In this document: positions 1-64,000 of the stretch, piece after piece
Layout of the letters: each line of letters starts with the position of its first letter
Numbering within the stretch: the stretch's first letter is position 1
Assembly (NCBI RefSeq): GCF_006345805.1
Contig: NW_021832849.1
Span: 32,880 to 96,879 of the forward strand
Source of the DNA: Octopus sinensis
Taxonomy: Eukaryota
Direction of reading: 5' to 3'
DNA: 64,000 bases
Notes under the pieces: model-generated
What the model saw: only the letters and a program-made list of their open reading frames with translations
Told to the model about the DNA's origin: nothing
Databases searched by the model: none
Program-made: the position numbers and the translations under genes

Positions 1-89
1 ATTGGTGTTGGTGCTGCTGCTGATGGTTATGGTGCTTGTGGAGGGGACAGGATTTATGATGGAGCTGCTGGTTCAGGTGATGTCTGTTG

Positions 90-181
90 TGATGGTGGTG
101 GCGGCGGTATTGGTTGTAGTGGTGGTGGTGGTGGTGGTGATGATGATGATAGTGATGATTGTGGTGGTATTAATTGCATTG

Positions 182-233
<52 letters not shown>

Positions 234-250
234 GTAGTAGTAGTAGTAGT
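90..250. repeat. Compound trinucleotide microsatellite (GGT/GAT/ACT/AGT)n
   Basis: Direct reading; explains the poly-V/T/S ORFs 2..334 and 73..264. Confidence 0.95.
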
Positions 251-879
251 GGCTGTAGCAACAATGGTGGTGCTGTCCCGACAGTCGGTGGGAGTAGGAA
301 GAAGGGAAAAATAGATAAAAAATGTCATAAATAAATAAAGAAACGGAAAGTAAATAAAATATTTAGGATATGTCAGCTGAGAGAGTTAAGGTTCAATTTT
401 AGCTGTACGTCTGACTCCCTTGTGGGGTCTAAAAAGACAATATAACTCAAATTAATACTTGACCTTTACGAAGCAATACTAAATTATTCGTGTTTACATG
501 ACCTGCTAGAAACAACAGCTAAATCTCTCTCAATTCACATCCTATTGCTTTTCAAAATATATATAATGGAAGGACATATTTGATAATATCGACTGCAGTC
601 TTAGATCATTTATGTTTGAGGAGATGGGAACGCCATGGTTTGAATGCCTTTGACCCTATACCTACTCAATTACTGCTGACCTTGGGCTAAACAGCAGCAG
701 CAGCAGCAGCGACAGCAACAATAACAACTACAACAATAGCAGTTAGCTGAACTATACTGACAATTTTCACTAAATGTACATCATACAATTACATTATTTT
801 TTGTTATCCCCCTTCTCTGTGTCACTCTTTTCTCCCCAGAGGATGTCAGCCGAAGGAGGGAAATGTCTGATGTACGTTA

Positions 880-1800
880 TAGCATATCATGCACCCCCAC
901 ACACATAAACATATGTACACAAATACACACACGGACTCACATGAACACATACATATATACACATACATAGACACACAAACATTTATACGTATACGCAAAC
1001 ATGGACACATACAGATGCAAGTACACACAATGCATACATATAAACACATATACACATACACTAGCACATAAACAGATAAACACATACACTTGTACACATA
1101 CACGTGCAGATAAATTAGAATACACACATATACACACATCTTTTTAAGATATACATGCAACGCACTTACACACACATACGCACACATATACACATGCGCA
1201 CACACACATATATAACCATATACACCTCATAAACAGGCGCACGCACACATCAGACTCGAATATTTATACATACTCGTTCATACACACATGTTTATACATA
1301 TGCACGTAGGCACACATACATTTGCACACATACTCACACATACGCATGCGGATACACATACATCTGTGCGCGCATATGCATACACATATATACCCAAACG
1401 CACACAAATGCACACGTAAATACACATGCTCAAATATAGTGTCACAAATACAATCATTTGCATAGACATACGCATACGTAGACACGAGAAATACTCCTCA
1501 TACTCACACGTTCAAATACTCACACATATTTTTACACTCATACACACTGTCATACACATACCCATACACTCACACACATACACACACTATTACACTCACA
1601 TACAGTCATACACCTACACTAACACACTCATACATACACACATCCACAACTGTTATACAAATAAAAGAACACACTTACACATACACACATTCATACACAA
1701 AAACTCACACATAGTTTTAAATTCATACACACACTCATATATACTGTCATACATAGACACATACACTCACACACATGCAAATACATGTGTTTACACACCT
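880..1800. repeat. Degenerate (CA)n/(TA)n low-complexity tract
   Basis: Direct reading; ORFs are H/T/Y/I or C/V/M repeats. Confidence 0.9.
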
Positions 1801-1980
1801 CCCCCCTCCTCTGCTTAACCATGTTTTATTATTACACATTAGCGAATAAGTACCGAAGGGTTCCTTCTCCTCTTCAACTCTTCCTATTCCCCCTCTCTCT
1901 CTCCTCTTTCTCTCATTTGCTCGTTTTCTCCTTCTTTCTCATCCTTATATCTTCTCCATTTTGTTTATTTCCTACTTTCA

Positions 1981-2020
<40 letters not shown>

Positions 2021-2504
2021 TCTCTCCCATGTTTATTTTTCTGTCTCAACCCATTCCTCATCTCTCACCCACAACTCCAACTTCTCTCTCCTCACTTACA
2101 TGCACATTTCTCCTATCTCTCTCCCTCCCTCCCTCTTCTCATCCCTTCTTTCTCTTCTGTCTGTCTGTCTGTCTCGGTCTGTCTTCCTCCTCTTCTCTCT
2201 AACATTATTTTTCAAAGCAATGAATTATTGTTCCAATGGAGTTTATTAATAATTATTTTGCTCACATGCTGCAAACAACAACAACAATAATAATAATCAT
2301 GCGAAAGATGATGATGCTGATGATGCTGATGAAAATGCAAATATAATATAAACACAATAATTGGAATTAAGTTTATTTGGTGAACTGTTTACCAAAATAA
2401 TAATTACGCTAATGATGATGATGATGATGATACTGCTGCTGCTGCTGATGAGAAGAATTCTGATAACGAATTCGTTATTGCAATCGCTAAGTCATCAGAC
2501 ATTT

Positions 2505-2545
2505 CAGGGTGTACTTATATGTACATACATATGTATATAAGTACG

Positions 2546-2599
<54 letters not shown>

Positions 2600-2725
2600 C
2601 ATACATATATATATGTATATCTATGTATATATATCTATGTATATATATATATGTACATATATGCATACATACATATATATATTTTATTTTGGGATGGTCA
2701 TTTTTATGGACCAAATATATGTATA

Positions 2726-2776
<51 letters not shown>

Positions 2777-2950
2777 ATCTATCTATCTATCTGCACCCCC
2801 CACACACAAACAAAATTATATGTCCATATATGTATGTGTGCCTGAGAGTGTGAGTGTGTGTGTGTGTGTGTGTATCTGTTCGATTATTTTAGAAAATTCC
2901 CGTTTAGCTTCTTCTTCTTCTTCTTCTTCTTCTTCTTCTTCTTCTTCTTC
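2505..2950. repeat. Compound microsatellites (TA)n,(TG)n,(ATCT)n,(TTC)n
   Basis: Direct reading. Confidence 0.95.
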
Positions 2951-3505
2951 CCCTTCTTGGTTTCAGCCAACTCAGTTATTCTGTGTGTTTCCATGCCCCG
3001 AGGGGTGAGCTGGGCAACACATGACTCTCATACATGTATTTCTCATATTCCTATCACGACGGTGGTTGTCATACAAATATATATTAGTGCCACGTGTTAC
3101 CCAACACGCCTCCTGGACACGCAACAAGTACACAGAATGATAAATATGGTTAAAAAAAAAAAAGAAAATTAGAGAAAAACGAAAGAAAAAAAGAGGCTGA
3201 AACGAAATTCTTGCAGAATATCCGAACCGTTTGATCAACAGCTTCAGGCTTTTGCGGGAAGATAATTAAGTATCATTCATTCTTATTTTATTCGAAACTA
3301 AATGTAACATCTTTTGGTTTAATTTCTTGATTTGGAAATGAAGCACCAGAAAAAACGATTTACATCGAAGTCTTTTTTGTTTTCTCCACTTGAAACTGAT
3401 TTTACGCCATGTCATCCCAGTGTTTGCACTGAAGATGCACAATATGTTGAAACGGAGCCGTTTGCAGATTTAAAGAGGACGGAACAGCAAATATTCATGG
3501 TTATC

Positions 3506-3658
3506 TGTTTCTTTATTACCCACAAGGGGCTAAACATAGAAGGGACAAACAAGGACAGACAAAGGGATTAAGTCAATTACATCGACCCCAGTGCGTAACT
3601 GGGACTTATTTAATCGACCCCGAAAGGATGAAAGGCAAAGTCGACCTCGGTGGAATTA
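3506..3658 (-). mobile_element. SINE-A, 5'-truncated, Tx1-type tail, 18-bp TSD
   Basis: Reverse complement matches the 3' part of the copy at 43712-43946; TSD CAAATATTCATGGTTATC at 3488-3505 and 3659-3676. Confidence 0.9.
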
Positions 3659-3671
3659 CAAATATTCATGG

Positions 3672-3803
3672 TTATCGTCATCATCATCACTGTCTTCGTC
3701 GTCGTCGTCGGCCCTGTCGTTGCCGCCGTCGTCGTCGTCGCTGTCATCATCATCATCGTCGTCGCTGTCATCATCCTCATCCTCATCATCATCATCATCA
3801 TCG
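3672..3803. repeat. (CAT)n/(CGT)n compound microsatellite
   Basis: Direct reading; forms the 5' flank of the Tx1 copy. Confidence 0.95.
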
Positions 3804-5365
3804 TCAAAGCCAGTGGGTTTGCGGCTCGGCACTTGGAGAAGCAAGCCCATGCCGTCCAACAGCGTCTCCGTCGTGGGACGCTGGACCGACGGACCGGTTA
3901 AATTGCTCGCAACCTGGTTCGGTTCGGACCTCCAAATGGAGAAGAATTGGGGCGAAATAACGACTAGGGTGGCCATTCTCATCCAGCAATGGGCCGAGAG
4001 GAAGCTATCCCTAAAAGGTCGGGCGGAGGTGGCGAACTCGTACATCGCATCCATCATCGATTACCGTCTGACCATCGTGCCTGGTCCCGACCCTACCATC
4101 ACCAAACTGGAACGCATACTCTTCCACTTCTTGTGGAAGGGAAGCGTTCCGATGGTTAGGCGATCCATTTGCTGTCAACACCCGCTAAATGGAGGGCTAG
4201 GCACGCTGTAGTTGATGAGGCGCAGATATGCGCTGAGATTGCGACATCTCCGGCGCTTCATAGACGACGGTGAACAGGTGTGGTCGCCGTTTGTGCGGTG
4301 CGCTTTCCCGCAGCTCGTTTCCTTGGCTGAACTGCAGTCGCGGATCAAACAGAGACCGAGGCTAGGCGAATGGCACCGCGAGTGTCGCGTTGCTCTCAAG
4401 CAACTCTGCCGTCCAGGACCAAATTTGTGCGACTTAATTACAACAAAGGCGTTCTATAGAGGATTAGTGGAGGGTAGGTGTGACGACGTCGGGCAGAATC
4501 TGGGCGTCGACGAGGAACACCTGACCCGCCTATTCAGGACAACTTTCGGGCCGGGAACTATGGACAATCACCAAAGGTCCCTGGCCTGGTAGTGCTATCG
4601 AGAAGCATTACCCGGTCGGGATAAGCTCTACAGGCACGGTTCAAGACACACCGGACCGACTTGCTCGAGATGCGGTCAGAGCGACGAAACCGTTCTGCAC
4701 ACACTCGTGCAGTGTCCAACCATTTCGGACCTGTGGGCTTATGCCGAACGGCTGCTGCCATGTGTGGCACGAGTCCGCCTGTCGGCCGAGTCTATCATGG
4801 CAATTGCTCTGCCATCTTCCCTCAACCAGGATAGCAAGGCAGCCTTCATCGTACTGGTGGCCATGGTGAAAGAATATGTGGACTCGATGTGGTGGACTCG
4901 AGCGAAAGTGTTAGAGACAAGCACCTACCTCTCTGGCCAATCGCTCGTCAACTTTTTCAAGTACCACTTGAAAAGGAAGTGAGAATGGAGAGGCAGGTTT
5001 TGTCTCGTGAGTGTTTCAAAAAAAGGTGGGTGAATGTAGCAAAGATGGTGCGTGCGAGTGACGAAACGACTTTAAGCATGATGCTGTAAATCGAAAAAAG
5101 AGAGAAAAAGAGCACTTTGCTCTCATGTGTTTATTCCCTCCCTGCCTGAGATTATTGTGGTCTTTTCCGTAGGCTTTTCTTTCCACGGATAAACCTAATC
5201 TTACTTTTTACATTTGATGGTCCCTTTTCGTCGTTTTTTTCCCTAATCTCTTTTGATCGGAACTTTACTTTCTTATTTTGCCTCATTTTTTCATTTTCGA
5301 AAAGAAAAACTCTACATTTGTATTTGTCCCCTCTGTGTTCAGCCCTGTGTGGCTAATAAAGAAAG
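3804..5365 (+). mobile_element. Tx1/L1-clade non-LTR retrotransposon, 5'-truncated, decayed (copy 1)
   Basis: Translated motifs typical of L1/Tx1 ORF2 C-terminus: RKLSLKGRAEVANS..LFHFLWKG..VRRSICCQHP..GGLG, then zinc-finger region; several stops and frameshifts; 3' UTR ends AATAAAGAAA followed by (TATC)n. Confidence 0.85.
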
Positions 5366-5366
5366 T

Positions 5367-5384
5367 TATCTATCTATCTATATA

Positions 5385-5481
<97 letters not shown>

Positions 5482-5517
5482 ATCTATCTATCTATCTATC
5501 GATCTATCTATCTATCT
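5367..5517. repeat. (ATCT)n/(GTCT)n array between the two Tx1 copies
   Basis: Direct reading. Confidence 0.95.
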
Positions 5518-6946
5518 TTCGCTTCTTGTGGAAAGGATGCGTCCCGATGGTCAGGCGATCCATTTGCTGTCAACACCCGTTAAAAGGAGGGCTGGGCATG
5601 CCGTGGTTGATGATGCGCAGACACGCGCTGAGACTGCGACATCTCAGGCTCTTCGTAGACGACGGTGAACAGGTGTGGTCGCCGTTTGTGAGGCACGCTT
5701 TCCCGCAGCTCGTCTCCATGACCGAACTGCAGTCGTGGATCAAAAAGAGGCCGAGGAAGGGCGAATGGCACCGCGAGTGTCGCGTTACTCTCAAGCAACT
5801 CTGCCGTCCCGGGTCGACCTTGAGTGACTTCAACACAACCAAAACATTCTATAGGGGATTAGTGGAGGGGAGGTACAACGACGAGCTCGGGGCGAACCTG
5901 GACGTCGACGAGGAGTACCTGACCCGCCTGTTCGGGACGACTTTCGGGCCAGGGCCCATGGACAACTTCCAGAGATCCCTGGCCTGGCAGTGCTACCGAG
6001 AAGCGCTACCCGTTCGGGATAAGCTCTACAGACACGGCTCGAGAAACACGGGGCCGACCTGCCCGAGATGCGGTCAGAGCGACGAAACCGTTCTGCACGC
6101 ACTCGTGCAGTGTCCAACAATTTCTGACCTGTGGGCTTATGTCGAACAACTGCTGTCACGTGTGGGATGAGTCGGTTTATCAGCTGATTCTTTCGTCAAT
6201 ATTGTCACGCCTCCTTCCTTCAAACGGGAAGGAAGAGCTATTTTCATCATCCTTGTGGCTATGGCGAAAGAATGTATCTGGTGGACGCGTCTGAAAGGAT
6301 TGGAGACAAACACTTTCCTCTCTGGTCAATCTCTCATCAACTTCTTCAAGTACCACTTGAAAAGGAAAGTGAGAATAGAGAGGCAAGTTTTGTTTAGCGA
6401 ATGTTTTAAAAAAAGATGGGTGAATGTAGCAAGAATGGCACGTATGAATGACGAGGCCACCTTGAGTATAATCCCATGAACCCAGAAATTGAAAACAGAG
6501 GGTTACCCACTTGCAAACAAACGTGGTAACATATAACAATATTGACCAAGGTTACCGTGGTCTTTTTCGTAGGCTTTTCTTCCCACGGATAAACCTTACT
6601 TGCTTTCCCCTTTACACCATATATCATAACACTGTGATACACGATCCCTATTGATCGTTTTTTTTCTTCTTCCCCTTTTTTTTCCCTTTTTTCTTCTTTT
6701 TTCATTTCTCTTTTCTTTTGTTCCTTTTCCTTTTCTTTTTTCTTATTTTTCTTTTTTCTTTTTTCTTTTATTTATTTATTTTTTTTGTTCTTTTCTTCCC
6801 CTTTACGATCTCTCTTGATCGAAAACCTACGCCACCCCCCTTTTTTTTGTTTCTTTTGTTTTTTGTTTTTTTCATGCCCCAAAAGAAAAGCTCTACCCTG
6901 TAACTTGTCCCATCTGTGTGCAGCCCTGTGTGGCCAATAAAGAAAC
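5515..6946 (+). mobile_element. Tx1/L1-clade non-LTR retrotransposon, 5'-truncated (copy 2, less decayed)
   Basis: Begins at FRFLWKG directly after (ATCT)n; roughly 80% aa identity to copy 1 by eye; pyrimidine-rich 3' UTR ending AATAAAGAAA then (TATC)n. Confidence 0.88.
5518..6479 (+). pseudogene. Tx1 ORF2 C-terminal fragment (post-RT region and zf-RVT-like finger)
   Basis: WQCYREALPVRDKLYRHG..CPRCGQSDETVLHALVQC; ORFs 5253..6170 and 6255..6479 share a frame, separated by one TGA at 6168-6170. Confidence 0.85.

Positions 6947-7035
<89 letters not shown>
6947..7035. repeat. (ATCT)n at the 3' end of Tx1 copy 2
   Basis: Direct reading. Confidence 0.95.
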
Positions 7036-7778
7036 CACGTACACGCTCATACTATGGTCTTGTACATTGTTTATCAAGTTTACCAACAAGGCATTAATTG
7101 GTCCAAGGTTCTAGTTGAAACACTTGTCTAAGTGGTCACTAAGTTGACACAGAATCCAACACTATATGGTCACGAAGTGAATTTCTTACCACACAGCCTT
7201 GTGCGGATAAAAACTGTATGAAAGCCACTGTGGATTACATCATTTCTATATGGATCCCTAACCATCGCAAACTATAAAGAACTCAGTATGGTACGTTTTG
7301 CATTCTAACAGACTGCACCAGAGACCACCTGCACAATGACACAGTGAAGGACCGCTTACGCAGTTCCCGAAATGCAAGAAATAGCAGCTCAATCTCCCTT
7401 AAATTACGCCCCAACTGTTCTTCCACAAAAGAATGGCAAAACTGATAATGTAGTTCATAGATATACGATACTGAACCCCATCCCTAAGGTATTTTAGCTA
7501 CGAATTTCTGGTAGGGCCTTGCATACAGGTCGGGTCAAATGATAGAGACCAGAGGTAAAAATGGGTTTGCGCAGAACCAGCAACCCTGCTTAGGAAGAAA
7601 GCAAAGTTACAGAAGCATCGATGACTATTCAAAACCAAATGGACCTGAGAAAGGAAGGCCTTAAAAGACAGTCCAGAGTCGAGAACAATGGAGAAATATC
7701 GTCGATGGTCTATATTCCATAAGGAGCTTAAGTAAGTGAAGGTGTTTGGGCCAGGAGCTCAGCTAAGTACATCTAGAG

Positions 7779-8419
7779 CTGTGGTTCCCAACCGGGGTCC
7801 ATATAAGATTTTTGGGTTTCCACAATTGCAAAATAGTAAATTGGGGATTCACAGTAGTATTTAAAGGGTCCATGAAAAAGTTTTGATTTAAATATGTTAG
7901 CTCATTGGTTACAGAGTCAGGCTCAACATCATGAGTAGTGAGTTCGATGCCCTGTTCGGGCTATGTGTTGTGTCCTTGAGCAAGACACTTTATTTCACGT
8001 TGCTCCCGTTCACTCATCTATAGAAATGAGTTGCGACGTCACTGGTGCCAAGCTATATCGGCGTTTGCCTTTCTCTTGGACATCTGTGGCATGGAGAGGG
8101 GAGGCTTGTATGCATGGGCGACTGCTGGTCTTCCATAAACAACTTTGTCCGGACTTGTGCCACGGAGGAGAACTTTCTAGGTGCAATCCCATGGTCATTC
8201 ATGACCGAAGGCGATCGTTACTTTACTATCGCAAGAAACAGCTAGGTTCCTTTCTCTAACATTTTACATAATTCAACCTATACAAGTAAATGTGTGAATA
8301 ACAAAATAGGAATTTTGAAAGACGTATCTATTTAAGTTCTTAAACACCGGTTTAAGGGCCCGCCGAATAAATTAGTAAATAAATGGTTCTACGGGAAAAA
8401 AATGGTTGAAAACCACCGA
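7779..8419. mobile_element. Probable hAT-like MITE interrupted by a SINE
   Basis: Imperfect terminal inverted repeats CTGTGGTTCCCAACC / GGTTGAAAACCACCG; TSD not clean. Confidence 0.4.
7900..8216 (+). mobile_element. SINE-C (tRNA-derived head, CORE-like motif TGTCCTTGAGCAAGACACTT)
   Basis: B-box-like GAGTTCGATGCC; homologous to 28187-28508 and 55497-55830. Confidence 0.85.
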
Positions 8420-8759
8420 TCCTAAGTTACTTTATTAAATCTATTATTTAAGAGTAGAGGAATGTAATTTGAGGCAGTTTTGGCAGCTATTTTTGCCGTT
8501 CAGACAGCTGCATGAGTGGTTACTTTTTGTGCCATTTTATTTCATTTAAGCAAATTATCCAGTTTAAATTTAAAAACAAACTGTTTATAATAACAAACTA
8601 CATTATATGGTTCTTTTAAGAGGATGCATAGCCAGTTGGATACGTAAACAACCGATTAACCGTACGTGTGAAACTATATGTAACCTTAGTAACATTTTTT
8701 TTATTGAGCAAGTGAAGTCTCGCCGCTAATTGTATTACATCGTCTTAAATACACCGTTT

Positions 8760-8768
8760 TCTCATAAG

Positions 8769-8807
<39 letters not shown>

Positions 8808-8924
8808 GTACGCACAAACATCTGGTTTCTGTCTAATTAATATGCATGCATACGTACAAATACATACACAAAACACAGACATACATTTATATAAGTATAT
8901 ATAGGTATATATATATATACATGC

Positions 8925-8965
<41 letters not shown>

Positions 8966-9002
8966 TAAATATATTATGTATAACTATATATATAAGTATA
9001 TA

Positions 9003-9047
<45 letters not shown>

Positions 9048-9050
9048 ATA
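8760..9050. repeat. (TA)n-rich tract at the 3' end of the CR1 element
   Basis: Direct reading. Confidence 0.95.
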
Positions 9051-9127
9051 TTATTTTATCTAGTTTCAGCTCACGAGCTGTGGCCATGCTGGGGCACCGC
9101 CATTTGGCGTTGCTACATGATTTTATT

Positions 9128-11952
9128 TCACGAATGCCTTTTAGCAATTGCCATTTGGTGCATGAGAGAGTTCGATGCAGCTGCCCTCATCTGCACCTCC
9201 TGCCGTGAAGTTGGTTCATCTGGGACACCTGACAGGAAGAGATCCAGTTTTATTTTAAAGACATCTGCATCCACCCCATGCAGGTCTCTCAGGTTCTTCG
9301 GAAGGATATTGAAGAGCTGTGGGCCTCTGAAGCCCAGGCTATCACAGTATCTTGTACTACATCTTGATGGCAAATTTGGAGTCCTTGGCACTATGCAGTG
9401 GCGCCCAGTTCTGGCATTTGTGTAACTCTCGATGCCAAAGTTTGGGACAAGTCCTTCTAGGATCTTCCAGATGTATATTATGGCATATCTTTCTCGCCTA
9501 CGTTCTAAGGAATAGAGTCTCAATCTCTTGAGTCTTTCCCAGTAGCTTATATGCTGCACAGAGGCTATCTTCTTCGTGTAGCTTCGTTGGATCGCCTCAA
9601 GTTCTGTGATTAACCTGACACTGGATGGTGACCATAGCTGAGAGCAATAGTCAAAGTGGCTTAGGACAAGTGTCCTCCAGAGGACCATCATGGTTTCCTG
9701 GTCTCTTGTTCTAAAGGTTCTAAGAATCCATCCGGCCAGCCGCCTACATTTCATTGCCAATTTAGCAACATGCACATGGAAGGTTGCATCGTCACTCATG
9801 TAAATACCCAGGTCTCACACTGATTGTGACTCTGGGATTGCAATCCCTCCTGGTCCAGTGTATTTATTGGGTATTGCATTTAGTTTTGCATGCTGATAGC
9901 ATAAAGCTTGAAACTTTTCAGCATTGAACTGCATGCTATTCTTTTCAGCCCACTTGTATATTTTGTCCAGCTCACATTGCAGGTGCTTAGTGTCTTCAGG
10001 GTTCTGCATTGCCTGTGAAACTTTTGTATCATCTGCATAACTTGTGATCGTGGCTCTCTGCGTGGCTGAGGGCATGTCTGAGAGGGCCATTATGAACAGT
10101 AGTGGTCCTTGCGGAATACCGCTCACTATTTGCGTGTTAATGGAAGTGGCCCCATTGGCTACTACAACCTGGCTTCTATCCTTCAGAAAGTCATGAAGCC
10201 ATTCTCCCAATTTTCCAACTATGCCAAGATCACGCTGTTTGTGACATATTCCATGATCGACTTTATCAAAGGCCTTTGCAAAGTCGAGATATATGACTTC
10301 CACATTTGAGTGGTTGAGCAGTCGTTTCAGCACCCAGTCATAGTGTTGTAGGAGCTGAGTTAGGCAGCTTCTTCCCGGTCGGAAACCATGTTGGGTGTTA
10401 GGCAGCAAGTCATTTTCTTCAAGGAAGGTGATTAGTTTCCTTCTGACTATTCGTTCCATGACCTTGCTGATGTGTGAGGTCAGAGAGGTAGGTCTGCAGT
10501 TCTTGGCCTCCGCTCTGCTACCTCCTTTATGAATAGGGCATATTTTACCTTCCTTCAGTTTTCTTGGATGTTTGCCAGTTGCAAGGAAGCTCTGAAAGAG
10601 GAACTGCAGTGGTCTTGCTAGGACTCTCTTACATGCTTTTAGGAGGATTGCTGGGAATCCATCGGGGCCAGTAGCTGAGTTTGTTTTCATTTCATCAATA
10701 GCCTTTATTACATCGTCTTCCTTTATACTGATGTAATCAATCATCGCTGCCTCTGATTTTATATCTGCAGTGGTAAAGAAGTCAGTTGGATTGCTGACTT
10801 GAAAATGCCCTAGGGGTTGAGTGAAAATACTCTTGAATTGCTCATTTAGTATTTCACTTACCCTCATTGGATTTCCTGTGAGTGTGCCATCCTTTTCAAG
10901 GAGTGGCCCTATCCTACAGTGCACCGTAGCTGTTTCTTTGGCATACCTGTAGAAAGCTCTGGGGTTAGATTTTATGTTGTCTATAGCCCAGGATTCTTTG
11001 TCTGCTCTTTCTTTTTGATGGGAGAGTTGCAGACATTTTTCAATTTCCAACAGTTTTATTTTCAGGTGGGACATTTCACTGCTTCCAATTTGTTTGTTTA
11101 GGTGATTTGAAACTTTTGTACGCCGTCTCATTAGAATTTTCCTCTCTCTGGGGATTTTGTTCTTGTGTACAGTGGCCTTTCTCTCTGGGACACATTTGTA
11201 GCATATGGCTTGCATTACAGACATGAATTGTTGAAGTTTCATGTCGATGTCTGGTGAGGAGAGACATTCAGACCGGTTTTGTTTGAGGATCTCTTTCTCA
11301 ATTTGTTTCCAGTTTGCCTTATGGAAGTTCAAGCTGGAAAGATTCTGAGAGTTTCTTGTAGACTGCATGTCCATGCTTTCCTTTGGCCCGTACATGGTCA
11401 GCTCTACCATGTTGTGATCCGAGAGTAGTATCGGTGTCACTTTCACATTATGGATGAGATCCATATTATTTGTGAAGCAGAGATCCAGTATGTTACCTGC
11501 CCTGGTTGGTTGGAGTATTATTTGCTCCATGTACAGAGTGTTGATGAGGTTCAGGAGGGACCTCGCCTGTCCTCGTTCGCATCGTGTCATTTCTGGGAGA
11601 GAAAGGCCCTCGGGCCATGTGACATTGGGCAGATTGAAGTCTCCCATAAGAAGTACACTTATGCGTTGTTCTAATGTGACTAGAACTTCTTCTCTTTTTA
11701 TAAGGCAGTCTTCAAATTTGCCTACATGGCTTGGAGCATCTGGAGGGCGATATGTGTTTCCGTAAGTGCTATGCATAAGGCTTGCTTGCATGCAACAAGG
11801 TCTCTCAAGAAAGGGATTTTTGTCTTGTTACTGAGTGTTAGCAGTCCTCTGATGTTCAGTAGGAGCATCGAGGTGATGTGTGTGCTGTTGCCGGTGGTGT
11901 CCACCTTGGGTCTATTTGCTGTGGCGGTCTTGTGTATTGTGGATAGTCCCAT
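9128..11952 (-). pseudogene. LINE ORF2: apurinic endonuclease plus reverse transcriptase, with frameshifts and internal deletions
   Basis: APE motifs LLNIRGL, LTETH, YRPP, MGDFN, TRAGNILDL; RT motifs PIHKGG, QHGFRPGRSC, YLDFAKAFDKVDH, GIPQG-PLLF, YADDTK; CR1-like C-terminus LWRTLVLSHFDYCSQLWSP. Confidence 0.9.
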
Positions 11953-11980
11953 CTGCGAGTTTGAGTTTGATGGAGCCAGG

Positions 11981-12805
11981 TTAGCTGCTGTACAATCTTT
12001 TGTGCCATGCACAAAAAGATTCTTGTTTAGCAGCTGCCCTTTCAATAACATGTTGGTGGTTTGTAGCACGCACTACATCTGCGTACCTCCGTTTTGGGGC
12101 AGGTGGTGCGTGGTCCATTCCTTTTCCTTTTAGTATTTGGTTTCTGCCCTGTTTCATGTTTATGTGGCAGGGTCTTTGGTGCGCAAAACGGCAGCCTGCA
12201 CCTTCCTCTTCATGCCAGCAGACACCTTTCAGGTAGAATTTACACATTCATGTGCGTTGTCTCTTTCTATCCTTTTTGGTATGTGGATAGTCAGGTTTGC
12301 TTCTATCCTTGGCTGTTTCATCTTTTGGTTTTGTTTGAGTTTTAGTTTTTCCTTCTTTGGCTTTTTCATCTTTTGTTTTTCTTTTAGTTTTTCCTCCTTT
12401 TACTTCTTTTTTGTCTCTTTCATCTCCATGGTTTTGGCTTTTGGTGCTGGTAGGGGCACTTGCACTTGGGTTTACTTCCCGGGCAGGTTTCTCACTTGAA
12501 TATTCTTTGTTGTCCTGGGTCTCTACCAAATGGGGGTGACATCTTACGTCAGCACCCGTGCCTCCCTCCTTACCATCTTTACTTTGTTCGTTGTCAAAGA
12601 TGGCATCAAGCGTGCTGATGTGGTATCTTATGAGTGCATAGGAGCGTATAAACCCCTGCTTTTTTCGCACTATCTGTGCTAACGTCCTTGTGTATCCACT
12701 GCCCTTCAGCGCAGCTGTAATTATGTTGTTCGGATTATCTCCGTCGGCGCATTGACAGGCTCTCAGGAACAACGCCAATTCCATGCTCCTCCAGGTTCTG
12801 GACAT
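11981..12805 (-). pseudogene. LINE ORF1 (frameshift near 12247): Myb/SANT-like N-terminus, Lys-rich linker, CCCH-type zinc finger
   Basis: TW..MEL..FL...LKGSGYTRTLAQIVRKK and CKFYLKGVC-x8-C-RFAH (C-x7-C-x8-C-x3-H); lies immediately upstream of ORF2. Confidence 0.65.
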
Positions 12806-12859
12806 TTTTGGATATTTTATTTATCTATCTAATTATATTTAAGATTTAATAGTGTGATT

Positions 12860-14030
12860 GAGGGTAGAGAAGAAATAAAGAAAGTGTCTATGCATTTAGA
12901 GAGATTGAGAGCTGAGAGAAGATAAGAAGAGAGTAAGAGAGAGTGAGAGGAGAAAGTTCGCGTCTATATATTTAGAAAGATTGAGAGGCTGAGAGAGGAA
13001 AAATGGTGTGACAGAGAGAAGTGGAGAAGTGAAGAGACAGAGAAAGAGGTGTGAGTGAGAGAAGTGAAGAGACAGAGAGAGAATTAAATGAAAGAGAGGA
13101 GATTATGCAAAAGATTGAGCGGCTGAGAGAAGATAAGAAGAAAGTGAGAGAGAGTCTATATATTTAGAAAGAGGCTGAGAGAAGAAAGATGGTGTGATAG
13201 AGAAAGAGATGAAAGAGAGGAAGTGATGCAAAAGATTGAGCGGCTGAGAGAAGATAAGAAGAAAGTGAGAGTCTATAGATTTAGGAAGATTGAGTGGCTG
13301 AGAGAAGAAAGATGGTGTGATAGAGAGAAGTGAAGTGACAGAGAGAGAAAGAAAAGAAAGAGAGGAGGTTATGCAACAAATAAATATATCTCTATCTGCA
13401 GCTACGAAGTTTTCTTCTAAGCTAATTATAAATATCTATCTATTCGCAACTACGAGAGAAGTGAAGGAGGGAAGTGAAGAGACAGAGAGAGCAAGAAATG
13501 AAAGAGAGGAGGTTGTGCAACAAATAAATATATATCTATCTGCAGCTACGAAAGTTCTACGAGAGTTTTCTTCTGAACTAATTACGACTATATTTCTAAT
13601 ATTCGCGTCTATATATTTAGGAAGATTGAGAGGCTGAGTAAAAATAAAGAAAAAAAATACATATAAATAAAGCAACAAATAAATATACACCTATCTAAAG
13701 TTGAATAATTATAAAGAGATATAGTGAGAAAATGACAAAAACGAAGCTGAAACAGAAATTGAAAGATTATTAACAGAATGTAAATTATAAATATATACCT
13801 ATCCGTAGCTACAAACGTTTTCTTTTAAACTAATTGTGACTATACTTCTAATGTTCCCGTCTATATATTTAGGAAGATTGAGGGGATGAGTAAATATATA
13901 TATATATAAATAAATAAATATATGCCTATCTAAAATTGAATAATTTTAAAGAGATGAATTGAGAAATTGACAAAAACGGAGCTGAAACAGAAACTGAAAG
14001 ATTATTAACCGAATGTAAACAGAGAATAGG
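12860..14030. repeat. GA-rich sequence and diverged tandem duplications upstream of ORF1 (candidate LINE 5' UTR)
   Basis: Recurrent blocks TCTATATATTTAG(G)AA(A)GATTGAG and CTATCTGCAGCTACGAA; long block 13520-13790 repeated at 13790-14030. Confidence 0.7.
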
Positions 14031-14289
14031 TCCTTACATTGAATTACGGGAAATTAAACAAATGAAAAGGGGTACTTATCTTATAAGAGGTAGAAGTCCC
14101 AAAATCGTCTCCCTGTACGATGAGGTTTTCTTTCAAAAAGAAAAGAAAAACGGTTCTTTTTGCTTGTTACAGTCGATTGGAAATAAACTTCAGAGATGTC
14201 ACCACGTGTTTTTTCGACGGGAAATCGACGGTCGTGCGTAATTAACTTTAGTGTATTATATTTGGCTTGAAGCGAAATATATTACGATT

Positions 14290-14543
14290 TTTAACTAATA
14301 TATCCTCGTATATATACACTCACACACAAATATGAATTATCTATATGTACGCATGTTTATAAGTTTGCATGTATCTATGCGTGTGTGCGTGTGAGTGTAT
14401 ATATGTATATGTATACATTTGCATTGTACGTATATATATATAACGATGTATATATGCATATATTTAAGTCAATCTATACAAATTTCCACATACACACACA
14501 TATACAAATATATTTTATATAAATATATATATATATATGTACC

Positions 14544-14576
<33 letters not shown>

Positions 14577-14828
14577 ATCATGTTAGTATGCATTCATTCA
14601 GAGAATACCTATGTAAAAATATATACAAATATATCTGTATGTATACGTCAGTATATGTGTGTACACATATACGCTCGTACATATGTATGCGAATTTATGT
14701 TTAAATCTTTTCAAAATAATATTAATTATCTATATATCTACACATATCATCACATACACACACACATCTTTATATACATGCATACATAGATACATAGATA
14801 CATACATACATACATACATACATGCATA

Positions 14829-14898
<70 letters not shown>

Positions 14899-15493
14899 AT
14901 ATATATATTTATGTATATGTATAATCCGAAGCATATCCATAGAAATATGTAAGATATCTAATTAATACACACATATACCACTTTTCATTTAATCAATTAA
15001 TTAATAATTATCTTTTCATACATTTACTAATTTAATTAATATAATTTATCTATTTAATTATACTCTTTTGAAACAATATTTTTCTTGACACCCTAAACCT
15101 ATTCTTATGAATATTTACAGACTTGCATAATAATTAATAGACATACTCCCCTCACATACGCCGCTTCTTTTTCCAATGTACATAAGTAATTAAATATGAG
15201 TTCCTTAATTATTTTGATCCTTTTATGAAGTTTTCATAGACATAAAAGCCAGCGTCTTTAAGAAAGTAAAATACAAAGAAAAGAGAAAACTTTCATAAAA
15301 ATACACTTAACTCGTCTTCTACTTATCTCTGTTTAATATAAGAAAATAATTAAACATTCTGATACATTGTAAATCAAATACTTTTTCTTCTTTTAAATAT
15401 CTATCCTAGCTTCAAAAACTCTTACATATTTTCCATATCATTATCATGCAATGTTACCGAAACGGAAAACGTTGTCAATAAATATCGGAAGAA

Positions 15494-15547
<54 letters not shown>

Positions 15548-15951
15548 TATAAGATGTATGTATGTAAGTATGCAAAAGTACATCACTTCACAAACGATAA
15601 TCCATGTAGATTAATTTGAAGTTCAAAAATATTCGTTACCTTAATGAATTCTTTGTCTAAAATTTTAATAGTTTCTCAACCTTCATTTTTCTAATTGTCT
15701 TTTGCAGTTTTCTCAGATTATCATCTTGTCTTTTATTCAGTAAATATTTTAATATTTTCTCATTGTAAGCTCTAGAGATCCGTGTGCTTACATATGCACA
15801 CACACATACACACATACATACGCACACAAACACATACATACACATAAACACATAATCACAACACACACAGACACGCATATATTGTCACACTCACACGTAT
15901 ACGCACGAACACACATACACACATACATACATACACATATACACACACATT

Positions 15952-16001
<50 letters not shown>

Positions 16002-16489
16002 TATGTAAGACCTTTTGTCTATATACGTTTATGCATATATACACAGGTATATATGTATATATGTATATATACGCATACACAAAATCACTTCTATGTATGT
16101 ATGATGTATCTACGTCAGTATGTATTTGTGTGAATACATATACGTATACGTATGTACATATGTATACATGTATGTATGCATACGGATATGTATGCAGGTA
16201 CATACGTACGTACATATGTACGTATGTATGTTTGTATAATGACACTAAATCGCCAAGAATCGTAGGATCGGTACACATTGTATTTTCACTATGATTATGG
16301 TTTCACTTTCGCTTTATAATATTACACAGCATATTTTAAAAAGCAAATATGAAGTTTGTATTTCATGGTAGAAAGAATTATATACTAAAACTCCCATTAC
16401 ATACATACACAAAACATACGGACACACATACTATGACTTAATTTATATATGTGTGTGTGTGCATGTGTGTATGTAGGCATGTATGCACA

Positions 16490-16544
<55 letters not shown>

Positions 16545-16714
16545 GTTTCCAGATACATGCATATAAGTATATTTGTAAATGTATATGCTTAATATATATG
16601 TACTTTTTTTATATGTATAAATGCCTATCTGCTTACCTATATAAATACATATATATATACATACATAAATACATACATATATACATACATATATATATAT
16701 ATATATAATATATA

Positions 16715-16750
<36 letters not shown>
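14290..16750. repeat. AT-rich low-complexity region with (TA)n,(CA)n,(TACA)n tracts
   Basis: Direct reading. Confidence 0.85.
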
Positions 16751-16752
<2 letters not shown>

Positions 16753-16754
<2 letters not shown>

Positions 16755-16975
16755 GCTCAGGAGTGGCTATGTGGTAAGTAGCTTGCTAACCAACCACATT
16801 GTCCCGGGTTCAGTCTCACTGTGTGGCATCTTGGGCAAGTGTCTTCTGCTATAGCCCCGGGCCGACCAATGCCTTGTGAGTGGATTTGGTAGACGGAAAC
16901 TGAAAGAAGCCTGTCGTATATATGTATATATATATATATGTATGTGTGTGTTTGTGTGTCTGTCTGTGTGAATCC
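16753..16975 (+). mobile_element. SINE-B, 5' half (tRNA-like head, CORE-like CTTGGGCAAGTGTCTT, ends in TA/TG microsatellite)
   Basis: Homologous to 30043-30200 and 59942-60110. Confidence 0.85.
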
Positions 16976-17093
16976 CTAGAACTTGAGAACTACACAACCA
17001 ATTTCATTCAAATTTTGCACATGCCTTACTTAGATTGTAAGTAATGGAGAGAATGAGAGATAGGTACATAGAAAGGCAAGCAGACAGACAGAG

Positions 17094-17095
<2 letters not shown>

Positions 17096-17157
<62 letters not shown>

Positions 17158-17250
17158 GGATAGATAGATAGATAGATAGATGGATAGATGATAGATAGAT
17201 AGGGAGAGGGAGAGAGAGAGAGAGAGAGAGAAATAGAGAGAGAGAGAGGT
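17096..17250. repeat. (GATA)n/(GA)n
   Basis: Direct reading. Confidence 0.95.
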
Positions 17251-17363
17251 CTATTTGAATCAGATAATAACAGTTATGCACTTTAACTAAATTGTGAGAC
17301 AATATAACTAATTAAATCATAAATCCTTTCCTTGAAATGTTTTTGTTTACTTAACCACACATA

Positions 17364-17560
17364 AGGGCGGCGAGCTGGTAAAATCGTTAGCATGTTGGAA
17401 AAAAATGCTTAAAGGCATTTCTTCCCGTTGTTTAAGGTCTGAGTTCGAATCCCGCCACGATCAACTTCGCTATTCATCCCTTTGGAATCGATAAAATGAA
17501 GTACCATTCAAGTAGTGATGTGAATGTAACCGACTTGCCATCCCACCCATTCAACCCCAC
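17364..17560 (+). mobile_element. SINE-A, diverged
   Basis: GGCGGCGAGCTGG head and B-box GAGTTCGAATCC. Confidence 0.8.
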
Positions 17561-17787
17561 TTCCTCGCCCCGTCACCGCCCCTTCATGCTCCCCTCTGTG
17601 AACCTCCTCCACATCCGTCCCTCAAAATTGTTGGCCTTAAATCCTGCAACGAACCGGTGTCCTGTTCTAGGGAAATGGTGATCTCGCTCACTTCTATACG
17701 CTACAGAAAACAGAGTAACCGGCCTTATGAGGCCTGGGGCTCGAGAAAAATAATCACCTCAAGTTACGTCTAATCACTTTAATTACT

Positions 17788-18328
17788 ACAGTTCTGTATT
17801 TAAGAGATGAAGAATTATTTACATTATTTACATTTGACTGATATTTGTCTTCATCTTGTTTGTTGTTAATATACCCTCCAGCCTTCATCAGGTGTCTTGG
17901 AGAAATTTGGAGAAACCTGGATTCTCATTCCTAAGGTATTTTTCAATGTTATTATTATTATTATTGAGGTAACTCGGAATCTTGGGGTTAGTAGCCCGTG
18001 CTCTTAACCACTACGCCATATGCCCGTGGGCAATTATGGAGTGAATTTGGGGCTTATAAATCTAATATTTTCCTATCCTTTCTTAATACCGGTTAGGGTT
18101 AGGGTTAGGGATATGCTACTCATATCTGCACTCGGTCCTGCTTGGCCGGTTGTTGTGTCCTACCATATGAGCGGCTTCTTTTAGTTTTCGTATTTTCCAG
18201 TGGTGTTCTCTGTCTATTATTTTAACTTCATCCCACCTCCCGCTGAAGGCTGGAGGGGGGGATGAAGCGTTGTGTTAACAACAAACAAGATGAGGGCGAA
18301 TAGCCATCAAATGTAAACAATGTAAACC
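17788..18328. mobile_element. Composite element with ~75-bp imperfect inverted arms (Penelope-terminus-like), internal tRNA-like module and (TTAGGG)3
   Basis: Arms 17818-17892 and 18244-18326 are reverse complements; flanking 9-bp direct repeat TTAATTACT at 17779-17787 and 18329-18337. Confidence 0.55.
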
Positions 18329-18816
18329 TTAATTACTCTGTGTTCTTAGTTCAAATCACAATATGGTCAACTTTGCCTTTCATTTTTTCGGGATCGATAA
18401 AATAAAGTACCAGTCAAGTACTGATGTCGATATAATCGACCACCCTCCATCCCGCCCCCCCCCAAAAAAAAGATGCTTGTTTTCAATCCGGAATATGGCA
18501 TGGAATCCGGGCAACCGGCCTTAAGGGTCCATGGAGTCGAAGAAGAGAAAAACAAAACGAATGCATGGATTGGATATATGTATATTATTCTTTGAGTGTC
18601 ATTCAAATTCTTCTTGAAAGAGTTTAAGCCGGTCGCTAACAAAACGACAAGACCGTGAGTTAAGAGAGTTCCTAATGTTTGTAAATATACGGTTAAGTTG
18701 GTTCCGTTGGGGTTGAATTGTCAAAACATACACGCAAGTGTGTGCATCTATTCACATAAGAATCTCAGATGGAGAATTTTTAGAATGTTTTACAAATCTC
18801 CATTGTGCCACAAATA

Positions 18817-19396
18817 TTGGGTTGTCCGGAAAGTTCGTGCCGATTTATAGTAGCTTATCTTTCGACTTATTTCAGAACATGGTTGAGTCCATAAAATAGA
18901 ATTTGACTACACCTCCATTTAGAGTACAGTTTAAGCTATCTTTTCGTGGAAGAAGGTTTATGTTCCTATAACCTGTGTTAATTCTATAACCCTTTAAAAT
19001 GGAAGATAAGAAAGTTCATTTTCGGCACTTGATGCTTTGGGAACCAGACAAAAATTGCTGCAGCTCGGCTAGGATGTGTTACCCCACCCTCCATATTCAC
19101 CAGATATTGCTCCTTCGGATTTCCACTTATTCAGGTCTCTGCAGAATAGTCTTAATGGTAAAAATTTCAATTCTTTGAATGACGTAAAAAGATACCATGA
19201 TGAATTATTTGCCATGAAACCACCTCAGTTCTGGGAAGAGGGTATTTTTAAGTTAAAGAGGATATTTTCAAGGAAAGATGGAGACGCATTGTGCAACAAA
19301 ATGGTTCATATTTAGTTGATTAAAAATGTAATGGCAAGTATTTATTGACCATTTTCTTTCCTTTAAAAATCGGCACGAACTTTCCGGGCAACCCAA
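18817..19396 (+). mobile_element. Mariner (DD34D) internal-deletion derivative with TIRs and TA TSD
   Basis: TIR TTGGGTTG(T/C)CCGGAAAGTTCGTGCCGATTT at both ends, flanked by TA; ORF 19076..19315 has HPPYSPDIAPSDFHLF. Confidence 0.92.
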
Positions 19397-19567
19397 TAGA
19401 TTGGACTTGGAGAATCTGCGTCAGTTTCTTTTACATTTTTGTTCCGTGAAACCGAGTATTTCTAGCATTTTGTGTAGATTTGTTGGTACATAGCCTAATG
19501 CATCCGATGATAGGCACAAGCGAGAATTTATAGACAGGGTACAAGAGCGCATATAAATATATGTGTA

Positions 19568-19780
19568 CGAGAGGGTGCTGAAAAGTTCCTGGCTTTAAGT
19601 GTGCCGAGAAAGGTCTAGCTGGAGGCTCAACCTGAGTTCTTTTACTGGGCTTCAGAATGCTGAAGACCGCTGCAATAAGTGTATGAATCTGAGAGGAAAA
19701 TACGTTGAATAAAATCATAATTAACTGACCCTCTTGTATATTCTTTTATCCAAAGCAAGGAACTTGTTAACACCCTCTCG
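19568..19780. mobile_element. Mariner-type MITE (~213 bp)
   Basis: Imperfect TIRs CGAGAGGGTGCTGAAAAGTTCCTGGCTTT / AAAGCAAGGAACTTGTTAACACCCTCTCG; TA on the left, CA on the right. Confidence 0.75.
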
Positions 19781-20355
19781 CACAAGGTACAAGGGCAAAT
19801 ATAAATGTATGTGCGTATGTAGGTTTGTAAATAACCAGACGCAGTCTCTAAGTTTTAAAATTTTAATGGTGGAAATTTAAAACTTAGTAATACGTTTCAT
19901 TTCGCTTGTTATATAAAATTCACTGCTGTTTAATAATAAATATCCTGGCTATAAACAGATGTAATATAGTTGCTGTTATTGTTAGTGTATATATCGATGT
20001 CTGTGAAATGCCTTGTGTTGTGTGTTGGTCTGGACGTTCAACTTCAATAACAAAAGATATTTAGAAATTTCCAGAACCTCTTTCAACTTGTTCGCATCTT
20101 ATTGATCTTTTGTGATTATCTGCATATCTTCCATCTTCCATGTAGCAGCAAAAGTACTTTAGTTCCCGTTAAGAGATGAAAAATATGAAATAATCGATAC
20201 TGCTGTTGTTAGTGTTTTTTTCTCAATTTCAAGTTCCTGCGTAAATTTGCAAAGTGCTTATGTTTGTATGTATGTATGTATGTATGTATGTATGTATGTA
20301 TGTATGTATGTATGTATGTATGTATACACACACATACACACACACACACACATAG

Positions 20356-20802
20356 AGGCGCTGTCATTGTTGTGTGGTTACGAAGCCTGTTTTGCAACAA
20401 CGTGTTTTCTGGTTCATTCCAATTGCGTGGCACCTTGGATAAAGGGACTTCAACTATAGCCCTAAGGCTGACCAATGCATTATGAGTGGATTTTATAGAT
20501 GGAAAACGTGTGGATGCCCGTAGTATATATCTCTCTCTCTCTCTCTCTCTCTCTCGCTCTCTATCTATCTATCTATCTATCTGTGTGTGTATGTTTTTCT
20601 CTGTGACTGTCACTTCCACTGCTTGACCACTGGTATTGTTATGATTACGTAGCCGTAACTTAGCGGGTCGGGCATAGGAGACCGATAGAAAATATACCTA
20701 ACTGAAAAGAAAATATAAATAAATATTGTGTTTAATTTCTTCAACTAAAACTATTGAAGACGGCATCCAGTATGTCCGTAGTCCAATGACTGACACAAGT
20801 AA
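20356..20802 (+). mobile_element. SINE-B, full-length, diverged, with internal TA/CT/ATCT/TG microsatellite
   Basis: 5' half and 3' half (CCGTAACTTAGCGG..GACCGATAGAA..GTCCAATGACTGA) match 30043-30757 and 59942-60400. Confidence 0.75.
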
Positions 20803-20914
20803 TATATACATATATATATATAAAACAAAGGATTAGGATTCAAGTGAACCAGGCACTTGAATGGTAAGGCACCAGGTCGGGTCAAAGTTAAAGTGCATAC
20901 ACTACAAAGGTAAA

Positions 20915-21766
<852 letters not shown>

Positions 21767-21796
21767 AATAATAATAATATAATAATAAAAATAATA

Positions 21797-22015
21797 ATAA
21801 AAAAATATTCAGACAAATACATAACAAAAACACCAGGACTTACAAACACATATAACATACAGAAAATTGCACTACTAGGCACTGCACACATCCTACGCAG
21901 AACACTTTCCATACAATAACCATCAGAGCATCACAACAAATCACAGCACATACCCAAGGCACACAGAGCTGCGCTCGGTAGTGAAGTGAAAGCACGCTAT
22001 AAAATAAAACTACTG
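21797..22015 (+). mobile_element. R4/Dong-like short 3' fragment (copy 2)
   Basis: Matches the last ~220 bp of copy 1; (TAA)n on both sides. Confidence 0.9.
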
Positions 22016-22042
22016 AATAATAATAATAATAATAATATAATA

Positions 22043-22076
<34 letters not shown>

Positions 22077-22079
<3 letters not shown>

Positions 22080-22741
22080 GCAGAATATGTGGAGATGGAC
22101 AAGAAACAATAAATCATATTATCTCTAGCTGCCCAGTCCTGGCTAAGAAGGAATATATTCACAGACATGACAGAGTTGGAACCTACATACATTGGAAGCT
22201 ATGCCAACATTATGGAATAACAACAGAAAAAAGATGGTATAGGCACACACCAGAAAAGGTCACAGAAAACGAGAAAGCAACCATACTCTGGGATATGCCG
22301 ATACACACAGATAGAGAAATTAAGGCCAACAGACCAGATATAGTTGTCAGAGATCATGAAGAAAAAAAATGCTTTCTAATTGATGTATCAATACCGGCAG
22401 ATGACAACGTGTCTCTAAAAGAAATGGAGAAACTCTCAAAATACAAAGACCTGGAAATAGAGGTAACTAGAATGTGGAACCTGAAAACAGAAACAATTCC
22501 TATCATAGTAGGTGCATTAGGCATGATAAAAAAATATTCAGACAAATACATAACAAAAACACCAGGACTTACAAACACATATAACATACAGAAAATTGCA
22601 CTACTAGGCACTGCACACATCCTACGCAGAACACTTTCCATACAATAACCATCAGAGCATCACAACAAATCACAGCACATACCCAAGGCACACAGAGCTG
22701 CGCTCGGTAGTGAAGTGAAAGCACGCTATAAAATAAAACTA

Positions 22742-22744
<3 letters not shown>
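22077..22744 (+). mobile_element. R4/Dong-like 3' fragment (copy 3), same truncation point as copy 1
   Basis: ORF 22295..22648 translates identically to 21317..21670; offset 978 bp. Confidence 0.9.
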
Positions 22745-22806
<62 letters not shown>

Positions 22807-22869
22807 TAATAATAAAAATAATAATAATTATATATATATACATACATACATACATACCATCCACCACTC

Positions 22870-23645
22870 CTCTCTCACCACCATCATCCACTATAAATCC
22901 ACAGACTCACTCTCTTATCTATATCAAGTCATCCTTCTCCTACCTACGTACACTGAACTGTCCATTTCTTACTCCCAGTCTCAGTTCTTCTGTCTCCTCC
23001 GGTTCTGTAGTGATGACTATGACTACGAGACACCAACTCCTGACTCACCACTTTACCCGATGGGGTTACCCCGTTACCGTTATTCAAACCGCTCTCACCC
23101 GTGTTGACTGGGCACGCTCTCACTTTCCCCTTCTACACTCCTTCCCCGTACCCTCCCCACCCACCTTCATCGCCTCCCTTTCCCTATCACATACCACCCA
23201 TTCACCCTACCCCTCCATTCTTCGGGCTTTCCGAATACTCCAATCTGATTCTTCACCTCCCACATCTTCCGCAACCCACCCCGCACCGCTTTCAAATGCG
23301 CCCATAACTAACGTGACCTTCGGGTCCGTAGATCTTTTTTCCATTCCTGGCATCCAGATTTGGCTCCTTCTCTTGCTCTGCCGCACTTGCCCCTACCTTT
23401 CCAATACCACTATCCCCACCGGTAACCACCACCGCCTCTACCATATTAACGATTCATTCACCTGTATCTCCAGCAAGTAAGCTACTGTATCCCCTGCCCT
23501 CTCTGTCATTCTCTGTATATTGGTCAAACCGGCCGGCGTTAGCTAACCGGTTCTCCGAACATCTCCGGGCCATCAGATTCAGTAATGTCACACTGGTCTC
23601 GCGTCACTTCAACTCGACCGGGCATTCGCTACAATATCTGTCTGA
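22870..23645 (+). mobile_element. Penelope-like element remnant (RT thumb and GIY-YIG endonuclease)
   Basis: HYKSTDSLSYL, ISYSQ..FCSDD, CRTCPYL, HINDSFTC, YIGQTGRR at 23516-23539, RFSEHLRAI; multiple frameshifts. Confidence 0.8.
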
Positions 23646-24114
23646 CTGCCCTTTACACACACACAAATGATACACATACGCATACGCACGCACATATGCT
23701 ACTTGCACAAAGTACACACGCTCACATTAGCTGCTACACTCATACGTTAGTGCACACAAACATCAGATAGGCACACACACACACACGTTAGACAGCCTCA
23801 GACACGTGCATACGTACACACACACACACGCACACACATGTACACGCTCCTTTACATACACATACACTCTCATATAATCATCATACTTTCACATATGCGT
23901 GCCCCCCCACACACACATACGCACGTACAGGCTTATATACTCATATACACACGTACATATTATCCTCACGCTCACATATATGCTTGTGCACACACGCTTT
24001 AACCCGGTTACTGTTTTCTCCCTTGCCACACTTGCCTCCAGCCACTTCCCTTCATCTGCTCAATTCAACATGTGCAACCATTAATCCAAACACAAATTTT
24101 TCTGTTTTCCTTTG

Positions 24115-24270
24115 TTTTTCCCTCGCTCTCTCTCTCTCTCTGTTTTCTCTCCTCATTCCTCTCAGCAGAAGAGCGGAGGCTTGAAACGTCAGACACTCTT
24201 CCATTTTTCTTGAGCGTCAAACTAATAAACCCTGTTTGTTGTTCTTTCGTCTCCGTCTTTTGTCTTTTAT
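24115..24270 (+). mobile_element. Penelope-terminus-like dispersed repeat
   Basis: CAGAAGAGCGGAGGCTTGAAACGTC..GAGCGTCAAACTAATA similar to 30205-30395. Confidence 0.55.
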
Positions 24271-24295
24271 TTCATGTACAGTTTTGAATCGTATC

Positions 24296-24437
<142 letters not shown>

Positions 24438-24549
24438 CATACACATACATAGATGCACACACACAAGTACGTATAAAGAGATACCCAAATACGTATCTAT
24501 GGAGGTTGGACAAAATAATGGAAACAACTTGCTAAATGGAAATGGAAAT

Positions 24550-25450
24550 TAAACGAAAATTTTATTATTTAATGCGGAGTTGGTCCACCTTTGGCATCAC
24601 AGCTTTAATACGTCCAGGAAATGACTGGTATAGGTTCTGAACAGTAGTAATGGAAATGTTGAGCCGTTGTTGAAGTAAAAACTGCTTTTCCAGCGACGAT
24701 AGTGGTGGGATTCAGATTCTCATGGGCTACTTCAAAATACATTATAAATGTTCGATAATATTCTGATCTGGCGATCGTGGTGGGGCCAATCCAAGTGGTT
24801 TAGTTCACTTTTGTCCTCTTCGTACCGATTTTGAATAAGATTAGCCGTGGCGTTATCGTCAGAGAACAATGTAACATAGATTGGATTTGCTCAGTCAAAA
24901 TACTCAGATAATCTTTGGCGTTAACTCTGTCGTGTAGAATAACAAAGGGTCAAGAGAATTCCGTGAAATGACTTCTCAAATCACCACTGAGCCACCCTTA
25001 TTGCTTCACGGCAGAGACCAAACAGTCTGGGCTGCAGGCTTCTTTGAGCTGTCTACAGACTTTGAATGATTATTTATCAGAGAAGATGACTTTAGTCTAT
25101 TAAACCAATGACCCCTTCTGTGGTTTAACAATTGCAGTCCTCCCATGGTCCCAGTTTCGTGGAGCTCACACAACAGCTTTAGTTGACCCAGAGTTGTTAA
25201 ATTGTGGTTCAGTACTGCAATCACATTTGTCGCCGCAGATTGATGGTTTTTAGGTAAAAACTTTCCACTATTCTATGGTCCGTCTCTGTGAGATTTGCCT
25301 TCTGTTCAGAATTATTCTTGTCAGAGCTGGTTTTGTCATGGTTCTGGAATGCTAACATGATTTAAGACACTGTATCTCTCGAGACATTAAATCATTCTGC
25401 GGTTTTTACGGTTGAAGATACAGTCATCCGCACTCCAACAATTTGTCATC
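24550..25450 (-). pseudogene. Highly decayed Tc1-like transposase remnant
   Basis: Minus strand near 24745-24795 reads DWP..RSPDQNIIEH across a frameshift; NVSRDTVS HTH-like piece near 25370-25390. Confidence 0.55.
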
Positions 25451-25843
25451 TTTGGAAATCAAAGAAGTCACGTATTTTAAAATACAAATACCGGCAAAAA
25501 GAAGAAAGAAAGAAAAAGGGAAAACAGAGGTTTATATCATGACGTAATAAACCAGCACCGGTTGTCAAGTGGGGTGTGCGCGTGTGTGCGCATGTGTGGG
25601 TGAGTGAGTGAGTGTGCGTGTGTGTGTGTGTGTGTGTAACAAACACAAATGCCCAGAAATAAGCGCAAATGTATACGTGACGGGCTTCCACGCAAACACC
25701 GTCTTCCAAATCTTCTCACAAAACATTGGTCAGTTTCGCCCGGGACAACAGTAGAAGACGCTTACTGAGGGCTGTTGCACTGTAGGATTGAACTCGAAAC
25801 CTCAGAGTTGTAATTTTATACTCTCGCTTTAGCTTCCACTAAG

Positions 25844-27787
25844 CTGTGATGGTATCACTCACCTGTATATAGATACTGTGATGGTATCACTCACCTGTAT
25901 ATAGATACTGTGATTGTATCACTCACCTGTATATAGATACTATGATGGTATCACTCACCTGTATATAGATACTGTGATTGTATCTCTCACCTGTATATAG
26001 ATACTGTGATTGTATCACTCAATGTATGTAGATACTGTGATGGTATCACTCACCTGTATATAGATACTGTGATTGTATCTCTCACCTGTATATAGATACT
26101 GTGATTGTATCTCTCACCTGTATATAGATACTGTGATTGTATTACTCACGTGTATATAGATACTGTGATGGTATCACTCACCTGTATATAGATACTGTGA
26201 TCGTATCACTCACCTGTATATAGATACTGTGATTGTATCACTCACCTGTATATAATACTGTGATGGTATCACTCACCTGTATATAGATACTGTGATTGGA
26301 TCACTCACCTGTATAGATACTGTGATTGTATCACTCACCTGTATATAGATACTGTGATTGTATCACTCACCTGTATATAGATACTGTGATTGTATCACTC
26401 ACCTGTATATAGATACTGTGATTGTATTACTCACCTGTATATAGATACTGTGATGGTATCACTCACCTGTATATAGATACTGTGATCGTATCACTCACCT
26501 GTATATAGATACTGTGATCGTATCACTCACCTGTATATAGATACTGTGATTGTATCACTCACCTGTATATAGATACTGTGATGGTATCACTCACCTGTAT
26601 ATAGATACTGTGATGGTATCACTCACCTGTATATAGATACTGTGATTGTATTACTCACCTGTATATAGATACTGTGATGGTATCACTCACCTGTATGTAG
26701 ATACTGTGATCGTATCACTCACCTGTAATAGATACTGTGATTGTATCACTCACCTGTATATAGATACTGTGATGGTATCACTCACCTGTATATAGATACT
26801 GTGATTGTATCACTCACCTGTATATAGATACTGTGATTGTATCTCTCACTGTATATAGATACTGTGATGGTATCACTCACTGTATATAGATACTGTGATT
26901 GTATCACTCACCTGTATATAGATACTGTGATGGTATCTCTCACCTGTATATAGATACTGTGATGGTATCACTCACCTGTATATAGATACTGTGATGTATC
27001 ACTCACCTGTATATAGATACTGTGATTGTATCTCACCTGTATATAGATACTGTGATGGTATCACTCACCTGTATATAGATACTGTGATCGTATCACTCAC
27101 CTGTATATAGATACTGTGATTGTATCACTCACCTGTATATAGATACTGTGATTGTATCACTCACCTGTATATAGATACTGTGATCGTATCACTCACCTGT
27201 ATATAGATACTGTGATTGTATCACTCACCTGTATATAGATACTGTGATGGTATCACTCACCTGTATATAGATACTGTGATTGTATCTCTCACCTGTATAT
27301 AGATACTGTGATGGTATCACTCACCTGTATATAGATACTGTGATCGTATCACTCACCTGTATATAGATACTGTGATTGTATCACTCACCTGTATATAGAT
27401 ACTGTGATTGTATCACTCACCTGTATATAGATACTGTGATCGTATCACTCACCTGTATATAGATACTGTGATTGTATCTCTCACCTGTATATAGATACTG
27501 TGATGGTATCACTCACCTGTATATAGATACTGTGATCGTATCACTCACCTGTATATAGATACTGTGATTGTATCTCTCACCTGTATATAGATACTGTGAT
27601 GGTATCACTCACCTGTATATAGATACTGTGATTGTATCACTCACCTGTATATAGATACTGTGATTGTATCACTCACCTGTATATAGATACTGTGATGGTA
27701 TCACTCACCTGTATATAGATACTGTGATTGTATCACTCACCTGTATATAGATACTGTGATTGTATCACTCACCTGTATGTAGATACT
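25844..27787. repeat. 32-bp minisatellite, about 61 copies (CTGTGAT[G/T/C]GTATCACTCACCTGTATATAGATA)
   Basis: Unit starts at 25844 and 25876 give period 32; a few units have 1-3 nt deletions. Confidence 0.97.
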
Positions 27788-27879
27788 AGCCTTTGATTCA
27801 CTTTCTAAGGCGACTCTTCAAAAAGTCATTTTACTCTGCGATAGAAAAGTCTTTTCTAATTTTTAAATATTTTAGGTTT

Positions 27880-28094
27880 GATCCCGCCACCCTGGTTCAC
27901 TAAAAATCGGGCTCGAAATGAACAGTCTGAAACCTTGACGCTTAGATTTTCACTGTGGAGTAAGATGGGCAAACATCCTTCAAAACTTCCTTCGTCTCAC
28001 CATGGATTTCTGCCTTTCCTTTGACTTTTAAAAACAGGAACTTCATGACCACCCGTGCTTCAATTTTACCAAAATCCACTGTAGGACCTGCCAT
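27880..28094 (-). pseudogene. Mariner transposase N-terminal HTH remnant
   Basis: Manual minus-strand translation MAGPTVDFGKIEARVVMKFLFLKVKGKAEIHGETKEVLKDVCPSYSTVKI*. Confidence 0.65.
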
Positions 28095-28186
28095 CATGCT
28101 TATACCTGGAAAAAGGAAAAAGATATATTGTATACCATCATGACCTTTTGCATATCTTCTCCTAAATAGCTGACCTACTTATCCGG

Positions 28187-28508
28187 TGAAGGCGCATGGC
28201 GCAGTGGTTAGAGCGTCGAGGTTGTGAGGTCGAATCCTAGACCGGGCTGCGTGTTGTGCTCTTGAGCAAGACACTTTATTTCACGTTGTTCTAGTTCACT
28301 CAGCTGTAGAAATGAGTTGTGACGTCACTAGCGCCAAGTTGCATCGGCCTTTGCCTTTCCCTTGGATAACATCAATGGTGTGGAGAGGGAAGGCTGGTAT
28401 GCATGGGCGACTGCTGGTCTTCCATAAACAACCTTGCCCGGACTTGTGCCTGGGAGGGTAACTTTCTAAGTGCAATCCCATGGTCAATCATGACCGAAGG
28501 GGGTCTCA
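28187..28508 (+). mobile_element. SINE-C
   Basis: A-box-like TGGCGCAGTGG, B-box-like GGTCGAATCC; homologous to 7900-8216. Confidence 0.88.
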
Positions 28509-29263
28509 GCAGGTTATCCTGTAAAGATAACAACTCTATCTTTTTGCAATACCCTCAAAGCCAGAAACTTTAAAACACTTTCTCGCATATAAGAACGATG
28601 AATGTCAAACCTGTAGTAATGTAAGTACTATCTCAAGTCCTAGGACTCGTCGTCCACGGATTTAGATCACAACATCCCCTTTGAATGGGACGTCAGTTTG
28701 TTGCTACGTTATTCATTTACAACTGGGTGGTCCGGGATTCGAACTCACAACCTCGACGCTCTAAGCACTGAGCTATGCGTCTTCACAGGATTAGTCGGTC
28801 AGCTATTTAGGAGAAGATATGCAAAAGATCGTGATGGTATACAACATTTACAACTTGAAATGAAGTATTTTCCTCAACTTTACCGGGGATAGAAACCACG
28901 GTACTGCGAACGTGAGTGAGTGCAAAAAAACCTTAACCATTAGACTCTGTGCCTTCACAGGTGTAACAATCACAAATATATTTAGAAAATCGCTGAACAT
29001 TCCCAGTTGTTTGTGGCAAAATGAAACTGAGACTCTAAATTGCGGAAGCCTGCAGAGTGTGCAACAAAGCGAAATGTAGTTTTGTTTTTGTTTTTGTATT
29101 TGTTTTCTTTTTGCACTGAGAACAGACGTACAGTATTCATGTCATGCGCAGAAGCCTAAGTTAGTTGTGATTATGTTAATGAGAAAGAGACGTGAAATTC
29201 ATGGAAGATTGACTACCTAAAGAGACATCTCAATCAAGAGAAAGAAAGCAAGAGAGAGAAAGA

Positions 29264-29313
<50 letters not shown>

Positions 29314-30042
29314 ATCTGATGGCAGTGTGTTCAAGTCAGAAAGTCAACAAAACATTGAGATAAATCATTCAGTAATGGAATCAAATACTAATAAGTCTAT
29401 ATCAGAGTTTAGCGAGCGGCAACGAAGTCATGTTGAGAAAGTAAAAATATTGATCGACAATATATATATTATACTATTTGTTATTTCCATGAGTTCTGGG
29501 CAAAAGAGACGCTCTCTTTTCGAAACATCCTTAGGTCATATGACAAGAAAATGTTACACGCTCTGAAAATTGGTACAGAATAAAGAAATTGCATTTAAAT
29601 CTCTTTAATGCATTAATCATGTCATTTTGCAGAAAAAAAAGATAAATAAATAAACAAATAAATATATAAAACGAAGAGTTTAACGTTGATTTTATTGTAC
29701 TTAGATTTAGTCAATACTTAGATTTATTCTAGGAAGAAAAATAAAACAATGAATTTATAAAAATACCTAAGTTCCTTCGTCTGATGTCAAGAGGGACAAA
29801 ATGATTTGTGAATTTATTGATAGTGATACACTTTATAACTTTGATAATCTCCGAGATTCTTCTTCGAAAAAACAATTTTATTTTTCGAGTTGTGAGCCCA
29901 GCTTGGATTGGGATTCTTACTCTTGTCTTTATTGAGCAGCTCCAGCTCCTTGCGGTAGGCTAGCAATCCTATTGCTGACACACAAAGAATTATAGTCTCG
30001 TATATGGGTTCTGATTCAATAAACATTAGTTAGTTTTCTGAA

Positions 30043-30757
<715 letters not shown>

Positions 30758-30939
30758 CCCCCAGTTCTAATTTGGAAGACTCTTTTCTGTGCTTAGTTTA
30801 AATGGCTTATTATTTTGAAATCATGAACTGTACAATTATCAGTTGATAATAGCAAATGAAGTTTTCACAGCGACTAAACAACATAATATTGTGAAGTTTC
30901 CACCACCACCACCACAATGTGGTTGTGGTCGTGACACAC

Positions 30940-31112
30940 AAACATATATACGACGGGCTTCTTTCAATTTCCGTCTACCAAATCCACCCATAAGGCTTTG
31001 GTCGGCCTGAAGCTATAGTAGAAGAAACTTGCCCAAGGTGCCACGCAGTGGGACTGAACCGGGAATCATGTGGTTCGCAAGCAAGCTACTTACCACACAG
31101 CCACTCCTACGC
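30940..31112 (-). mobile_element. SINE-B, 5' half
   Basis: Reverse complement of the head seen at 16753-16920. Confidence 0.85.
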
Positions 31113-31168
31113 CTAAGCAATTTTTAAATATAAATCTAAAACTAAGGCCTTGTCATGTCTAAATCTGG

Positions 31169-31211
<43 letters not shown>

Positions 31212-32206
31212 GAAACATGCACGCAGATACACACTTACACAGATATGCATACACAGACACACAGTCACACACACTGACACGCCTACACAGTCTCTCATAC
31301 TCGCACGCTCACACACAGATACGCATACATGTGCACACACATGGACAAACACAGAGATACACAGACACACAGTCGCTCTCTTTCTCTCTCTCTCTCTCTC
31401 TTACACACACACACCACACACACACACCCACACACACACACACACACAAACTGATGTATAAATAGATGAGATGATCATGGAATATTTTTTATCATTTGGC
31501 TGCTTGATTAGTGCAGACCCGGGGCTAAATAAGAAGCAGACCACCATCAACATCACTATCACCATCACGATCACCCCACCACCACCACCACCACCACCAC
31601 ACCACCATCATCATCATTAGCAGCACCAGCAATTACAACAACAACAACAACATCAACAACAACAGCAGCAACAGCAATAATAGAAATTAGAACAACAACA
31701 ACAACGGAAGACTTGATAATTTTAAATATTTTCTCAATCAGAATGTTCAGTTTTTCTTCACTTCTGTGTTAGAATTTATGAAATCAACACGGCACCAAAT
31801 TTTTATAATTGCTGGTTTTCATGAATTTCAACCAATCAAAATGGCCGATTTCCGTGACTGCAAATATATTAGATTTGATTGTTATTTTCAAGTATTTCGT
31901 TGTGTAAACATTTTCAATATTCCAGCTAATACAGGTTCCACGTGAATTTAATAAAATTCCATGATCCAAAACTACATCTGATTTTCTAGTTTTAATGAAT
32001 CGGGATCTATTTATTTAAATTGATCATTTTTGGTCACTCAGCCAACTGGAAATTCAATAATTTCAAATTTCTTTGATATGTCAAAATAAGGAAGTGTTAT
32101 GATGACATCATTCATGTTGGAATGTGGAATTTTCCAGAATAATGAAAATAAGTCTAAAATTCTGAGAGTTAATTGTTTAAAACTGATCAATAATTACATC
32201 TTATTA

Positions 32207-33040
32207 AAGGCGGCAAGCTGGCAGAATGGTTTACACGCCGGGCAAAATGCTTAGCGTCGTTTTGTCCGTCTTTACATTTTAAGTTCAAATTCCGCTGACG
32301 TTCACAGTGGCATTCACCTCTTCTGGGATCGATAAAACAGGTTTCAGCTGAATACTGGGGTTGATGTAATTGACTTACCTACTCCTTCGAAATCATTTCG
32401 AATCCTGGACCAGACTGAGTGGCGGTTTTGTGTCCTCGATCGAAAAACTTCGTTTCACATTGCTCCAGTTCTCTCAGTTGTAAACGAGGAACCCTGCGAC
32501 GGACTGGCGTCCCGCGCAGAGGAGAGGATATTTATTTCTTTATTGTCCACAAGGGGCGAAACATAGAGGGAACAAACACGGATAAACAAAGGGATTAAGT
32601 CGATTACAGCGACCCCAGTGTGTAACTGGTACTTACTGAATCGACCCTGAAGGGATGAAAAGCAAAGTCGACCTCGGCGGAATTTGACCTCAGAACGTAA
32701 CGGCAAACGAGATACTGCTAAGCATTCTGCCAACTCGCCGCCCTCCAGGGAGAATATTGTGATCTCGATCACTTACACGCTATGGAAACTGGTCGTGTGA
32801 GTCCTAGGACTCTAGAGAGAACTTACTGGTTACACATTTTGGCACAACGTCAGCGATTTCAGGTAAGGGGGCTAAGTTGATCAAATCGACCCCAGTGATC
32901 AACTGTATTTATTTTATCGACCCCCGAATGAATGAACGGTGAAGTAGATCCCAGCGACATTTGAACTCAGAACATAAAGACGGACGAAATACCGCTAAGC
33001 ATTTTGCCCGGCGTGCTAACGATACTGCCAGCTCGCCGTC
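32207..33040. mobile_element. SINE cluster: SINE-A(+) 32207-32390; V-domain-like SINE 32400-32530 and 32750-32815 interrupted by SINE-A(-, Tx1 tail) 32535-32744; SINE-A(-) 32835-33040
   Basis: Homology to other copies; CCTGCGACGGACTGGCGTCCCG resembles the V-SINE core (recalled, not searched). Confidence 0.75.
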
Positions 33041-33539
33041 TTGAGACAGTATTTATTGTCACAGTAAAGATGGAAACAATTTTCGCAAGATATCCAGCTG
33101 TGAAGGCGCGTGGCCTTGTAGCCATAAGATTGTGTTTTCGATTACCAGATTGGAGCGGGTGGCACGCTGTGTTCTTTAACAAAACATATCTTTTCATGTT
33201 GTTCCAGTCTATCCACTCAGCTGTAAATATGTTTCAGCAATAACTGGGAAGTTAACCCCGCAACAGACTGGGATCCTATTCTGCGGTCGAACACCACGTA
33301 AACCGGATCAACCCTCGGCCTGATGGTTTGGTTTGTCCCTTTTGTTCGGCCTTTGGTTTGACATGACGCTTGGGGGCCATGACAAACCAAAGCTCAGCTT
33401 CCCCCCACCATTTTTGTAGCACGGACCAGTTTCATCCAAGGCAATTTTTCCATGGATCATGCGCATAACAAAACACAATAAAGTGCACAATATATAATTT
33501 AACTATTACATATATATTGATTCAAAATTCTGGCAAAAG

Positions 33540-34042
33540 ACCAGTAATTCCGGAGAGAGAGTAAATTGATTAGATCATCCCTAGGGCTCAGTACTTTTTT
33601 ATCCACTCCAAAAGAATAGAAAGGTAAAATTCGTCCTAGGCGGAATTTAAATACAGAAAGTCAAGACGGGCGAAACGCTGCTCTGAATTTTGCCCTGTGC
33701 GCGAACGATTCTGCCAGATCGCTACCTTAAATATTACGCATACGAGGGTCCCAGCAGATACGATCAACGGAACAGCCTGCTCGTGAAATTAACGTGCAAA
33801 TGACTGAGCACTCCACAGACACGTGTACTCCTAACATAGTTCTCAGTGAGATTCAGCGTGACACAGAGTGTGACAAGGCCGGCCCTTTGAAAAATACAGG
33901 TACAACTCAATTTTGCCAGCTGAGTGGAATGGAGCAACGTGAAATAAAGTGTCTTACTCAAGGACACAACGCGTCGCCGGGAATTGAACTCATGACCTTA
34001 CAATCGTGAGCCGAATGCCCTAACCACTAAGCCACGCGCCCT
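33540..34042 (-). mobile_element. SINE-A (33540-33730) and SINE-D (33762-34042)
   Basis: SINE-D homologous to 51735-52070 and 59348-59630; tRNA-like head and CORE-like motif. Confidence 0.8.
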
Positions 34043-34104
34043 CACACACAAATACATAATATATACATACATATATATATACATACATATATATATATAT
34101 ATAT

Positions 34105-34137
<33 letters not shown>

Positions 34138-34147
34138 GTTATATATA

Positions 34148-34203
<56 letters not shown>

Positions 34204-34957
34204 CATACATATATACACATATATACACATATATATATATATATTATATATATATACAATGCAAAAACACCATGCTGACTGCGATAGTCGATGAAATAGG
34301 AATAACATTATTCAAATAATCAAAACATTCATTCTTTTCTGCGCGGCCCTGTACCAAATGATCCATGGCTCGCGACTAGCTTGCATCCCGAAGGCTGGCG
34401 ACTTCTGATGTTGCTAAATAACGCCCTTAGGAAAGTATGAACTCCATAATGTTTCATTTTCTATTTCCTGTGAATTAATTAGTTGTCTTGTATCTCGTCA
34501 TTAATACAGAAGTCGTAAGGGAAGAGGAAGGACGGGTTTGGCGGTGGAGATGGATACGAAATAAACTGATATTTATTCTTCCTTTTTATTGTTTTAACAT
34601 CTTTAATTTCTTGTTTTATTGTAGAATGAGCTGACTCACAGTTTTAAAGTAATTTTGAATTGAATGAAAAATGAATAATAAATATTTATTGGCCAAACAT
34701 TAAGATTCATACTTTGTGTACAATGTCAACGAAACAAAACCGAAAACTACGATTCCTCTAATAAACGACTACAGAATGCAATATTGATGTGTGTCGACAA
34801 GAATAATTACCAACAAAATTAATTTTGATTAATTATCGGCTTTATTGGCATCAAGAAAGATATAAAATCATTTTATACGGAGGGGGGATGTATTAAACAT
34901 TTCACTATATGTATGTATGAACGTGTGTACGTATGCGTGTATGTATGTATGTATGCA

Positions 34958-34996
<39 letters not shown>

Positions 34997-35129
34997 ATAT
35001 GTTCTATTTTTTGGTTTTACTATTACCATTAAAACGTTAAAAGCAATATTTCTCAACCGATTTCGTCAGATAAATTCTTGTGAGTACAGTTTTAACATCT
35101 TGTTTCTACAGTCTTGCTTACATATTTGG

Positions 35130-35188
<59 letters not shown>

Positions 35189-35189
<1 letters not shown>

Positions 35190-35399
35190 TTCTACTATAG
35201 GCACAAGGCCTGAAATTTGGCGGGTGGGGTTGAGTCGATTACATCGACGCCAGTTCTCAACTGGTACTTAATTTATCGACCAGGAAATGATGAAAGGCAA
35301 AGTTGACATCCGCGGAATTTGAACTCAGAACATAAAGACAGATGATATGCTGCTAAGCATTTTACCCAGCGTGCTTACCATTCTGCCAGCTCGCCGCCT

Positions 35400-35400
<1 letters not shown>
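35189..35400 (-). mobile_element. SINE-A with alternative tail (GCCTTGTGCCTATAGTAGAAA), inside (TAA)n
   Basis: Full head to tail on the minus strand; (TAA)n on both sides on the plus strand. Confidence 0.88.
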
Positions 35401-35462
<62 letters not shown>

Positions 35463-35499
35463 TAACAACAACAACAGCAACAATAATAATAATGGCTTC

Positions 35500-37150
35500 A
35501 AATTTGATCCCACTTTCTGTAGTCCTACGCAAAGTCAACGCGCACCATGCGCTGAGGAAGAATGGACCTCGTCTCAACCATCTTCTCTTCATGGATGATT
35601 AAAACTGGATTATTTAAAACCTTGGGATCCTAGAGAAATAAAAGACAAGGTCATCACTGCATATTTGAAGCGCCTCAAACTTCTCTTGGAATCAAAACTC
35701 AACTCAAGGAACCTTACGACTGTCATCAACATATGGGCTGTTGCCGTAGTCCGCTATCGTTCACCCATTCTGAAATGGATACGAGATTAACCAACTCGAT
35801 CGTACTACCCGAAAGACGATGACAATGCATGGCGCTCTCCAGCCTCAAATGAATGCACACAGGCTCTACATGAAGAGGTGTAATGGTGGATTTGGGCTGA
35901 TTAGCGTACGGGAGTGCATCAACAGTGGAAGAAGAAGCATGGCAGAATATTTGGTAAACAGCAAACAAGACCTGCTTGTTTGCTACTAATTCAGAAGGAT
36001 TTACCAAAAATGGACTTGAGAGTGCTAATGAATTCCGATCGCGAATAGCCAATAAGAGAGAAGAAACTCTACTCCACATGGAGCTACATGGTCAGTTCCA
36101 CCGTAAAACTAACAACTTAAAAGACCAGGTGGCTCGGCAAGGGTGATCTAAAAAAGAAGACTGAAAGCCTAATCATCGCTGCCCAGGATCAGGCATTGAA
36201 TACTAACTCAGTGAAAAGGGATATATACCACACGAGTGCCACGAAACTCTGAAGAATGTGTGGGAAGAGAGTCGAAAGCGTAACTCACATTGTTAGTGCT
36301 TGTGAAAGATTCGCGCAGAAAGAGTAGAAGCGCAGACACGACAAAGTAGCCCAAAACCTTCACTGGCTACTGTGCCGGAAGTATGGATACGAGGTAACGG
36401 GTGCTTGGTACCAACATACACCGGAAAAAGTAGTAGACGAAAAGGGGAAGGTAAAAATCCTCTGTGGCTTTGACTTCCAGACAGACAATGTGCTAGAGCA
36501 TCGAAGGCCGGATATAGTAACATTTTGGCGGGATAAACAGTAATAATCCTTTCTACTGGAAGCACAAGGTATCAGATTTGGTGGGAAAGGATTAGTCGAT
36601 TACATTGATCCCAGTACTCAACTGGTACTTAATTTATCGACCTCGAAATGATGAAAGGCAAAGTCGACTTCGGCGGAATTTGAACTCGGAACGTAAAAGT
36701 TGACGAAATGCCGCTAAGCGTTTTGTCCGCCGTGCTAACGGTTCTACCAACTCGACGCCTTGAGAGTGCCTAATAATCGACGTGGCAGTGCCAGGAGATT
36801 AACATATTATCTTGAAAGAAAGAGAAAAGAATGATGAATATGGAGACCTGAGAATTGAGATCGCCAAGATATGGCAGCTAAGAGAGTCAAACATAAAGGT
36901 TGTTTCTATTGTCATCGGAGCATTAGATTTAATACCAGTCAACCTGAAGAAACATCTTGAAACTTTGGAAATACCATACAATGTAGATGTATTGGAAAAA
37001 TCGGCATTACTTGGAACTGAGCACATACTGCGTAAAGTACTGTCTGTCTGAGGACCTTGTCGTGGCCTGACAGACAGCACAAACACCTCAGATAGACACA
37101 ATATCTTCAATCAACAATATCACGACATTGGATACTGTGCAACGACTTAA
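35500..37150 (+). mobile_element. Older R4/Dong-like RLE LINE (RT C-half to 3' end), decayed, SINE inserted
   Basis: LIPLSVVLRK..NHLLFMDD, ESKLNSRNL, SLIIAAQDQAL, RHDKVAQNLHW, RRPDIV, IIDVAVPGD, EKSALLGTEHILRKVL; (TAA)n-rich tract upstream and short TAA run downstream. Confidence 0.82.
36549..36761 (-). mobile_element. SINE-A nested in the RLE domain of the older R4-like element
   Basis: Splits RPDIV.. from ..CLIIDVAVP. Confidence 0.85.
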
Positions 37151-37171
37151 AATAATAATAAGATTAATAAT

Positions 37172-37371
37172 ACTGGTTTCAAATCTTGGTAGAGGGCCCC
37201 AGTAGTTTCTGAGGAGACGGCAAAGTCGATTACTTTGCTCCTGGTACATGGTGAGTATATAATTCATCGAACCCGAAAGGATGAAAAACATTCGAACTTA
37301 AAATATAAAACCGGGTGGAATGCCGCTAAACATTTTTTCGACGTGCTGACGATTTTGCCAGCTCACCGCCT
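37172..37371 (-). mobile_element. SINE-A, diverged, tail type ...CCAAGATTTGAAACCAG
   Basis: Homology to other copies. Confidence 0.75.
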
Positions 37372-37510
37372 CAATAACAAAAACAAGAAGAAGAAGAAGA
37401 AGAAGAAGAAGAAGAAGAAGAGAAGAAGAAGAAGAAGAAGAACAACAACAACAACAACAACAACAATAATAATAATGATGATGTTGATAATAATAATGAT
37501 AATCATATTA

Positions 37511-37557
<47 letters not shown>

Positions 37558-37560
37558 AAG
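37372..37560. repeat. Compound (GAA)n(CAA)n(TAA)n(GAT)n
   Basis: Direct reading. Confidence 0.95.
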
Positions 37561-38129
37561 GATGTCGAGTGTATTATTGTTACCAGGCATTAATTCGCCT
37601 TGCATTACGTATAATTACATCCATCGCTCCAAAATCTATAATTTAGCTTCATTGATGTTGTATAATAAGGGGTAAGAATCTTAATGACGACCGTCTGCTT
37701 ATTGATCCAGATCTCACTTAAGACTCATTTTGCCCGTTTTTAACAATCCATATGTTATTCACTTCTTTACATTCTTTTCTTTTTTTAATAAAAAGATGTA
37801 TTTGTACCAAAACTATTCTTTCCAATATCTATGATGTAATTACTACTAATCAGCGAGGCTTGACTCTAATTTATGTATTCATAACCCCGTAAAGCCACCA
37901 GCGTGTTCTGTAAAATTTGATGATTTGTTATACTCTGTTATGTTATTTAAGCCCAGGCCACAAATTGCCAAGTAGGAATATAATCAAAAGCCTTCCAGCC
38001 GTGACCAGTTTGTCTTTTATTTAGACATAGCGAATACCGTAGACTGGAACTCATTATCCAATGTGTCATTCCGCTTCGTAAGACAGTAGAGCGTATAATG
38101 TGAGGGATATTAGACTGCTATTTCTGCCA

Positions 38130-38400
38130 CTCGAATTTTTTTTTATATATTGCCGGGTTCCGACCCGGGCAGCAGCAACAAAGTCCGCCCAGTAAACTTC
38201 TCGGTCCAACATCAATGCTTCGAGGTCCTGGATACATTCTAGGTCAGTGTCTGCGATCAAGTTGTCGAGGTAAATGTGACCATGAAGTATAGGTTTCATA
38301 AGACTAGTTTGGATGCTTCCAGGTCAGTGTGGCACGTAGCGACCAGATAGTCGTTGCCGTCTTTGTCCGAGTTCCTCGCTAACTTTCGGAAGGTCTCCAT
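38130..38400 (-). pseudogene. RTE-clade LINE C-terminal remnant
   Basis: HGHIYLDNLIADTDLECIQDLEALMLDREVYW resembles the RTE ORF end (pattern recognition). Confidence 0.55.
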
Positions 38401-38497
38401 AAAGGAATTTGTTTATCATATGTTGCTGTTATTTCACATGTAGAGCCATTCGTAACACACTTGAGTAGCAGCCATCTAGCCCGTTTGATAATTTCTT

Positions 38498-38729
38498 ATT
38501 TCTTTATTGCCCACAAGGGGCTACACACAGAGGGGACAAACAAGGACAAACAAACGGATTAAGTCGATTATATCGACGCCAGTATGCTACTGGTACTTAT
38601 TTAATCGACCCCGAAAGGATGAAAGGCAAAGTCGACCTCGGCGGAATTTGAACTCAGAACGTAGTGGCAGACGAAATACTGCTAAGCATTTCGCCCGGCG
38701 TGCTAACGTTTCTACCACCTCACCGCCTT
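38498..38729 (-). mobile_element. SINE-A, full-length, Tx1-type tail, 17-bp TSD
   Basis: TSD CCGTTTGATAATTTCTT at 38481-38497 and 38739-38755. Confidence 0.92.
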
Positions 38730-39496
38730 AAATTATCACCGTTTGATAATTTCTTTGTCAGTGTCTATGTTTCACGGCTATATGATTCGACAGTTGCAAT
38801 GTAAACGTTGATTCTTTACGATTTGCTTTACAATTTCTTTCTATATTTTTTTCTACAAAAAATAATAGGTTGGCTGTCCAAGACTTGAGATTCGCAGATG
38901 CGAAATGCGTATGACTGTTGTTAAAAAGTTTTCTTTAAAAGGTATTAATCATGTAAGAGGGCATACAATAACTCCGGGGTTTCATCCCTTCGAGGTTGAT
39001 GAAGTAAGTACTAGTTGAACACTAGAGTCGATGTAATCGATTTATTCCCATCCTCAAAACTGCTGGCCTTGTGCCAAAATTTGAAAGCAATACAGGCTCC
39101 CGGCGTATAGTCTATTACAAGTATCATTCCATGGTGATCTGATACATATAATCGGCAACAATGTGCATTACACTTAACCTATCATCTAATTTAATGCCAT
39201 CTCAGGGATTTTAAGTGCCTTTATCAAAGTCCGCGCTGTTTGAAGTACTTGGACGAGATTTCAAGGAAGTCAGCAATCGATAAGGATCAAAACAATGCAA
39301 GAAGTTGGGAAAAATCGAATGTTAATACAAATTTCCTTAAAGAGGAGAAAATTACAGCAAAGCGGCGACTGAAACACATTTGCGTTGGAAAAGACAAATG
39401 AAATTTCTACACGGATGCATTTTTGTGCAAGTGAGTCTGCAGAAAGTGAATGGGCATTGGCATAAGTGCATACATACATATACATGCATACATACA

Positions 39497-39528
<32 letters not shown>

Positions 39529-39559
39529 CCATTCTTTACGTGGGAACAACACCCATTCT

Positions 39560-39735
39560 CACCTGACCCCTAAACGTTTTCTTCTTTACATCACATATTT
39601 TCCTTTCTTTTCTGGTTTCTAATGAAGGACAAGCATCCGAAACGTTAAAGACTCTTTCCCTTTCGTTTCAAGCGATGTACTTAAAACATCTTTGTTGAAT
39701 GTTATCAATCTCGTTGTGTTCTTTCATCGTCATGA
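39560..39735 (+). mobile_element. Penelope-terminus-like repeat with degenerate hammerhead core
   Basis: CTAATGA-A-GGA-caagca-TCC-GAAACGTT at 39619-39646. Confidence 0.55.
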
Positions 39736-39739
39736 TGAA

Positions 39740-39883
<144 letters not shown>

Positions 39884-40877
39884 ACCATGTTAAAATTTTT
39901 ATGGTGTCAACAACACAGTTCTTGCTGGTAAGAATACAGTTTTTAAAATGTCGAGAGGAATTCAAAGGATTGTATTAATACCGAACTAGAATGCCTATCT
40001 TGTCTACAACAGATTTGGGTTCGACTTTTTCTATCCGCAGTGGGACTGATCCCAGAGCCATGTGGTTGTAAAAAGCACATCTATATGTGTGTTTGTGTAT
40101 GTGTGTGTGTGTGTGTGCGTGTGTGTGTGCGTGTGTGTGTGTGCGTGTGTGTGTATGTATTTCAACATACCCACAAACGCACTAATCATTGTGCTAATAA
40201 TTTTAAGTAGTATAACCAGATTTCAGATAACCCTTGTCAGTTATACATTGTGTATATACTTTTTAATACACAGCTTTCAGTGTTTAGTTTTCTGATAAAC
40301 TGGAATTTATGCCTCTTAGAAGTTTTATATCTATCTGACCATTCATATATATAACTGACCATTCATATATATAACTGACCATTCAATTATCTATCTGACC
40401 GAAAGATCTGGAAACGCTGCGTCTGGGAGTCTGACAGAGGGAAAAATTGGGCAGATATGATATTTTTACACATTTTAATATAAGAAAGAACATTTTGTCT
40501 GCGGTCACTGAAGTGAATTTGCTTTTAAAAGTTGGAATATGATACAAACATATTCTAACACACTTAAAGTTCACTTATGCCTAAACACTGCTTGGTGCTG
40601 ATATTGCTGAATTTCTCTCGACCTGGCGACCTAATAGCCCCGTTCAGTCAGTGTGATTGTGTTCTAGATAAAACTATAGATTTAAATCTGCCCAGAGTTA
40701 CCTCTCTTCGGTCTTTCCCATTGATAACATCTAAATGGTTAGAAACGCTGCCTCTGGGAACATTTTTTACCATAAGAGGGAATTTTTTCTTCACAGTAAC
40801 TGCAGTGAATTTGTTTCAGAAGTTGAAATATGCAACAAATATATTTCAGATAATCTAAAATTCGTTATATATGTATT

Positions 40878-40908
<31 letters not shown>

Positions 40909-40988
40909 TGTATGTATGTATGTATGATGTATGTATGTATGTATGTTGTATGTATGTATGTATGTATGTATGTATGTATGTATGTATG

Positions 40989-41030
<42 letters not shown>

Positions 41031-41031
41031 A

Positions 41032-41076
<45 letters not shown>

Positions 41077-41375
41077 TATACAAACACACAATATAAATAC
41101 TTATTGCTGTCCAACGACCTAACTGTATTCTTTTGTGAACACCTATGACCTGAAGATGACACACCTAAAAATATACATCTAATTACAAAGCTCAACATGC
41201 AAGAATAAATTCTAACAATTAGCACTTCCCCAAATTTAATCAATAAAAATTCTCCATAACACCTTGCCATCAGAATCTACTATACAACCTAATCATCATT
41301 CAACAGAACTCAGCTTACATTAAACAATTCCAACTTAACAAAGGCTTTATAAGACAAGGTGAGCTTAAGTGAATT

Positions 41376-41420
41376 ATAGTCCAATGATGGCTTATCTGGC
41401 CGAAACTTCGAAGTCACTAT
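41376..41420 (+). ncRNA. Minimal type I hammerhead ribozyme relic (two core substitutions)
   Basis: Stem I ATAGT/ACTAT; core CCAATGA(T); stem II GGC/GCC; GAAAC; palindromic stem III ACTTCGAAGT; GTC triplet. Confidence 0.7.
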
Positions 41421-41529
41421 CAATACTATCCTTGTTAAAAAATAATAAATTTGTATGGTACCAAACGAATTAGGTAATCCTTCAATCTAATATAAACCTA
41501 TTTTTATTATAGCTTAAAATCAAACATTA

Positions 41530-41563
<34 letters not shown>

Positions 41564-41583
41564 GCATATGTATATATATGTAT

Positions 41584-41622
<39 letters not shown>

Positions 41623-42369
41623 CATATATATAGATATAAATCATGCATACACACACACACACATAAACATACATACACATATCGGCGCATATATGAATGT
41701 GAATTTACACATACATGCACATACACATTACATATGCATAAATACACACATATGCATATACATACACACTGATGTACATGCACGCTCACGCACGAACACA
41801 CACATACGCGTGCGGGCGCGTGTTTAATAAACCTAAACCTGCAAAGATCAGTGTTACAATTAGTGTAGTTTCATCTTTGGAATTATGAGATTGCAATGGG
41901 AGACTTTTAATAAAATATGGCAAATATAATGTTAGCCAGGAATTGAGAAGGAGAAGAAAGAGAGAAATACAGGGGGGGGGGGAGAAAAGATAGGAGAGAG
42001 TGGGTAGGGAGGGAAAGTGTAGAGAGGTATCTACTCCCTTTTTTCTTCCTTCTCTTCCTCCTCTTCCTCAACCTAAACTAATATTTAATATGCAATATTT
42101 TCCCCCCAAAAAGTTACTCATTACCATTTGATAATTCCAAGATTAGCGCTATCGTAATTATAATCTTGCATCTTTTTAGCAGCTTAATATATACATACAT
42201 AAACACACAAATTTGTTCACACACACACAAACATATATGTATATATAGATGCATAAATACACACACACACATGCATATGCTTAATTATACACTGTTAATA
42301 ATTAGTCTTGTCCGACTTCTGTCCAGTTTCAGTACAGAGGATGATTTGAAGTGAAACAGCTACAATATT

Positions 42370-43045
42370 CAACAACAACAACAACAACAACAACAACGAA
42401 AGCAGTAGCAGCAGCAGTAGCAGCAGCAGTAGAGAGCATCATCAGTGATCAGCCAACAGCGTCTCCTCGTTGTTGTCATAATTACTAATTATCCAATGAG
42501 ATACATGATGCATGTGTGATGCTGGAATAACGCACAGCTAATTAAAATTGTAAAGTTGGTTGTTTAGTGGAGTGGATCTGCTGGATTGGCTGTCATCCAT
42601 AGAATTCATCAACACCAAAACCACCACCACCACCACCACCACCACCACCACTACCACCTACACAGACACCACTGTCGCCAGCACGACACCCACCAGCATA
42701 ATCGCCCCAACGTCCGTTCACCACCACGACGACGACGACCACCACCACGACCACCACGACCACCGCCACCACCGTCACCGTCACTGCTACCACCACCACC
42801 ACCACCACCACCACCACCGTCACCGTCACCGCCGCCGCTGCCACCACTACCACTACCACTACCACCACCACCACCGCCACCACCACCACCACCACACCAC
42901 TGCCGCCGCCTTCGCCTTCGCCTTCGCCTTCGCCTTCGCCTTCGCCGCCGCTACCACCACCACCACCACCACCGAAACCACACCACTGCCGCCGCCGCTA
43001 CCACCACCACCACCACACCACCACCACCACCACCACCAGCAGCCA
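42370..43045. repeat. Compound trinucleotide and hexanucleotide repeats (CAA,CAG,ACC,GAC,GCC,GCCTTC)
   Basis: Direct reading; source of the poly-H/P/T ORFs. Confidence 0.9.
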
Positions 43046-43478
43046 TGAAAATGAAATATTGAAACATTAATTTAATTACAAGCCAAATAAAACTAATGAG
43101 ATTTATACAACAGTTGTGACGTCATTGGGTTGTTGGTTTACATGGGTTCTCGTCGTAGTGTACCTTCAGGCTACTTCCATGCATTCTGGTACCGAGAGTA
43201 ACTCCTTACTTGCAACACTCAACCCATATACAATACATACTCCCATGTACCCCTCCTCACCACACTCACAGCCACATACACGTATGTATGAAAGTATGCA
43301 TGAATGTATGTATATGCATAAATAAATATATGTATAAATGCTTGTATGCATGAATTGTATGTGTGTATATATACACACACACATATACGTATATATGCTT
43401 ATGGAACTTAAAAAGTTTACATGGCTATATATATATATATATATATATATAAGTTAAAAAGTTATGTATGTACATGCA

Positions 43479-43510
<32 letters not shown>

Positions 43511-43711
43511 GATGTGTATGTATATATACATATATATATATAACTAAAATTATGTATTGCTATGTGAATGGACGCAAACATTTTCCATACAATATGTAGG
43601 TGTTGATATAGTCAAATGTTGAAGAAATTTGCTTCACAAATATGTTGCGCTGGCTTCATTTTCACAAGAAGCGCTTTGAGCAAGCAAATCATTATACGTC
43701 TCACCATCAAA

Positions 43712-43946
43712 GGCGGCGAGCTGGCAGAACCGTTAGCACGCCGGGCGAAATGCGTAGCCGTATTTCGTCTGCCGTTACGTTCTGAGTTCAAATTCCGCCG
43801 AGATCGACTTTGCCTTTCATCCTTTCGGGGTCGATAAATTAAGTACCAGTTACGCACTGGGGTCGATGTAATCGACTTAATCCGTTTGTCTGTCCTTGTT
43901 TGTCCCCTCTATGTTTAGCCCCTTGTGGGTAATAAAGAAACATATG
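43712..43946 (+). mobile_element. SINE-A reference copy, full-length, Tx1-type tail, with TSD
   Basis: Head GGCGGCGAGCTGGCAGAA..GTTAG, B-box GAGTTCAAATTCC, tail ..AATAAAGAAA; TSD CGTCTCACCATCAAA at 43697-43711 and 43947-43961. Confidence 0.93.
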
Positions 43947-44149
43947 CGTCTCACCATCAAAAAGTGTCGAAGGAGTAGAAGTGATGTTTGGAAATAGCAA
44001 AAAAAAAAGAACACTCAATTGAAAACCCCCAGGCGAGAGCTAAAAGCTGTCGGTAAGAAACTCCGCCATCAGAGGAGAATGATCGGAAGGAAAACAATTA
44101 AAGCAGTATATATCATAGAAGCTTCTTCACGGAAAGACAGATTCCTTCC

Positions 44150-44720
44150 GGAGAAAAATATGGAGTTAAGGGAAGGAGTTTAACCGAGATGCACTGTGAC
44201 TGGAAGAAATTCTAAGTAATTATTGTCCCTGCATTACACCCAAAACATACAATATCAATAGAGATACTCTTGTGAATGTCATCTGAAAACATCAGGATGG
44301 AAAAGCATCTAGATGAGACTTGATTGCCGGGTACTGATATAAGAAGCTAACCTTCTACCGACCGTATCTTATCAACCTGTATCAGCAAGTGCTAGCATAC
44401 CACACGGGTTAGACAAAACCAGCCAATTGCAAACCAGAACACGGTGTATAAAATATATACCGCATGTTTAAACGTCTTCCTCCAAGACCATTGTGAAAAT
44501 AATAACATCATCACAGCAGAACAGGGGATGTGCCGAACAACTGTTGATAAATGAAGCTATCAGAGTTGCGGGAACACAGGAAAGCCTTTGATTCTGTCCT
44601 CCACTCATAAATGTTAGAAGCCCTTTGACTTGCTAAAGTTCATAGTAAACATTGAGTTGATTCGAAGATTACTGATTCAATCCATCACTGGAACTAAAAA
44701 TCTATAAAACTTTCCAGACG
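44150..44720 (+). pseudogene. Heavily decayed RLE-type (R4-like) reverse transcriptase remnant
   Basis: HCENNNIITAEQG, EQLLINEAI, KAFDSVLHS read by hand. Confidence 0.5.
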
Positions 44721-44833
44721 TTTATCATTTAAGTATATATGAGCATGTCTAGATATGCAACTATACGCATGAGAATACATACATAAGAAAAAAACCTACA
44801 AATCTGCACACATATATGCATATAAATCTGCAC

Positions 44834-44866
<33 letters not shown>

Positions 44867-45804
44867 TACATACATACATACATACAAACATACAAACATA
44901 CATACATACATACATACATACATACATGCATACATGCATGCATACATACATACATACATACATACATGCATACATACATACATACATGCATGCATACATG
45001 CACACATACATAAATAAAACTGAACAATGACATACATGCAGCTAACATGCACATACAAATACAACCTGTAAGCGGAACTGTGAAAATATGCAAGACTTTT
45101 CTCATGTTCACTTTGGGACGTTTTGTTATTTACATTCCAGCGTTGGTGCTTTGTATCTCTTAGAAAGCAGCCCCTTCCTTCAAGGAAGATTTCAAATAAT
45201 TAAGAACAAGAGAACATACATGCATACATACGTAAATACATATAAACATGTTGGCCATCAATTAATTAAGCAGTATTTAATTATCTTCGTTAAGTTAGTT
45301 GAAGAATTGGGAGATTACAAGGATTTGAGGTTAAAGCGTTAATAAGCTTTCGTTTGATCGCCCCAAGTCCTAAAGAGGTGGTTCGTAGATAGATGTTGTA
45401 TTTCGTTGTTGCGATAGTTATTATTATTTGTTGTTCAGCCTTCAGCCACAAATCAATCTTGATTGAACAGACTTGTGATCAAAAGCACTGAAGCTCTTTT
45501 ATTCATACGTAACGTATCTAGGATTACAATAAGCAATATATCCTTTCAGTTTTAGACAATAGAGCGTGATTTGATGCAGTTGTAGCTGCTATTTCTAGAA
45601 GGTGGGACAACCGCGCAGAGGCGCCTTTTAAGAAATAACCGCAACCCCAACCCTATCCCTAATATTCTTGAGAACCCCTGTCTAAGAGGAAGAGACTCAA
45701 TCAGTTAGATTTTCTCTAGATACGTGACATGGGCACAGAAATCTCCTATGATGCCCCAATCACTCAATGACTTATGGCACGCCAATCAATTTCCTGATTG
45801 TATG

Positions 45805-46800
45805 GTAGCGAGTTGGTGGAATTGTTAGCGCGTCGGACAAAATGTCCAGTGACATATCTTCCTGGCTCTGAGTTCAAATCCCACCGAGATCAACTTTAAT
45901 TTTCATCCCTTTCGAAGTTTATGAAATAAAGTACCAGTCAAATACTGGAGTCGATGTTGTCGACTTGTTCTCTCCCATCAAAAATTGCTGGCTTTGAAAC
46001 TGGTTTTGATTCCCGGTTCAAGAGCAATGTTGCGATCTCGGTCATTTATTCTCCATAGAAAGCGGATAACCGATCTTATGAATTCTAAGGCTCAGGGGGA
46101 AAAAAAAAAGATGAATGGGTTTATATGTCTTCGTATAATCTTGTATGTATGTTCGCCAAGATGTGTATGTGAGTGTATTACGTCGTTCTGCATGCTTGTA
46201 TGCATTTGTATTTATATGTATGTGTGTATGTTTTTTGTGTATTCTTGCATGAAAGTGTATGAAAATGAATGTATGTGCGTAATATGTGTGTATGTTAGTA
46301 TACACGTGTTCATGAATGAGCTTAGTACTGATCTGCCCTTCCTCTTGTGGTGTTAATATTTATGAAAGGCGCTGAGCTGGGATAATCGTTAGCGCGCCGG
46401 GCGAAATTTTGAGCAGTTTTTCGCCTGTCTTTATGTTCTGAGTTCAAATGCTGTCGAGGTAGGTTGACTTTGTCTTTCATATTTTCGGGGTCGATAAAGA
46501 AAGTACCAGTTAAGCGCTGTGGCCAATGTAATCGATTTACTCTCCCCCACCTCAAATTACTGGCATTGTGCCAAAATTTGAAACCAGATGTAAAGGCGGC
46601 GAACTGGCAGAATGGTTACCATACCGGACCAAATGTTTAGCGGCATTTCGTCTGTTTTTACATTCTAAATTCAAATTCCATCAAAGTCCACTTCCACTTT
46701 CATCCTTTCGGGGTCGATGAAATAAGTACCTGTTGAGCACTGGGATGTATTCGACTAACCCACTCACCCGAAATTGCTGACGTCGTGCCAGAATTAGGAA
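45805..46800 (+). mobile_element. Three SINE-A copies (45805-46010, 46367-46590, 46592-46800) with non-Tx1 tails
   Basis: Head, B-box and central domain present; tails such as CTGGCATTGTGCCAAAATTTGAAACC. Confidence 0.82.
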
Positions 46801-46917
46801 CGAATATTTATGTGTATGTATGTATGCACATACATGTATGTATATGTATATTAGTATATGCATGTGTATATGTATGCACATTTCAATGCTTGTGTATGTA
46901 TGTATGCATGTATATAT

Positions 46918-47144
46918 ATTTCTTTATTGCCCACAAGGGGTTAAACATAGAGGGGACAAACAAGGTCAGACAAAGGGATTAAATCGATTACATCGATTCC
47001 AGTGTGTAACTGGTACTTTATTTATCGACCCCGAAAGGATGAAAGGCAAAGTCGACCTCGGCGGAATTTGAACTCAGAACGTAGCGGCAGGCGAAATACC
47101 TCTAAGCATTTCGCCTGGCGCGCTAACGTTTCTGCCAGCTCGCC
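46918..47144 (-). mobile_element. SINE-A, Tx1-type tail, 12-bp TSD
   Basis: TSD GCATGTATATAT at 46906-46917 and 47145-47156. Confidence 0.9.
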
Positions 47145-48099
47145 GCATGTATATATGCATGTCTGTATGTATGCATACATGTACGCATGTATGTATGTAT
47201 GTATGCAGGTATGTATGTATGTATGTATGTATGTATGTATGTATGTATGTATATGGTCTGCGCGTGTGTTTGTAATTTGTATGCGTGTATTTACGGTGCG
47301 TGCGTATTTAGATGTATGTTTAGGTATATGCATGAATGTGTAAGTATATGCGCAAATATGTATGTGTACATGTATGACTAATGTGCATGTATTCATGCAT
47401 ATAGTGTCTTTGTGTGTGTGTGTGTGTGTATGTGTGTATGTATGTGTGTGTGTGTATTATTAAATCCAATTGTTGCCTGCAAAAATCTAATTAAATGAAA
47501 GCTTACTCTGATCCTTTCCATGAAATATGACCAAAAGTCATTAACATAAGTAGCTAATTGCCACGCAAATGCAATTAGTAGCCTCAGGTAATTTGTCTAT
47601 TCTAATTTATTCTAGTTTTAATTCTTTTATGCAGGGTTACACCACCACCACCGCCACCACCACCGCCACCAACGCCGCCGCTTCCGTCGCCGCAAACACA
47701 ACCACCACCACCACCGCGTCGTCGTCGCCGCCGCCGCCGCCGAAGTTAAAATGATAGATTTGTGCACTGACCATTTGAAAGCCATCCTGTCACACAAAGT
47801 TAATTAAAAATTTTTTGCTGACCCATTCTCCCTTGTTGCAGGATAGGTACCATGCAGAGGCAACAAATTCAGTTTACTGTTGTTATTGATACAAGACGGC
47901 AACAGCGATGTAACGAACATCTGCTAGAAATAACAGAGAATAATATCCTCAAATCACATCCATCCATGCATCGTCCCATCCCACTTCTGTGTTCACTATT
48001 CCTGGGACGATCGTTGGAATAAAGTCTTCAGGCACCTCCTCCATAGGGGCCTATCAGAAACTAGCGTCATTAGACTTTGCTGCTGCATTCCCAATCATA

Positions 48100-48910
48100 A
48101 CCAGCAGAGACAATGGATATTATCCAACCAACTCACTGTTTGAAAAGAATTGTGGAAAACGAACTCAGTTCGAAGGCTTCTGACGCTGCAAAACATCTCG
48201 AAGTTAGTCCAAGAACGTGTGTTATATGTCTGCATAAGCTTGGGTATTATGGACGAGCAGCTGGAAGAAAGCCTCTCCTTCAACCAATTAATGTCATGAA
48301 AAGAAAGAAATGGGTTAAGGAGATGTCAGAAAAATCCAGTTCATTTTGGGATAGAGTGATTTCCTCAGATGAATCCAGAGCTTATTTTCAGACAGTGGAC
48401 GTGTCTGGGTCTGGAGGCTTCCCAATCAAGAATTTGATTTGAAACGACTCTAACCAACCATGAAACATGGCAGTATCTCTGTAATGGTATGGGGAGCTGT
48501 CACCAGCAATGGTCGTTTTGAGCTGATTGAATGTGTTGGAACCATAAACTCTGAAAAATACATCGAATTACTTAAGCAAGGACTACTTTCGATGTATTCA
48601 CGCAATGACATAACGAAAAATGAGTTTTTATTCATGGAAGATGGAATCAACAATGGCTGACTGAAAATAGGATCACAAGACTTCCTCGGCCGAGCCAATC
48701 TCCTGACAAGAACCCAACTGAAAATCTTTGGAGCATACTAGATAGAGCTAAACGAAAAACTCGACAGAAACCTAAATCTAAAGATATTTCGATTGTTGCG
48801 TGAAAAGTGGGCAGAAATTTCACAAGAGACAATCACTAAGCTCATCAGTTCAAAGCCAAAAAGAGTTTCTGAATTAAAAACTGCAAAGGGAATGTCAACT
48901 AATTACTAAA
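48100..48910 (+). pseudogene. Tc1-family (DD34E) transposase pseudogene
   Basis: GYYGRAAGRKPLL, WDRVISSDESR, VMVWGAV, FLFMEDG, PSQSPDKNPTENLWSIL; frameshifted. Confidence 0.85.
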
Positions 48911-49052
48911 GTATGGAGTCCTACCTATCGATTACATTTCAATTGATCGCTGTGCGTATTAAATAAAAGATTTTGAAAATTAAAGGTGTCTATTTACTTC
49001 CTGCATGTCTGTGTATATATATGTGCGCATATACATACGTATGTATATATAT

Positions 49053-49084
<32 letters not shown>

Positions 49085-49722
49085 CATTTGGGCACAGACG
49101 TCACGAACCGTGTACAACAAAAAATACGAAGTATGAGTACATGGAATATGAACTATTTTTTCGAACAACGAAAGACACAAATGGAAAACAAGACAAACAA
49201 CATAAAGAACGACACTTTATCAGTTGGCTGTTTTTCTACTCTCGTATTTCGAGCATTTAACAACAATATACGCTTTCGATAAAACAGTTGCTTCCGCAAA
49301 GCAAATTGAATAAAATTTGGGATTTTTCGGAGGGTCAAAATTGGTAACACAAATAGGACAGTGAAAACAAACAGGAAGGGCCGCTAAGCCTAAACGAGGT
49401 CGAGGTAGCGAACGCGTAAATTAAACTTGGACAGGAGACAGACATAAACGCGCCTTCCTTGTTCCAGCTACAACGGAGGGAAAGAAAGAAAGAAACAAAA
49501 GTTAGGAGAAGAAAGAAATATGGCCGATGGTCACGTGGGAGCCACGTGAGAAAAGGAGGAGGAGTGAGGGAGAGAGAGTGACAGAGTAATAGGATAGAAG
49601 AGTGGAGGAAGAGGAGGTAAAAGAATAAGAGAGAGAAAGAGTGGTAAAAACCTAGTATTTTGGGGGAACTAAATTCCCTTAAAACAATAGGTGCATATAA
49701 AGCATAAAGTTTATAATCATTT

Positions 49723-50143
49723 AAAAGAAGAAAAGAAAAGAAATGGAGATAAGGAAGTTAATAATTGTTTATTATTAACAAATTGATCATCTTCGCTTCT
49801 TACAGCCGTTTTAATTAATACTCAATAATTTAATTGCAAATTTGTACCTTAAATTTACATTTATGTGAGATGAGTATAATTTCATCAGAGGAAAAAAGAT
49901 GTACCTTTGGATGTACCTTTCAGCAGACACTACTGAAATGAATTGTTAAACGCACATATAACATCAGAAGGTACATCTTTTTAACTCTGATGAAATTATA
50001 CTTATGTCACATAAATGTAAATTTAATATACAAATTTGTAATTAAATTATTTGTAATTAAAACGGCCTTAAAAGCGAAAATGACCAATTTGTTAATAAAC
50101 AATTATTAACTTCCTTATCTCCATTTTCTTTTCTTTTCTTCTT

Positions 50144-50146
<3 letters not shown>
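49723..50146. mobile_element. Fold-back/MITE-like imperfect palindrome (~185-bp arms, ~55-bp loop)
   Basis: AAGAAAAGAAATGGAGATAAGGAAGTTAATAATTGTTTATT mirrored by AATAAACAATTATTAACTTCCTTATCTCCATTTTCTTTTCTT; inner arms GATGTACCTT / AAGGTACATC. Confidence 0.8.
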
Positions 50147-50185
<39 letters not shown>

Positions 50186-50455
50186 ATATGTATAGATATA
50201 GATATATTAAAATTTAGCATAAATAACTGAGTGATTAAAGTTCGTTTACGGAAAACGTTTTTGAGTACACGTATAAAAGGTATTATGTATATATATATAT
50301 ATATACATATATAAAAACTTACTTGGAGAAAAGAAACGAAACGACGCGATGGCGCTCAGTCATACAATAATTTAATAAATAAAATATATGCATACATACA
50401 TACATATATGTACGTACCTACATCTACATGTATATATACATGCATATATATATGC

Positions 50456-50498
<43 letters not shown>

Positions 50499-50524
50499 AT
50501 ATATATATGCATATATATATATGC

Positions 50525-50572
<48 letters not shown>

Positions 50573-50944
50573 ACAGGACACCACAAATAAACGTAGAACA
50601 CAACGAGAAACGAAAACATAAAGTCAAACAAGGAAACAGACTTTTTTTAACAACGAAAAAACAGAGTACAAGACAAACAATGCAAGGAATATTCCCCTTC
50701 ATCAGCTGTCCCTGGATCGACTCAATGCGTGTTTCGAAGGTAAGGACAGAACACGACCCGTCGATTCAATCCTTCCTGCGAAAGAATTAAAATGCAAAGA
50801 AATACAAATATTTGTATTTCTTTTACGTCCTGTACTTGTTACATTTTTTCTTTCCTTGTTTTTACCCCTCTGCAAAGGAATTTTATTTGTATTGCTTTTA
50901 CGTCCTGTACTTGTTACATTTTTTTCTTTCCTTGTGAATAGTGT

Positions 50945-51690
50945 GGGTGGGTTAACGAGGTCATGCCGTTTTTGGTCAAAAACTGTCTGACACCCAAGGC
51001 GGCGTGCGCAGGAGCATGGTCGTGATGGAACCGTCACTCTCCACTTTGCCACAGGTCGTGGCGCTTTTGTGTTACTGCGTCTCGCAAACTTCAGAACTGC
51101 CAAGTAAAATATCTAGTTAACAGTTTGACCAGGAGGAACAAATTCTGTGTGGGGACAATTTCTTTTGCATTGATGAAACAAATCAGCATCATTTTGACAC
51201 TGGACTTCACTTGACGTGCTTTTGTGGGGTGTGGTAACATTGAAAGCTTCCATTGACTTGATTGCTGCTTCGTTTCCGAGTTGTAGCCACAGCAGTAACT
51301 TTCGTCACCAGTGATGACCTTCGAAAAAAGGTCCAGATCAACTTCCAACTGTTCTTTCAGTTCTTGACACGCATTCAGTCATGACTGCTTTTGATCTTCT
51401 GTGAGCAAGTGAGGCACAAATTTTGCTGCAACTCTTTTCATTCGCAATTCCTCGCTCAAAATTCTTTGGCAGAAGCTCCAGGACACACCAGTCATATCAA
51501 CATGTTCCTCTATTGTTCCACGATGGTCCTCTAAGATCAGTTCATGTATTTTTGTGATGTTTTCATTCGTTCGGGAGGTCGACGGTCGTCCTAAACGAGG
51601 CTGGTCTTCAAGCGACAAGCGACCATTCCTAAAGCGTGAAAACTACTCGTAAACTTGTGTATTGCTGATGGCAGCGTCCTTGTAAGCTGT
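50945..51690 (-). pseudogene. Mariner transposase remnant
   Basis: SLEDQPRLGRPSTS, KFVPHLL, ITGDESY, FHHDHAPAH. Confidence 0.85.
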
Positions 51691-51734
51691 TAGAAGAATA
51701 AGAACCGTTTCGACCGCCGAGGGTGCCACTTGAT

Positions 51735-52070
51735 ATGATCAACGGAATAGCCTGCTCGTGAAATTAACGTGCAAGTAGCCGAGCGCTCCATAGACACGTA
51801 TACCCTTGACATAGTTCTCGGGGCTATTCAGCGTGACACAGAGTGTGACGAGGCTGGCCCTTTAAAATACAGGTACAACAGAAACAGGAAGAAAGAGTGA
51901 AAGTTGTGGTGAAAGAATACAGCAGAGTTCATCACCACCCCCTACCGGAACCTGGTGGAACTTTAGGTGTTTTCGCTCAATAAACGCTCACAACGCCCGG
52001 TCTGGGAATCGAAACCGCGTTCCTATGACTGCGAGTCCGCTGCTCTAACCAATGGGCCACTGCGCCTCCA
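51735..52070 (-). mobile_element. SINE-D-related copy
   Basis: Shares 3' body with 33762-33900; tRNA-like head near 52000-52070. Confidence 0.75.
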
Positions 52071-53136
52071 CATACTCGCACACACACACACACATATGTC
52101 TGTGCTTCTGTCTAAATAAATTCACTCGTAAAACGCCTGTCTCTGTGTCTGTGTGTCCGCACTCTCACATGTATTCATATATTCTTGTACAGGCTTCAGC
52201 CTTCTGGCTTTGGTCGTGCTGGCCTGAATAATTATGTATTTCGGCATTTCTCTATAAGTTGTGTGTGTGTTTGCATATGTGATCTGCACGCAGTGTTGTG
52301 CCTCTCTAAGTTGTATTCATTTGTACATATATGTATGTAGATGTGTGTGTGTGTGTGCGTGTGTGTTTGTGCGTGCGTTGTTGTATGAGTGCATGTGTGC
52401 TTTTGTTTTCTGTGTGCGTGTGTATCTGTGCTTATGAGTTCTTTCTATGTGAATTAATTCTGTGCTTGTATCCGTACGAGTTTGTGCGTGTGTGTGTTTC
52501 TGTGCGTGATTTCTGTTTGTATGTCTGTATGCTTATGTATATGCGTGTGTGTGTGCGCGCGCGCGTTTGCTTTTGTGAATTCAATGTGTATGAGTTTTCT
52601 GAGTTCAAATTCTGTCGGAGTCGACTTTGACTCTCATCCTTTCGGAGTCGATTAAATAAGAACCAATCAATTACTAGGACCAGCGCAATAAATCCACCCC
52701 ACCCACCCCTCAAAAACTGCTGGCTCTGTGCCAAAATATGAAACCTCTGCTATACAATATTCAGTTCTGTTAGCGTACGTGTGTGAGGGCGTACGTGTGT
52801 ACGAAATACAACCAGGCATCACTCGTGACAGAGTATTGCTACGTAGTAGGTAGCATGCTTTCATCGTATCAGGACAATTATCTCGCTAGGACAATTACTG
52901 CCCTTGGTTAATTAGCCCCTCTCCAATATATTAAGAAGTTTTAAATCATCATCTGTTGGCCTTAGGAGTAAGTGTCCTTGTGTATGTGTGTGGCGGGATG
53001 TTATTGTTTATGGAAAGTAAATGTCCTAGACTTACTTTCACTAAGTGTTTTAGCTGCGTACGTGATGCTGAAGAAGATATAGAACCACTTTCGTTCCCTC
53101 TTACTCAACTGTCATTCAATATGTGTCAGGTGGCTG

Positions 53137-53176
<40 letters not shown>

Positions 53177-53179
<3 letters not shown>

Positions 53180-53376
53180 CTGGAGTAACGTGAAATAAAG
53201 TCTCTTGCTCAAGAACATAATACACAGCCCGGTCCGGGAATCGAACTCATTACCTCATTATTGTGAGCCCGACGCTATAACCACTGAGCCATGCGCATTC
53301 ACTGATAGTAACATTTTAATATACCAATAGTGGTAGGATTTAATTTAACTTTCGTACCTATCCTCACCTATGGTCA
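53177..53376. repeat. 200-bp direct repeat, copy 1 (SINE-C head plus ~80 bp of non-SINE flank)
   Basis: Matches 55713-55911 including ATTCACTGATAGTAAC..CCTCACCTATGGTCA. Confidence 0.9.
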
Positions 53377-53705
53377 GCGGACGAGTACAACATGAATGCA
53401 ACGCCTTGGTCAAGAACACAACGCACCGCCAAACAAACACTTTTGATGATTTGCCGAACACCGAAACCACTGAGTGGCGCATTCCACCGTTATGTATGTA
53501 TGTATGTATGTATGTATATATGTATGTATGTGTGTATGTATGTGTGTATGTTTATTTGCATGCATGTATGGTATATATACATGTGCATGTATTTATGTAT
53601 GATATGTATATGTGTATGTACGTAGGTGATTGTCTGTGTATGCGTATATATATATATATATAGCAATAGTAATTCTCTAAATGAGATATAGACAGTAACT
53701 GCTCC

Positions 53706-54337
53706 ATAACATAAGGGACTAAAGCCATCTGAATATGGCTAGGGACAGGGCAGGGTGGTGGGGGTGTTACTGTTGCATTTAGCCCCAGGCGAACATCAAC
53801 GTCGCCAGATAGGCTTGACACCATCACGGTGTCCTTTAACCTGCAAAGGGAGATAATTCCCCGATGAAGCGGAAACCACACACGGACCATGGTTTCAAGG
53901 TGTATTGCCTATCATCAACGTGTGGTAGGCCCCCGCTTCCTAGACGAAATCTCACTCTGCAGGATATTCATATATAGATTTTCAAGCAAAATACATTTGC
54001 TGATTTCGAAAATCTGTTCGACAGCAATAGATTTTCGAAATCAGCAAATGTATTTTGCTTGAAAATCTATATATGAATATCCTGCAGAGTGAGATTTCGT
54101 CGAGGAAGCGGGGGCCTACCACACGTTGATGATAGGCAATACACCTTGAAACCATGGTCCGTGTGTGGTTTCCGCTTCATCGGGGAATTATCTCCATTTG
54201 CAGGTTAAAGGACACCGTGATGGTGTCAAGCCTATCTGGCGACGTTGATGTTCGCCTGGGGCTAAATGCAACAGTAACACCCCCACCACCTGCCCTGTCC
54301 CTAGCCATATTCAGATGGCTTTAGTCCCTTATGTTAT
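53706..54337. repeat. Long near-perfect inverted repeat: arms 53706-54015 (310 bp) and 54029-54337 (309 bp), 13-nt spacer
   Basis: Arm-to-arm reading shows 2 substitutions and one 1-nt indel. Confidence 0.97.
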
Positions 54338-54825
54338 ATATATATATATATACATATATATTTTTTGTATGTATGTATGTATGTATGTATGTATGTATGT
54401 ATGTATGCATGTATGTATGTATGTATGTATGTATGTATGTATATTTGAAATGAACAGCTTTGTCACACTGTCAAACTAAATCACTCTGAGTGATTAAGAG
54501 TGTAAAGTGTGTGTGTGGAATATCCAGCCACCTACACTACATTACAGAAGAGTATATAACTCAGTCGATCCAATAGCTGAAAGTCAACAGTCGATACCGA
54601 CGGAAACCCCTTTACGCCTTTTACTCTTTGCGTGAGTGAGCATGGTGTATAGTTAAATATTGCTATTGTGTGTATGTGTGTGTGTGTGTGTGCAAGTGTG
54701 TGCGTGCGTATATGTGTGTGTATATATATATATGCGCGCGCGTGTGTGTGTGTGTCTGTGTGTGTCGGTGTTTGTGTGTATAAGGGAGTATGATGTATGG
54801 TTGTATCTTGCATATGTTCATATGA

Positions 54826-54857
<32 letters not shown>

Positions 54858-55496
54858 ACGCGTGTGACTGGACTACACGTAGTCGTCTGAGCGACTCTCA
54901 ATTTAACGTAAGTCTTCATCAGGAATAACCTGGAGCAATATAACCACCACAGCCGTCAACACCATGACCACCAAACACTACACCCTAACCCCAACCACGC
55001 CCACTACCACCATCACTACCACCACCACTACCACCATCCCACCACTATTACTACCAGGTTTATATTTTCTGAGGAGAATGTATTTAGAAGATAGTATGTT
55101 GTGATGTGTCCATTTTGCTGCTATGTCTAGCATGTTTGTTGTCTGCATCAGAGACAAGTCCTCGGCTCGTAAGGCCGCTTATGTTGTTATGCTCCCGGCC
55201 TTTCTCATCATATCTTTTATTCAAACATATAATGTATCCAGGATTCCATTATCCAGTGTGTCTTTTATTGTTTTTCTTTGAAGTAGTTAGGATGTGTGAT
55301 TTGAGGGCTATTTATCTGCTATTTCTAATGGGAAATAACCGCAGAGGAACTCCTTCGCTGCCTGGTAAAAGCATAAATTTGTAGTGTAGTGTATTAAAAT
55401 GTTACCACCAGTGATCGCTCATTGTCTAACACGTGTTGGTACGTAGCAACAGTAAGTTCCAACATGCTAGACAACGAGCGAGCCCTGACAGTAAAG

Positions 55497-55830
55497 GGTG
55501 AAAACCCCACTTCGGTCATGAATGACCATGGGATTGCACCTTGAGAGTTGCCCTCCGAGGCACAAGTCCGGGCATGGTTGTTCATGGAAGACCAGTAGTT
55601 ACCCATGCATACCAGCCTCCCCTCGCCACACCACCAGTGTTGTCCAGGGGAAGGCAAAGGGGCCGATACAGCCTGGCACCAGTGACGTCACAACTCATTT
55701 CTACAGCTGAGTGAACTGGAGTAACGTGAAACAAAGTCTCTTGCTCAAGAACACAACACACAGCCAGTCCGGGAATCGAACTCATTACCTCATTGTTGTG
55801 AGCCCGACGCTCTAACAACTGAGCCATGCG
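55497..55830 (-). mobile_element. SINE-C, full-length
   Basis: Reverse complement of the 28187-28508 family. Confidence 0.88.
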
Positions 55831-55911
55831 CATTCACTGATAGTAACATTTTAATATACCAATAGTGGTAGGATTTAATTTAATTATCGTACCTATCCTC
55901 ACCTATGGTCA
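55713..55911. repeat. 200-bp direct repeat, copy 2
   Basis: Matches 53177-53376. Confidence 0.9.
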
Positions 55912-55924
55912 TGAATGGTGGGAA

Positions 55925-56260
55925 ATGACTAAAAGAGTACAACTGCGAATACATGCGGCTAAAATGGGGTTCCTCTGAAGGATCTTTGGAATCACATTCC
56001 TCGACAGGGTGTATAGATCGGAGATTAGGGTGTCTTTCCAGATCGTGCCGCTACTTTCAGTCATTGAGAAGTCACTGCTTATGGTACAACACAACAGACA
56101 TGTGACTATAATGCCGCAGGAAAGAAACGCAAGAGGGATTTTCAAAGCCGAGCCAGCACGAGGGAGACTTAAGGGTAGACTTAAGGGTAGACTTAAGAAT
56201 GAGATGGATGGATAATATTTATGGTCTCAGTTGGTTACACTTGGGAATCCAGCTTGAAAG
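55925..56260 (+). pseudogene. RTE-clade LINE C-terminal remnant
   Basis: RIHAAKMGFL*RIFGITFLDRV..IEKS..HV..MPQER..RGR..WMDNI. Confidence 0.6.
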
Positions 56261-57059
56261 TTTAATGTTAGTTGCATATGATATGACCTCATGGAGGAGG
56301 TACATGAAGACGTCACATCCACGATCCTCCCAAGAATAGTGGGCGGAGAAGATGGATAAATGGGTGGGTGTATGGATAGGGTCTGTGTTGGTCATTGATG
56401 CATTGTGTAGCCTGGATAGGAGATTTTGAGGAAGACGGTTGCATACGGTCTCTCCTCCTAACACCACTGACATTCATCCAAGGTAAAGGCCGCTAATTTG
56501 GGCCGATCTAGTATTGAACCAGTGGCGTCGCACGCATAGCAGCAGGAATACAAAAGGGCGGGAACAAATACCGTAAGGCATCTCTTCCAATCCCTCTAGC
56601 GTGGGAGTATTCTATCAAGTAATGTCTATAATCCAATATTTACGCGTTACTATTTATAGCTTTATCTGTTTCGAGATTCACCAATCCACAAACAGAATTA
56701 TTTCACGTTCTCCCAAAAGTCAACAACATACAATTCTCGCTGGTAAGAATAAAATTTCTAAAACGAATTGGCAGACACGCTAAGAGTGACCTAATATGCA
56801 TATATACATATACGTATATACATATATCTATAGACATATATACATGCACACACATACGCATACGCACACATACGCGCGCGTGCACACACACTCACACATG
56901 AGTGTGTGCGCGTGTTCGTATGAGTGTGAATTTGTATACAAATGTAAACTCATCACATTGAACAAGAAACAAAAAGAAACGATTCAACATTAAAAAAAGA
57001 ATGTCAAAATATTTTTTCATTCCAGCCGAAACAGCAAATATCGTGGAACTGATTAAGAT

Positions 57060-57400
57060 AAGGCGACGAGCTGGCAGAAACGTCACGCACTGGGGTCGAT
57101 GTAATCGACTAAATCCTTTTGTCTGTCCTTGTTTGTCCCCTCTATGTTTAGCCCCTTGTGGGCAATAAAGAAATAATAATTATTATTAAGGCGGCGAGCT
57201 GGCAGAATCGTTAGCACAGCGGGCGAAATGCTTAGCGGCATTTCGCCCGTCGATACGTTCTGAGTTCAAATTCCGGCAAGGTCGACTTTGCCTGTCATCC
57301 TTTCGGGGTCGATGAAATAAGTGCTAATTGAGCAGTGGGGTCGAGGTAGTCGACTCATCCCCTTACCCCCACTTCAGGCCTTCTGCCTATCGTAGAAAGA
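57060..57400 (+). mobile_element. Two adjacent SINE-A copies: internally deleted with Tx1 tail (57060-57173) and full-length with (ATT)n-type tail (57188-57400)
   Basis: Same head, different 3' ends; second copy followed by (ATT)n at 57401-57452. Confidence 0.88.
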
Positions 57401-57455
<55 letters not shown>

Positions 57456-57659
57456 TGAATTATGTATTTGATAATTTATTTGAAAATACATCCAACTGAA
57501 TATATGTTTATATATTTGAAATTATATTTATATATGCAATAAATGAAATTCTTTCTTTTTGTTTTCGATTCAAATATCGTTCGGATATCGGAGCCGTGAA
57601 ACTCGATCACGAAATTTGAAGCTTCAGCTTTAACACACACACACATACACACACACACA

Positions 57660-57703
<44 letters not shown>

Positions 57704-57989
57704 CTATATATACATACATATATTTATACGCATACGTGTGTGTGTGTGTGTGTGTGTCTGTGTCTGTGTCTGTGTATCTGTGTATATACGATGCACAGTT
57801 TCTCTCATTCGCAAAGTAATGGAACCCAGAACTTTATGGTTGCAAAGCGAACCTCTCATCATATAAAAGAAACTGAAGACCTAGAGGGCGGCGGGCAATA
57901 ATTAAATACCACAAGGCATTGTTTGTCTAGCAATCTGTCATTCCTGTCTTTCGCAGTGTTAACAATAATGGTATGAAATGTAGGCACAG

Positions 57990-58700
57990 GGCCAACGATT
58001 TTCGAGGAGCAGTTAGTAGATACCATTAACACCTGTGCTTGGCTGGTACTTATTTTATTGACCCCGGAAGGATGAAAAGCAACCTCGGCCACTGCGAATT
58101 TGAACTCAGAACGTAGAGAGTCGGAAGAATACTGCAAGGATAATCTACCGTCCAACATAGGTAGAAGGGGTGAACCTTGTCGGAGATGTTTAGTCCATTA
58201 AATTAATCCCCAGTACTTGAAGAGTCCTTTGTTTTATTAACCCCGGAAGGATGAAAGATAAACTTAACCTCAGCGGGATTTGAACTCAGAACGTAAAGAC
58301 GTAAGAAATACTGCAATTTCAATCTTCTCTTCAGCATAGACAAAAAGCCTGAAGTTTTGGTCTGTGGGTTAATTGACTAAATTAACCCCATACGTTGACC
58401 AGTACTTTGTTTTATCGACTCCGAAAGAATGAAAAGCAAAGCTGACCACAGTAGGATCTGAACTCGGAACGTAAAGAGCCGGAACAAATACAGAAAAGGC
58501 AAACTACCGTAACACAAGCGCAAGGTCAGAAATTTGGAAGAGTGGATTAGTCGATTAAATTAATCTCAGTATTTGGCTGGTACTTTATTTTATCGATCCC
58601 TGGAGGGATGAAAGGTGAAGTTGACTTCGCCTTGATTTGAACTCGGAACGTAAAGAACGGTAATTATATATCGCAAAGCGTTGGGTGTATTCTCGATTAA
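57990..58700 (-). repeat. Head-to-tail array of four diverged 5'-truncated SINE-A units (~170-180 bp each)
   Basis: GGATGAAA..(A/G)TTTGAACTC(A/G)GAACGTA motif recurs four times at regular spacing. Confidence 0.75.
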
Positions 58701-58888
58701 ATCGATCCAGTAATTGGCCGGTAGTTATAGGTATTTTATTAACCTTGTGGACACCCCGCCCCGAACACACAGACACAGAAATACTCACACGACGTATATG
58801 TATTATCGATTTCGGAGAGCTGCTGGTGCTGATGGTGGTAGTTGTGGTGGTGGTGTTCCTCCTCCTCCTCCTCCTCCTCCTCCTCCTC

Positions 58889-58957
<69 letters not shown>

Positions 58958-59347
58958 TCTACATATATAAATAAACAGATGGATAAATAAAATAATTTCT
59001 TACGCAAGAAATTGTAACACAAGACCCTCATATTTGTGAGGGAGGGCTGGAGCGAGGAAGGGTGGAAGAGAGGAAGGAAGGTTGTATTGTAGATCGAACC
59101 TTTAACCTCTTCCCTACCCATCTCATTACGTTCTGAGTTCAAATTCCGTCGAGGTCGAATTTGCCTTTCACCCTTCGGGATCGATAAATTAAATACCAGT
59201 TGCGTACTGGGTCGATCTAATCGACTGGCCCCCTCCCCCAAAATTTCGAGCCTTGTGCCTAGAGTAGAAAAGAATACCGCTGGGGAGTTACCCGGGGCTT
59301 CGTCGCTCACGGGTCAAGTGTGGTCAATATTAATCTATGTAATTTGT

Positions 59348-59630
59348 GGGTGAAGGTGCATGGTTAAGTGGTTAGGTGGATTCAGCTCAGGTCGTAAGGT
59401 TGTGATTTGGATTCCCGGTGACGCGTTGTATCATTGAGCAAGACACTTGATTTTCATGTTACTCCAGTCGGTTCCGCCGGCAAAAATGAGTTGTACCTGT
59501 AATTCAAAGGGACCAGCCTCGTCACGCTCTGTCTCACGCTGAATCTCCTTCAGAGCTACGTTAAAAGTACGAGTGTCCTCGCACGTTCATTTCACAACCA
59601 GGCTGTTCCGCTGCCAGTTAATTTGTGAGT
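59348..59630 (+). mobile_element. SINE-D
   Basis: Reverse complement of the 33762-34042 family. Confidence 0.78.
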
Positions 59631-59941
59631 GTGTATATAGAGGTCCTATGCATTGTGCTTTCCCCCTGGGGTTGGGGAACCTAAACTGCTGTTTAGATGG
59701 CCTTGACCGGCATGACGACTTGGGTACTTTTGGGTGTCTTCAATAAAGTGCCTCCTGTTGCAAGCATGGGGACGAGGTTTCCGGCTTAAAAACTATTTAA
59801 CCTTGCACTCTCTTCTTCATCAGTTACAGAAGTCCCTAAAAAGGTTCTTGAGCCCTTGTTCCTACTCAGTCATAAATAAGCCGATAAAAATATTTTGTTT
59901 GATTCGGGGATAGAAAATGAAATAACAGAACTTCCACCAAA

Positions 59942-60105
59942 GGCGCAGGTATGACTGGGTGGTAAGAATTTTGTTTCCCAACAGTATAGTATCAGGTTCA
60001 ACTCCAGTGCGTGGTATCTTGGATAAATGTTTTCTACTACAATCCTGGGCTGACTAATGCCTTATGAGTGGATTTGGCTGACGGAAACTCAAAGAAGCCC
60101 GTCGT

Positions 60106-60174
<69 letters not shown>

Positions 60175-60400
60175 CGTGTGTGTTCCCCCCCCACCATATT
60201 GCTTGTCAACCGGCGATGGTTTGTTTACGTCCCCGTAACTTTGCAATTCTGCAAAAGATACCAATAGAATAAGTACCTGGTTTGATTAGAAATGAAAAAA
60301 GCATAAGTACTGATGTCGATTTGTTCGACTAAAATCATTCAAGGCGGTGCCCCAGCATGGCCGCAGTCCAATCACTGAAAAAAGTAAACGATAAAAGATA
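59942..60400 (+). mobile_element. SINE-B, full-length, internal (TA)n(TG)n, CR1-type tail
   Basis: Tail GGCGGTGCCCCAGCATGGCC at 60343-60362. Confidence 0.85.
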
Positions 60401-60441
60401 CATATACATAGATACGAACACGTAAACACATACCCACATAA

Positions 60442-60474
<33 letters not shown>

Positions 60475-61113
60475 ACACACCAACCTGCCTAAATGGATAA
60501 TCAAACATAGACAAATACACGTATACACATACATTTACATACATACACTCATGCACAAATACACACACACAAACATACACACACATACACATACACACTC
60601 ACGTCTACACACATACACGCATATACACCTGTGCATATGTATTTATGTAAATGTTGACACCGTTGCGCATTCGTACATAAGCACTCACACACACACACAC
60701 CCACACGCAAATTCATTCACAAGCATATACTCACAACCCCACTCTTACAGACTCATGCTCAAACATACACGTATACATAGGTGCACAAACATAAACACAC
60801 ACACACACATATATAAAAAAGGTTACGCACACGCACACCTATACGCATAATCATACAGACGCACGCGCATACATACGCACAAATACACACACACGCACAT
60901 AGGCATGCACACACACACACATATATGCATTCAAGGCACATACTTGGGTGTGCTCGCCGCACACACGCATACACACACACACACATATAGTCGTATTCGT
61001 ATACGCATACACATACATATATACGCGTGTTCATAACCATAACCACACCGAATATCGGTGGGCGGGGATTTGAAATGAAGATGTGTGTGGTGGTGTGTGT
61101 GTGTGTGGTGTGG

Positions 61114-61154
<41 letters not shown>

Positions 61155-61165
61155 TGTGTGTGTGT

Positions 61166-61200
<35 letters not shown>

Positions 61201-61306
61201 CGTGCGTGTGCGTGAATGCATGTGTATGTATGTGATTGTGTGAGTGAACGTGAATGTGAGCGTGTGTTCGTATTTGAGTACGTTTCTGCGCGCGTCTGCA
61301 TACTGA

Positions 61307-61388
61307 TATATATACACCTGTATATATACACCTGTATATATACACCTGTATATATACACCTGTATATATACACCTGTATATACACCTG
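61307..61388. repeat. 14-bp tandem repeat TATATATACACCTG, about 6 copies
   Basis: Direct reading. Confidence 0.92.
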
Positions 61389-62544
61389 CATAAATATGTG
61401 TGCGTGTGTATGTGTGTGTATACATATGGTATGTAAATATATATATATATATACGTATATATATATATGTATGTGTACGTATACATTTATTTATATGTAC
61501 ATATGTGTATGTGTAAGAGTGTGTTTAAGAATTTTTTAAGAGGGTGGATGTAATTTGAAGAAGATTCAGCTGTTACTTTAAGCATATCAAGAAATTGCGT
61601 AAAACCCCACTCCTGCATCTGGTTTTCTTATACTATAACTAGTTACTATATCCCGAAGTTCACACAGATCAAAAGACTTTCCAAATGTGACCATTTCATC
61701 TTTTTTCTTTTTTGAATTGCTAAAAAAAATAAAAATCAAGGTTTCTTTATCTGAAGAAATTATTGTGATTTGAGGGAGATTTAGTTGTTATTTCTACCAA
61801 ATTTATATTTTGGTGGTGGTGGTGGTTAAAGCAAGTTCATAGCGGTGATAGAGAGACGGCGGTTAAAGGCAGCCAGCGCCAAGTCACTGACACAGGAGCC
61901 TCAAACATAGCTTTGTCACACAACGAGCGTTAACAATAACAACAATAACAAACGGCCACAAACAGCAGAAGAGAACAAACCGAGCGCTTCATAATAACAA
62001 CATCAAGAACGGCGTGAGCGGCGGCGGCGGACGGCGGACGGCGGCGGCGGATGGATAGGTTTTAGTTCGACAGGAGAGAAGCAGAAAGGAAATCAGCGCC
62101 GGACCCAACGCAACGCAAAGCGAAAGCAGCACCAGTCGCTTAGACAAACGCTGGCTCTATGAGAGCAGGATACAGCACGAAGAGAAGTTATACGCAAACC
62201 TTATATACACATATATACACATATATATATTTATATATAAATTGCATACATATATGTCATGTAATATAATATATTATATATATATATTTACAAATATGTT
62301 ATAAAAGAACTAATACTATATACATACACACAAATCTTTCTCTGTTTATCTTCAGTCTGTCCTTCTCTCTCTCTCTCTCTCTCTCTTATAGCTATATATA
62401 TATATATATATAATATATATAAAATATATATATATATGCACACGCATACATACATGCAAACAAGCGCACATATATCACCATCATTATACCATCAATATAA
62501 CCACACATATTATGTACTTTGATTTATCTGTATTGTATATCATA

Positions 62545-62578
<34 letters not shown>

Positions 62579-63761
62579 TATATGTAATACTATATATACA
62601 AATATATACATACACTACACACGCGTTTGTTTATACATATGCACGCAAGCGCGCACATGCATTCAACAGACGTGTTCAAAAAGAAGTTGGTTCGCGAAAT
62701 ACTTAACACCAACCAACGATATATACACACATAAAAATATATATGTATATACACGCATAAATATACACAAATATGTGTCTACACATTGAAATGTTTTGAC
62801 ACGTTCTCATTCTCTTAATCGCTTTTCTTTTTTATATTCATTCATTCCACTACTTTTGCATCTTCCTTCAGGCACGCACCCACACCTACATATACATAAA
62901 CACATATATGTATTTATATACAGCACACCTACGTACATACATATACACATACGTACGTACATAAATACTTATACAATATCAAATACAAACGTACTTTCAC
63001 TTTCACATAAACACATACGCAAACGTCAACACACACACACATCTTTCTCCTTCACACGCATGCACACGCACACGCACACATACAGATGAACGCAACACAC
63101 AGACAAAATCACGCAGAAAAACTTCAAACCCTTAATAAGCATTAAAAAGTAAGAAAAAAACCCCCCAGCAAAGCACCCGTAACAAAACACAAATAAAATA
63201 CTCATACATACACGCATTCATACGTTCACATGCACATATATACACGCGTATATATACACAGTCATTTTGCCGTTATACACTGATAAGAAAGAAAGAAAGA
63301 AAAAAGTAACACAAAGCAAAAAAAAAAGACAACTAACACAAACTTACAAACAAGTATATTCAAAACACACACACAGACACGCACATATGTACACTAATTT
63401 GTATATACATTTTCCTGTGCTTTTATTTATGGTGTATACACACGTAGAACCAAAGTTACAAGACGGAATGGATTTAACTTGTAAAAAGTAAGTAGCACCT
63501 TCCTAAATTCATTCCACACACTCTTAACTTACAAATTTTCTTTTCCTGCTTACCATACTTTAATAGTTCTATACCCGTCTGTTGTTCCATACATATATAC
63601 CTGTTTGTTGCTCTCGCTCAATATATCTCTCCTTATATATGTTTGTTTCAAGCCTTTGTATTTATTTGTTATTCCATACTGTCGTATCTGTTGTTCTACA
63701 CCTTATACTTGTTTGTTCTTCCATAAATTTATATTTGTTATTCCGTATTCTTGTAAATGTT

Positions 63762-63986
63762 AGCTGGACAGACACGTTAGCACGCCGGGAGAAATGCTTA
63801 GCGGTATTTCGTCTGTCGTTACGTTGTGAGTTCAAATTCCGCTGAGGTCGACTTTGCCTTTCATCCTTTCGGGGTCGATAAATTAAGTACCAGTTACGCA
63901 CTGGGGTCGCGATGTAATCGACTTAATACCTATGTCTGTCCTTGTTTGTCCCCTCTATGTTTAGCCCCTTGTGGGTAATAAAGAAA
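63762..63986 (+). mobile_element. SINE-A, Tx1-type tail
   Basis: Near-identical to 43712-43946. Confidence 0.9.
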
Positions 63987-64000
63987 TAGGTATTTCGTCT

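What the first reader, a model, noticed from the sequence alone, without database searches (positions are those of the whole stretch)
9051..9101. Second SINE-LINE pair: SINE-B shares a 20-nt identical block and a hairpin with the CR1 LINE 3' end
Seen: CR1 tail on the minus strand GGCGGTGCCCCAGCATGGCC-A-CAGCTC-GT-GAGCTG-AAAC..GATAAAA. SINE-B at 60343-60362 has the identical 20-mer, and the copy at 30698-30720 matches 21/23. Downstream, the SINE copies point to a CAGTC-NAAT-GACTG hairpin then AAA (30719-30736, 20779-20795, 60364-60380), while the LINE has CAGCTC/GAGCTG: different sequence, same stem position. Established: CR1/L2 enzymes recognise a 3' stem-loop. Inference: SINE-B is mobilised by this CR1 family or a relative, with structure conserved over sequence.
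Basis: partly seen in the sequence, partly recalled or inferred. Interest (0 to 1): 0.7.

Follow-up and report, generated by a model that had tools for sequence, protein, structure and literature searches.

The report
Octopus SINE borrows a LINE's tail
The last ~50 bases of a dead CR1-like jumping gene (LINE) in this octopus-type window form two small RNA hairpins that also end an abundant short octopus repeat (SINE), the textbook sign that the SINE uses the LINE's enzyme to copy itself; this is a clean new example of a known kind, not a new mechanism.

Summary
GGCGGTGCCCCAGCATGGCC occurs exactly twice, at 9101..9082(-) just after the LINE ORF2 stop and at 60343-60362(+). The other coordinates, the 21/23 match and the hairpins also check out.

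The block is part of a 3' module: hairpin H1 (inside the 20-mer), hairpin H2, an invariant AAAC, then a short tandem repeat. Seven LINE lineages carry it (54-88% protein identity, one from Argonauta). Three relatives at about 50% identity do not. RNAalifold and single-sequence folds give the same two hairpins, and three base pairs show compensatory changes.

The main correction is that "SINE-B" is not a free-standing SINE. In 155 kb of the window plus Octopus vulgaris and O. bimaculoides DNA, 22 of 26 B hits lie downstream of the "SINE-A" head on the same strand, 14 of them within 100 nt. B is the promoter-less 3' half of a ~400-nt composite SINE: tRNA-like head, CORE-like body, internal (TA/TG)n, B body, LINE-type tail.

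The window's LINE copy is dead, so any driver is an intact relative. The CR1 label fits the domains and the 3' architecture but was not tested by phylogeny.

Verdict: a new member of a known kind, of modest interest.

The parts
9081..9102 (-). Hairpin H1 of the LINE 3' module: U-GGC-G-GUGC [CCCA] GCAU-G-GCC-A, 8 pairs with one G.G mismatch. It contains the 20-mer 9101..9082.
   Evidence: RNAalifold consensus and single-sequence MFE equal to centroid. The core is invariant in 7 LINE lineages; the outer pair is UA, CG, GC or GU in different lineages.
9067..9080 (-). Hairpin H2 of the LINE 3' module: CAGCU [CGUG] AGCUG.
   Evidence: Pairs 4 and 5 change on both sides between lineages and in the SINE.
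9051..9066 (-). Invariant AAAC followed by the A/T-rich terminal stretch UAGAUAAAAUAA. Relatives carry 5-10-nt tandem repeats at this position.
8888..9051 (.). (TA)n microsatellite abutting the LINE 3' end. It is either an expanded terminal repeat or the target site; this was not resolved.
   Evidence: TRF; sequence.
9128..12012 (-). LINE ORF2 (AP-type endonuclease plus reverse transcriptase plus C-terminal domain). The copy is broken: residues 85-151 of the intact relative P0001 are missing, with a frameshift near 11752-11755, and there is an in-frame stop at 9815-9817.
   Evidence: ORFs; Pfam RVT_1 5.9e-23 and Exo_endo_phos_2 1.8e-9; tblastn of P0001.
11981..12805 (-). LINE ORF1-like frame with an internal stop at 12248-12250 and a weak CCCH zinc-finger match near its end. 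It overlaps the start of ORF2.
   Evidence: zf-CCCH_PARP12, E 0.0025, below the Pfam cut-off.
59939..60398 (+). Composite SINE copy of the old subfamily: head plus CORE-like part 59939-60108, internal (TA/TG)n 60109-60183, B half 60184-60398, tail module 60339-60383.
   Evidence: nhmmer; alignment; covariance-model hit of 57 bits.
20355..20804 (+). Composite SINE copy, old and decayed: head part 20355-20528, microsatellite, B half 20613-20804, tail module 20758-20798.
   Evidence: (13.9 bits, E 0.006).
30037..30752 (+). Composite SINE copy interrupted by an unrelated repeat: head part 30037-30194, foreign repeat about 30230-30450, microsatellite, B half 30560-30752, tail module 30694-30738.
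   Evidence: (47 bits).

Best explanation
Window 9051-9102(-) is the 3'-terminal recognition module of an octopod LINE with AP-endonuclease and reverse-transcriptase domains and CR1-like architecture. In the RNA it forms two abutting hairpins. H1 is nearly invariant in sequence. H2 keeps its shape while its sequence varies. They are followed by an invariant AAAC and a short tandem repeat. By analogy with stringent-type LINEs, the ORF2 protein binds this module on its own transcript and starts target-primed reverse transcription at the terminal repeat. The same module ends an abundant Octopus SINE. That SINE is a ~400-nt composite: a tRNA-like Pol III head, a CORE-like body, an internal (TA/TG)n tract, the 'B' body, then the LINE-type tail. 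Pol III would start at the head and read through, since the consensus has no TTTT terminator. The tail would then let the SINE RNA borrow the ORF2 protein of intact members of this LINE family in trans. Shown here: the shared sequence, the fold, the compensatory changes, the composite architecture, the 3'-anchoring of all copies, and the dead state of the window's LINE copy. Inferred: protein binding, trans-mobilisation, Pol III read-through, and transfer of the tail from LINE to SINE.
For: The 20-mer is exact in the LINE and in one SINE copy, and about 60 nt of tail align at about 75%. Seven LINE lineages end with GG[CT]GGTGC[CAT]CCAGCATGGCC-N-CAGC...GCTG-AAAC plus tandem repeats just after the ORF2 stop: the window, L001 (88% protein identity), L002 (61%), L003 (58%), L004 Argonauta (54%), L125 (65%) and L131 (67%). 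RNAalifold predicts the two hairpins, and each of 7 sequences folds into them alone with MFE equal to centroid and z from -1.3 to -3.5. With the given structure 95.7% of cells pair, against 22-43% when partners are slid. Three pairs change on both sides: the outer H1 pair is UA/CG/GC/GU, H2 pair 4 is CG in LINEs and UA in the SINE, and H2 pair 5 is UA or CG. Differences between SINE subfamilies fall in loops (CCCA against UCCA, CAAU against AAAU). LINE lineage L131 shares the GCTCC variant and a TAAAAGAR terminal repeat with the young SINE. A covariance model of the module finds 2 LINE tails, 24 SINE tails and nothing else in 163 kb. SINE copies vary at the 5' end but nearly all reach the 3' end. 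For the composite: 22 of 26 B hits have the head upstream on the same strand and 14 lie within 100 nt. The junction is conserved, divergence of the two halves correlates at r=0.76, and A and B boxes occur only in the head. Precedents are bivalve SINEs with the CR1-14_CGi tail (PMC4824008), passerine CR1-tailed SINEs (PMC5729268) and L2 ORF2 binding its stem-loop (PMC4176376). CR1 and SINE families are both recently active in O. vulgaris (PMC13282606).
Against: No experiment supports mobilisation. The covariation rests on about 3-4 independent events among 9 sequences, and 9 of 13 pairs never vary, so H1 may be read as sequence rather than as a helix. No LINE seen here has the SINE's exact H2 (CAGUC/GACUG), so the true driver lineage was not identified. 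The window's LINE is dead, and only one LINE copy lies in the 155 kb. The CR1 clade assignment is untested. The tRNA origin of the head is not called by ARAGORN or Rfam. The three Octopus loci were found through SINE-derived 'proteins', so they are enriched for the SINE.
Confidence: 0.8

Rival explanations
1. One reading: SINE-B is a self-standing SINE with its own promoter, and it merely happens to lie near SINE-A copies.
For: Four B hits have no head within 1.5 kb (L128 1-120, which is cut by the locus edge, plus L128 2991, L128 5535 and L130 4254), and head-only copies exist (window 16751, 31115; L130 2669).
Against: All 3 window copies and 22 of 26 B hits overall have the head upstream on the same strand. 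B has no A/B boxes. Head-less B copies are what 5' truncation of a composite produces. The junction sequence is conserved between copies.
Confidence: 0.07
2. B is a separate element that inserts preferentially into the (TA/TG)n tail of SINE-A, so the pairing comes from target choice and not from a composite RNA.
For: The LINE and several SINE copies abut (TA)n or (TG)n tracts. LINEs with microsatellite tails can prime on matching repeats (general knowledge).
Against: The spacer is 41-58 nt in most young copies and is followed by the same GTGTTTGTGTGTCTGTGTTTGTCCCCC junction. Divergence of the two halves correlates. B would still need a promoter, and none was found.
Confidence: 0.08
3. The shared block reflects capture of a SINE tail by the LINE, or common descent, with no present functional dependence.
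For: The direction of transfer cannot be read from two sequences alone.
Against: The module is found in LINE lineages down to 54% protein identity, including Argonauta. The Argonauta SINE with the same head and CORE-like body has a different 3' body and tail, so the module looks older in the LINEs. All 24 SINE copies end with it.
Confidence: 0.04
4. The similarity is due to chance or low complexity.
For: None.
Against: An exact 20-mer of mixed composition, about 60 nt aligned, recurring in 7 LINE lineages and 24 SINE copies.
Confidence: 0.01

Closest known systems
Bivalve BivaV-SINE2 and BivaCORE-SINE1 paired with LINE CR1-14_CGi (Nishihara et al. 2016, PMC4824008)
   Same: Mollusc SINEs, one with a CORE domain, whose 3' tails match a CR1 LINE tail, with conserved stem-loops and compensatory changes between SINE and LINE.
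   Different: The host class and the tail sequence differ. Here the module is two abutting hairpins, the first nearly invariant, and the SINE is a ~400-nt composite with an internal microsatellite. Their sequences are in figures, so I could not compare them directly.
Amniote CR1 and CR1-tailed SINEs such as TguSINE1 and PittSINE (PMC5729268, PMC8665684)
   Same: EN plus RT in ORF2, and a 3' hairpin taken to be the RT binding site followed by a short terminal repeat of about 8 nt in place of poly(A). The SINEs carry the same tail behind a tRNA head.
   Different: The amniote repeat is ATTCTRTG. Here the repeats are TAAAAGAG, TAAAAGAA, ATACAAG, AATTA and AAAACATT, preceded by an invariant AAAC, and there are two hairpins.
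L2-clade pairs: eel UnaL2/UnaSINE1 and zebrafish ZfL2-1/ZfL2-2 (PMC4176376)
   Same: Stringent recognition of a 3' stem-loop by ORF2p, and a SINE sharing that tail. In that system the stem is read generally and the loop specifically by a region between EN and RT.
   Different: That system has been tested experimentally; this one has not. The clade may also differ.
Octopus CORE-SINEs OR1/OR2 (Ohshima and Okada 1994, as cited in PMC4758252 and PMC4824008) and the 'tRNA-Core' and 'tRNA-Deu' SINEs of Octopus repeat annotations (PMC8967140)
   Same: A tRNA-like head plus CORE-like body, very abundant in Octopus. The element here is probably one of these.
   Different: I could not obtain the published consensus sequences, so identity is untested. 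None of the papers I could read names a partner LINE for them.

Membership tests
CR1-clade LINE | AP-type endonuclease and reverse transcriptase in one ORF2, with no RNase H | tested here: met
   Window ORF2 pieces hit Exo_endo_phos_2 and RVT_1. The intact relative P0001 (1033 aa) hits Exo_endo_phos_2 and RVT_1, plus Exo_endo_phos below the Pfam cut-off (21.7 against 24.5 bits); no other domain was found.
CR1-clade LINE | 3' end with a hairpin followed by a short tandem repeat (about 8 nt) and no poly(A) (PMC8665684, PMC5729268) | tested here: met
   Hairpins. Terminal repeats of 5-8 nt are seen in L003, L004, L125, L131 and the SINE. The window copy itself ends in TAGATAAAATAA followed by (TA)n.
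CR1-clade LINE | RT phylogeny places it with reference CR1 elements rather than L2, Rex1, Jockey or RTE | not testable with these tools
From memory only, the C-terminal pattern LW..LV...FDYC.QLWSP...LE..QR...Y.ERL..L.L.SLE.RR resembles the CR1/L2 C-terminal domain; that is a lead, not a test.
LINE-dependent (stringent-type) SINE | 3' end homologous to the 3' end of a LINE in the same genome | tested here: met
LINE-dependent (stringent-type) SINE | Internal Pol III promoter (A and B boxes) in a small-RNA-derived head | tested here: inconclusive
   An A box at position 11 (1 mismatch) and a B box at position 54 (2 mismatches), 43 nt apart, occur only in the head. ARAGORN and the Rfam tRNA model do not call it.
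LINE-dependent (stringent-type) SINE | Copies anchored at the 3' end with variable 5' truncation, interspersed and numerous | tested here: met
   24 tails in 155 kb. B-profile starts range from 2 to 122, while ends are 192-211 except where a copy is cut or interrupted. The three Octopus loci were picked through the SINE, so the density is biased upward.
LINE-dependent (stringent-type) SINE | Mobilised in trans by the partner LINE's protein | not testable with these tools
   Needs a retrotransposition assay.
CORE-SINE superfamily | Central CORE domain | not tested
   CACCTTGGGCAAGTGTCTTCTACTATAGCC resembles the MIR/CORE motif as I recall it. The literature says Octopus OR1/OR2 and the 'tRNA-Core' SINEs are CORE-SINEs (PMC4758252, PMC4824008, PMC8967140). 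No reference sequence was at hand.

The most novel reading that the evidence does not exclude
The partner LINE of the dominant Octopus SINE (SINEs are about 4-12% of Octopus genomes in the literature) has not been named in any paper I could read. If this LINE family is the partner, the SINE expansion is tied to a CR1-like lineage whose 3' module is bipartite. One hairpin would be read by sequence, being invariant over LINE lineages that differ by up to 46% in protein. The other would be read by shape. The composite SINE would also have been made by adding a new LINE tail behind an older CORE-type SINE while keeping the old microsatellite tail inside. That would make the SINE a genome-wide seeder of (TA/TG)n microsatellites.
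Probability: 0.35. Interest if true: 0.45.

Novelty: new member of a known kind. Interest (0 to 1): 0.33.

Why it matters
SINEs are among the largest components of Octopus genomes, and they have been linked, with some dispute, to genome reshuffling and neural expression. A recent O. vulgaris annotation leaves 893 of 900 recently active SINE families unclassified (PMC13282606). Knowing that the common SINE ends in the tail of a specific CR1-like LINE family does three things. It says which LINE activity should be measured to explain the SINE bursts. It gives a compact, testable RNA element of about 45 nt for studying recognition by stringent-type LINEs outside vertebrates. It also corrects repeat annotation, because the 'A' and 'B' pieces are one element.

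Tried and rejected
1. A scan of metagenome contigs for the 17-mer core returned 120 loci, but none had the downstream hairpin/AAAC context of the module; two matched my crude flag by chance, and all look like chance matches.
2. ARAGORN and Rfam on the window, and on young SINE copies, found no tRNA and no family. The only Rfam hits were microsatellite artefacts.
3. I looked for names or organisms for the LINE relatives and found none.
4. I looked for a host gene in the window, to fetch an orthologous empty site. The long ORFs are low-complexity sequence or transposon fragments.
5. Full-text searches for the motif sequences, and for an octopus SINE-LINE partnership, found nothing specific. The SINEBase supplements and Ohshima et al. 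1996 are not held.
6. I tested whether the module reaches distant relatives. Oratosquilla (L126), Clytia (L127) and a Tara Oceans contig (L132), all at about 50% C-terminal identity, lack it.
7. I tested whether the B body matches any other part of the LINE. Only the last ~60 nt match.
8. I searched for the SINE-A internal hairpin GACGG...CCGTC in any LINE of the window. It occurs only in SINE copies.
9. A hack that worked: a query made of concatenated translations of SINE-B frames retrieved annotated Octopus 'proteins' that are SINE translations. These gave 91 kb of Octopus DNA.

Full report
**Observation.** On the minus strand, 9101..9051 reads GGCGGTGCCCCAGCATGGCC-A-CAGCTCGTGAGCTG-AAAC-TAGATAAAATAA.
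- The 20-mer occurs exactly twice in the window, here and at 60343-60362(+). The only other hit with up to 4 mismatches is 30698-30717, with 2 mismatches.
- The 21/23 match and the three SINE hairpin coordinates are correct.
- By simple arithmetic, chance recurrence of a given 20-mer in this window is about 1e-7.
- Two points need correcting. The LINE stem is 5 bp with a CGUG loop, not 6 bp with a 2-nt loop. The 20-mer is itself a hairpin.

**The LINE.** The block lies 27 nt after the stop codon of a LINE on the minus strand.
- ORF2 pieces 9128-9799 and 9815-11791 hit RVT_1 (5.9e-23) and Exo_endo_phos_2 (1.8e-9).
- An ORF1-like frame runs 12805-11981, with a weak CCCH finger match.
- Compared with the intact 1033-aa relative P0001 (88% identity, a Logan contig), the window copy lacks residues 85-151 and shifts frame near 11752-11755. 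It has an in-frame stop at 9815-9817, and ORF1 has a stop at 12248-12250. This copy is dead.
- It is the only copy of the family in the window.

**The 3' end in other LINE copies.**
- I fetched the DNA of relatives. L001 (88%), L002 (61%), L003 (58%), L004 from Argonauta hians (54%), L125 (65% over the C-terminus) and L131 (67%) all end, just after ORF2, with GG[CT]GGTGC[C/A/T]CCAGCATGGCC-N-CAGC..loop..GCTG-AAAC.
- After AAAC each has a short tandem repeat: (AATTA)n, (ATACAAG)2, (AAAACATT)2 or (TAAAAGAA)2.
- Relatives at about 50% C-terminal identity lack the block. These are a mantis shrimp (L126), Clytia (L127) and a Tara Oceans contig (L132). They do end in 10-nt tandem repeats, and L127 and L132 have a GAAAC just before them.
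- The module therefore defines a cephalopod-level LINE lineage, and the test does not refute the finding.

**Structure.** This was the second refutation test.
- RNAalifold on six LINE tails plus the three window SINE tails predicts two abutting hairpins. H1 lies inside the 20-mer, has a CCCA loop and one G.G mismatch. H2 has 5 bp.
- Five LINE tails and two SINE consensus tails each fold into this same shape alone. MFE equals centroid, and z-scores run from -1.3 to -3.5.
- On seven LINE tails plus two SINE subfamily consensus sequences, 95.7% of cells pair, against 22-43% when the 3' partners are slid by 1-3 columns.
- Three pairs change on both sides. The outer H1 pair is UA, CG, GC or GU. H2 pair 4 is C-G in all LINEs and U-A in the SINE. 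H2 pair 5 is U-A in the window and L001, and C-G in L004, L125, L131 and the SINE.
- This amounts to roughly three or four independent events, so it is supportive but thin. Six of the eight H1 pairs never vary, and one more varies only on one side (C-G to U-G), so H1 may be read as sequence.
- The differences between old and young SINE subfamilies fall in the loops: CCCA against UCCA, and CAAU against AAAU.

**What "SINE-B" is.**
- The three window copies have no tRNA-like signal.
Only a microsatellite separates them, or a microsatellite plus an inserted foreign repeat in copy 30.
- To get more copies I searched with concatenated translations of SINE-B frames. This retrieved annotated Octopus vulgaris and O. 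bimaculoides "proteins" that are SINE translations, and through them 91 kb of Octopus DNA.
- Profile searches over 155 kb gave 26 B hits. Of these, 22 have the A part upstream on the same strand within 1.5 kb, and 14 have it within 100 nt. Of 17 B hits with a complete 5' end, 11 have A within 100 nt.
- Ten aligned copies give a 402-nt consensus: head GGCGCAGGAGTGGCTGTGTGGTAAG...GGTTCAGTCCCAC, a CORE-like body, GACGGAAACTGAAAGAAGCCCGTC, GTATATATGT(TA/TG)n, the conserved junction GTGTTTGTGTGTCTGTGTTTGTCCCCC, the B body, then AAAGGCGGTGCTCCAGCATGGCCGCAGTCAAATGACTGAAACAAG(TAAAAGAG)n.
- An A box (position 11, 1 mismatch) and a B box (position 54, 2 mismatches) occur only in the head. The consensus has no TTTT. 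Divergence of the two halves correlates at r=0.76.
- Copies are truncated at the 5' end to varying degrees but nearly all reach the 3' end. The terminal repeat has 1-3 units.
- B is therefore the promoter-less 3' half of a composite SINE. Head-less B copies are best read as 5' truncations.

**Link between SINE and LINE.**
- Only the last ~60 nt of the SINE match the LINE, and no other part does.
- The older SINE subfamily (window 60184, L130 9372 and others) has GGTGCCCCAGCATGGCC, as most of the LINEs do. The young O. vulgaris subfamily has GCTCC and (TAAAAGAG)n. LINE lineage L131 has both features, GCTCC and (TAAAAGAA)2.
- A covariance model of the module finds 2 LINE tails and 24 SINE tails in 163 kb, and nothing else.
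- The Argonauta SINE shares the head and CORE-like body but has a different 3' half, while the Argonauta LINE does have the module. This suggests the module is older in the LINEs and was acquired by the Octopus SINE.

**Mechanism (inferred).** The ORF2 protein of intact family members binds the double hairpin and primes on the terminal repeat. The SINE RNA is made by Pol III from the head and ends in the same module, so it is copied in trans. Stem-loop recognition is shown experimentally for L2-clade LINEs (PMC4176376). For CR1 it is a standing inference (PMC8665684, PMC5729268).

**Comparison and novelty.**
[quoted passage not shown] Passerine CR1-tailed SINEs are another (PMC5729268).
- CR1 membership fits the domains and the hairpin-plus-repeat 3' end, but RT phylogeny could not be run.
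- Octopus SINEs are annotated as tRNA-Core and tRNA-Deu (PMC8967140). CR1 families and SINE families, the latter mostly unclassified, are both recently active in O. vulgaris (PMC13282606).
- I found no paper naming the partner LINE. Curated repeat libraries may already hold this pair.
- Verdict: a real and tidy SINE-LINE tail pair, a new member of a known kind, with the unit "SINE-B" redefined.

Noticed in passing
window 59939-60398, 20355-20804, 30037-30752; L128, L129, L130 (many copies): The composite SINE carries an internal (TA)n(TG)n tract whose length differs between copies, from about 15 to about 75 nt. Each insertion therefore plants a microsatellite, which may account for many of the TA/TG repeats in this window.
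   Followed up: partly
window 16751-16921(+), 31115-30946(-); L130 2669-2499(-): Head-plus-CORE ('SINE-A') copies that end in the microsatellite with no B half. They could be a separate shorter SINE family or 3'-deleted composites; L130 2669 seems to keep about 25 nt of the junction.
   Followed up: partly
L004 5667-5808(-), 6675-6794(-), 8028-8147(+): The Argonauta hians SINE shares the CORE-like body and the GACGGAAACTGAAAGAAGCCCGTC hairpin with the Octopus SINE. It continues into a different 3' body that ends in CATTTTACATTT-type repeats, an apparent tail or module swap between octopod lineages.
   Followed up: partly
L130 19797-20293: A 116-nt tandem repeat, 4.3 copies at 98% identity, whose unit contains part of the SINE (B box to CORE region, reverse orientation). 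This is a young satellite built from a SINE fragment in O. vulgaris.
   Followed up: partly
window 30230-30450 and 24159-24366: An unidentified repeat, about 68% identical between the two sites, sits between the head and the B half of SINE copy 30. The second copy is followed by a long (CTAT)n.
   Followed up: no
window 3591-4592 and 5253-6170 (+): Two related fragments of the 3' part of another LINE family; the second hits zf-RVT at 2.6e-8.
   Followed up: partly
window 21317-21670 and 22295-22648 (+): Two identical 117-aa ORFs 978 nt apart (MPIHTDREIKANRPDIVV...), with no Pfam hit. This is a very recent duplication or the terminal repeats of a young mobile element.
   Followed up: no
P0243-P0249: Several annotated Octopus vulgaris and O. 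bimaculoides proteins, including entries with SSF, TPR, C2H2 and VWD domains, contain translated SINE-B sequence. These are either exonised SINEs or gene-model artefacts.
   Followed up: no
L126, L127, L132 3' ends: Distant relatives of the LINE in a mantis shrimp, Clytia and a marine metagenome lack the 20-mer, but each ends in two copies of a 10-11-nt unit. In L127 and L132 a GAAAC precedes the repeats, so the 3' architecture seems older than the sequence.
   Followed up: partly
window 13088-13326: Purine-rich 121-nt tandem repeats (2 copies, 88% identity) lie just upstream of the LINE ORF1, with further repeats reaching about 13900. They may be the LINE's 5' UTR; the element's 5' end was not defined.
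   Followed up: no
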